From Felis catus (lineage: Eukaryota), in the NCBI RefSeq assembly GCF_018350175.1, contig NC_058368.1:17982001-18046000 (forward strand): a DNA stretch of 64,000 nucleotides, read 5' to 3'. How positions within the stretch are numbered: the first letter of the stretch is position 1; every line of letters starts with the position of its first letter. The translations under genes were made by a program, and so were the position numbers. Under the pieces are notes generated by a model. It ran no database searches. It was given only the letters and a program-made list of their open reading frames with translations, and had not been told where the DNA came from. Shown here piece after piece: positions 1-64,000 of this stretch.

Positions 1-202
1 TTTAAAATTTTTTAGTGTTTTTATTTGTTTTTGAGAAAGAGAGAGAGAGAGAGAGAGCACAAGGAGGGAGGGGCAGAGAGAGAGGGAGACAGGCTCCAGG
101 CTCTGAGCTGTCAGCACAGACTGGGGCTCGAACTCATGAACCGGGAGATCACGAGCTAAGCTGAAGTTGGATGCTTAACCAACTGAGCCACCCAGGCGCC
201 CC
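1..202 (-). mobile_element. Can-SINE (SINEC_Fc)
   Basis: T-rich tail, (GA)n, ends ...gagccacccaggcgcccc (reverse of the SINE head). Confidence 0.9.
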
Positions 203-3200
203 GCATATTTGATTTTTAAACTAACAGGGTGTGCTATGTAAAATTAGGGGAAGAGTGTGATCATGGAACATAGGAAACAGCATGCGCTCAATCACCTCTG
301 ACCATTGGGGAGAGGTTGGAAAGGGACTTCTTCCACGTTTGTTATAAAAACCACAGTGTGGCTGACACAATGTCCATTTCCATCCCCTGTTCTTTTATAT
401 CTTTCTCTTCACTACAAGCAGCTAAAATCGCCATTCCCTGGCCTCAACTGGAAGCTTGAGTGGTCACGTGACAGTGCTGGCCAATGAGATGAGAGAGGGG
501 ACGTACAGGCGCCCTCGTGTCCGCTTGCTGTTTCTCCCAGCCTAGAAAACTTATGGGATGGCACTGGAATCACAGAAGCCGTTCTTCGGCCAGGAAGTGA
601 CATGCACGATGACAAAAGCCAACACACTAAGAACAGTAGAGTAAAATGGCACCAAGAGTCTAGATCCGAGGTGTTTTCACTAAGCTGCTGTGTTATCCTC
701 AGACATCTTCTGGGTGAGACCAAAAAGCCCCAGCTGTTTAAGTCCCTGTTACTGGCAAGGGCTACATGCCCGCTAGACTATTGAAACTACCTGCTCTCTT
801 GCAGCACCCCGGGGGCCAGCACCCCGGGAAAGCGGATTAGACACAAAGCGAGGAGGCACTAAGCAGAGCAGAGAGGACAGAATAGCACCAGGGGAGAATT
901 CTTTCTCTAGCAAAGGGTGGCTACCGGGGACATTCATCGTCTATAGCGTGCATTGGCGAAGGTGGATGGACCCTTCTTAAAATCTGGCAAGAGAAACAGG
1001 AACCGCCGCGAAAATAGCTTACAAAATACCACCCCCCCCCTTAAAGTCGTAACTTTGAGGAATTAAAAAAGACAAATTCTCAGCATTATAAAATGACTGC
1101 CACAAGAAACGTGTCTGAACACGGGCCAGCAAGAATGAGATGCAGGAAGGCAGGAGGTGTGAAGGAGAAGCAGCGGATAATAATGCAAGTGAGGCTCCAA
1201 ACAGAGCCCGGAGAAGAGGGACTTTTCTTTTAACTGCTCCTGGCCTAGAGCTTATCAGTTCTCCATCAGAATAGATCATTTGCTCCTCCACACATGCAGT
1301 GAAAATACCTTACGAGATGCAGGACTCATGAGTTCTCAGGACACAGGGTGTAAAACGGATCATTGGAGACCGGGGTAGTTCGTCCTCTTGGCCATTTCCT
1401 TCCTTTGTTCATTCCTGAGCTACCCTTTCCCTTCGGGAATCTCTTCTAAAGACAAATTTACGTGGGTGTTGCTTCCGTATTTTACTGCATTGTGTGCATC
1501 TTATAATGAGGGAAAAAAAATCTCACAGGACCGGTGAGCTCCCGGGTTTTCTGGTCTCCATTTCAAGTAGTCTCTGAGTGAGATCATGTGTTGCTTTTGG
1601 AATGCCCTTTCTCTGGCGAACTTGTTTATGCATACATTTACCATAGCTGCCCTAAGCTCCTACTCTAGGACGGGTGCCCATTTCATTTTCTATGAGCTTT
1701 CTGTCATGCGTTTGATAGACTCAAGGCCCCCTTCTCCCTGTAGAAACTGTGTATGCGCAGTTACGTTACAATTTCTGAATACGGTGATTTGTGTGACTCT
1801 ATTCCCCAGAAACTCTCGTGGAAATAAGGTGCATAGAGCCCATGGCCTGTTCCCAGGGGTGCTGTCTGCATTATTCATTGAAAGTTTGCAAACCACTTTG
1901 GCAATGTAAAGTGCCCTATCATTTCTCCGTATTATTCTTTCATGAATTAAAGCAGCATACAAATTTTAAATCAATAACTTATTCATAAGAGGCAAAAAAA
2001 ACGTGAAGTGTTAAATTGCATTTAATGTAGCAAATATTTCACATTAGGCCATCAAAATGGAAAATGTCCATAATACACTATATATATATTTTGCTAAATG
2101 ACCCAGGAAGCATTTTAAAGTAGTACATAATTATGTTTAATATTGAATCAGTGTCGTGCTTTTGCTACTTTTAAATTCTTTTTTCTTTTCATGTCAAAAA
2201 TCATCTCAGGCTTTTTCAGTGTTATGACTATGTTTTACATTTTTTTTTAAAATTTTCCCAGACTGTGTAGAAAGATAGGTATAATGGGTTCTATAAAAAG
2301 AGATAAGAATTTTTTTGTAATAATATTTGCTACCAATCAATCATAACTCCTGAGACAATTCACAAAGATGTGTTTCAACAGTATTTTAAAATTGTAAGTC
2401 CTCCCTTCACCAAACTAAGATGCACTGCAAATACTGAATATACTAATAGAATGATCTAAAACTTAAACAGTTAGTTTAGTGTTATAATACTAAGAGGGGT
2501 TAACAAACACTGCTTTTTCTGAAGTACATAATTTCATATTACAGCCATTGTGAAATGGTAGAGGAGAAATGCTTTTTCCCAATTCTCTGGTTTTCCTCAG
2601 GAGAAATTTTTCTTAAATGCACCTGGTCTCTCTCCACACAGCTGAGCAGCTGGGGTAATTGGAGGCTCCAGGGGGAACCCCGTTTGAGCACTAGGATAAC
2701 TCTGCCCTTCTCTTGGGGTGAATCTCCCATTACAGGGCAGGACTGTCCAGAGGCCACGCCTGAGAGAGCCAGTAAATCTGCCAAACCCTGGGGCCCGGTT
2801 AGCAGGCCTGTTTGCCCCTCACTAAGCTACATCTTCTACATTAGCCTCTGTCAGTAATAACCATGGTATTTTGATCTCCATCTGCCATTTTTTCCTCTCA
2901 ATTTGTCCAGATTGCATCTGGGGAAGAGAAACACTCTTTATTGGCCCCCATCAGAGATAGTAAGTTTACTACCACAAACTGGAGGGAAACATGTTGAAAT
3001 ATTAATTAAATATTACTATTTTGTGACTGATACGGCCGCAACACCAAGCCTGTACTAACGGGGTCGGGACAAAAGACGGGAACTGACCTCCAGCAGTTAG
3101 CATTGAGTTGAGCTGTCAAACGTTGTGTTTGGTTGACTTGCCAACTAGAGCGCATGTGTGGATGAAAAGAGAATGCTCGTTGGCTACGTATGGCTTCCAA

Positions 3201-3801
3201 GATCAATGTCTTTGTGGTTTAAAAGCTAAAAAGCATGGGCTAGGTGACAAGAAGCAGAAGATACAAGAACAAAAAGAGAATTAAGAGCAGTATACAGCAT
3301 CAACCATTTCAGCAGACAGACACTAGAAGAGGGGGTGGGGGTGATAACAGCAGGGAGCAAGGAGGAGGAGAGAGAGGAAGAAGCTGGGGGAGGGAAGGAG
3401 GAGGAAAGGGAGGAGGAGGCGTGAAACAGACGGGGATGGGGGAGGAGATGAACAGAGGCAGGGGACAGACCAAGACGGAGAGAGAGAAGACAACTGTTCT
3501 GTTTTGGTTTTTGTTTGTTTTGCTTTGTTTCCAGGGAGAGAGGGATAAATAGCACGTCTGTGTCTTCTACCTTGAAGGCACAGACACAGGGTACTTGCCA
3601 TGTCTGGTGAGGGATGGGAAAATATGGGTCTAGTGGCTCAATTGTTACTACATGGGGATTAGTATGCCATGAAAAAGACATGTCCACTTGGAAACATTAG
3701 CAGTCAAAGGGACATTCGCTATGTGCAGGGAAATGAGAAGCTGTTGCCCAGCCCTCTGTCAGCTTCTATAGTAACAACCCGGTATAATAACTGATGTTTG
3801 A

Positions 3802-4037
3802 GGGGCACGTAGGTGGCGCAGTCCGTTGAGTGTCCGACTCTTGATCTCAGCTCAGGTCTTGATCTCACAGTTCGTGGGTTCAAGCCCCCTGTTGGGCTCC
3901 GCTCTGATGGTGCAGAGCCTGCTTGGGATTCTGTCTCTCCTTCTCTTTGTCCCTCTGCTGCTTGTATGTGCGTGCTCTCTCTCTCTCTCTCTCTCTTTCT
4001 CTTGAAAACTGAATAAACTTAAGAAAAAAACAAACAA
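3802..4037 (+). mobile_element. Can-SINE
   Basis: ggggcacgtaggtggcgcagt head, (CT)n, A tail; TSD aactga/ctgtttga on both sides. Confidence 0.9.
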
Positions 4038-4246
4038 AACTGCTGTTTGATATGATGCCTTTTCCAAGTGCCCCAAGCAATTAGCCACTCCTTCCCCTAT
4101 ACTTCTAATCGATGGATACCTCTTCCACAGAGCTTACAACCATGCATTGTAATTATTTGGTTGTGGATGTGTATTCCAAACTTGATTGTTAGCTCTTTAA
4201 GAGCCGCCTTACTCATCCTGCTAAGCACATAGCAGGTGCTTACCTC

Positions 4247-4740
4247 GTCGGGCCTAAAATTTCATGGGCTGCCTTGGCATCTTTGAAGCTCAGAAGGCCC
4301 CAAAGGCCGAGCTGTGAGTCCTGTACTCTTGCCAGACAGAACCCCCCCCCCCCCCCGCCCCGGCAGAAGGAAATGTGCTCACCTGACTAGCTTCTCCGTT
4401 TGCCACATCAGCTACACCTCATCCGGGTCTGAGCCTGATGGGTTTCGTTCCCTTCCAACCCACACAATTATTCAAACAAGTCAATCCCATCCTACTGTGG
4501 GAACCGAGGGGGCACTTCCTCCTCTCATTACTACAAACCTTGCCTCCCACTACCCCTGCTGGTTCAGTCTGCTCCCGCAGTGCCGCCCAAGTGTGGCCCT
4601 GCCTTCTGTACAGGACCCACCCTTCCCAGGCTGTGAGTATGTGTGACCAATAAACTGCTGTCAGCTCATCTGTCCAGTGTCAGGTGTCATGTTTTCAGCC
4701 ATCTCATGCTACTTAGGGTGGGGGACCCCTCTCTCAGAAC
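4247..4740 (+). mobile_element. ERVL-class solo LTR (MER54/MER74-like)
   Basis: AATAAACTGCTGTCAGCTCATCTGTCCAGTGTCAGGTGTC R/U5 signature as recalled for this LTR group; subfamily uncertain. Confidence 0.6.
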
Positions 4741-5550
4741 AGTGCTGAATAAGCACTTGGTAAAAAATACTTGATATCATAATTGGCACAACATCATCAC
4801 ATCATCAAAAAAGACTACATTACTGTTTTTTTTTTAAGGCACAGGATGTCCTTCGGATCCATTTCCATTCAACAACAGCTAAAAGCCCAGAATGTGAGAT
4901 CCTTAGATACCCACAAATATATTAATCAAGTCAGCCCACTCCTTGATTGGTGCTGGTAAAGTTTTTACTGTGTAATTTAAACATGCAGTTATTTATAAAT
5001 TAGTAAAATTAAAATGTGGTAAGACCGAGAGATGTTTTTCTTTTGGCTTATCTGTATTTCCTAATCTACCTCAAATAACCTGGAGTAATTATATACTTAA
5101 AATGTTTAATAGAAGTATAAGGCAATTATCAACTGAAAAAATTCTCTGAAACACAAAATAACTAGATCTAACCCACTGGATAAAGTTGCTTAAAAAGAAC
5201 ATATTTCAGAATAGAGTAAGGAAGGGTAGGATTTGTCCCTGAATGGAACACGCGTTTCAAAAATTCGTGAACTGCAACACAATAAATGTACATCAAAGAG
5301 CATATCTGCATGTCAGGAACATTGTAGAAAGCAATCCAGATCTGGTCTGAAGTTCTACTAGATTCTTTTCTCTTCCCTTGTAGTGTTCTGGGGTCAACTT
5401 TCTGTTGAACGCTTCTGTAATAGCTCAAAGTCATATCCAGTGAGGCCGCTACATTTCTGCAAATTGCTTGGGGTAACTCTGGCCTCTTCTTGCTAAAGCT
5501 GTGGGTCTCACACCTGTCTCTCCCCAGGATTCCCTGTAACCCCAAGTGGT

Positions 5551-5603
5551 AAAACAACAAAACAAAACAAAACAAAACAAAAACAAAACAAAACAAAACA
5601 AAA
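5551..5603. repeat. (AAAAC)n microsatellite
   Basis: directly visible. Confidence 0.9.
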
Positions 5604-8083
5604 CCCCCTCTTTAACTCCTCTAGGTGGCAGTGTTTTGAAGGGCTTCAAGGAGGACCAGAGAGGAGGGTTCCATTTTAGCAAGGCAAAACAATTCACCTA
5701 AGAAATATTGGGCCTCCTAATTCTAGAACTCCCTGCTGGGGACATTGCTACCTCCTTACTAACTACAGTCATCTGTCATTGCCAATTGGGTTCCTTTTCC
5801 TGGACTTCCTTTCCTTTGCCCCTTCCTCCTCACCTAAACTTCTTTTGAACCCTATAGCACCTCTTTTTTCAGGCTGTTCTTAGAAACTTAAGTCTCTTCT
5901 CTGCATTGCTTGAGCATTTCAACTTTCATCCATTGTCTTACTGGTATTCATTCTTGGGGGTGATCATGGCATTGTATTAATCCCTCTGTGTTATTACAGA
6001 GGAGCTGTAATAATCCTTCCTCTCTGGTATCCGATTAAAAAAAAAAAAACCTTCTCTTGCTCAGGGACTTAGATTTGTGTTGCTTTCCTCAAGGTGGTCA
6101 TTGGCTCAAACCTCAGTCTGCTTTTTAAAAAATAAAACAAGTTTATTTAAAATATGTTAATAGACTCTGTTCCAAAGGACATTTCTTTAAAAACAACTTT
6201 TTACCCATTTAGCATGAGCTCCATATCATCTTCGAGATGCTTTGAGCCAAAATATTAAAATAAAAAGCCCATGTTAGTGGTTTAAGAAAAAATATATAAG
6301 GTACACCACCCCGCTGCCTTAAAAAAATATACGTATCTTTTTCAAGAGGAATCAGAGCCAGCTTAAAACTATCTAAATCAAAACCCACAGTGTCCAGCTG
6401 TAACACTAACTAGGAAGCCAAAGACCTGGGTTCAAATTCAGAGTCAGAATCTTGACGAGACTAAGACCCAGATATCAGCTCTCTCTCATAGCCCACTTAC
6501 CAAAGCTTTGCCTTTGCCTAATAAGGCTATTCTCTGTCATCTGACCACTTGCCTGAGGTGAAATGAGTCAATCAACTTATTTATTCCAATTCGGGGTAGA
6601 TCTTGAATTAATAGTAGTGCTTGTGTTACAATGTGATTTTCCCGAATGTTAAGGATTTGTTTCTTTATCCTAGAGGCCTCCTAGTGGTGGAGAGACAGCA
6701 AAGCAGACACAGGACTTTCAGTAGTTTTTCTTCTAAGGTATTTATGCGCAAATTAGATTGTAGCCCAACCTTGTCTGACTTTCCTGTTAGAAAATGATTA
6801 GCATCCCAGTGTCTCCACTCCTAACACATTGACATGGGAGCTGACTTGGTTTAGTTATAGGTGCATTGAAAATGGCATGAGGCCAAAAGAAGCCCGAGGT
6901 CCATCTTTGCTATAAACTCCCTGCTAGTTTAACTATTTTTCTTCATCTTTTGTTTTTACATTTATGACTATTGTTTCTTTCATTGCCATCATGCCTAATC
7001 AGAAATTATATATAATGTACTTACCGTTAAATGTTAAGTCTTCACTTACCACCTGCTTTGGACCCAAAAGTGTTGTAAGTCTTATTTGATCCCGAGTGTT
7101 GCTTAGAAAACAAATAATTATGGTGTAGTGAAGAAAGGAAAAGACCTGCTTCCTTGATTCACAGGAGCCTTTGAGTTCAACAGAAGAGACAGAGAATAAA
7201 CATCCGGTTTTTGACTGATGTTCCTAACCTTCATTTTTGTCTGTAAAGAAGCAGAAAAGGGAGAGGCAGAAACTTCGCGGGGGTAGAAATCAGGAACACC
7301 CAGTTCTGGGCTCACTTTAGCTGTTAAACTGGTGCTTGACCTTGGACAAATAACAATGTAAAATGAGGGATCTGATCATCCTATTGTTTTCTTGCCCCCC
7401 CCCCCAAATGGCATGATTTTGTAATGAAACTGAGAACATGATTACCAGTAGCCAATCAGGCCAGTATCCGGAAATGCCCTGCTGTAACATGTTAGCTGAA
7501 ACTATACGAGGTACGCTTGTCGAGGATTCAACAAACCTCAGCAGGTATATAGGTGAAAAGATGCATCATTTTGCCAGGAATTAACTTTTCTTTTTCCTGT
7601 TCTTATATAAAAAGTTACACCCTGAGGCCTTTGAAACAATTCTGTGGCACTAACCAGTGCTGGATAATGACAGAGCAACCTGATGTCAAGCTTTCTGATG
7701 TGATAAATTCATCTAAGCCATCAGTTTTGAACCATTTCTTTTCCCTAGACCGATTCTGCAGAATTTCTCTTCTGCCGTCTTAGAATTCATTAAGTAACAA
7801 AAAATGCAGCATGTTCAAACCTACAATAAAAGTCTGCCCTACCCTTTGAGGATGAATTTCAGTGCATGATTAGTTTGCCAAGGACCGTGCAAAGATCAAG
7901 ACCCTTTTAGGGGTCATAACGAAGAATAATGGACTGAAAATCCAATTGCCTTTCTTGTGTTACAGTAACGAGAAAAGGTTTTTCGTTGGTTTTGGTTTTG
8001 GTGTTAGTCTGGTTTTGGTTTTGGTCTAGATATTTTCCAGAGTTAATTGGATTAAAGGTTGATGTATAATAAAGGTAAAGATA

Positions 8084-8305
8084 GGGGCGCCTGGGTGGCG
8101 CAGTCGGTTAAGCGTCCGACTTCAGCCAGGTCACGATCTCGCGGTCCGTGAGTTCGAGCCCCGCGTCAGGCTCTGGGCTGATGGCTCGGAGCCTGGGGCC
8201 TGTTTCCGGTTCTGTGTCTCCCTCTCTCTCTGCCCCTCCCCCGTTCATGCTCTGTCTCACTCTGTCCCAAAAATAAATAAACGTTGAAAAAAAAAATTAA
8301 AAAAA
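8084..8305 (+). mobile_element. Young feline Can-SINE (SINEC_Fc)
   Basis: CpG-intact head ggggcgcctgggtggcgcagtcggttaagcg; TSD aataaaggtaaaga (8068-8081 / 8306-8319). Confidence 0.95.
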
Positions 8306-8419
8306 AATAAAGGTAAAGAGAAGTATAAGATATAGCATAATGACTTGCTGTCACCAAGATAGGATTGATCTGAATTTGATTTAGCCATAGAAATACCTCC
8401 CATAGGGAGGAAGGACCAT

Positions 8420-8650
8420 TATGGTTTAGAGCAGGCAGATTCTGGGCTTCGCCTCTTAACTGGTTTTCTCATCTTGAATAAGTAATTTACTTAGCCTATC
8501 TAAAACTCAATTTGCTTAACTGTAATATGGAGGTAATAAGATCTTCCCATAGTGTTATTCTAAAGATTAAATGAGATAATATATATAAAATATTTACCAC
8601 AGCGCCAAGTATATAGTAACTGCTCAATAAATAGAAGCGATTGAAACTAT
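8420..8650 (+). mobile_element. MIR SINE
   Basis: MIR core-like ...ctcaatttgcttaactgtaatatggaggtaataa...gattaaatgagataat...tgctcaataaat. Confidence 0.7.
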
Positions 8651-10019
8651 TATTTTAGTGAACTTTCTTTCCTATCATCTTAGAATTCACTTAGTAACAA
8701 ATAATCCAACACATTCAAACCTATAAAAAAAGGTCTGCCTTTTTAAGATAAATTGCTATATAAAAATTAAAGTGAGCTTTCTTTTTTAGAACTGATTATT
8801 CAATATGCAATCTGTTATGGTTTCCACAATTTCTTTCAAAAGAGAAGACAGATTCTGACCAAGTTTTCCATATAAATAAAATTATCAGAAGGTACGCCAA
8901 CTTTGATGCTATATAAAATTCAATTCAGTATGCTATATAAAATACCCACAAAGTGGTAGCCCCAAACAGTTTTCCAACGGCAATAATGTTTGCTACTTTG
9001 ATACATTAAATTAATGAAAACTGAATACTGGGGATGTTGTAGAACTGCACATTTATCCTGAACTCAGGAAATTTGAGGCTAAAGCCCCCCAAAGCCAGCT
9101 TCTGTGCATCTATTCTCTTTCCTCTAACCAGGTTCTACGCTATGCCCTCCCCCTTCTTTCTTTCCTTTTTTCCCCTCCCCATCTCTGAGTCTTTCCTGAC
9201 AATACAGTTTAGCAGGGAGATATACATGAAAGTATTGTAGGGGTGGTTCTGTAGGGAAGACACGTTAATAATCCCAAAGTCCTTATTAAACAACATCAGC
9301 TCATACGTGGTATACCCCTCCCTGATTTACATCAGTTCTAGCTAACAACAAGTAATGACCTTTGTGGATAAAATACAAAGCATATTAGTTTGCGAAAATA
9401 TCTCTGCTATGCTCATTCTTTACATTGTTGACCATTGTGACAATAGAGGTGGATATCTGAGTATAAACAAAGAGAGGGATGGTTTCCACAAAGACAGACT
9501 TCAGACTTTAGAATTCCTGTAGAAACACCCAGACACCATTGTATCTTGACCAGTTTTAAGAAACCAAATAAATTTTATTATTAAAATTTAAAAATATCTT
9601 TCTATGGCATAATTAAAATAATGGGTAGAGCACATTGCTTCATTGGTGTACATCCAGTTTACTGTTTAGACAAAAGCCCAGTAAGAAAGAAACTGCATGG
9701 TTGTTACTCAATAGTGACATCTACCGGTGACCCAAGAGTATGGGTTACCACAGGAGAAAGCTCTGGCTCTTTGGCCCTAACGTGGCCAGAATTATAATTA
9801 ACTCTCAGGCATAAAATGGCTTGTTTTCTAGTTTGTGGATTTTGTAGGTCTTTGGTAACTCTTCATGACCTCACCCATTATCTGCCAGTTGGCTTAAAAG
9901 TCTAATCTTAGCATTCTTACCAGAGGTTAAGTGTGCAGGAAATAAAAAATGAACCTCACATCAATCAATATTGTTTCTGTTATTTGATGATTTAAAAAAT
10001 AGTAAGTTTCCTTAAGAAT

Positions 10020-10695
10020 TACAAAGAATATACATAGACACACCCCACCCCTATGCAGGAGTGGAATTTTTCCCTTCCTCCACTCTTGTGAGGGAGGGCT
10101 GGACTCAGTGGCTCAGAGATAGAGTACAGAAAGGAAAAAATGGTAACTTACAATGGGAGACGGCTGGTGGACAACACCGTATTTGGGTGACCAAGGTGAA
10201 CATTACCAGTGATGTGTGGATACCAGATACCCCTGAGATGATGTGAGGAAAGGGAGCGTCACCTCTATGTGCTCTCTCCAAAAATCCACAATCCCAGTCT
10301 AATCACAACAGACTAACCCAGATTGGGGAAAATTCTACAAAATACCCGATTAATACTCTTCAAAACCGTCAAGGTTATAAAAAACAATGGAAGACTGAGT
10401 CAAAGACCAGAGGAGACTAAAGAGACACAATGACTAAGTCAGTATGGGTTCCTGGGAGGGATCCTGAAGAGAAAAGGGGCATCAGCGGAAATCTAAATTA
10501 ATCTGGGGTTTAGTTCATAGTAAGGCACCCATGTTGGTTTCTTACTTTTGACAAATGTGCCACAGTAACGTAAGATGAAAACGTTAGCGGAAAACTGAAA
10601 CCGGTTGAGGGGTATATGGGAATACTCTGTACTCTCTTTGCAAATTTTCTGTAAATTTTCAAGTATCCCAAAACAAAAAGTTTATTTAAAAAAAA
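10020..10695 (+). mobile_element. Old L1 (L1MC-like) 3' end
   Basis: gggtatatgggaatactctgtactctctttgcaaattttctgtaaat...aaaagtttatt terminal signature, followed by an A tract. Confidence 0.75.
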
Positions 10696-10789
10696 AAAAT
10701 CTCGTGTACTTTCTGTGCGTCCATTTCTATGCTGGACACTCTTCAGGATCACACCTCGTGCTTGAAGAACACGTCGCAGATGGAAATGG

Positions 10790-10950
10790 ATTTTCATATA
10801 CTTTCCTTTAACCTCCCACAGCAGCTCTGCAAGACAGGCAAGATGAAATTTTTCCATCTCCAACGTATAGACGAGGAAGCCAAGACTCAGAGAAGTTTCA
10901 TCCTGAGTAAAGTCACAGAGGGAGAAGAAAGCAATGCCAGGACCCACCCA
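10790..10950 (-). mobile_element. MIR SINE
   Basis: antisense MIR core (gacgaggaagccaagactcagagaag...aaagtcacagag). Confidence 0.6.
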
Positions 10951-11922
10951 AGGGACTCTTTCTACACCCTACAAGTTTGTTAGCTTGAAATTCTAATTGA
11001 AGTGATTCTGTTGGGTGTGACTGATTAACACAATGTTGTTGGGTGTTAATGTGTCCACGGTATCCTGCCCCTTTTGTGTGAGGACTTTTGTAATTGTAAT
11101 GAATGCCATAAGAAAAAAAAAATGGAAATGGGAAAGAATAAGTCAAAGTTCTAATATTTATTCCCAGGCTTCATCATGAAGTAATAAAACTCTCTCTGCC
11201 AAGAAAAATCCCTCTTATCCTTTAAGGCTTGGCTCAACAATTACTTTGTGAGTCCTTCTTCCAGGCTCCCCTCCCACAGGGAGCACTTGCCTTCACCTCT
11301 GCACTTCTGTAGCATTTTTACGGCTTCTTTTTCTTTTTCCAGTGGGGGGGGAGGGGAGAGCATAAATATTAGAAATATACATTCCTATTTTTGCTATATA
11401 TAACATGACTCTCTCACCTTACACTTTTTTCTATCCAGTATGTTTATTTCTCAACACCCACCCCCGCCCCCGCCGCTTTTTTTTTTTTTTTTTTTTTTTT
11501 TGGTCGAATGTGGCTAGGCATGTTAAATTACTTAAGTTAAAAATCTCAAACTCAAATGTCTGCAGAGACCTGCAAATGAGTCTAAATGGGTAAAGTAGGC
11601 CTGAATATGGGAAAAGTCAAGTGGCCCTCTCTGTGCCTTGTTTTTCTACTTTTGGAAATCCCACGAAAACTGATGTTTTTCTACTGTAAGCAACATGGTG
11701 CTCGATGATGAATAGTAAGTGACAGTTGACCTCAGTATTTGTATGGGAACAAGGGTGTGGCGTGTATTATGGCAAACAGGAAAGTTCATGGCCTGTTTAG
11801 AGGGGTAGGACTGTTTTGTTCCAAACGACTGTTGCCTTGTGGAAATTTAAAGACAGTTTTTATAAACACGCTCTTTTCTTTTCCTTCTTCTTTTTTTTTC
11901 CAAGAGAAGCTGGGAATTTGAA

Positions 11923-12129
11923 TTTTAAATTTTTTTAATGCTTATTTATTTTTCAGAGAGAGAGACAGAGCATCAGTTGGGGAGGGGCAGAGAAAGAGGG
12001 AGACACGGAATCTGAAGCAGGCCCCAGAGCCGTCAGCACAGAGCCCGGAGCGTGACTCGAACCTTGAAATCATGAGGCTGACCTGAGCCGAAGTCGGTCA
12101 CTGAACTGACTGAGACACCCAGGCACCCC
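11923..12129 (-). mobile_element. Can-SINE
   Basis: antisense SINE consensus. Confidence 0.9.
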
Positions 12130-14273
12130 AAGGAAATTCAAATTTTAAAAAGTTAGGTTTGGGCTTGGATTTAGTTAAAATTCTGTGCTGGCTAAGGGAG
12201 ATGTACACGGCCCAAATTTGGCCCATGTGTGCCAATCTGCAGCCTCTGATTTAAATAATGTGTCAAGACTAGTATCAAAATAAACCTGCTTTGAGAGTTT
12301 TTGAGAAGAGGCTTTTGTTCTCCAGCCTCGAGCCAATCTCAGCAATTCCAGTGCTGAACATCCTTCTTCTAAATTAAAAAAAAAAAAAGTGTTCTCTCTA
12401 TTTAAAATGCAAATATCTCTTAGAAAGTGACATATTAGATTATTATTAGTGATGTCAACCTTAACATAGATGATAGCATTGGCATCCTTTTAAACTACTG
12501 GATAAGTAAGGTGTGAGGATAGGAAGAAACTGAAGAGAGCATATCAGATCAAAGGAACAAGCCACCCAGGAAAGGAATGAACTGAAAGCTGTGTTAGGTT
12601 CTAAAAATAAAACTACTTCACGACTTGATTTTGAGCAGTCCTTGACTTTGACTTCTAATGATAGTTCCAATGAGCAATCATTGTTCCTTTCATAAATCCC
12701 CAGACAGAAAGATGGAGACTGTCTCTCTTTGATGGAATGTTTTTTTTTTCCTTGATTAGTTTCCGGTTTCCAGATGACAAGATGCTGAAGATGATTACTT
12801 GTAGGTGAAGTTCATAGATGTCGCTCATACGAAAGCCCCGCCATATGTATCTCTCCGACAGCTAAAGAGCAATATTCCGTCTCATCCTTGGTTAGTCACA
12901 GAGTCTGGTTAAGATGCATCCAGTGAGAGGGATAACGTCAATCCATTAGGATTTCAGCAGAAGGAACTTGAAAAAATCAGAAATGGCCACTCAGAATGGG
13001 ATGTGGGAGGGGCTGGATTTCCCTGAGAAGGGTCGAGCACTATGGGAGCAGCCCCACCTCAGGGCATTTAACTTACTTATAAAAGGGGAAAAAGGAGGAA
13101 GCTCCAAACTAGAATTAGAGAATTGGAAAGGCTGGAAAGTCTAGTTTTTGTTATTGCTTTGCCTGTATTTACCTTTGTGAGTAGATATGATGCTATGATT
13201 TCCTTCACTGGAAGTATCCTCCTCTGTTCTCCCACCTACTCTTACCTACCTGCTTCTCTGATGCACATCGTAAGTGCTTGAATGATTCTCTAATTACTTC
13301 TGTTTGGTAGATGTAAGAAATAATCTAGGCAGTATTTGAGTCTTTCAGGAAAGTTGTCTATAATTCTCATCTCAAGTTATTCAAGCATTAACTTCATCAT
13401 TAGAATATTTTTCTGTTCTGAATTCCTTTTATGGAAACTCTGTTCCCTGGAAAAGATTTTTAGAGCCAAACAAGGAGGGAACTGACCATCATCAAAGCAT
13501 TTTGGGAAAAGAATGATGATTTTGGAAAAAAATGTAGGTTTATATATTGTTTGGATTGCATGATCTGGGTATTTCTCTCAAGCGATTTTTTTTTTCCAGT
13601 ACTCACTGAGTTTGATTTCTCCCCTCTGGTTCTTAGGGTGAATTTTTCAACTAACATCACTTCATTGCTTTCAGCTGATTTCTTTATCACCCAATTGTAT
13701 TCTGTTTTCCTTTCATTATTCTTCTTGTCTAGATTTTAATGAGAGGTCCTATTTCCCCTCACCTTTACCATACCAGATGTTATCATTATTTTGCCAATCA
13801 GATAAAGAAAGAATATATATTGAATGCCTACATTTCTTAATTTGCACTGAGATTGATTTTTTAAAGTGTTTTTTATTGTATGTCTTCTTTTGTGGATTGC
13901 TTGTTCTTGACTTTTCTCAATTTTTCTTTGGAAATGACTTGGTTCTTTATAGAATACATACCATAGGGAACAAGGGCTGAGACTGGATAAATAAATTAGG
14001 ACTGATTTAAAAGGCCTTAAAAGCCTGACTGAAAATGTAAATCTAATATACTATACAATAAGACCTTACATCATTCATTTGCATCTAGGAAGGGCCAATC
14101 AATTTTGAACCTTTTTAAATTACAAAATATGTCTAAAGAAGATTGCAAGAAATAGAACATTTCGGCATTCTGGAAATGCCCCCTTTCCTTCCTTGAATAC
14201 AGTTCTCTCCTTCATCTCTGCAAGTTATTCTAACTTACTTTTACCACCTCTGTCAACAATATTTAGTTCTGTC

Positions 14274-14458
14274 TTTTTTTTTAAGTTTGATTATTTATTT
14301 TGGGGGGGGGGGCAGGAGAGAGGGAGAGAGAGAGAGAGAGAGAAAGAGAATCTGAAGCTGGCTCCATGCTGTCAGCACAGAGCTGGACACAGGGCTCGAT
14401 CTCATGACTTGAGCAGAAGTCAAGAGTGGGATGTTAACTGACTGAGCCACCCAGGTGC
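14274..14458 (-). mobile_element. Can-SINE
   Basis: antisense SINE consensus. Confidence 0.85.
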
Positions 14459-14515
14459 ATCTAGTTCTGTATAGTTTTTGTAAAACCTTGTATGATGCCA
14501 TCATTTAAGGCTATC

Positions 14516-14730
14516 TTTTTTTTTTTTTAACGTTTATTTATTTTTGAGACAGAGAGAGACAGAGCATGAACGGGGGAGGGTCAAACAGAGAGGGAGACAC
14601 AGAATCTGAAACAGGCTCCAGGCTCTGAGCTGTCAGCACAGAGCCCAACGCGAGGCTCGAACTCACAAACCATGAGATCGTGACCTGAGCGAAGTCGAAC
14701 ACTTAACTGACTGAGCCACCCAGGCGCCCC
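14516..14730 (-). mobile_element. Can-SINE (SINEC_Fc)
   Basis: antisense consensus; TSD aaggctatcttttt on both sides. Confidence 0.92.
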
Positions 14731-14739
14731 AAGGCTATC

Positions 14740-15175
14740 TTTTTTTGCTCAATTCTATGTTTGTGAAATTCGACTATGTTGTTAGATATCTCTTGGAGTT
14801 TGTTCCTTTTTATTGCAGTGTAATGGTAATGTTTCTTATATAAATACACCACAATTTATTCATGTATTCAGAAGCTGATGGACTTCCAGGTAGTTTTCAG
14901 TCTGATTCATTACAAAGATCCGCTACTCATTACTCTTTGGAATGAATTCCAAAGTCTTTTCCAAAATGGTTGTAGTAATGTATACTTGACTAGCATAAAG
15001 TGATATTATGCTCTCTATCCTTACTCACTTGGGTGTGTAGTGAAATTTCATTGTGGGTTTAATTTGCATTTGCTGTTTACAGGTGATGTTGAGTGCCTTT
15101 TCTGATGCTTCTTGGCAACTAGATATTCTCTTTTGTGAACTGCCTGTCTAAATCCCTTGCCTGGTTTCTACTAGG
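14740..15175 (-). mobile_element. Old L1 fragment (antisense)
   Basis: cattgtgggtttaatttgcattt...gatgttgagtgccttt...tcttttgtgaactgcctgt, a typical antisense L1 3'-region signature. Confidence 0.65.
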
Positions 15176-15179
15176 TTAC

Positions 15180-16900
15180 ATGGAACAGATTGAACAAATA
15201 CGTAAATATATTAGGGATAAAGGATGCCAAGTGTCTTACTGTTTGAGAAGGGAGCTATCAAAGAAAGGAAGAAAGCTAAAATAACTCCTGAGGTGTTGAT
15301 TGGAAATACAATGACTGATGTGAACTCGTGGTTTTCAAAATATGTAAATGGATATGTAGATATCTATGTAGGCAGGGAAAGTATGAGATAAGCCTGGATA
15401 TATTATTAGGACGGGAAACAAGCAAAAACTCTGATGGAGTTGTATCAGAAAGACACAGAAGCCAATTTGGATGGCCTCCCACTGGGCAAGCCTGAGAAAA
15501 TTTGAGCATTAAAATAAATAATAACAGCAATGGATTATGACTCATTGAATAAATAGAAAACCCTGAAGTCCTACACAAACAAGTTTAAAGTCTGATGAAA
15601 AGTGGAATATATACATAGTTTTTATATGTCAAATTATATACAAATTACTTCCCAATGAAACATTTACTAAATAGAAATGAGGAGAGTGTAACATTGCGTG
15701 AAGAATCCTCGCTGAAAACACCTTAATCAAATGATCAAGATGAACATTGGCAGTATGTGCACCAATTAAAATTCTGTATCACCTGATGAGATGCAATTAC
15801 AACACAGGTCAACGACAGTGATATTCCTACCAAGAATGCACACTGTGTCTCATTATGAGGAAACACAGAAAGTGAAATTGACACGCCTTCTATAATATAA
15901 CTGGCCTATAATCTTCAAGTGTCAAAGTCATACAAGTTAGAAAAGGTTGAGAAACTGTCCCAAACTGGAAGAGAATAAAGGGACTGGGGGAATAAAGACA
16001 TGATGTGATTCCAAACTATGTCTTTAAAATAAAACTTGAATGGGATCTGAGGATCTCTTTCAAGACCATCCAATAATCTACTGCCTGAAGGATTAGGAGA
16101 GCGCTGACAGAAGAGTAACCAGCTAGGGGGTGCTGGTGGCGTCTGGGACAGTTCCTAACAGCCTGTGCTGAGCGTCCGTTAGTGGGAGGCTCTGTGGTCA
16201 CCTGGGTCCGCAGTCCCCGGGGCTGGCCGGGTCTCCAGAGGCACTTCCTTCCTTTCCTCTGTCCTCCGCCCTCCACCTGCGCCCCCTCCCGGCACCCGGC
16301 ACCTCCCAGCTCGCCTCCTGGGCCGCGGGGCAGTCCTTGAAGGTCCAGCCGACTGCAGAGGGCGCGCAGCGGCCTCGGGGTTGGGGAGGGGGTGGTGGGG
16401 AGCAGGCCCTGCCGCTGATGCCTTGGGGCCGACCTGTCCCGACAGACTCAGCTGGCACACCTGTGCTGTCCCATCTCGCACCTCGGCGAGTGGAAGGCGT
16501 GTGGTTCTCCACGCCAGCTCCCGAGGCCGCGCGTCACAGCTGTCCCGGGGGGCTCGCAGTGTCCCGGAGCCGGAGCTGGAGCTAGAGCCGGAGCGGCGGC
16601 GTTGGCGCGTCTTGGCCTCTGTCTCCACCCAGGGAATGCTGCACCAGGGTGCAGGCGGCCGGGCCACCCCTGTTCCCCACCAGCACCACGGGCATCTTCC
16701 AAAGTCTTCACCCACTTCACCTACTCCCTGCACTGGTGGATGTCCTCAAGGGACTCGGTGCTGTTGATGGTGAATAAACAGTACATTTACGGGGCCAGTA
16801 AAATTTTAACGTCACTTTCCTGATTTTGATGTTGTTACTGTGGTTATGCTTGTGGGAAATGGACGCTGGAATATCTGATGTGGTGGGTATCACGTTGGGA
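15180..16900 (+). mobile_element. L1MC-like 3' region interrupted by the HRAS retrocopy
   Basis: aaacttgaatgggatctgaggat (to ~16054) resumes as ...tttcctgattttgatgttgttactgtggttatg (~16815-16850), which is contiguous in the L1MC consensus as I recall it. Confidence 0.65.
16054..16780 (-). pseudogene. HRAS: Processed, 5'-truncated HRAS retrocopy including the IDX alternative exon and the full 3' UTR
   Basis: Minus strand reads CLFTINSTESLEDIHQCRE*VKWVK..PVVLVGNRGGPAACTL..CSIPWVETEAKTRQ-RRRSGSSSSSGSGTL. HRAS reads [55 protein letters not shown], then IDX GSRSGSSSSSGTL. Exon-4A-like sequence follows, then a 3' UTR ending ATTATTGGATGGTCTTGA with a short A-rich remnant. Coding introns are absent. 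In-frame TAG at 16721-16723, frameshifts and a ~32-nt deletion. Confidence 0.9.
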
Positions 16901-16904
16901 TTCG

Positions 16905-17230
16905 ATTTTACTTTATTACAAGTGATGGGTTGGCCTGTTGATATTTCACTGACACTGATGGAAGACAGAAGACCTCCGGGTCAGAGACAAAGTAATTTAT
17001 TACTCATGCCACAGGATGCAGCATGAACATCCTTTGTGTCTGCCCCCCTTTCCCCCAAAGCCCCACGGAGGCAGCACAGAGGGCCCTGATGGCACCTGTG
17101 CAGTGGATTGAAATACAGAGAGAAACCCTGAACTTGGGGAACCTATTATATAGCAAACATTAAGCAAGACTGAACTTTGTCCAGAACATTACCTCATCCC
17201 TCAAGGTTGCTCACTGCCAACAGAACCTGG
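16905..17230 (-). mobile_element. ERVL-class LTR remnant (MER76/MER77-like)
   Basis: ctccgggtcagagacaaagtaatttattactcatgccacag signature; minus-strand AATAAA 16996-17001 and TATATAA 17146-17152. Confidence 0.55.
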
Positions 17231-17289
17231 ATACACACAAAGGGATAGAGTGTGTATCCATCAAAACGCACCAGTTTCTGTGGCGGTAT

Positions 17290-17740
17290 TCCTATTACCC
17301 TATCTCAAGATTGTGAGCAACTTAAGTGTCCATCAATAGTAGAGAATATAAGTGAATTACGGTGAGAATATATTCTTATACACAGAATATAAGTGAATGA
17401 ATGAAAAGGAATAAACCACCATTACGTAAAGCAGCGTGGATGAATCTCACAACATAAGGTTGAATGACCGCATCCAGATACAGAAAACATATAGTGTATG
17501 GTTTCATTTACACTAAATTGAAAAGCAGACAGAACCAATTTACAGAGATAGATGGCGATCGAGAGAGATAGAGGTCCTGGAGGTTGTGACTGGAAGGTTT
17601 GGGGAAGGCTTCTGAGATAGCAATAAATTTTTTTTCCTTCACGTGGGGCAGTTACATGCTTGTGTTCACTTCTTCATAATCCATTGAGCTGAATACTCAA
17701 GCTATGAGCTGTTTTCTGGGTTGTACTTTAACAAAAGATT
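17290..17740 (+). mobile_element. Old L1 (L1ME/L1MB-like) 3' fragment
   Basis: aagtgtccatcaatagtaga...tggatgaatctcacaacataa...tatggtttcatttac. Confidence 0.65.
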
Positions 17741-17849
17741 GACATGTGAAAAAAAATGTTGTGTATGTATATTGTATAAGTGAAGTAATACAAAGATGTG
17801 TACAGGAAACGTGAATAACTTTCCCATCTTCCTAGTCTCCTGGGGTAAT

Positions 17850-17937
17850 CTTTTTTTTTTAATTAAAAAATTTTTTAATGTTTATTTATCTTTGAAAGAG
17901 AGAGAGAGAAAGAGAGACAAAGTGCAAGCAGGGGAGG

Positions 17938-17993
<56 letters not shown>

Positions 17994-18121
17994 ATCCAAA
18001 GCAGGCTCCAGGATCTGAGCTGTCAGCACAGAGCCCTATGTGGGGCTCAAACCCACGAACTGCGAGATCATGACCTGAGCCAAAGTCGGTTGCTCAACCA
18101 ACTGAGCCACCCAGGCGCACC
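17850..18121 (-). mobile_element. Can-SINE with expanded (GA)n
   Basis: antisense consensus. Confidence 0.9.
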
Positions 18122-19635
18122 TATCCGTTTTTAATAGACCAGTAGGTACCCTTTTATATCTTCTCCTAGGGAAACAGGCAAATATGGTCATTTATACACA
18201 AATATCTCTGGTTTCTCTTTTTTGTTTCGTTATTTGCATTTACCCATTATGTGATACACTCTATAAACTTTAAAATCTAATTTTTATTTGGTAATTTGTC
18301 ATGGGATTTTCTATAAATTGATAGCTAGAGCTGGAACTTTTATCTCTAATTTGTCTACCCACACAGTCATAATTTTATAGAAATAAGAATACATACTGTT
18401 ATTTTTAGTGAAGCCTTTTATTTTCTATGAATTTCCCCCTCCCCCCACACAATCTTTCCCACTTTTGGAACAACCTGGTACTTTTCTCCCTTATATAATC
18501 ATTTATACATATATAATGTATATATACAATCACTTATGAGGGCCCAAAGAGAGATGGGTCTGGTTTGGGGCCCCTGCCTGGGGTTGTAGGATCTGGACAC
18601 TTTTTGTTCAATAATTTGTTAATTAGGCTTTAGGATCATCTCATCTTGATTAAAAAGAAATCTGTTTTCTCTAATCTGCAATTATTAGAGCACACTGTTT
18701 TTGCTCTTTCAGAAAGAGTATATGGTTGGGCTCAATAATACATGGCCCATACTTTATCAGGCCCCTCACACCAAGATGCTGGGACTTCACAAAGGTCATC
18801 GTTCACCTATTGTCACCTTTTCAATCTTTTCTCTTCTCTTCTCCGAGTACAAAACGCCAGCTGTTTTGGTGGCTCTGTGCCTTGGTCTCATGATCAAATT
18901 TCTCGTTTAGAAGGAACCACTCCATCTCCGACACCAGGCGGTTCTTTAAACAGGCTGGCTGTATACTACAAACCAAATAACCCCAGGGGTCAGCTGTTCA
19001 TTATGAGGGACCTAACCGTTCACAGTCATTTGCCAATTGCTGGAGAGCACAATTCAAATTTGCTAACTGGTCACTGTTGACAGCTTTGCTATCATATCTC
19101 CTACCATAGAATTTCACCTGACTTATGTCTTGCTGTTTCTGTGCGGTTATTGCTTTAAGCTGGCAAAAAATTGCCATTGCATTAGTATTTAAAAGTAAAA
19201 TCAATGATTACTCTAGCACAGTGACAGAATGCTACTGCTGAATGCTATTGAATTTCTCATTAATATTAATTTGTAGTTTGTAGAGAAATGGCTTAACAAC
19301 CGAGCTACACACATATATTTCAAACATTGATTAAGTGAACCATAAATCTGTGTACGTGAAAAAAATTGCTTTTAACCATCTGTGTTTGATTTTATGGTCT
19401 GAACATTTTCAAAATCCATATTTCAGTAATAACATGCAATGTGCTTTTTCTAGTAGGCTAGTTATTAGTAAATATTTTCCAATTTTCTGACGAGCATAAA
19501 TTTGTTTTAGATTGCCGAGAATGATATAAAGTTTTCTGATGAATTGTTACTTAAAGGTATGATAACCCTGACATCAATATTATTATTATCATTATCAACC
19601 ATGATTTACTGACTATGTTTTAAGAACCTAGATCT

Positions 19636-19860
19636 GGGGCGCCTGGGTGGCGCAGTCGGTTAAGCGTCCGACTTCAGCCAGGTCACGATCTCACGGTCGG
19701 TGAAGTTCGAGCCCCGCGTCAGGCTCTGGGCTGATGGCTCAGAGCCTGGAGCCTGTTTCTGATTCTGTGTCTCCCTCTCTCTCTGCCCCTCCCCCGTTCA
19801 TGCTCTGTCTCTCTCTGTCCCCAAAATAAATAAACATTGAAAAAAAAAAATTTAAAAAAA
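19636..19860 (+). mobile_element. Young feline Can-SINE
   Basis: near-consensus body; perfect TSD aagaacctagatct (19622-19635 / 19861-19874). Confidence 0.95.
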
Positions 19861-20469
19861 AAGAACCTAGATCTGAACGAGGAATCTGATTTTCCTTCAT
19901 AGAGGAAAATGATGCTATCGATTCCAAATTACTAGGAAATTTAATTTGAATTGTTTTTCTTGATTGTGGTAATTAACTTCCATTATGTTTACGTTAGACA
20001 TACACAGGGCCATGTGTGCAACATTTGATGAGCATGTGCGCACAGAACAGAAATGAAAGATTTGCCACCTTAACTGGACGCGTTTGTAAATTCCAAACAG
20101 AAAACTTGCTTTTTATAAGACAATAGGTTATTTGTTCATTAACAAATATTTATGAATGTGTAAGGCATTATACTAATTCTTGCAGTGGGGTATATAGGTG
20201 AACAGTGCATGTTCTTTAACCCAAGGTACCTTACTATAAACTAGGAAAATTGATGAGGCATGTATACAATGACCATAATATAAATTCTATTTTTTATATG
20301 TTCATTTATTATTTTTGCAGTCTCCCTAAGATTGTGAGAACCAGAGAGAGAGGGAGAGAGAGAGAGAAAGGGGGGGGGGAACAAAATTATTGCAGTGACG
20401 AAGTTTCTTTTGGGGGCGTGTCATATGTGGATATGCCTTCACTGAAAAATACACATGCTTTAGGCCAGA

Positions 20470-20663
20470 GCAGTAGAACGCATGCTTTAGTGTGTGTGTC
20501 ATAGAATCGCTTGGAAAACTTGTTAAAACACAAATTGCTGAACTCCCACCCCAGAGCTTCCATTACTGTGAGTCTAGGGTGGGGCCTGAGAATTTGCATT
20601 TCTAATAAGTTTCCAGATGATGCTTATGTTCCTGGTAGAGGAATCACACTTTGAAAAACTACT
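20470..20663. mobile_element. MER5A-like hAT/Charlie DNA transposon
   Basis: gggtggggcctgagaatttgcatttctaataagtttccagatgatgct...cacactttgaaaaactactg. Confidence 0.75.
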
Positions 20664-20747
20664 GGATTAGAGATTCCCAAAACTGGTTAGTAGTAAAAAT
20701 TACATGGGGAGTATTTCCTGTCCTTCCTCCTTTTAAAACCTTTTCTT

Positions 20748-20974
20748 GGGGCGCCTGGGTGGCGCAGTCGGTTAAGCGTCCGACTTCAGCCAGGTCACGA
20801 TCCCACGGTCCGTGAGTTCGAGCCCCGTGTCGGGCTCTGGGCTGATGGCTCGGAGCCTGGAGCCTGTTTCCGATTCTGTGTCTCCCTCTCTCTCTGCCCC
20901 TCCCCCGTTCATGCTCTGTCTCTCTCTGTCCCAAAAATAAATAAAAAACGTTGAAAAAAAAATTAAAAAAAAAA
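20748..20974 (+). mobile_element. Young feline Can-SINE
   Basis: TSD taaaaccttttctt (20734-20747 / 20975-20988). Confidence 0.95.
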
Positions 20975-21253
20975 TAAAACCTTTTCTTTCTTCCCTCCCT
21001 TCCTCCTTTCCTTTCTTTCTTCCTTCCCTGTTCTTTTTTCCTTTTAACATGGATATTCCTCCTCCTCACTCTTAAGAGATGCAGTGGGTCTGTGCCAAAG
21101 ATCAAAACTCGACACTTTCAAAAAGTAATTTGAAACAGTGTAATTTGCTGAATCCTGGGTTAACTAATCTTCCTTTCTGCTGTACTTGGGTAAATTAAAT
21201 AGGGGGAGAGGATGGAGTGAACATGGCAGGTAAATATAATATGAGGAGCTTGG

Positions 21254-21468
21254 GGGGCGCCTGGGTGGCTCAGTTGGTTAAGCGTCCGACTTCGGCTCCG
21301 GTCATGATCTCATGGTTCGTGGGTTCAAGCCCCCACGTCAGGCTTTGTGCTGACGGCTCAGGGCCTGGAGCCTGCTTCAGATTCTGTGTCTCCCTTCCTC
21401 TCGCTGCCCCTGCCCCACTTGTGTGCTCTCTCTCTCTCAGAAATAAATAAACAAACATTTTTTAAAAA
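21254..21468 (+). mobile_element. Can-SINE
   Basis: consensus head and tail. Confidence 0.9.
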
Positions 21469-21936
21469 GGGTTTGGTTAAATGAAGTGGAGAATTGTTTG
21501 TATTCTTTAATTTGATTCTCTGATAGGTTAATTTTCTGGTGTCCAAAGGTGGCAGGATTTAGAACATTCTAAAAGGCCAGTTCTAATTGCTAATGGGCCA
21601 TGCACTCCTGGGGCTGGGGCTCGTTAGGAGCTAAGGGTAGTCAGGCATAGGTGTAATCGTGATGGATGACTCTGAATTAATGTGACCTGTTCTCCACCTC
21701 CTTCACATCATGGGTGTTTTTCTATTTTTAAGCAACTTGAAGGTCCTTTGTCATTTTTCACTCTTACCAAACTTAATCCAGTAACCCGCTGTTTGTGTTT
21801 CCCAAGTGGGACTATGAGAACACCACAAATAAGTATGGGGCACATTCAGGGAGTATCACCTTCAGTTAAAAATAAGTGCAGTGCCACATTATCTCCCAGA
21901 ACAAGACTCTAATGACCAGTGTTTCAAGCACCGTAG

Positions 21937-21937
<1 letters not shown>

Positions 21938-21972
<35 letters not shown>
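21938..21972. repeat. (GT)n microsatellite
   Basis: directly visible. Confidence 0.95.
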
Positions 21973-21974
<2 letters not shown>

Positions 21975-23289
21975 TTTATCCTTTTGTGCTGGTAGGTTAT
22001 TAACAGTCCTAGTTACAAACAATGTTTGCAAGTATTTTTTCCGATTGCTAAATAGTCAAAACTGAGTGTAGAAGACGATAAAACTAACCCTGCAAAATAT
22101 GATGTAACCTCCATTACCTAAACTGCCTTCGCTGTCTGTGCCTACGGAACATGGCTGGATGAGATCACACTGAACTAACAGATGTAATAATTCTTTTTAC
22201 CAATAGGACAGCCAGTCCTCCAAAATCAGCTTGTTTACAATCAATGACTGAACTGGTTAATAGGTAAAACGAGTTAGCGACCAAACCTATCAAAACTTGA
22301 AGTCACCTCTTGTTTTTAAAACGGTATCCTATATAAGTGTTAGTCAATACATAGGAATGGAAACGGTCGCTATAATTGAGATGTGGCAGATGACTTTAAA
22401 ATACAACAGCATTCGCCTTGGAAATGGCTTTTACAGGTTTGGGATTTTTTTTTTCTCCTCCAAATCACAGTGTCAGAACTTCAATTTGACGTTTCACCCA
22501 ATGGAGACGTCTCTTCTCCACCTCTCCGAGGATTTTCAATTGGCTCCTGCTTCAACACTTCCAGTGAGAATGAAGGTATAACCATTCTCTGATCGGGCAT
22601 CTCTAAATGACAGAAGGTAATTTTCTTTCCAAAATCTTCACAGAAATGTTCATTCTTCTGTGAGACAGGTCTGTGTGATTCCCAACTTCACATTGTTCTA
22701 CAGTATCACACTGCCTGCTAACACATGCCTACTGTGTGCCAAGAAATTTGTAGGATAATTGTTAGGAACTGAAAAATTAGTGACACCCAGCGCCTTTTCT
22801 TAAGGTGTTAATACTCTGTTGATAGAAAACATAATACATGTGCGTAACTATTTCTAATTCATAGTGCCGAAGAAAATCTTCCGGTTCTATAAACTCATGC
22901 TCAGGTGACATAAAAAGGAATTATACCCAAATGGACATTTCTTGGAGGAGAAACCTGACAGGCAGACATGCTGAGGTAACAACGAGGAAAACATTCAAGG
23001 CAGAAGGGAGGCCATGTGGAGAGAGGGGAGAAAGACACCGGGCATGTTGAGAAACAAGGAGCATAATGCCTGGAGTGCAGCATAAAATAAATCTGGGGCA
23101 GCAGTGTGAGTGACACAGAAGGATTTATTTCTCAGATGGCTTAGGGTCGAATTCTAGAGTACCTGGAAGCCAGAGACAGCAGTCTGGATTTGATTCTCTA
23201 CACTAGCATTCCCCAGAGTGGGGTGTAAACTCTGGGAGGTATGTAAGAGAACGCACTGGGGTGTGAGGAGATGTCAAAACTTCAGTCAG

Positions 23290-23549
23290 TTTTATTTTAT
23301 TTTATTTTATTTTATTTTATTTTATTTTATTTTATTTTATTTTATTTTATTTATTGATTTATTTTGATAGAGACAAAGATAGCACTAGCAGGGGAGGGGC
23401 AGAGAAAGAGGGAGAGAGAGAATCCCAAGCAGGCTCCACGGTGTTGGCATAGAGCCTGACGTGGGGCTCGAACCCACGAACGGTGAGATCATGACCTGAG
23501 CTGGAACCAAGAGTGGGACGCTTAACCGACTGAGCCACCCAGGCGCCCC
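23290..23549 (-). mobile_element. Can-SINE with (TTTTA)n-expanded tail
   Basis: antisense consensus; TSD aaacttcagt on both sides. Confidence 0.9.
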
Positions 23550-24537
23550 AAACTTCAGTTTGTTTTAATTTTTAATCTTAAAAACTAAAAAAATAAACAA
23601 AGAAGCATTACTAAAAATTTGCTCTACTGACTGGTTCCCTCACTGACCATGTTTCAAGGTCACGTGTCTTATTGAATGCACAGTGTGGGAGGCATCCCAA
23701 AGGAAGAGTGGGTGCTCTGGGAGGCTGAGAGGTTGGGAGGGACCCCTCATTCTCTACTAGTTTTCAGTGAGCTGCTCACTGCAACGTGCTCCCTACCTCT
23801 CAGTGAGTTTGCAGGTTTGCGGGCCCGGTTAGGTGGGTTTATAGCCTATGCCGCTCTCATTTTAACTAAAGGCATGCCCACGAAATGGCAAATAATTTTA
23901 GTGCGTGCGCTGCCAAAGCGAGCACTGGCAAGCAGTTTTACAGGATTTCTTTGGAGAACTCACAGATGAAGATGATGCTAATAATGCCGTCACAGGTCAA
24001 TAAAAAATGGCAGAGCTGACATTCCCTTTACACTAAGTACATGGTGTCTGTCGACCACATTACAAAATGAGCACAGGGGCGATTTGATGAGACCTGAAAA
24101 GAAATACTGTTCTAAAAAATGATCTTTGAAATACGGACATAGATCCAAAGTTACTTACAATGAGCCTTCTCATAAATGGCATGCTATGTGTCATGCCTTT
24201 GTGAAATCTTGGGGCTTTTTACGTCTTTTTGCCACGATAGCCCTTAGAGTAGGTACTGAAATAAACCGAACTTGGAACAGGAAGAGCACCCTCAGCTAGT
24301 GCCTCACAAAGTATGAACCCACTTTTTTAAACATAATGACCCCTGTACATATGCCATAAATATGAATAAATACACATAAAATCTATTCATACCAAATTAC
24401 ATGCTATGGAAATAAACATATATAACATTAGTGATAAAAAGCTAGAGAGCTAAGAAGTTCTTTGAAACATTAAAAATAAAATCATTCAAATACTTTTATT
24501 TTCTATCTCAACTTTTTTAAATTTTTATGCCTGTTTA

Positions 24538-24763
24538 AATTTATTTTTTAATCTTTATTTTTGAGGGACAGAGAGAGAGAGAGAGAGAGAGAGACGGAGT
24601 GCAAGTGGGGGAGGGGCAGAGACAGAGGGAGACACAGAATCCAAGGCTCCAGGCTCCCAGGCTGTCAGCACAGAGCCCGATGTGGGGCTCGAACCCACAA
24701 ACCATGAGATCATGACCTGAGCCGAAGTCGGACGCTTAGCCGACTGAGCCACCCAGGCGCCCC
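24538..24763 (-). mobile_element. Can-SINE
   Basis: antisense consensus. Confidence 0.9.
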
Positions 24764-26668
24764 TTTTTATACCTGCTTAAGAACATATCTAATGTATTAG
24801 TACAGTCATAACTTCAGTATACATTTATAAATATGTGTCTGTGCATTGTACATTCTCAAAATGTTTTACCTGAGAGGGGGTGATAGGTTTTGAATTTTTG
24901 AGGAACTACTGCTTTACGTTTTTGAATTGGGATTCATTAAAGATTTTGATCCAGGAAGGGATACGTGGAGATATACCAAGAACTGTAGGGGAAGAAATGG
25001 CACGAGTGTGCTATAAAAGCAACTATTCGATGATGAACTGTGAGGCAGAAAGAAGGGAGGTGACTCAGAAATCAAGGCTTCAAGAAAGGAGCGAGCGGTG
25101 GAAACAGGAAGGGGAAGCTAGGTGCAGTAGATATCGTGGGGGTAAGGTCTGCAGGATTTCAATAAATGATTCACTACTAGAGAAAGTGAAGGGAGTAACG
25201 GAGGCAAACCAAAGGTAACGAGGAGTTTCTCCCCTGGATAACTGAACCAAAGGCAAGGACATTGATAAAAATACAAATGCTGTCTTCAATTTGGTTTAGA
25301 ATGGAACAGATGATGTACAATTTGAGTCATGGTGTATTTAAATAAATCAGTCTATTTATTTATATTAATTTTTAATCTACTCAACAAATGCTTAATCAAC
25401 TCCTACTACATTCCAGAAACCCTGTAAAGTGCTAAGGATTCAAAGATAAATGAGCTTGTGTCTAGCCTCAGGGAGCTCACGGATTAGTGGGAATAATAAA
25501 AATGTATTGATGATGATATATAATGTGAGAAGTGCAATTACAGAACCATCTGTAGGGGGATTTGCAAACACATGGAGGGACACCTGGCCCGGCTGGGAAC
25601 ATTTTTGGAAGATGAGGCTCTGGAGAAGAGTAAAAGAATGACAAAGTGCGAGCCAAGGGGAGAAGAAAGGGATGTGTTCCAGGCAGAGGGTACAGGACGG
25701 TCAAGGCACAGCACAGGTTCGTGGGAAGCTCAAGCAGAGGGAGTTCAACAGAAATCAGATGCTCTGTGACAGGTGGACTGCTTACTTCTGCAAAGAGGCC
25801 AGGGGCTCATATATTCTGAAAAGAGAATCAATAGCAATCAATTAAAAGTGGAAGGCTGTCAGGTCTATGCAGAATGGCGACCGGAGGAGGGCAAATAAAA
25901 AGAGAGGGAAATTTGCGGTTTAGATCATAGAAGTTGAACAATGAAAATATTAACTGCGGTGATTTAAATTGGAGACATTACTATCCAGTGATTAAACGTG
26001 GTAAGTGTTAAATGACAGAGGCTGGCTGGCAACCTGCAGATGAGAACCATGAGAATAGACAAGAAACACAAGCGGAAGCTTGCACAACCAGATACAGGCA
26101 TCCACAGAAGGAAGGAGGCCACAACCAGAGCTCTAGGAAGCACATGGATGCTTACACCTTACTATGAAAGTGTGTGTGTGTGTGTGAGAAGCCTGAAGCT
26201 GAAAGAGGGTAGGGAATGTGAGAAACTCTACGTGCTCTGCCCAAAAATGAGAAACTGTTGCATGAGATGGGCAAAAATGAAAGATTATCCTTTGGTTCCA
26301 CTGATGGTGGTGGGCAATAGCTCCGACGAATGTGGCAACGACGCGTCACTTTACGGATTATATGCTACATGCTGCACACGTTTGATTCCATCAAATCCTC
26401 GTGATTCAACAATCTGGGTGGCATTACTATGTTTTGCAGATAAGACTCAGAATGGCAGGCGAAAGGTGAATGGCCCAGTGTCATAGTGTCATACTGTGGC
26501 AAAGCTGAGACTCAAACCACAGGACCAGAGCATCGACCACTTCACTAGGGGTTTTCAAATGGGCTCCACAGGGGCCCAAGCACCTTGCAGGGGCAAGCAT
26601 GCTGGACATTTGTAAATTCGTTCTCCTTTTCCGCGGTGACGCTACATCAATCCTTCTGGAAAATTACC

Positions 26669-26897
26669 TTTTTTTTTTTTTTTAATTTTTTTTTCAACGT
26701 TTATTTATTTTTGGGACAGAGAGAGACAGAGCATGAACGGGGGAGGGGCAGAGAGAGAGGGAGACACAGAATCGGAAACAGGCTCCAGGCTCTGAGCCAT
26801 CAGCCCAGAGCCCGACGCGGGGCTCGAACTCACGGAGCGCGAGATCGTGACCTGGCTGAAGTCGGACGCTTAACCGACTGCGCCACCCAGGCGCCCC
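26669..26897 (-). mobile_element. Young feline Can-SINE
   Basis: near-consensus; TSD tggaaaatta on both sides. Confidence 0.95.
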
Positions 26898-27529
26898 TGG
26901 AAAATTATCTTTTGATAATGGAGGTGCTTTTTTCTTAAATGTATATGGATAGCTTTTGTATGCAGAAAGAAATCCTTACATCTGCATTTATTTTCACTGA
27001 TAGTCAACATATTAAAATTTTAAATATAACTTGTACATACAACTTACATATCAAATAAGTCTACTTACTAATCTAGTGATTGTTAATTAATACTCAGCTA
27101 GTCTCTGAAGTTAAGATACTAAATTTCTCCAACCATTTAAGTACAACTCTTAAATTTAACTCGTATGTTAAACATTTCACATTAAAGTCATGCAAAGTGT
27201 ACGTTCTCCTAAATAATTAAAAGTCTTTGTAAATGCAATCGTTTTGATTATCTGAAACTTTTTAACTTAAAATAGATATTTAATACATCTGGTTTTCTGA
27301 AGTACTTCAAACAGATAAGCAAGTGGAATCACAAATGTTACAAAATTTTCTTTAGTACTTAAATGATACTTATAAACCTAAGAATAAAGATTTGATGATT
27401 CAGATTTATTTAAACTTATAAATACTGTTAAAAATTTATCAAATAAGATTGCATCTATTAAGTTTAAAATCACAAAAAACACTATAAATGAAAATTATAA
27501 ATTTAATATGTCATAGTTAACATACAAGA

Positions 27530-27754
27530 TTTTTTAAAATGTTTATTTATTTTGATAGAGCGAGAGAGAGAGAGAGAGAGAGCCCACGTGCAAGTGGGGG
27601 AGGGTCAGAGAGAGAGAGAGGAAGACAGAGAATCCCAAGCAGGCTCCACACTCAGTGCAGAGCCAGATGCGGGGCTCAGTCTTACACCCATGAGATCATG
27701 ACCTGAGCCAAAATCAAGAGTAGGGTGCTTAACTGACTGAGCACCTAGGCACCC
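27530..27754 (-). mobile_element. Can-SINE
   Basis: antisense consensus. Confidence 0.88.
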
Positions 27755-28099
27755 CTTAATATATTAGATTTAAGAACAAGGCAACACACATTTTTCAGAT
27801 GGTTATATATTGTTCAAATTTCCCATTTTCTTTTTTATTTATTTCCTGCAGCTGTGGTCACCTAGATTTGCCCTTAATGTTCTAAATTTGGTATAGAAAT
27901 ATTGATTCCAAGGATTTGATTTTATCATTATTTTTCCTCTGGTTATCTTTGCATTTTCCTGGAGTTGCTGTCATTTGTCCATCTCTTTACTCAAAAAATT
28001 TCAAGTGATGATCAGAGATTCTGGACAGGGACTTGGAACCTAGTGGCAATTTCCAGAATAGCGATACCTGAGCTGCCTGTTAACATACCAGACCTTTTC

Positions 28100-28310
28100 G
28101 GGGCACCTGGGTGGCTCAGTTGGTTAAACATCCAACCTCCACCCAGGTCATGATCTCACAGCTCATGAGTTTGAGCCCCATGTTGGACTCTGTGCTGACA
28201 GCTCAGCACAGAGCCTGGAGCCTGCTTCGGATTCTGTGTCTCCCTGTGTCTCTGTACCTCCTTCAGTTGTGCTCTGTTTCTCTCTCTCTCTCTCAAAAAA
28301 AAAAAGAAAG
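28100..28310 (+). mobile_element. Can-SINE
   Basis: consensus head, (CT)n, A tail. Confidence 0.9.
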
Positions 28311-30567
28311 TTAAAAAATACCAAGCCTTTTCATATAGAAAGGAGGCTTTTCAAATCCTTGCATTTTCTCACAAATAGTTTCATCCTGAGCCATTTTACC
28401 TTTACTATAACTTCTGACACGGCTGTTACCATGCCACCTTCATAAATATAATTGCCGAATTATACCTCCTGCCCCACCTAGCTGCAGTTAACCTCTGCTG
28501 TCTGCTCAAAGTTAATTGGAATCTTCAGGACAGTCTCCCACCTCTCCCCTGCGCTGGGGTTAAAACTAATCTCTTTCCTACCTAGTTGATTTTGCACCTT
28601 TCTTAATAGATTGCTTCCTTATCTGTCTCCCAGACCACAAATTTATAGCTATGAAGTTGACTACAATTACCTTTCTGGTGTTGCACGCTATCGGGTTGGG
28701 ATTGCAAATCATGATGTCCTGACCAACGGATGGGCATGTGGCCAAAGTGGACTTGCTTCAGGACTTTTAATGTTGAGCAAAGGCAAAAAACCAAAAACCA
28801 AAACCAAACCAAACCAAAACAAACAAAAATAAACCTAGCAGGAGTGCCCTAAAACCCAAATAGTGGTTCTAGCCGCTAAGATCTCCCATGGCTATCTGTT
28901 CAGTTGAGCCTTCAGTCTTCCCTTCAGCCCTTTGAGTCTTCATACCCTTCCAATAAATTACACTGTCAGTTACTTTGCAGCCTCAAAACTCCAAGTGATA
29001 CAGGCAGCTAGAGGAGGCTGTACAGATGAAGAAAGGGTCGTCCTTAGTGGAGAAAGGGCAAGAGGCTTCAGTCAGATCAGCCACACTGTTATCTGTCCTG
29101 CAAATTTCATTTGAAGAAGGTTGGAAATAATTTTATTGCTAAAAAATTTGAGACCATTACATCCACCACTGCTAAGGTTGCAGAGAATTTAAACTGAAGG
29201 GTGAGAACTACTGGAGAAAATGTCTGAATAAAAAAGAATATGAGAAACTGGAAGGCACTTTCAAAATTCATGAAGTCACAGGGAGATCAGAGAAATCAGT
29301 ATGTACTTCAACGTGAGAAGCCTCAATGCCTAAAAACTGAGGAGTGAGTGGTAAAGGCAAAAAATAGGAGGTGCGAAAAAAGGGCTAGGAAGTTGTGATT
29401 CAAGATGCATAGGAGACATGGGATCATTACTCCAAGTCCCTGAGAGAAATATGCAGCAAAGACAGAATGTGCTACCAGGACCTCCACAGAGAAACAGCAA
29501 GAAGACAGCACCTCATAAGTTTTATGCATGCCATTCTCCAAACTGGAGATCAGTATTTGTCCTGTTTCTCCTGCAGCCAGAATATATGATCTACAGATAA
29601 AGGGCGTGGGTGGGAATGGCATCTCCACGGTATCTATTACCCACTTGCAAACATTTTGCTCTTGGTCTCCAAAAGTCTGGCACTGCTGCTGATGTTGACT
29701 CTGGAATTCTGTGTTGGGTGCACTTCTGTCTTCTAAAAGTATGAGAATAGATGTGTGTTATTGCATAACTTAGATCTTGTCATTAAAAGTGTCAGGGCCC
29801 TAGGAAAGAGAACTAACATATTCCAGGAGTAATAATAGTTGTCCGAATTGAACCAGATATTGAGACTCCTTCCTAGTGGAAGTGGGTGAACAGACGAAAA
29901 AGGGGGTTATATGGTTGTGCAGAGTGACGGATCCTGACCATAAAGGGGAAGTTGGGTGTTGCTATATAGTAGAGCCAGAAAGAAGTAAGGACAGCCATCT
30001 ACAGAATTCCCTGAGTACTTCCTAGGACTTCCATGTCCAGGGGCCAAATTCAAAGGAAACCACAGTAACTTCATACAGCCAGACCCCTCAGAGGCCCAGC
30101 TGCTTTTGGCATGGCAGTTTGGGTCACCTCAGTGGATAAAGAACTTTGGTCAACTGATGTGTTGGCTGAAGACAAAGGGGTCGTGGAAAGAACAGAAATC
30201 CCGAGTTCCAATGACAGCTCTGTGAAGTTGTAGAAATAAAAACTCTGACATTACCCCTGTTTTCTGACTTTTCTTTCTCGAATAGCACTTTTTAAAAAAC
30301 TGGTGCTCGGTGGTTACTTTACAGTTTAATCCATAGATTACATGATATTGGGGGGAGCAAAACTAGAGAGAATTCTGACTTTGAGCTTTTGACTTTGGAA
30401 TAGACAAACAGATTTGATTTTGGCTTGTTACCTCACGGGATAAAGTAAGTGGGGTTTTGGTTATGTGGTAAATAAATTACATTAAATGAGGCAAAAATAT
30501 TTTTTAAGGATAAGTATGGGAAGAAGAGCACATGTTGATATTATCCACTTGAAGGGGCAAATTGTGA

Positions 30568-30770
30568 GGGGCGCCTGGGTGGCTCAGTCAGTTGAGCCTC
30601 TGTCTTCGGCTCAGGTCATGATCTCATAATTCGTGGGTTCAAGCCCCGTGTCAGGCTCTGTGCTGACAGCTCGGAGCCTGAAGCTTGCTTCGGGTTCTGT
30701 GTCTACCTCTCTTTCTGCCTCTGTCCCACTTGCATTCTGTCTCTCTCAAAAATGAATAAACGTTTAAAAA
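30568..30770 (+). mobile_element. Can-SINE
   Basis: TSD aaggggc/taaattgtg. Confidence 0.9.
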
Positions 30771-31034
30771 AATTTTGTTTCAAAGGGGTAAATTGTGGTA
30801 GACATTTGCAATATACGTATGTGTATGCATGCGTGCATGTGTGGGAGAGGGAGTTGCATGGTATACGAATATTCTTTCTAGTTTTGAGCAATTGTCCACT
30901 TTCTCAGCTCCCTGACAATGCGCACAAATCTGTTACCTGAGCTCTGCCGATGGGAAGCACTTGTCCTAGACTTTGAAACAAGAGAAAGTGGCACAAAAAG
31001 CAGAGACAGTGGAGAACTCCTCAGGAATGGTAAA

Positions 31035-31257
31035 TTTTTTTTTAAATTTTTTTTCAACGTTTATTTATTTTTGGGACAGAGAGAGACAGAGCATGAATGG
31101 GGGAGGGGCAGAGAGAGAGGGAGACACAGAATCAGAAACAGGCTCCAGGCTCTGGGCCATCAGCCCAGAGCCCCACGCGGGGCTCGAACTCACAGACCGC
31201 GAGATCGTGACCTGGCTGAAGTCGGACGCTTAACCAACTGCGCCACCCAGGCGCCCC
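31035..31257 (-). mobile_element. Young feline Can-SINE
   Basis: TSD aggaatggtaaa on both sides. Confidence 0.95.
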
Positions 31258-31568
31258 AGGAATGGTAAAATTTTAAGCAACATAGTCTCCAAAGAGCATT
31301 GGCAATTGTGCCACGGAGGCATCCTACATCCAGGGTCAGGAACGTGGCTACAGTGACCCGTGGATCCCAGGCTTCAGCAGTAATGACACTGGGACCCACA
31401 GCGAGCTGCTGTGTGGGGTGATTTTGGCAACTGTTCCATGTGGCCCATCTCCTTTCGTTTCTGCCTCTTTTCGGAGCACGGCTCTTCACCCTTCCTGTTG
31501 ATTCTGAGATTTACCCAATATCCTCTTGTTAAATAAATTTCTCCTTAAGCCATCCACAGTCAGCTCCT

Positions 31569-31782
31569 ATTTTTTTTTTTTCAACGTTTATTTATTTTTG
31601 GGACAGAGAGAGACAGAGCATGAACGGGGGAGGGGCAGAGAGAGAGGGAGACACAGAATCGGAAACAGGCTCCAGGCTCTGAGCCATCAGCCCAGAGCCC
31701 CGTCGGGCTCGAACTCCTGGACCGCGAGATCGTGACCTGGCTGAAGTCGGACGCTTAACCGACTGCGCCACCCAGGCGCCCC
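31569..31782 (-). mobile_element. Young feline Can-SINE
   Basis: TSD acagtcagctcctatt on both sides. Confidence 0.95.
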
Positions 31783-31824
31783 AACAGTCAGCTCCTATTA
31801 ACTGCAATTAAGAACTCTAACTTA

Positions 31825-32043
31825 GGGGCACCTGGGTGGCTCAGTTGGTTCAGCACCCGACTCTTGGTTTTGGCTCAGGTCATGATCTCACAGTTGGTGG
31901 GCTGGAGCCCCACTCGGGCTCTGCATTGGCAGCATGGAGCCTGCTTGGGATTCTCTCTCTCCCTCTCTCTCTGCCCCTCCCCTGCTTGTGCTCTGTCTCT
32001 CCATCTCAAAGACACATTAAAAACAATTTTTTTTTAAAGAAAA
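31825..32043 (+). mobile_element. Can-SINE
   Basis: consensus head and tail. Confidence 0.88.
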
Positions 32044-32649
32044 ATAATGCTGGTGTCAATATGAAGGCAGTAAGAATGGGGTCAAGTCAATGCCAGCATA
32101 AAATGCATTTGGACGTTTAGTTACAAAATTTTAACTATGTTCCAAGTAAGAAGTGTACACAACTCAAAACCAAAACAAGGAAGCAGTAATAGAATTTGGC
32201 AACTAATTACCAACTTAGCTAGAAGTAGCTATGCAATCGAAGGTTAGCCATATAGCCTTGGAAAGATTGTTAGTCTTGGATTACTCATCAGAGTACTAAT
32301 TATATGATAACATGGTAATGATCCTTATGCTGCAGGGTAGTTATCAAGATAAGGATAGTATATTAAAAATATCTAGCACTGAGTCAGATTATCAGTACAT
32401 TTGAACGCTAAGCGATAGGAGCTATTGCTATTAATACAGTGAAAAATACAGAGGGCTGAAAATTCTATGACTCACCAGATATGGCTTTAATACATGTCAT
32501 ATCATATTTTAATGAAGCCATGCCAGTATAATATGATTCCCACTTATTTCAGAAGCCAAATGATTTCAACCATCACTTGGAAGGTAAGAATCTCTACATT
32601 TTACTCTACAGCACATTTCCCCTGTAGTTATGTAAGAATTCTTTACTTG

Positions 32650-32716
32650 TTTTGTTTTAAGTTTATTTATTTATTTTTGAGAGGGAGAGAGAGAGGGAGG
32701 AGGGAGAAAGAGGGAG

Positions 32717-32771
<55 letters not shown>

Positions 32772-32919
32772 AGCCAGCGGGGGAGGGACAGAGAACTAGG
32801 GAGACAGAGAATCCCAAGCAGGGCTAGGACAAGGGGCTTGGACCCACCAACTGTGAGATCATGATGTGAGCTAAAACCAAGAGTCTGACGCTTAACCGAC
32901 TGAGCCACCCAGGCACTCC
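32650..32919 (-). mobile_element. Can-SINE with long (GA)n
   Basis: antisense consensus; (GA)n ~32722-32767. Confidence 0.88.
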
Positions 32920-33659
32920 AAGAATGCTTTACCCTTTTATGTGCGTGTTTTTATTCTCCCATTAAACTGAAATATTTAAGCCAGAGCCTGTGTTTTAATT
33001 CTTTTAGTGCTCTAGTATACTAAAGAGCTCAGTATACAAAATTACCTTTCACATTTTCACGAAAAGAAAACCTTTATGTTCAATTATATACATACGTATA
33101 TATAAATACATGTCTGACAAGGCTCACCAGAACATTTATTTTAACATTTGAAACATATTGATGTTAAGCATTTAACTTATAATTTATAGTTAGCCTTATG
33201 GGACATATGATAATTAAAACATATACAAATGGCTTTAAGTATGTTTAAATTGTGCAATAATTTCTGTTTTTATACAACCACATAATATTCTAATTTTCAA
33301 ATGATTTTGCTTCCTTTTTTTACAACTGCAAATTCAGAGAAGTACAAGTGAGCAAAGAAAAACAGACCATAATTACCCTACCTTAATAATCTCTGTTAAT
33401 AATTCAGTGGCACATGGGTTAAGATAGGAATTTTCAGTCCATTTAGAAACGTACAAAATGAAAAGTAAAAGCCTCCCTTCCACAGGAAAGCCACCCTGAA
33501 AAAAAAGAAAAAGCTAAAGTTTAAGTGTATCTGTCTCTTACACACAGGGATCACACTATATGCACTATAATGCATGTTGCTTTTTCCATATATTGTATTT
33601 TGGAATTCTTTCTACATTAGCATTTAAATTTCCTTTGTGGCAGATAACAGTTGCATAGT

Positions 33660-33664
33660 ATTGT

Positions 33665-33697
<33 letters not shown>

Positions 33698-33875
33698 TAA
33701 GTTTCTTTATTTTGAGAGAGAGAGAGAGAGCAGGGGCAGAGAGAGAAAGAATCCCAAGCAGTCTCCACACTGTCAGTGTGGAGCTCGTCATGGGCTCAAA
33801 CTCACAAGCTGTGAGATCATGCCTTAGGTAAAATCAGAAGTCAATCGATTAACTGACTTAGCCACCCAGGCACCC
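33660..33875 (-). mobile_element. Can-SINE with (GTT)n tail microsatellite
   Basis: antisense consensus; (GTT)n ~33665-33695. Confidence 0.85.
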
Positions 33876-34899
33876 GAATTGCATAGTATCGTACTGAGTG
33901 AACGAACCATAATTTATTTGTTCAGTACTTTATCAGTGGACACTTTGGTTGTTTCTAGTTTCTCTTTCTCTTGCTCCCTCCCTCCTCTTTATTTTTCCCT
34001 CAATAACACTTGCAAGTTTTCCTCATCTAAGTCCTATGTATTTCTTATTGGGGTCATAGGGACTTTACAGTCGTTTCTTTTTGCCAGTTGAGCCATTTCT
34101 TCACTTGCCGGAACTGGGGTGAGTGTCTTGGTCAGGTATACACATATGTCTATGTCTATGTCTATACATACACACACGACAACGCAAATTAAGGACAAAA
34201 GCTAAATGGTTAGTGTTTCAGAAAAATACTAAACAAGAAGTTCAGAGATTTTGTTCTGATCCAATTTTTTTTTAAGTGAGAAAAGAAATGTAAAAAACAA
34301 CAATATTTGTTATCTAGACCCTCTGGGGAATTTATTTTTCATCTTATTACTCCCTCATCTGTTATTCTGCAGCCGCACTGGCTTTGGCCAATTCACGGAC
34401 CCTCCAAGTTTCTTCTTGTCTTTGGACCTTTCCATTTATACACTCTGGTGGGGGGGGGGGACGATTTCACCCCATGTTTCAGACTCTCCTTCAAATCTCA
34501 GTTTAAATGTGAACTCCTTACCAGACCTTCCTGGGTGAAGTAGGACCCTCCCTTCACTATTCTCTTTCAACTCTGCACTTCAATACCTTCAGAGCACTCA
34601 TCACAATCTTAACATTTAACTCCTCTGTCTCAGACATCCCCTAATGCCTACTCGAGTACCTAGCATGTAATACACCTTTAATAAATACTTTACAAAAAAA
34701 AAAATCAGGTAAAATGAATTTAATTACTGTAGAATTTATACGCCAGGCACGGGTGTCAAGTGTATGTTACTCAAACTTAGCTTAGATTTTCATTGATTCA
34801 GGATTCTGAAATCCTTTTAACCGTAATCCCCAAACTTTAAACACGATTATATTTCCAGACCGTATGCGAAACCTCCCCTCAGTCTCCCCTTCCCTAAGG

Positions 34900-35700
34900 A
34901 TCTGCCCACCTACCCCTCGCTCTAACCCCGCCTCTCCAGCAGCGTGGCTCAGCTGAGCAGGGCTGGCGGAGCCTTCCGGGACCCGGGGCGCATGCGCGCA
35001 GTCCACGCACACGCGCAGTACTCGCGCGGCCTGCGCGGGTCCCTGCCGAAAGCCTAGGGGGTCCCCTCGGAGTTGGGGGCGGGGTCTGCGACACTATGGC
35101 CGAGAGCGGTGGGGAAGTGGTAGCGGTACCCGCGTCCGCGGCTGCCAACGGCCTCAGCAATGGGGCAGGCGGGGGCCCGGCGCAGACCAACAACCCGCTG
35201 TCGCGGAAGCTGCATAAGATCCTGGAGACGCGGCTGGACAACGACAAGGTAACCGGGGCTATCAGGGCCCGGGGTCCAGAGTCGTCCGCGGAGTTGACCC
35301 TGGCCGGGGGAGGCGTTTGTCGACACCCACTGCCTCGTGCCTCCATCCCTCCGGATCCGGCGTGGGGCGAGTAGGAAGAGGGAGGCCGAGGGCCCCTGGA
35401 AAAGCGAAAAGGTGTCTTGGGTGTCACCCCTTATTTGAAAAACCTGTCCTGGAAGACTCTGGATCCAGGTAGCCAACCGTGGAATCTCCGTACCCCGGAG
35501 GTGTTCGGGGGTCTGAGCAGGGAGAGAGCAGAGCCCCGGGCAGGCTTAGAAGCCTGTGTCGGAGTAACTTACGAGACAAGACAACGCAAAGTGGGTAGGA
35601 GGGACTGGGGAACCCGGATAGGCATAATTGAGCGTTTCCACTTGACGAGTGAGAACGACTGGAGTGATTTGCAGCGCGAGAGAACTACTGTTTGCTCATA
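34900..35700 (+). promoter_or_regulatory. CpG-island promoter of COG6 (housekeeping type)
   Basis: Sharp GC/CpG rise around exon 1. Palindromic NRF1 site GCGCATGCGC 34988-34997; ETS/GABP-type CTTCCGG 34973-34979; GC box GGGGGCGGGG 35075-35084; no obvious TATA box. Confidence 0.85.
35096..35248 (+). CDS. COG6: COG6 coding exon 1
   Basis: ATG in strong Kozak context (actATGG); [51 protein letters not shown]; donor AAG|GTAACC. Confidence 0.96.
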
Positions 35701-36536
35701 GCTCAAACGAAATAATTTGTATCAGTTTTTGTTGTTAGCTAAGCACTGTCTGTGATATCTGGGCTCATGCTGTTTTTCTTTGCAAGATAAACTGTCCACA
35801 TCCTCTCCCGAGTAGCACCGGAAACTCCTCCGTTCAGCCCCTGTCCTAGGTGATGATCTCTTCTGTATCTTTGAATCTTTAGGTAAATTGGTCATGTCAG
35901 TAGACATAAAGAAAAAGTATATGTAGCAGTGAGAGAGACCTTTATAGATAAATTTGTAGGTAACTGAAAATAAGCCCTCAATAAGAATGTGTATAAAAAA
36001 TAACATTATAACATAGTAAGAAAGACGGGCTCTGGGGCCACCGCTTATTGGATACAGCCATCAAACCGAAGCACTATGATTTGAGTAAGTCCTTTAATTT
36101 CTCTAAGCTTGTTTCTCATCATTTCTAAATTGGGACTTCTGCTGGTAACTTTCTCAGGGTTGTTGTGGAGATTCACCAAGAGAGTCTGTCTGGGGTTCTC
36201 AGCACAGTGCCTGGCCCTTACTGTTGCTTATTAAATGTTCATGTTATCATACAGTTTATTACGTGTTTAATGTGTCTGATACTGGCATGTATGATCTCAT
36301 TTAATACAGCTACTATGATGTAGGTAACATTATCTCTCTTTTTACCCAGGAGAAAAATAAGGTATGGAAAAAGTATAACTAGGTTAAATCATACGATCAA
36401 ATAACTGAGGAAACTGTAATTTGCACCTGTGTGTGTGGTCTTGTCCATTCATGATTTACTAACCACTTCTGAGCCAGGCCTAGGAAATTTCAAGGTTGTA
36501 GTCAAAAGAAGTGGCTTCATTCTATGGTTTTCCTTT

Positions 36537-36583
<47 letters not shown>

Positions 36584-39500
36584 CTCTTTCTCTTTATATG
36601 AAATTTATTGTCAAATTGGTTTCCATGCAACACCCAGTGCTCATCCCAACAGGTGCCCTCCTTAGTGTCTATGGTTTTTCTTCATCTTTTTCTTTTTTGT
36701 ACAGTAAATATTTGTAATGATCTTTTAAATATAGAACTGAATTTAAATAGCTTTACTGTTTTTGTCAGTCCAGCCAATATCGCACAATACCATGTTAACA
36801 GAAACACAGAAACCTGTTAGGATATATGCTAGTTCAGCTGTAGGAATTTGTATCTGGAGTTAGGGTACTATTGGATATCCTGGGCTTGGCCTTCTTTCTC
36901 CCTTCTGTCCTCTGTGCAGACTGTCTCTGTAAGAGAGGTCTCTTTCTTTCATGGTTTTAAATAGCAAAAAGGGTGGTGATTCTCAAATTTAGAACCCTGT
37001 TCTTGACATCTCTGCTCAACTCCAGATTTGTAACAGTCGGTTGTTCATATGACAGCTCCAATTAGATACCTGATCGACATCGTAAAAACTTAACACAGCC
37101 AGACCCTTAGTTTTTCTCCAAACTGGTTCTACTTTCCACTGTTAGTAAAGAACATCAGGTACCCACAGAAACAAAAAGTGTATAAATAGTTTTGATTCCT
37201 GTCATTGTTTTCACATCATGTATTCAGTCCATTAACAAATCCTATAGGCGCTGCCTTGAAAAAAAATAATTGTTTCGGATCATCTCCCCTTCGTCTGCAG
37301 TGCTACTGTCTTGTTCTAAGTCACTGTCAAATCTTGTTGGGATTATTTTAGTTTCTTCTTGCCTGCTTCCTTTCTTGCCACCCCCCCCCCCCGCCCCCCA
37401 TCTGCTCTCCTCACAAAGTTGGAATAAACTTTTGAACATATAAAGCACGTTATATTACTCCTTTGCCTAAAACCTCTAGTGGACTGGCTTGGTTCCCATG
37501 GATGCCTTTCCTGTCACTCAGGCCTCTGTTCCGAAGTCACCTCAAAGAGGCCTTCCTCTCTGCTGCCAGTTACTCCGTTCTCTGCCTGGAGGCTACAGGT
37601 GGTGCTTACTTCTTACATACTACATCCTTCCAGAGGTAGTTTATCTATTCACTGGCAAATATGCATGCACCATAGTCCTTTCTCTTTTGTAACAGTTGGT
37701 ATTATAACTGTTTCTATACCTTGTTGTCTCACTTACCGTATCTTGAAGTTTTATTAAGTACATAAAGAATTTTCATCTTTCCTAAAATGGATATATCATA
37801 ATTTCTGTAACCAATCCTCTTTAGATGGGCATTGAGGGTATTTCCAGTCTTGACACTTCCAGACTATCCTGCTGTGAATAATCTCTTATATATGCTACAA
37901 TACACAAGTAAGTACATCCTTACTGTGTTCTGGAAGTAAGTTTACTATTCAGTACTGTGAAGGCCATCCAGTATTTTTTTGATTGTTTAATGCAAACATA
38001 ATTTGAAAATGATTTCATTAAAATTTGGCTTGAGATTAGGAAAACATTTGAAAATCAGTCCCAGTAATTGTCTTCTGTTATCACTTGTGTAGGAGATGTT
38101 GGAAGCTCTCAAGGCACTTTCAACCTTTTTCGTTGAAAACAGTTTGCGGACTCGAAGGAATTTACGTGGAGATATTGAACGCAGAAGTTTAGCCATCAAT
38201 GAAGAGTTTGTCAACATTTTCAAGGAGGTGAAGGAAGTATGTAAATTCTTTTTGTTTTACATTTATTGAGAACTTAACTGTATGCCTGACTCTGTGCTAA
38301 ATATTTTTATGAATTGGGTTGATACGTTTACTATTCGTGTACCGTGTTCAAATAGAAGATTTAACTACTTACTCTTGCAGCATCTAGGTCCTTCACTTAG
38401 TGTGATTTCTGAATCTGTGACCTCCACTAATGCTGCTTCTTAAGAAGTTGTAACATTTGTTCTAGGATATTCTCTTAGAAATTTTTTTAAATGTTTATTT
38501 TTGAGAGAGAGAGAGACAGAATGAATGTGAGTAGGAGAGGGGCAAAGAGAGAGGGAGACACAGGATCCGAAGCAGGCTCCAGGCTCTGAGCTGTCAGCAC
38601 AGAGCCCGATGCGGTGCTCAAACTCACGATCCCTGAGTTCATGACCCGATCCAAAGTCGGATGCTTAACTGACTGAGCCACCCAAGTGCCCCGAAATTTT
38701 TGCTTTTTTAGCAACAAGAAGAAGAAACATTTCTTTAAATGACTTTCCAGTGAAATTTTTCCTTACTGAATAAACCTCCTTGGATAACCACTTCTCCATT
38801 GGAGATTAATTAGGAGTGAGTTATTTTAGTGCATCATAAATTATGAAATTTTCAGATTAATTCAGATCAGTTACTTCAGTGCATAAATAATTTATCGTAT
38901 TTGAGTGAGCAGTCTACTCACCATGGGGTAAAAATGGATTTTACTTATTATGTTATTATATTTATTATGCAATACTTTGTTAATTTTGTTAGTATCACGT
39001 AATTATTCTGTGTGAGGTGTATGTGTTATATATAATATTAATGACTAATTAATAAACAGATTATATTTAACAGTTCAGAAAGATTTCACTGAGGCTAAAA
39101 TCAGGAAGGTTGAAAGGAATGTTTGGTTAAGTGTTCATAAAAATAGAGTAGGGACGTTTGGGTGGCTCATTCGGTTGAGCTTTTGACACTCAATTTCAGT
39201 TCAGGTCATGATCTCATGGTTTGTGAGTTCGAGCCCTGCATTGGGCTCCATGCTGACAGTATGGAGCCTGCTTGGGATTCTCTCTCTCACCCTCTTTCTC
39301 TGCCCCTCCCCTGTTCACTTGTTGTCTCTGTCGAAGTAAATAAACATTAAGCAAAAATAGAGTACTCATGAGCACATCCAGATTGTGTTCTCTAAACACC
39401 ATTTCCCACTGAAAGAGACAATGTTGCACATATCAGAAAGCAGGGAAGCTAAGACTATGGGGAAAGCGGCAGAAGAACTTTGGAGCTAAGTTGATGAGGC

Positions 39501-41205
39501 TTCCACTGGCCAGAGGTAGGACAGTTAGAGCATCAATAAGAATAACTGAGTGGGCTGAAACCTATCAAACATGTTTAAACCCAAGGATTCATACCGATAC
39601 TAAAACCCAAAAAGAGCCCTCATTGGTTATATCTGGTGGATATAAGGGAACCAACTTATTTTGAAACCTAGTAAATAAAAGGAAAGGGTCCAACATTTAT
39701 CCTGTCTTTTGTTCCAACTACATAGAGTTGTTGGGAGGAAGCTGCTCTTTATAACTCTATTCTGTTGAAGAAATGAAGAGGGATTGATAGAATATTTTGC
39801 CACCGCTGTTGAATTTATGGATCTAGTTCAAGGTTTCTCAACTCGGCCCTGTTTACCTTTTGGGTCACACAGTTGGGGTTGCACTATTTAGGGTATTGAA
39901 CAGCATCCCTGGGCTGTAACCACTCACTGCCAGTTGTACTACTTTTTCCTTAGTTGTTCCACCCAAATATTTCTCCAGACACTGTCAAGTGCCACGGTGG
40001 GGGACCCAGTTGCCCCAGTTGAGCACCATCGATCTAGCCATTGGTCATCATTGGCAGCTAACCTCACAAAGAGAGAAACATCCATATCTATCACTTCTAG
40101 TAAAAGTATACAACACCATCTATGAAAAATTCTTGCCAGAAAAATGAACCAGAATACGATCAAGCTTCTAGACCTAACTGCCCGTTCATAGAAAATACTG
40201 AGATCAGAGGAACATGTTAACACCACAAATATGCAGTCAGAAAATGCAGAGTGTTGGGAACTATACAAATGAATTTCTTCAACAAATAAATTGTAAGACA
40301 AAGAGAAATAGGGAGGAGTGAGACTCTGTAGATTAAAAAAAAGAAATGAGAAGTAGCAACCAGTAGCAATTTGTGAGTCTTTGTTAGTTCCTGACTTGAA
40401 ATAATTATTTAAAATTGAGACAGTTGCAGAGACTGGAATGCTGACAGGACATTTGATATTAAGAGATTATTGTTAAATATTTGGATGTGAAAGTGGCATG
40501 TTTTAAAAAGTTTATTTATTTTGACAGAAAGAGTGTGGGTGGGAGAAGGGCAGAGAGAGGAAGACTGAGAGAATCTCAAGCAGGCTCTGCACCTGCCAGC
40601 ACAGAGCCAATGCAGGGTTCAAACTCATGAACCATGAGATCATTACCTGAGCCAAAATCAAGCGATGGATGTTCATCCGATTAAGCCACCTACACCTCCC
40701 AAAATGGCATTTTTTAAAAAAGTCTTTTTAGAGGGGCGCTGGGGTGGCTCAGTTGGTTAAGCATCTGACTGCAGCTCAGGTCATGATCTCAGGGTTCGTG
40801 GGTTCACCTCCACATCAGGCTCTATGCTGACCGCTCAGAGCCTGGAGCCTGCTTTAGATTCTCTATTTCCCTTTCTCTCTCTGCCCCTCCGTGCCTCGCA
40901 CTCTGTCTCTGTCTTCTCTCAAAAATAAATAAACATTAAAAAAATTTTTTTTAAATCTTGGAAGTAGATATTGATATATTTATGAATGAAATGATATGAC
41001 ATTATGCATTCAAAATAATTCTGTTTGTTTGGGAGGGAGAAAGGGATGGAAGAAAGATAGAAAGTGGGTAGAGAGGGGGCGCCTGGGTGGCTCAGTCGGT
41101 TAAGCACCTGACTGTTGATTTCAGCTCAGGTCTTGATCTCACGGTCTGTGGGTTCTGTGTCAGGCTCCGTGCTAAGGCTGTGGAGCCTGCTTGGGATTCT
41201 CTCTT

Positions 41206-41248
<43 letters not shown>

Positions 41249-42936
41249 TCCCCCTCTTGTGCATACTCACACACTCTGTGTCTCTCTCTCTCTCAAAATA
41301 AATAAACTTAAAAAAAGAAAAGGAAAAAGAGAAAGTGTGTAGAGAGATAGATGAAACGAGTGGTTATGGGTTGGTAATTGTTGAAGGTAGGTGGTATGAC
41401 ATTGACATTCATATTATCTCAACTTTGAGATATTTTTGAAAAGTTTCCATAATAATAAGTTTTTTAAAAGCTTATCATACACCAATTATATTTCACAGCC
41501 TGTAACTTTATTTAACTGGGTGAGAAAAAGTTGACTGTAAGGTCAAATACTTTATAAGTAATGTAACGGTCATTGAATTACAGTAATCAAAACTCTGCAT
41601 TTAGATCACATATAGAGATGTGATTTATATTATTTGACAAATCAGATCCATTTGGTACATTATGGTGGCTAAAGTAAATATTAGGCGTAGTTGTTTTTGA
41701 CCTAGCTGGCTGATAATGGCAGTGTTGTTCGTATGAGATTACACGGTGAGATTTAAGGGAATGGTGAGATGAGTTTACTTAGGTCTCTGCTGTTGCTGAT
41801 ATTAATTGATATTTTGAAATCATGCTTTTTTTTATTTTTTAATTTTTATTTAATTTTTATTTTTTATTTGATTTTTTTTATTATTCACCTCAAAGTAGCT
41901 TAGGACTTCATTTAATAATTTGATTTATATCCTATTTATAGTGAAATGTAGGAACATTTAAAAACATTGGGTACTCTGATAGTTCTATTTCATTCAAAGC
42001 ACTTTATGGAGAGAAGGGAGAAAAATCTTACTTCTAGAACTTAGATTTATGCTCATATTCTGATAAATGATTTTCTAACTGGTTCATCCTCACACTTTGT
42101 TTACAGCCTCACCTGGCTGCTTTCTTATTACTTGCCCTCTGACTGGCCTGTCCCTTCATAAAAACTGTCATGTTTCTATTTGAAGGTCTGGGCATGGTGC
42201 TGAAAGGGATTGTCTGTGGTCTGCCACTGAAACTTCCTTGTATATCTTCCTGTTAAGTGACACCCAATTGTGAAAAAGAAGATAGGAGTGCAGTATGAAG
42301 CTAAATGTGGTTTTGTGATACCATTTTTTCAAATCATATTTTTCATTAACTCAATAAAGACTAGAGAATGGTTTGGTAAAAAGTATAGAGCCTGGGAGAC
42401 CTGTTGAAAAAAAAATGATCAGTTCACCCAAGTGGTACCAATAGACCTGAACCAAAGTAGTAGCTCTTAGAGTAGTAAAAAAGAAACAGAGAATACATAT
42501 ATATTAAGGATATAAATGACAGGACTTAGTGGCCAGTTAAATTCACATGTATCTGGAGGGGGCTGGAGATGGAAGTACAGAGGGAAAGAATGTTACTGAG
42601 AAAATTACCAGGTTTGTGGCATGATCCAATATGTGATGATGAGAGAGAGGAGGCACTGTTTTTAGTTTATTGGGTTTTCATATTTGCTTGTTTTTGTTAA
42701 TTAAAAGTTACAAACAATCCATTATAGAAAAGTTAGATAAGGTCAGAAATAGAACAATTGTTTATGACCCTATCACCCAGAAATAACCTTGGTCATTATT
42801 TTATTGCCTGGTTTTCCTGTGTTTTTCTATATACGTATATGTACTTTTCTTAAAAAATGAGGGATATTATATGCATTGTTTCATAGTACTTTTATTTTTT
42901 TTTACCTTATATAGACATCCCTCCATGCCAACGAAA

Positions 42937-42981
<45 letters not shown>

Positions 42982-43832
42982 ATTATTGTTAATAAATGCA
43001 CAGATTTCCATTGTGTGTTTGAAAATGTTTCACATTTTCCGTTGGTTTTAGGCAATTCTGTTGATCATCTTACATATATTGTTGCACACTTACCTGATTA
43101 ATTCCTTAGGATAAATCTTAATTTTAAAATTCTGAATGATGAGGTAGTCATATTTTATTTGCTGTTTCCCATTGTCACATCTTTTAAAAAGCTTATACTA
43201 ATTTCTTTATATCTGTTCTAACATTAGATGTTATTATTTTAATTATTTCCCATCTTAAATATGGGATCTTTTGTCATGCTCTGCCAAAAAAAAAAAATTC
43301 GTGAGATGAAAATAAGGATTCGGCTAAGAGAATTTCTTTAATAATATATGTAGTGCTTGTTACTTTTTTTCTTTTCAGGAACTTGAAAGCATAAATGAAG
43401 ATGTTCAAGCAATGAGCAGTTGTTGTCAAGACATGACAAGTCGCCTACAGGTACTGTATAATGGCTGGATTTTAGCGTAGTTCCTGGTTCAAAGTAAGCT
43501 TTCAGAAATTGTTAGCTAAGTCTGTCAAATATATGGATATCTAATATATCATGCCCAATAGGCAGTTTGAGTGTAAATATTATGCGTATTTTTTTTAACT
43601 ATAAATGGGTTTCTTTGCATGATAGTTTACTGTTCAGTTAACTCCTGAAGCCTTTATATTTTGATCTAGCCAGCGTAGAGCTAACTGATGAACCTTTCAA
43701 TCCTATAATATCCCGTAAGTCCAGCAGAAATGAGTTCATTGGTAGAAAGTCTTAGGAGTAAGTCGACACTAAAACTATGCTCAGCAAAGACCCAGCTTAA
43801 TTATGATTTATGTTCAGCACCCCCCACCCCCC

Positions 43833-43883
<51 letters not shown>

Positions 43884-46616
43884 CCTCAGGAAAATATCTC
43901 TGGTTCTATGTCTGTTTATTAAAGCAGTTTCAGGGGCGCCTGGGTGGCTCAGTTGGTTGAGCGTCTGACTTCAGCTCAGGTCATGATCTCACAGTCCATG
44001 AGTTTGAGCCCCGCGTCAGGCTCTGAGCTGTCAGCTCAGAGCCTGGAGCCTGCTTTGGATTCTGTGACTCCCTCTCTCTCTCTGCCCCTCCCCTGCTCAT
44101 GCTCTGTCTCTGTCTCAAAAAAAAGAAAAAAAAAAAGTTTGAAACGTCTAGTTTGGTTGCATTACCCTCATTTATGTAATTTTGGAATACTGAATAGACT
44201 AGGGTTTCCCCATGAGAGTCAGTCATGACTGTATTTACCACCTTCACATTTATATTTCAAACTTATACCTTTAAGATTCTCCTAGAACTGTTGAGAGCGA
44301 CACTGATTCTAGGAAGAATCATTAATCTATGCATATTCCCCAAATTAATCATAAGCTACTTACATGATCTGTCTCTAGAACTAGCCAGTTTCCTGTTTCT
44401 CTAAAATTTTAGCTTTCCTAGCTTTATCTAAATTTCAGTACTCTTACTAATATATCAATTATTATTGGCATATCTATTCAATCTTTAGATCTTTATTAAT
44501 TATATAGCCCTTAAGTAGTCATAAAGTCTTTGCTAATTATTGTCATTTCACATTTTTTGTAGTATTACTTCTGTCGCTTAGTATTACTTTTGTTGTTTGA
44601 CGATTCTGTTTCTGTCACTTTCTCTTTATTTCCTTCTCTCATCTTCTAGCTTCCTTGATTTAATGCCTTTTCTCAAATTACACTCTATAAGATTTTCTAT
44701 ACTATACTCTCGGATTTGTTTTGTAATACTAATTTTATATTTTGTGTTATACAGGATTACTCAAGTTCCTCTTTTTAGTGGTTGTATCTCATTGCGTAAT
44801 TCTTATCCTCAATTATATTTTTATTCTTTTTATTATACCTATTTGTAGATGGAAAAGATCAAAGTATTTTTATCCTTCGTGCTGTTTTCAAAACAGATTA
44901 GAAGTATTTTAAATCACAGAGTATCCTCTTCATTTTGTCCTCGATATTTTCTTTACATCCACCAACCCTATTTTTTCCCCCTATAATGGCATGGGCCCTT
45001 CTTCCTTTCTTTCCTTTTTTATATCAGTTTTACTGAGGAAGAATTTATGTGCAGTAATAAACTGCATTCATCTGATGTGTACAAATCGATGTGTTTGACA
45101 ATTATACACCTATGAAACAGCTACCATAATCATGGTGCAACATTTTCGTCACTTTTTAAATTTCATGTTTAAAAATATTTTGTACTACTTGTTGTTTACA
45201 TTCGATTTTGATTCTTGTATTAGCAGGGATTAGATCGGTGACTTTGGAAGTTTTCAGCCATTGGCACTGATTTATTTGCATATGTTTTTCGAATCTTAAT
45301 GGTACCCGCTCAGACTGTCAACTCTAGAATAAGGTTTTCAGTTTATCCATAGAGGAAAGTACTACTTTTTCATTTTAGGATGTTATACACAGGACTAATT
45401 AAATTAGCTCATATTTTAAAAAGTAATTTTGGATTGGGGACATTTTAGAAATTGTTATTACAAGATACTGAAAAAATATAACCAGTAATTTTTTATATGC
45501 TGTGGCTTTTCCCTTTGTGGATTTGCTTGGATAAATTACATTTAGAGGCATATGTTTATTATTTAATGAGAAATAATCATCCTCAACATTTAAGATAAAT
45601 TGGAAATTGTTTTACGATAATGATCTTCACTGGTATTATTAAACATTAGTTTGGGATTGTTACCACAATTTGTAAATGAAGAGTCAAGAAATATGCATAA
45701 TTCTTACTGCATCACATTGTAATCAAGTATCTTACGTCAGTGATTAACAGGTGGTGTTTTTTGTAAGATATACCTTCAATTTAATAATGACTGCAGCTAA
45801 AAAAAGAAGCTAGGAAGCACTTTTTGATATTGATTTTGTGTGGCATTCCTTTTTCACAAATATTAAAATGTAAATATATTTTAGAATTTTTTAAATATTT
45901 TAAATATTCTTAAAAGTTGTATTAAGCAGGAGTAAGGTGGCAGTGGATCCTGAAAGTAAAATGGGATTAGGAAAGATGAGGAAGAATTGGAAGAAATTAG
46001 TGGATTTAAAGAGTAATAATTTTAGAATAGTACCATGGAAGTCATTGTGTTCGACTCCATTCCTCAAAAGTTATTGATGTGCTGAATTATCTAGGTTCAA
46101 ATCTATTTTCTTAACAAATACCTACTGTTTGCTAGGCATGCGATTTGGTTGCAAGGAGCACGGACTCAGATGGAGGTGGGGCTGGGGCTCTTGTTGATGG
46201 GATACCTGTATGAAGCAATAAGGCAGAAACGTTGCTGCCAGTCTGAAAGATTGTAGAAGGCTTAGGCCTCGAAGAACCCAGAACTTGCAGGGGGCTGGGG
46301 TTTCCTGTGTAGATCTAATGCAGCTCTAGAACCTTAGCAGCAGAAGCTTGCTCTTTATGATCGTGTTCCAGCATGGAAATGACCCCGTATCTTCTGATAT
46401 TTGCTCTGGTATCCTATCTTTAAGAGACTGACCTTCTATAATATGTGTTTGTCTGCTTTATACAGTCGACCTTTGAACAATGAGGAGGTTAGGGGAGTTG
46501 ACCCCCGTGCACACAGAAATCCATGCCTAATTTTTGACTCCCCAAAACTTAACCATTAACAGCCTACTGTTGACCAGAAGCTGTTAACATACACAGTCAA
46601 AACACATTTTGTATGT

Positions 46617-46649
<33 letters not shown>

Positions 46650-49600
46650 CTGTATTCTTACAATAAAGTAATCTAGAGAAGAAAATGCTATTAATAAAAT
46701 CATAAGGAAGAGAAAATAGATTTACAGAACTGTAATGTATTATTAAAAAAATTTTTTTTACATTTATTTTTTATTATTTAAAAACAATTTTTTTTCCTTT
46801 ACTTATTTTTGAGAGACAGAGAGAGACAGCATAAGCAGGGGAGGGGCAGAGAGAGAGAGGGAGACACAGAATCAGAAGCAGGCTCCAGGCTCCGAGCTGT
46901 CAGCACAGAGCCCGACACGGGGCTCGAACCACAAACCGTGAGATCATGACCTGAGCCGGAGTTGGACGCTTAACTGGCTGAGCCACCCAGGTGCCCCTAT
47001 AGTGTATTATTTTTAAAAATTCCTTGTGTAAGTGGACACACACAGTTCACACATGTGGTGTTTAAGGTCAACTGTAATTTCCACTTACTAGTGGCTTTAT
47101 TTATACATAATTCTAGCCCACTCCATGTCCCTGAAGGGCATGGACCCCATGTCTCCAGCTGCATACACCCACTTGTTTCTCCTCTCTTTGCTAAACACCT
47201 TTATGTTTAGGTCTTTGAGAATCTGATTAGCTACATTTTCTTTTGTTTCAGTCTACTGTAAAATAATTGCCTAATCTTAGGACAGAATAGCTTTTCATCA
47301 AGTTTTCATTCCTGATCCTTTCGACTCTGGCTTGGGGAAGGAAGGGTTGCTTAATACAAAATTTGTCGGTAACAGCCCTGTGTCTTTTAGATAGGGCTAT
47401 CTCTGATCTTCCCCAAAACCCTATATGAGGGGTAGTTCGTGTATTCCACCTCTCAAATGTTTATCTCCATCTTGGGCATTTCTGTTCAGTTCCACACCAG
47501 CGTTTCAGTGACTTAACTTAAAACTCTATTTAGAGGTCTCATATTCAAGTCACATATTCATAACGGAAGTCATGATTTTTATTCCGACCCTGCTTTTCCA
47601 GTAGTTCTGTTTCACTAAAAACATCATGAATTGTTAAATGCCTTAGCATCCTCACACCATTTTCTTTCTTGTAAGCCTTGGTGTTGTGTCTGTTGAGAAC
47701 TCTGAGCTTCTCTTAGTGAAGGTAGTATATGAGCCTGGCAACATCTAGTTCAGTTATTTGGCCTTTTTAAAACTTTTGAGCTCTGGAGTGTGATCTCACA
47801 TGCTGCTAAGTTTGAGCTTTAGTAAGTGGTACTATTAGTTTTCTGAAATATAAAATAATCGAAATGTGCTCATGTTGGATATGTTTATAATTTTAGGCGG
47901 CAAAAGAACAGACTCAAGATTTGATAGTAAAAACCACTAAGCTTCAAGCTGAAAGGTAAGTTTTTCTTTGTATAGTTTCTTCTTCATTAATTTGGAGATT
48001 AAGTGGAAAGAAAATTATAGGTAACTCCAAATCAAAGTTAAAATAATAAAAAATATGATTCAAAATTCATACAGCATGTAAGGTTCTAAGCTATTATCCA
48101 AGAGGAAAATAAACAAAACAATATTTTAGGAGTATCAAACTTGATTGGGGTTGAAGGATTATTCACTTTTTGGAGATGACAATGTGTTGTTTATTGTTTG
48201 CTACGGATCTAAGAAAAAGATTGCTTTTTAAAATGTAGATGATTTTAGATTTTTTGTAGTCTTATGTTTATTTTTTCACATTCATTGTCTCTTATTTTTA
48301 GCTATGGTCTGTCCTCTCTAATATAATTAAGAGTTAACTGCATGAGTTCTTCTTGTGGTAGTTTACAAATAGGTATGCTAATATTTGTTGACTGAATAAA
48401 TGGGTGGATGAAAGTGAGTAGAATATGGATTCATGTATTTTATTGTGTATTACAGTCTTTTGTAATCAGTTGTTGGTTTGACTGTCTCTCTTCTTACTAA
48501 ACTGTGAGCTCCTTGAGAACATTGACAGTTTCTTAACTCTCTTTGTATCTCCAGTGCCTAATGCATTGTAGATTCAATAAATAATTTCTGAATAAATGAA
48601 TTTGGAATACAGCTAATCTGACGCCAAGAAGGGAACATGAAATAAAAACTGAAAACTGAGCATTGTATTGGAGCTTGTAACATATTTGGGACCCTGATTA
48701 ATGTTTATAGGAGGCAACATTAGAACATTGTGTTTCTATCTGTATATTCTCAAAACTAAGCAACGTTGTTCATGTTTATTATTTTAATAAGCCGATGAAA
48801 GTGTTTTGGCTGGGTGTGCTTTTGGGAGTGAAAATTTCTGACATTCCAGTATCCCAAGAGCTAGGGATATGATGTGCCAAGTGAACATTTGTGGAAAGTA
48901 TTGTAGGAAAATTACACAGCAGAAATTCTAACAGATTCCTGGAAGCTGGCCGAGAGTTGTTTTTCCATTTTTAAGTATTACCTTATCTTTTTAGCAAGAA
49001 ACTTTGTCGAATAAGCAATTAGCTTTAAAAATAGAAATTCTGTGGGCTTATTTGGATAACATGCCATTCTTATTAAGACAGATGTATAAATGATATGAAT
49101 ATTTTTCCAACTACATTAGAAGTTCAGTCATTGTGATAGCTGACGCTCTAATAGGTAAAGTTTGATGTAGAATTGTCTTCACGGAACTGCGGTTAATATT
49201 TTTTTGTAATATTTAGTTGATAGAAGATGGGTTTCATTGATAATCAGGAAGTGATATCCACATAAATATACTTCCATATTTTTTTAAAGTTTATTTATTT
49301 ATTTTGAGAGAGACAGAGAGAGGGAGAGAGAGAATCCCAAGCAGGTTCTGCACTGTCAGCATGAAGCCTGACACGGGGCTTGATCTAATGAACTGTGAGA
49401 TGACCTGAGCCAAAATCCAGAGTCTGATGCTTAACTGACTGAGCCACCCAGGTGTCCCTACTTCCATATTTAAAAAAAAAAATTTTTTTTTTCAACGTTT
49501 ATTTATTTTTGGGACAGAGAGAGACAGAGCATGAACGGGGGAGGGGCAGAGAGAGAGGGAGACACAGAATCGGAAGCAGGCTCCAGGCTCCGAGCCATCA

Positions 49601-52600
49601 GCCCAGAGCCTGACGCGGGGCTCGAACTCACGGACCGCGAGATCGTGACCTGGCTGAAGTCGGACGCTTAACCGACTGCGCCACCCAGGCGCCCCACTTC
49701 CATATTTTTTAATGCTATTGAAGGCACTACTATACATATATATTTTTTAAGTTTTTAGGTTTATTTATTGATTTTGAGAGAGAGGTCAGGGAGCACGAGT
49801 GGGGGAGGGGTAGAGAGAGGGAGAAAGAGATTCCCAAGCAAGTATTGCATAGTGTGGAGCGGGACGCAGGGCTCAAACCCTGGAACCTTGAGATTATGAC
49901 CTGAGCCGAAGTTGGATGCTTAACCAGCTGAGCCACACAGGCACCCCATGTATTTTTTTATCTCTTGTGAAGGCCCACCAGCCAAATTTCTTTCTAGAAT
50001 CAGAGAAACAATCTCTGGTGAACGTTTATATTTCTTTTTGAGGTATAGTATGTTAAAGTAGAAAGAATGTAGGCTTTGAAGACGAAAACCTGAATTCTAA
50101 TCTAAATTTTGGGTAAGAGTTCGTTAGATTTTTAATTTTGAGCAAGTTGCTTCTTAACTTCAGCCTCAGTTTTCACATCTGAAAAAAGGGAATAGCTGAT
50201 TAGGTGATTTACACAGGAGCTGAACACATTGCCTGGTAATCCGTCAAGGGACGCTATCCTTCTCTCCTCTTCCAGAGCTTTTATTGGACAAAGCTATCAG
50301 CACATCTTGTGTCTACATTGGCTTTGATGGCTGGGAAGCTTAGGTTATAGTTTTCCTCAGCTATGTTATTTACTTTCTTATCCTTCCTTACTATTTCTTA
50401 CTATTTTATCTTTTAATAGTTTTAATTGTATTTTAATTGTGCTATTTGTTATAAACCACTTTAATTCAGGTTTTGCAGTTTGTAACAAAAATACAAGACT
50501 TTATTTTGCATAAACATACATATAAAAATATATTACAGAAACATATTTGTTCGGGCAGGAAAGCTTAGAGACCTCTTTTCTTCTTTCTTATTCTCATTTG
50601 TATGTATAAAATTCAGAGGAAAAAAAAACTAAAATCAGCTACAACTTTACTACACAGGCATAACCACTGTTAACGTTTTGGTATATTTCCTCCCAGTGTG
50701 ATCATACGTGTGTAGTTCTGTTTTACTTTGTTCACTTATATTTTGTGTTCACTTTTGGGGTGCCTAGGTGGCTCAGTTGGTTAAGCGTCCAACTCTTGGT
50801 TTCAGCTCAGGTCATGATCTCACTGTTCGTGAGTTCAAGCTCCCTGGGCTCTGCACTGACAGCTTGGAGCCTGCTTAGGATTCTCTCTCTCCCCCTCTGT
50901 CCGCCCCTGCTTGTGTGTGTGCGTTTTCTCTGTCCTCTCTCTCTCAAAAATAAATATATAAACTTGAAAACAAATTTATGTTCATTTTTCTATGTCTTTT
51001 ACTTAGAAAAACCATGCTTTTTAATGGTGAAATTATATTTCATCTTGTGAATGAACCAACACGTATGTTAAACATTCTTATATCACTGAATATTAGTATT
51101 GTTTCCAATACTAAAAATAATGGTTTGGCATGTGTTTTTAAATCATTATGTGCAGTTCAGATTATTTCCTTAGAATGTACTAAGGAAATAATGTATATTG
51201 CCTAAATTGCTCTCCAAAAGGGTTATACCAATTTCCATATTTGTCGGCAATAAATGAGAATGTCTCTTTTATTAAACCTTTGCCAATAGTAGGTATTGTC
51301 ATGAAAAACTTTGGCAATTTCATAGATGAACAGTAGCATCATACTCCTAATTTATATTTTATTGAATGTTGTTGGTGGGTGAGTCAGCTTTTTTTTTTCA
51401 TTTTGTCTTGCCATTTATATTTTTTAATCCTTTTTTTCTTTTGTATCTTTTGGCCATTTTTAAAATCTTTTTCTTATTATTTTGAAATTATTTGGTGAAA
51501 GTGAATCTAGAAGGTAGAGTTAAAATATGGCAGAGGCAGATTTTCAGGAAAAGAAAAAGAAGGCACCATAAGATTCATAAATCATGTTCTGAGAATGCTT
51601 GAAGGAATCATTATTAGGATTAATTAGTCTGTTTATTTTAAATATTTAAGTAATTTATGAATACATGTCCTGAAAATTCATTTATGGGTGTGTATATATT
51701 TTGAAAACTCGATGTTGTTGCTCAACATATTTTTTGTGGCTTGCTTTTTGTACCTGAGAAATGCTTTATAGATCATTTTGTGTTAATAGGTCCAGATCTA
51801 TCTCATATTTTTTATCTGCTGCACATTATTTCACAGTATGTATTTGCTGTGTTTATTTACGTATTATATAACATATAATACATCTCCAAGTGATTATAGT
51901 GATTACATGAACACATCTCAAAGAGACTGTAATTTATAATAGCCATTTATATGTTTTATATTAACATTTATTTCATATGATTTTATTTAGATATTAAAAA
52001 CTCTCCAGAACATACCATATTTCAGTTGTGATGTAAGATGAAGGCAAAGTCTGATATGTATCTTTTGTCACGCCAGACCCTGGCTTAGGGCTTTTATATA
52101 TTGTAGGTCCCTGTTAGTGTTCTTAGATTGCACAGATACTCCCAAACCAAGTGATTGGACTATATGAGAGTAACTTTCTATCAGAAAGGTTGTGCAGTTT
52201 TACCTGGGAAGAATATATAGGGTGAAAGCAAAGAGTAATATGATTTTTAAAATATATTACAGTGTATTTCATCATTACTTTAAAAGTTGTCATCTTGCGA
52301 TAGATACCAAACCCTTGTTTTAGCAATATGACCATTAAACATATTTTTGGACCAAATCTTTTGTAGAGATAGAGCCTCTGGCTTAAAGTCTTTTTATTTC
52401 ATGGCTTTTATGTCTGTGTGTATGTGTGTGTGTGTATACATACATACTAGTCAAAACTACTATCTGGAATGAAATTTAATGATTAAGAAGTATGATCAAG
52501 ATAGGTAATACTAGATTTGGTTAAAGCAAAAGTAAATTATAAACTAAAGAAATTTGTTTCCTTTGTGCCCAGTAAATTGACTCTAGAGATAGATCTGAAA

Positions 52601-55600
52601 GAAGCTCTGGAAAGGTTTCAGTAAAAATGATTAATCTAAATCTCGAGGAATTTTATGAATTCTTATAATTATTTTAAATCCTGTGTGGTAACGATTGGAG
52701 CTTTAACACTATAAAACAAAACCCGATAAAGTAACTTTTTGGTATCCATAAGATGATTAAGGGCGTATGCCATTCATCTGTGTAGATTTAATTACACTAT
52801 TTACATTATCATTTGAGATCATCAGAATGTTACTGCCACCTAGAGGACTTTTCCTTTCTAACTTGCTATATTATTTCAGAGCATTTGACTTTGACTTTAG
52901 AACCCCAAGCGTACCAACAAAACAAATATGGCAGATGCATTGTACTGTCTGCACATAGAATGTTGATGTTTATTTTGTCCACTCTCATTTGAGTATTATT
53001 AAGTTGTGAAATATCACTGCCTTGTGAATACTGCTGGTGAAACCCAATTTTATGTGTATATCTTTAAATCTAAGATGGAAAAGCCAGGAATGGTGAATTT
53101 CTGCTCAGGAGGACTTAGCCTTTAGACGGGGATGCGGCCCGGGCCTTCAGGTCACATTCCAAATAAGAGTGTGCCTTTCCTTAATTGTCAACCTGGTCTA
53201 CATAGGTTGCATTCACATGATGTAACTGAAGACTCTTGTATTACCATAGTATGCAGAAAAAGTGTGAAGGCAAAAGTGGAGTGCTCTATGGATTTATGAG
53301 GAATTGGTAAATGAGTTCTTCTGTTTCTAATCGAAAGTTAAAAAATAAAAAACCTGACTTTTGGTTGCTGTGCACTTCATGTGAAAACTTCAGAGGCTTA
53401 GGACTTTTTAGTGATTGAAAAGAAATTAGTTGAAAACGGGCATATTTTTCTCCTGTAAGACAACGTTGTTACTACCAGATGAACAATTCAGGTACATGTA
53501 AGTGGCTGAGAATTTGTTACGCAAGGACCATTTGTAAACTTATTTCTTCTTTTGCATGATGGTTAACTCGTTTTACTGTGTGTAGGTATCTGAGGTAGAA
53601 CAATATAGGTAATTCTGTCACCTACCCGCCGGACGAGCATCTAATGTTTGAGGCAGAAATGAGGCTTTCAAAGATACTGAGACTCTTTCACATGGGTTTT
53701 AAGAAGTTATTATGTCAGAGATGTAGCTTGTCTTAAAGCTATGCAAATTCATAGCATGCTTGATTTTTTTTTTTTTATTGCTTGGTTGTTTTTTATTATT
53801 ATTATAGTCAAAGACTAGAAATACGAGCACAAGTCGCAGATGCCTTCTTATCCAAGTTCCAGCTGACTTCTGATGAGATGGGTCTCCTCCGAGGTACCAG
53901 AGAAGGACCTATAACCGAGGTATGTTGCTTTCTTATAATCATTTAAAGCATAGCAGGTAATGATTTATAGATAAGTCACTTGTTTTAAGGCTTTATTTTC
54001 CCATCACAAAAGTTTTATTTAAAATATTTTTTTAAGTTTAGAAACTAAGATACATATTTTAAATTACCTTAATTTGGTTTTTTTTTGTGTGTGTGTGTAT
54101 TTTTTTCAAAGCAATATGTATAATTTTTTATTTGAGAAATCGAAGAGTATCAATTTTTTAAAAAAATCTTCATCACCTTTTCCACTCCTTCCTGTCAACC
54201 ATTGTCCATTGTCAACCATTTTCAACCTTATTAATTGCTTCTTTTCTAAATTCTGTATCCTGGATCCGTAGATTTAAAAAAAAAAAAAAAAAGGTTTGGT
54301 TTTCTATGTTTCCTATTTTCTGTTGGTTTCGAGTCATGAAATATGAGATTTTAGCCTCTTAACCCTGCCTTCTCCTGCACACATACAGGTTCTCTTTCCT
54401 TCCTACCTCACAGTACAGTTTTATGACATTTTCCCTTTTCGTTACTGTAGCATTGAAGTGATTACACGTTTCTTCCTTTGTAACTTTTTGTCTTTCCTGG
54501 AATTTGAAATTCCGTATCTTTTCACCAAATTAGCTTCTGAATCGATGCCCTTCTTTCCAAACTGACACACAACTCTAAAACCTCTCAAAGTGCCAATTAA
54601 CTGGGTAGACTTTTGTTTCTTTGTTTTTTCCTGAAGACATTCACTGTCTCCAGAAAGGAATCTTTCAGTTTCCTAACTGGGAGGAGCTATACACCTAAGA
54701 CACTTGTCATCCCTCTAGGGTCTGAGGGCAGGAAGAGTTCTCAAAGGGTGGGTGCGACGTACTGGGCTGCTCTCCAGAGGTGTCACCGCTTCTTACTGCC
54801 AGGCTAGAGTGGACCCAGTCATCTAGGAGTAAGGAGTTAAGTAGGTCGAGAATGGGTTTGTACTTTCCTTATTGGTGTTTATTGCCCTTGTAGATTGTGG
54901 AACTTTGCACATATGAAATATTTGGCATCTGACCTTTTCTCCACTTGGCAGAAATTGTCAACAGTATTGGAGGAGATTTTTTTTTTTAATTGCATTCATC
55001 AAAGAAAAATAACTCATTCATTATTTTCATGATTGGAACACCATGACTGTATGGAAACGAAGGCTTCAATGCCTCTTTCTAAAAGGCAAAAAAATCTTGG
55101 AGTTCAGCATCAGTCAGCTCCTCTATTATCTACGAGCAGCTTTTACGTATCCAGCTTTACATTCTGCTCTTGGATTAGGGGGCAAGAACAGGTATATAAA
55201 AGCTAATGTAAAACATCGTCTTCAGTGATAACAAAGCTATGCTTACTTATAAAGTCATAAGGTATGTCATATGTAGCATGTTTTCCTTTATGTAGTAATC
55301 TTCAGGGGTGCCTTCTCTATTACTAGACTATGCATTTCTTGAGGGACAGCAGTTGTCTTTATAAATTTTGTGTTCCTGGCAACTAACATACTATTTGGCA
55401 CGTAGTCGACATTGAATTAACATATGTTTTAAATGTAAGTATCTGTTGCACTCCAATAAAAATTTAGAGAAAATTGTGGTCAGTATAGGAGCACTTCATC
55501 AGAGTAAGTGAAAGAATTTGTTTTTCCCTTGTAGTGACATTTCAATTTAGAGTAATGTAATTTCACCAGAAAACCTGGACATTTTAAAGTTGCGTTTTTA

Positions 55601-58600
55601 ATTTTAAAGGATTTTTTCAAGGCACTGGGAAGAGTAAAACAGATTCATAATGATGTTAAAGTTCTCTTACGTACAAACCAACAAACAGCAGGGTGAGTGA
55701 ACTTTTCACTTCATAATTGCATTTCCTCTTACATCTCGCAAATTTTAAAGACATTCTAGGTTCTTTCTGAAATTATATGACATATTATGAAATAGGAATT
55801 TAATTTCTATGTATCTTTGGATAAGGAGGGAGTTATACCCTGATACATTTAGAATAAAACAGTACTTGGATACCTAAGTGATGCTATTAAAATTTGACAA
55901 CATTTATTTAATTATAAAAAAGTTATCAAAAAATCCTTCCATAAAATGATAAAAAGTTATATGCTTTAACCAAAATGTGCTGTAATTAAGCAAAGTAATT
56001 AAGTTTTTAGATGTAACTATTGTTTAAAACTTTAAATTAAAGTAAATCTTTAATTTTCTTAGTTTAGAAATTATGGAACAGATGGCCTTGCTTCAAGAAA
56101 CAGCTTATGAAAGACTTTATCGATGGGCTCAAAGTAAGTGATTTCTTTCATGTGGTCTAGATTTATAAATATTAGTTTTCAATTTAGTTATTTCATCTGA
56201 CCTTTGAGATCATATTTGGGTCTTAGTAATCAGAAAGTATTTTTAAAAAGAAAAATGTGGGGGTGCCTGTGTGGCTCAGTGGTTAAGTGTCTGACTCTTG
56301 ATTTCAGCTCAGGTCATGATCTCACAGTTCAGAGTTCGAGCTTCATATCACGCTGCACTCAAAGCCTGCTTGGGATTCTCTTTCTTTCTCTCTGTCTCTT
56401 TCAAAAATAAAGAAACTTAAAAAAAAGGGAAAGAAAAATGAGTTTTACTTTTGAACATATTGTGTTTGTGTTTGTATCACGAGTATTTGCCATCATTCAA
56501 GCTCTATGTTTTTTATGTAATAAAAAAAAAAGGTCATTATTTCTAAAGTCATTAAGTAATTGTTTTATACGTGGTGAATTGCTATTCTATTGTTGCTGTA
56601 ACAAATCATCACAAACTTAATGGCTTAAAACAACACAAATTATTACCCTATAGTTCTGCAGGTCAGAAATCAGACATGTTTCTCACCACGCTAAAAGTGC
56701 TTAGCACAGCTGCAGTCATTTCTGGAGGCTCTGGGAAGGTTCAGTGTCTGTGCTCATTCAGTTTGTGGGCATAATTTAGTAACTTGAGTCTGTAGGACCA
56801 ACTGAGGTATGTTTCCTTGCTGGCTGTGACTGAGGCCTTTTCCTAGTTCTAGAGGCTGCCTACGGTCTTTTGTTTGTGGCCTCTTCCTCTGTCAGTATTT
56901 TTTGTTTATTTATTTATTATTATGTTTTTAATGTTTATTTTTGAGAGAGAGGAAGACAGATGTGAGTGGGGGCGGGGCAGAGAGAGAGAGAGTGACACAA
57001 TCCGAAGCAGGCTCCAGGCTCTGAGCTGTCAGCACAGAGCCCCATGCGGGGCTAGAACTCACGAACTGCAGGATCATGACCAGAGCCGAAGTTGGACGCT
57101 TAACCGACTGAGCCACCCAGGTGCCCCTACTTATTTACTTTTCTAAAGTTTATTTATTTTGAGAGAGAAAAAGAGAGCGTAAGCGAGTGAGAGAGGAGCA
57201 GAGAGAGGGAGAAGGAGAAAGAGAATCCTAAGCAGGCTCCTCTGTCAGAGCAGAGCCAGACGCAGGACTCGATCTCACGAACCATGAGATCATGACCTGA
57301 GCTGAAACGAAGAGTCGGATGTGTAACCACTGAGCTGCTCCGGTGTCCCATCATAAAATAGTTTTTGATTGGCATAGTCTCTAGGTTTTTCCAAGCATTT
57401 TTTTAATGTAATATCTGCTACAGAATTTAGACTGTGGGTACACAATGGATATAATAAAGACCAAATTTTAATTTAACAGGAGCTGTAATCACACGGTAAC
57501 TGTTTTCCAGGTGAATGCAGAACATTGACGCAGGAATCATGTGACATATCTCCAGTATTAACTCAGGCAATGGAAGCCCTGCAGGATAGACCTGTCTTAT
57601 ATAAGTTGGTGACTTTTTCCTAATTAAAAAAAATAAATGTACTTTTTCTTGGACGATTTATGCTAGCTTTCAGTATTATCAAATTGATATACGATAGTTT
57701 AGTTTCAGTAATAAAATAATTTATTTAAAGTGATGCTCTTACCTGATATGTGTGTTGTTGGGGCATCAGCTCATTTGTGTATTGTGTATTATAGAATGCA
57801 GTTTGGAGGGGAAAAGCAAGGTGTCCCTACGTCTAGACTGCCCCTTATGTATGTAGAGGTAAGGGCTTCCCCATCCTGTCATCTCACTGACTACCTTAGA
57901 ATTGTATGAAGCTAAAACTCCTCTGTCAACCTGGCCCTGGGGAGAAGGGGGTCAGAAATATAACTTCCCCCAAATGAAAAAAGAACATTGAAAATCAAGA
58001 TTCCATTAATAGGATTCAAGAAAAGAAAGAATTCACGTCTTTCATTCTGTAAGTTATGCCAGCTAAGAGATCTATGATGAGGCTTTGGGTAAGAACCCTA
58101 GGCATTATTAATTATTGACATATTTTTTATTACTCTGTATTTTAATTTTACTCTTCTATCTTTCATATAAAACAGAAGTAAATGTTTTTTTTTTTTTAAT
58201 TTCTGCAATAATATGAAAATAGGGACACCAAGTGGGGAGTTATGCAGGAAACAAAACCAGGGAACGTGTACAGAGGCATTCAGTCTTGCTCTGAGTCATG
58301 ACTTTCAGAGGCTTGTAATAGTTTTAGAGGATTTCCCCATTACTGTGCTTTCTGATTGGAACGTTGCTTAGCCTATAATAAGTTTCCAGAACACAAGTGC
58401 TGGGACAGCTGCATGAAATAATAACATTCCAGTACTACTTACTGAGTACTTACTATATGTTAAGCACAGTTCTAAGTACTAGAGACACAGCATCAATAAA
58501 CCTCTACCCTCAAATTGCTTCATTTTATGGGACCAGATATAAACACACCATTTTAATGACTAGATTAATTGCTACTTTAGAGTTCATGTGTCCGTTTTCT

Positions 58601-61600
58601 GTGGTAGGGGAAAGGGATGAACGTTAGGGAAAGTTTCTTCTGGGAAATAGGTTTAAAGTGAGTTCTGAAGGTTAAATAGGCATTTTCCAGGAAGAAAAGG
58701 GAATTGAAAACATCCTAGGTTGAGGGAACAGCAGATGCAAAGATGTAGATTGAGAGAGAACATGGATTTTTGGGAAATTGATTGCAAAATCTTGCACTGG
58801 TTGCTGGGTTGGTAGTAAGAGCTGTACTGTAATAGCGCTGAATGTTGTGCATGGACATATGATTAATTAATGTTCACTACTGATCATCAGCTTAGCAGGT
58901 TATAGTTGTACCTTGAAATTTCTTTCCCAGCCTTGGCACTTTAAGATATTGGTGTTTGATTAGGAGAGTCTTCTAGTACTGAAAATATTTGGTATTTGAT
59001 TTTAATAAAATGTTACATTGTCCACAGATTCATATTTGTTCACAAGGTTAATCTCTGTTTAAAAAAATTCCTTTGTGTGTTTTGGTCAGCCTACTTCTAT
59101 CACGTAAATATATATTTAGTAAGTTTTGATTCTTTTTTTTTGTTTCAATGTTTATTTTTATTTTGAGAGAGAAAGAGAGAGCGAGTAGGGAAGGGGCAGA
59201 GAAAGAGGGAGAGAGAATCCTAAGCAGGCTCCATGCTGACACTGTGGAGCCTGATGCGGGGCTTGATCTTCCAACCATGAGATCACGACCTGGGCTGAAA
59301 TCAAGAGTCGGACATTGAACCGACTGAGCCACCAAGGCGTCCCTAAATTTTGATTCTTGATAAACACTTGGAAACGAGCAGTATTGTATAATAGTTTAGA
59401 AGGCGAGCTCCGAGTTAGATTTTTTGACAAGCCTCTGTACCTTTATAAACCTCAATTTCCTTAAATAAAGATAAAAATAGTGCCTATCTTACAGGGTTTT
59501 TGTGAAGATTTAAGTTAGATTGTTCACATAAGGTGCTTAGAATAATGCTTTGCTCATCACAGAATTTTAGCTATTATTTTTATTTTGAAAGGAGATAAAC
59601 TGGAAAGCTGTCAAATACAGAAGGGTATATTTAGAATCCATTGTTACAGCCAGGAAAAAGCTTGAAAGGCAAAGAACAGAACTATAATAGACACGATTTA
59701 TCTTCAAGAGGCACAAGCCAGGGAATAGGGGGGCAATAGTGCAGTTTGGAACATGGTAAGAGGCATTTGGAAGTTAACTTAGGAAGAAGGAAGTTTTAAA
59801 GACCAGTTGATTCCTGTAAGATGAATGCTAAAAGAGAAAGTTGGCCTTTCATTAAGTTATCATTTATTTTCAAGGTGGTGGTTTCTTTAAATTTAGAAAA
59901 AAATTAACAGTGTCTCATGTTAACCACCAGATGGCACTGCGTATGTACTTTAAGTAATGAGTAAAAGCTTTGGTGTCTCGAGCGTGTCTCAAACATGTAG
60001 GTATCATGTGCCAGAAAAACGGTAATTATTGAAGTCCTTGGGAGGCGTTGCCATACCCAGCTTTTATTAGGTAGCTTGTAACTGGAATGCTAATGCATTG
60101 TTAGCTTTTAATAAATCAAGTGTAGCCATTTTTTCATAAAGAAATTTACTATAAGTAGAAATGAATAAATTGATGTCTTCCTTCCTTTGGTAAACCTTCA
60201 GAATATAAGGTGTTAAGGAATGTAGTAATTTGCTGACTTTTATTCATTCTTTATGTATTTGATCCATTTATTAGAGGCTTTTACACTATTCTTTTAATTT
60301 GTTTTGGACCCAGATCTTTCATCTTTTAATTTACTTTTTGACCGGAATTTTTCTTTTTTTTGCTATAGCCCTAGCTGAAAAAATGGGGATTTTAACTTTT
60401 AATTTTAACCAGAGGCATTTTAGGATATTTAAATAATTCTAACATTCACCTTTATAAAGTTTCATTTTGAATACTTTTTTTTTCCATTTTGAATTTTTGA
60501 CCTTTGTTGGGAAATAATCTCTTTCAAGTCAAAGAAATGTTCCTCTCTCTCGGGGAAAAGGTGTTTCACATACATAGATGTCATTGAAGGTTCATTGTAA
60601 CTCATGCTGGTTTTGCTTCAAGTCATGTCTGTTATTAAAGGGAGATTAACATTAATATTAATGTGTACGTATATTTCATATAATTATACGGATCAGAGTC
60701 TAGTGTTTGTCAGGCTTGATAAGTCCCCTCACCCCTATTTAAATTGCCAGTGAATTCACTGGTTTCTAATATAACTTGTGGTCAGAGTGAATAGCCCTAG
60801 AAACAGAAGTTACATTGCTTCTGTTTATTGGGACAGATTGGGTCCTGAGGATGAGGATTCGTTTTACGTATTTGAGAAGTTAAAAGTTTGTGAATTTTGT
60901 GCTGTAAGTAGTCATTTAGTCAGAAGTCATTTCGTAGAATTCGTGATCATTTAAAGGAATGCATTCTTTACACTAAACATATTTATAATCTAAGAGCATG
61001 AGGGGAGAAAAATCAAAGCATTTTGATTCTAATTTGTTTTAAAAAGATAGAAAGTGATCGCAAGGTAATTGTGCACAACAGTATTTATTGCTTGAGAGCC
61101 TTGTGTAAAGAAGCTGAGACAAGCTGCTTATCTTAGAAACTGCATGGATAGTTCGATGTAACCATCAGAAAGAAACACCTCTGGTTCTCCAATAACTTGT
61201 TTCTCCCAGGTATACCTTGGATGAATTTGGAACAGCCAGGAGAAGTACCGTTGTTCGTGGATTTATTGATGCTCTTACGAGAGGGGGCCCGGGAGGCACG
61301 CCAAGACCCATTGAAATGCACTCCCATGACCCCTTGAGGTATAGTAATCAGACAGTGTTGGGATTTTTGAGGCTTTTCTGAAGGAAATCTTTACTCACAT
61401 TCAGTTTCTGCATTAGATACGTGGGAGATATGTTGGCTTGGCTCCATCAGGCGACCGCTTCTGAGAAAGAACACCTTGAAGCTCTCTTAAAGCATGTAAC
61501 TCTACAAGGTGGGTCCTCCAGTTGTTAATTGCTGACATCTAAATAGAGACAATAACACAAGACTTCTCGAAATCTGTCATCTTCACAGAGATAAGCTCTT

Positions 61601-63053
61601 CGCCCCTCAGTGGCACAGTAAGAGCCCTGATTAGTTTTCCTCTGGTTTCTCCCCTCTCCTGCTAATAGACTTCTGTCCTCCATCACCTTCCTGTCACACA
61701 GCTGTGCACACTTGTGCACCGGTCCCTGTGACCTTCCCTATCAGGCCTAGACTCCTCTGCCTGACTTTTAAGACCCTTCTGGTGCGTGTAGCACACATGG
61801 TCTCAGATGTCCACACCACACTTTAAAGTGAGAGGTGGTATATCCTCCTTTTATATGTGTGACCAAGTGTCTGGTTTGAGGTCGTTAAGCCACTAAGTCT
61901 CTCATTTCTTTCTACCACCCAGCCCCTTTATTCATTCTCATGTGGCTGTTGTAGTTTTTTGAATAATTACCCATGTAGTACCTTATGTACTTAAAATTTT
62001 GGTCTTGATTTCAAGGAAGAAACTGCTGATGTGTGGTTGTTACAGAATTTCACGTCTTCTTAATGGCGATTACCTTAAGATGCCTGTTGTTAGAGTTTGA
62101 GGGATAAATGGAAAATTAAGGTACTCTGTTTTTGATAGGAAGTGAAGAGGAATATTGTGACTTTGTCGCACTGGTCAGCCTGCGCCGCTCTGGCTCAGAT
62201 CCTGATCTGCAGGAGAGGCTAGTGTGCAAATCGGGGAGGGTACTTACCGGCTTGTTTTTCTCGCTCTTTGAAATTCACATTAGACTCAGTGGGTATGCTG
62301 GATTGGCACAAGGTCTACACTTTTTAAAGTGGGTTTCTGTTATCCTAATTACCTAGTTTAAAATAATGTATTTCTTAAAAGATGTTTTGGTAAAGTGTAT
62401 CTGAGAGGCAGTGTGAAGAGGTTGGAAGAAAATAGATCGGAGTTGGATGAAATAGGTTATTCTTTGAGAATGACTTAATTCCTCTAAGCCTCAGTTTCTC
62501 CATCTGAAAAAAAAAGTCACAAGCAGTAAATGTCAAGTACCCAGGAGCTTGGCAAATAGTCAATATTTAGTAAATGTCAGTTTTTCCCTTAGGTTACAAG
62601 GTGTGCTTTCCATTTTTACATCTCAGCTTCTGTGCTCAGCACCCCTGCCCAGAATAAGGCGTTTGTAGAGCAGACGCTAATACATCTTCATATCACTCCC
62701 TTCAATTAATGTTTCCCAGTCATTTTTTTCCTGTGACTCATACATTTATTCTTTTTCACAAAGAAGTTGTTCATTTTATTAATCAGCAGTGAAATAAATT
62801 AACCAGGTTCTAGACCCAAATGTTAACATAATTAATAATGTCCTAAAAGACATTCAACTTAATAAAATATTGTTATGTTATTTTAAATGTTTGTTATTAG
62901 TGTCATTAATCATATACATTATTGTTCGTGTTTTGAACTTACGCGTAATATGGAAAAAACATTTTAGTTATGCTATAATTAATTGTAGGTGTTGAAGAAA
63001 ATATTCAGGAAGTTGTTGGGCATATTACTGAGGGTGTGTGCAGGCCTCTGAAG
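35096..63053 (+). CDS. COG6: COG6 (conserved oligomeric Golgi complex subunit 6), coding exons 1-11; 3'-partial, gene continues beyond the window
   Basis: Eleven exons (153+144+72+59+112+83+71+94+129+92+65 = 1074 nt) splice at GT-AG junctions with consistent phases into one open frame: [11 protein letters not shown]...[28 protein letters not shown]...[37 protein letters not shown]...[11 protein letters not shown]. This is recognisable as COG6. Confidence 0.97.
36532..36667 (-). mobile_element. Very short 5'-truncated carnivore/felid L1 3' end with (TTTC)n tail
   Basis: tatatgaaatttattgtcaaattggtttccatgcaacacccagtgctcatcccaacaggtgccctcct is an antisense L1 terminus; TSD TCTATGGTTTT at 36521-36531 and 36668-36678. 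Confidence 0.85.
38093..38236 (+). CDS. COG6: COG6 exon 2
   Basis: tgtgtag|GAG ATG...; [48 protein letters not shown]; donor GAA|GTATGT. Confidence 0.96.
38481..38692 (-). mobile_element. Can-SINE (COG6 intron 2)
   Basis: antisense consensus. Confidence 0.9.
39151..39352 (+). mobile_element. Can-SINE
   Basis: TSD aaaaatagagta. Confidence 0.88.
39829..40031. mobile_element. MER20 (hAT/Charlie) DNA transposon
   Basis: caaggtttctcaactcggc...cagcatccctggg...tctccagacactgtcaagtg...ccagttgagcaccatcg; TSD-like atctagtt / atctagcc. Confidence 0.75.
40501..40700 (-). mobile_element. Can-SINE
   Basis: antisense, diverged. Confidence 0.82.
40733..40955 (+). mobile_element. Can-SINE
   Basis: consensus head and tail. 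Confidence 0.9.
41076..41320 (+). mobile_element. Can-SINE
   Basis: consensus; long (CT)n. Confidence 0.9.
42938..42979. repeat. (CA)n microsatellite
   Basis: directly visible. Confidence 0.95.
43379..43450 (+). CDS. COG6: COG6 exon 3
   Basis: ttttttttcttttcag|[27 protein letters not shown]; donor CAG|GTACTG. Confidence 0.95.
43836..43880. repeat. (CA)n microsatellite
   Basis: directly visible. Confidence 0.95.
43933..44137 (+). mobile_element. Can-SINE
   Basis: consensus head and tail. Confidence 0.9.
46463..47074. mobile_element. Tigger2/MER8-like non-autonomous DNA transposon containing a SINE and (TA)n
   Basis: TIRs cagtcgacctttgaaca / tgtttaaggtcaactg flanked by TA dinucleotides (46461-46462, 47075-47076). 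Confidence 0.82.
46752..46997 (-). mobile_element. Can-SINE nested in the Tigger element
   Basis: antisense consensus. Confidence 0.9.
47897..47955 (+). CDS. COG6: COG6 exon 4
   Basis: attttag|[22 protein letters not shown](S); donor AAG|GTAAGT, phase 2. Confidence 0.95.
49281..49458 (-). mobile_element. Can-SINE (older)
   Basis: antisense consensus; TSD acttccatattt. Confidence 0.9.
49472..49695 (-). mobile_element. Young feline Can-SINE
   Basis: near-consensus; same TSD acttccatattt. Confidence 0.95.
49745..49947 (-). mobile_element. Can-SINE
   Basis: antisense consensus. Confidence 0.85.
50757..50970 (+). mobile_element. Can-SINE
   Basis: consensus head and tail. Confidence 0.9.
53808..53919 (+). 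CDS. COG6: COG6 exon 5
   Basis: attatag|[41 protein letters not shown]; donor GAG|GTATGT. Confidence 0.95.
55610..55692 (+). CDS. COG6: COG6 exon 6
   Basis: attttaaag|GAT (AAG acceptor); [27 protein letters not shown](G); donor AGG|GTGAGT. Confidence 0.94.
56063..56133 (+). CDS. COG6: COG6 exon 7
   Basis: ttttcttag|[27 protein letters not shown]; donor AAA|GTAAGT. Confidence 0.95.
56259..56426 (+). mobile_element. Can-SINE (internally shortened)
   Basis: consensus head; TSD aaagaaaaatg-like. Confidence 0.85.
56575..56890 (-). mobile_element. MLT1-type MaLR LTR fragment
   Basis: tgctgtaacaaatcatcacaaacttaatggcttaaaacaacacaaatt...agttctgcaggtcagaaatc. Confidence 0.75.
56898..57349 (-). mobile_element. 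Two tandem antisense Can-SINEs (56898-57128, 57139-57349)
   Basis: two antisense consensus copies, ending ~160 nt upstream of exon 8. Confidence 0.9.
57511..57604 (+). CDS. COG6: COG6 exon 8
   Basis: tgttttccag|[35 protein letters not shown](K); weak donor TAA|GTTGGT, fixed by the frame of exon 9. Confidence 0.93.
59132..59343 (-). mobile_element. Can-SINE
   Basis: antisense consensus; TSD ttttgattctt. Confidence 0.9.
61210..61338 (+). CDS. COG6: COG6 exon 9
   Basis: ttctcccag|[46 protein letters not shown](R); donor GAG|GTATAG. Confidence 0.96.
61417..61508 (+). CDS. COG6: COG6 exon 10
   Basis: ctgcattag|[34 protein letters not shown]; donor AAG|GTGGGT; preceded by a 78-nt intron. Confidence 0.95.
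62989..63053 (+). CDS. COG6: COG6 exon 11
   Basis: aattgtag|[26 protein letters not shown]; donor AAG|GTAAAT. Confidence 0.95.
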
Positions 63054-63217
63054 GTAAATATTTTGCTTTTATATATGTTATATGGTATCTGGATAAATTA
63101 TTGCCTTATTCCTATGAGTTTAAAAATAACTTCACAGCTGGAAATCGAGCTATAATTTTCTCAAATTAACACATTAGTGTAGGATTGTAAAATACATTTA
63201 AAAATAATCATCATCAA

Positions 63218-63440
63218 GGCACCTGGGTGGCTCAGTCGGTTAAGCGTCCAACTTCAGCTTGATCGTGATTACGGTCATGATCTCATGGTTCACAGGTTCA
63301 AGCCCATGTCGGGCTCTGTGCTGACAGCTCAGAGCCTGGAGCCTGCTTCGGATTCTGTGTCTCCGCCTCTCTCCGCACTCCCTGTGCTTGTGCTCTGTCT
63401 CTGTCTCTCTCAAAAATAAACAAAAATTAAAAAAAAAAAA
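63218..63440 (+). mobile_element. Can-SINE
   Basis: consensus head, (CT)n, A tail. Confidence 0.9.
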
Positions 63441-64000
63441 GAATTAATGTATTGAATCTTTGTTTTCCAACTCTATAGGTGGTAAGATGATGCTTCTTTT
63501 TATATGACTGTTCTGGGTTGCAAAGCGATTACTAGCTAACATTTGAATTTTACCTTTCTTAATAAAAACTTATGATATGCTCAGACCTTCATACATCATG
63601 GTGGGTTGTATGAAAATAAGTTCATATACAAAGATAAATGGCATGGGAAATAGAGCTGAATGCTGTATTGCATGGTACAGAAATAGTGCCCTCAGATTGC
63701 TGATGTGTACTGGGGAACAAACGTCTACTCCAAGCAGCCATCTATGATGTTGAGACAAAGGTTTGTTATTATCCCTTTCAGTCCTGCCTCCTCCTTGTGT
63801 CCCCTCCCCATAAACACAGATTCTCTCCATCTTTCTCTTGCTTTCTGACTCCTGCTTTGCTACAGCTCTCTCTCTGGCACTGGAATGGAGAGCCGCCATT
63901 GGGTCTTTTATCTCCTCCCAAGATTGTTGTCCAACTGCCTGTGGCCCCTTTGGCTACTTTTAATTTCTGCCTTTATCATCTCTGCCACTTCCGATACAGT

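Follow-up and report, generated by a model that had tools for sequence, protein, structure and literature searches.

The closest described system is the alternative splicing of HRAS itself. In the available text of one study, exon 5 of human HRAS, originally named IDX, is described as a conserved poison exon of 82 nt that carries a premature stop; when it is included, the outcome is either NMD or a truncated protein, p19, whose tail of 20 residues is conserved across species (PMC10334793). The same portion of that source gives an endogenous IDX inclusion of 8-10% in HEK293 cells, so that the word "rare", which a sequence-only reading of the DNA studied here had applied to IDX, overstates the case for what is called a "conserved poison exon" (PMC10334793); the assignment to IDX made in that reading stands, as shown below. 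In the accessible part of a second source, p19 is stated to be conserved in every mammalian cell, and a human IDX 19-mer is printed as an siRNA target (PMC2798614). A further human locus, c-Ha-ras2/HRASP, was historically called an HRAS processed pseudogene; according to the available text of PMC3729207, it was first mistaken for a pseudogene and is the ERAS gene, which makes it a different locus from the copy described here.

In this study, we analyzed a stretch of 64,000 nucleotides (hereafter "the window"; G000:C1:17982001-18046000), in which positions 16060-16781 of the minus strand very probably represent a dead, 5'-truncated HRAS processed pseudogene that derives from an IDX-included mRNA and decayed after retrotransposition. 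Processed pseudogenes were reportedly recognized by Shemesh et al. in 2006 as preserving splice variants of their parent genes, and the present copy resembles this idea in that an alternatively spliced form of HRAS mRNA survives in a retrocopy of the gene. In the literature searched, with partial coverage and without pseudogene databases, no description of an IDX-bearing HRAS retrocopy was found, which is weak evidence.

The copy agrees with IDX/p19 splicing of HRAS in containing, between exons 3 and 4A, the cassette exon of 82 nt with its usual junctions; the serine/glycine-rich peptide and the TGA after it can likewise be read from the relic. It differs from the known system in that its IDX is fixed in dead DNA, measures 86 nt owing to an extra hexamer and two 1-nt deletions, and carries the TGA out of frame.

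Parent locus and block anatomy of the copy

The genome of this species (2.43 Gb, 71 contigs) was searched at the DNA level with window 16790-16054 (minus strand) as query, and two candidate regions were scored, namely the query itself and a locus on contig C21. The latter returned four collinear matches:

query 10-64, 84% identity, E 1.7e-6
query 59-147, 74% identity, E 7.0e-5
query 191-249, 79% identity, E 3.8e-5
query 485-696, 72% identity, E 1.4e-18

This locus (L003) was identified as HRAS because the translation of its exon 3 is identical at 53/53 positions to residues 98-150 of human HRAS as present in solved structures (e.g. 7jih_A). It is organized as follows:

G000:C21:115030291-115033345, parent HRAS locus L003, 3055 nt
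L003 1554, end of coding exon 2, CAG followed by gtgagc
L003 1709-1868, exon 3, 160 nt
L003 1975-2056, IDX, 82 nt, acceptor cacAG, donor GTAAGT, in-frame TGA at 2035-2037
from L003 2509, terminal exon (4A), stop codon at 2627-2629

Read in frame from exon 3, the parent IDX encodes GSRSGSGSSSGTLWDPPGPP and then reaches its TGA (codon reading). The copy lies away from this parent, on contig C1. When the parent terminal exon was used as genome query, it returned the parent and the pseudogene alone (2/2 candidates scored). The pseudogene is the only other HRAS-derived place found by the two own-genome DNA searches, in which the best candidates were scored, so that this number is a lower bound. It may be added as an observation that the sole HRAS retrocopy found by these searches derives from the minor IDX isoform.

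Read from 16781 to 16060 on the minus strand, the blocks follow each other as the end of coding exon 2, exon 3, IDX, exon 4A and the 3'UTR as far as the probable poly(A) site. Identities were obtained from global alignments of each pseudogene block with the corresponding parent exon:

16060..16781, minus strand, the whole element, very probably an HRAS processed pseudogene, from codon 80 onward, collinear with the parent exons, 508/668 aligned bases identical, K2P 0.295
16728..16781, minus strand, exon 2 tail (codons 80-97), 45/54 identical to L003 1501-1554, 0 gap columns
16728/16727, minus strand, junction of exon 2 and exon 3, no intron base
16602..16727, minus strand, exon 3 with 2-nt and 32-nt deletions and an in-frame TAG at 16721-16723, 91/126 aligned bases identical, 34 gap columns
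16602/16601, minus strand, junction of exon 3 and IDX, no intron base
16516..16601, minus strand, IDX (HRAS exon 5, the p19 poison exon), 86 nt versus 82 nt in the parent, 64/81 aligned bases identical, 6 gap columns
16564..16594, minus strand, hexamer run containing the extra GGCTCC (Tandem Repeats Finder: period 6, 5.2 copies)
16534..16536, minus strand, relic IDX stop TGA, out of frame (alignment and frame reading)
16516/15, minus strand, junction of IDX and exon 4A, no intron base
16394..16515, minus strand, coding part of exon 4A, degenerate, p21 stop codon lost, 81/117 aligned bases identical, 9 gap columns
16060..16393, minus strand, HRAS 3'UTR with AGTAGA at 16077-16082 as relic of the parent AGTAAA, 227/290 aligned bases identical
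16515-16060, minus strand, exon 4A and 3'UTR jointly, 308/407 aligned bases identical, 74 gap columns

Over the block alignments with the parent, K2P falls from the value given for the whole copy to 0.241 at the 522 non-CpG positions. Introns are precisely missing at the three junctions, all of which coincide exactly with the AG/GT-flanked exon ends of the parent, and the consecutive parent exons remain collinear. In accordance with this, the local alignment score to an in-silico spliced parent was 225.5 with IDX and 174.0 without it (with bounds one base off at three exon ends). The minus-strand sequence that the sequence-only reading had quoted for this stretch was recovered by direct reading at the positions quoted with it, and its proposed exon order was borne out by both the own-genome search and the block alignments. 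The same applies to its view that both IDX borders and the junction at 16728/16727 are intronless, which the parent exon bounds and the alignment confirmed.

The match of the 86-nt block to IDX is specific. On the 3055 nt of L003, its best local match is 1976-2056 with a score of 37.5, the next best place reaching 12.0, and 0/500 composition-preserving shuffles of the block attain 37.5 (maximum 25.0). Within the 2.43-Gb genome, query 191-249, which covers most of the IDX block, matches HRAS intron D alone. The IDX segment of intron D is thus the counterpart of the block, both sides of which are formed by exon rather than intron sequence.

Compared with the parent exon, the 86-nt block carries a single additional GGCTCC and two deletions of 1 nt each. 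The extra unit, already reported by the earlier reading, is real and lies inside the hexamer run; in this genome it is absent from the parent IDX, which has 82 nt as in human. Its simplest explanation is a gain by slippage within the pseudogene. The first of the two deletions lies upstream of the TGA and shifts it out of frame; that the TGA is shifted had been noticed from the letters alone.

The published human IDX 19-mer agrees with the window block at 18/19 positions and with the parent IDX also at 18/19 (own reading). As a side observation, the parent IDX reads ...SGSGSSSG... (GGC), and AGC stands at that codon in both the pseudogene and the published human 19-mer; judging from these codons, the working HRAS gene seems to have changed the GGC/AGC codon after the copy was made.

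With respect to its surroundings, the Pfam family COG6_N matches the genome once, at window 38117-38236 (plus strand; 41.4 bits, above the cut-off). This places the pseudogene on the opposite strand, at a distance of about 21 kb upstream from the first COG6 coding exon detected, in agreement with the COG6-upstream location assumed beforehand. A CpG-island-like stretch at 34801-35600 (GC ≤0.73, obs/exp ≤0.95) precedes the first COG6_N-matching exon by about 2.5 kb and probably corresponds to the promoter and first exon of COG6. At 24674-24758 (minus strand), we noted a borderline tRNA match (29.2 bits, the gathering score being 29); rather than a tRNA gene, it may be a SINE derived from a tRNA.

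Ends, disablement and age

The Ras frame of the copy is broken by the TAG at 16721-16723, by the 32-nt and 2-nt deletions and by further indels, and the p21 stop is gone. One minus-strand frame runs ...IPWVETEAKTRQ into RRRSGSSSSSGSGTLRAPRDSCDARPREL... stop-free, and the other two frames contain CLFTINSTESLEDIHQCRE-stop-VKWVK and MPVVLVGN, which we take to be decayed Ras residues from about residue 80 on. An intact HRAS reading frame, as required of a functional retrogene, is absent; the pseudogene cannot encode a Ras protein and has decayed as non-coding DNA.

A different frame is still open. It comprises 187 codons at window 16185-16745 (minus strand), is not the Ras frame and has entered public collections as a predicted protein (P0001, P0004). 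We regard it as a gene-calling artefact of GC-rich DNA because it is lost in the close relative P0002, which is described below.

At the 5' side, exon 1 and the start of exon 2 were sought upstream of 16781, and this search gave low-complexity CT/AG matches at 17894-17994 and 14314-14350 alone. The matches of 17897-17993 to a CT-rich HRAS intron were rejected as spurious; this stretch is an (AG)n microsatellite with about 48 copies.

At the 3' side, homology stops at 16060 after ...GGTCTTGA. This point lies 17 nt beyond the AGTAAA-type hexamer, where the cleavage site of the parent would lie. The homology boundary reads ...GGATGGTCTTGA and coincides with the probable 3' end of the parent terminal exon; beyond it, unrelated genomic sequence follows in the parent and AAGAGA in the copy, the latter being all that remains where a poly(A) tail was sought. 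A search for a target-site duplication detected none, its best flank-to-flank score of 6.0 being reached by 87% of 300 shuffles; such an outcome is expected of an old insertion.

The age of the copy was estimated from zero-fold sites, chosen because a working gene should not have changed there. Within residues 80-165, 30/144 of these sites differ from the parent (JC 0.244), and 26/125 differ when CpG sites are excluded. The average mammalian neutral rate is about 2.2e-9 per site per year. Taken together, this suggests a pseudogene age of about 110 Myr, with a hand-calculated binomial 95% range of about 70-155 Myr, as computed from one general rate and 144 sites. The small sample or a GC-biased substitution pattern, which may have accelerated change, may inflate this estimate.

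Relatives in public sequence collections

Protein searches with the long open frame of the copy returned P0001/P0004, P0002 and P0003 alone, all of them ORFs from public assemblies. Of these, P0001 and P0004 come from the present species itself. P0002 shows 93% identity along the portion common with the 115-residue query and then runs out of frame. It retains the serine run with the extra unit and can therefore be assigned, on the basis of its residues, to a close relative; indels and a frame difference separate the copy from P0002, and as far as these two sequences indicate, the open frame is not conserved.

The third relative, P0003, has 100 aa and was found with an E-value of 6.2e-5 against 1.84 billion representatives. 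It starts with MTQRRPELEWRT in the IDX tail. The parent IDX tail, read in that frame, also has the TQR, and the junction of IDX and exon 4A falls inside L.WRT. Further on, P0003 and the copy have ...RDG.AQ... in common; the parent, in this register, has RDPATQ there. Translated back into the Ras frame, RDG.AQ corresponds to a change of ATCCGG to ATGGG, i.e. I163M and R164G (codon reading), and these two replacements are not expected in a working HRAS.

In a three-way alignment, P0003 and the copy agree against the parent in 19 columns, P0003 and the parent in 11, and the copy and the parent in 8; all three are the same in 23 columns and all differ in 20. The ungapped identity between P0003 and the copy is 44/87, which in simulations fits 0.25-0.5 substitutions per site. 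By genome-wide distances, such a value is larger than the distance within a carnivore family. P0003 is thus probably the same retrocopy in a distantly related mammal, a view resting on few shared derived residues.

Scans for orthologues by pattern gave 82 matches on genome contigs and 599 on metagenome contigs, none of which was confirmed, and p19 isoforms of other species were not among the protein search results. All sampled words of 15400-17400 were present in each of fourteen DNA or unclassified sequencing runs of one organism; ten further runs were RNA.

Origin of the copy, rival readings and base composition

The exon order and the junctions support the interpretation, put forward by the sequence-only reading, that an IDX-included mRNA was retrotransposed. 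A mature, polyadenylated, p19-type HRAS mRNA with the order exon 3, IDX, exon 4A and 3'UTR was very probably reverse-transcribed, presumably by the LINE-1 enzyme, and inserted upstream of COG6 at its present distance from the first detected coding exon. We infer that this took place about 100 Myr ago in germ-line cells of a placental mammal ancestor. Either reverse transcription or later loss would have left the part from codon 80 onward, and the copy would then have decayed as non-coding DNA.

A different route to the same arrangement would start from an ordinary p21 mRNA or a DNA-level duplication, to which an IDX-like block was added later by gene conversion, incomplete intron loss or the chance growth of a GC-rich repeat. 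The block does include a hexamer microsatellite, which can grow by slippage. However, homology spans the whole exon from the first to the last base, including its non-repetitive part, and both block ends are the splice sites of the parent without any intron base. Moreover, the K2P of the IDX block (0.246) lies inside the range of the other blocks (0.198-0.40), and P0003 also has the IDX tail joined to exon 4A. Because of the whole-exon span, the in-range divergence and the presence of the block in P0003, we consider it extremely improbable that the copy arose by duplication at the DNA level or that the block was gained later.

Base composition bears on a second rival, according to which the copy was co-opted as a GC-rich, CpG-island-like regulatory element or as a non-coding RNA gene upstream of COG6. 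The copy has a GC content of 66% and a CpG obs/exp of 0.57, and this ratio climbs to 0.6-0.75 across 16301-16700. Its surroundings are AT-rich: the region has 36-40% GC, and windows of 200 nt taken up to about 700 bp away on each side have 28-50% GC and mostly low CpG ratios. Differences from the parent are biased in the same direction, with W>S at 64/230 W sites versus S>W at 57/438 S sites, and the bias is also seen in the exon 2 tail and exon 3, for which the parent can be expected to show the ancestral state (W>S 21/77 versus S>W 15/103). A total of 27/44 CpGs of the pseudogene are absent from the parent, and the IDX block has 12 CpGs by direct count (11 by an alignment-based tally) versus 6 in the parent. 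This retained GC and CpG content is not predicted by plain neutral decay and points to GC-biased gene conversion or to protection of some kind. In addition, three RNA runs contain about half of the sampled words of 15400-17400, word presence not being evidence of expression. Against co-option stand the indels and the frame difference relative to the close relative P0002 and the type of the residue differences between the two, of which 5/6 are CpG-to-TpG/CpA changes (codon reading), as expected of methylated, unprotected DNA; on these codons, they argue for such DNA at the locus. GC-biased gene conversion alone could also explain the composition and would be our preferred explanation, a regulatory role being a minor rival. 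Overall, we regard co-option as very improbable and retain the reading as a decayed processed pseudogene of an IDX-included mRNA.

A more far-reaching proposal, which we put forward tentatively as a real but somewhat doubtful possibility, is that the copy is orthologous across mammalian orders. It would then record directly and physically, at an age of about 70-155 Myr, that germ-line or early-embryo cells of an early placental mammal spliced IDX into polyadenylated HRAS mRNA. If this is true and the copy is the sole one found, the IDX isoform would have been unusually abundant, stable or accessible to LINE-1 despite being an NMD target.

For practical work, IDX primers or probes used in this species should be checked against the copy; interference is unlikely at 79% identity.

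The significance of the finding is modest because the conservation of IDX among mammals has already been published. The antiquity of IDX, which the sequence-only reading had drawn from the copy, was in this respect an accepted conclusion, based on conservation in the available portions of the two sources (PMC10334793, PMC2798614); what the fossil adds is evidence of actual germ-line splicing. The pseudogene supports what conservation had suggested and overturns nothing. Conservation indicates that an exon-like element was kept, whereas a retrocopy indicates that the exon was spliced into mature mRNA in cells that transmit DNA, and it can be dated. In this way, the copy would provide a minimum age for the use of the HRAS IDX poison exon and a hint that an NMD-prone isoform was present in the germ line.
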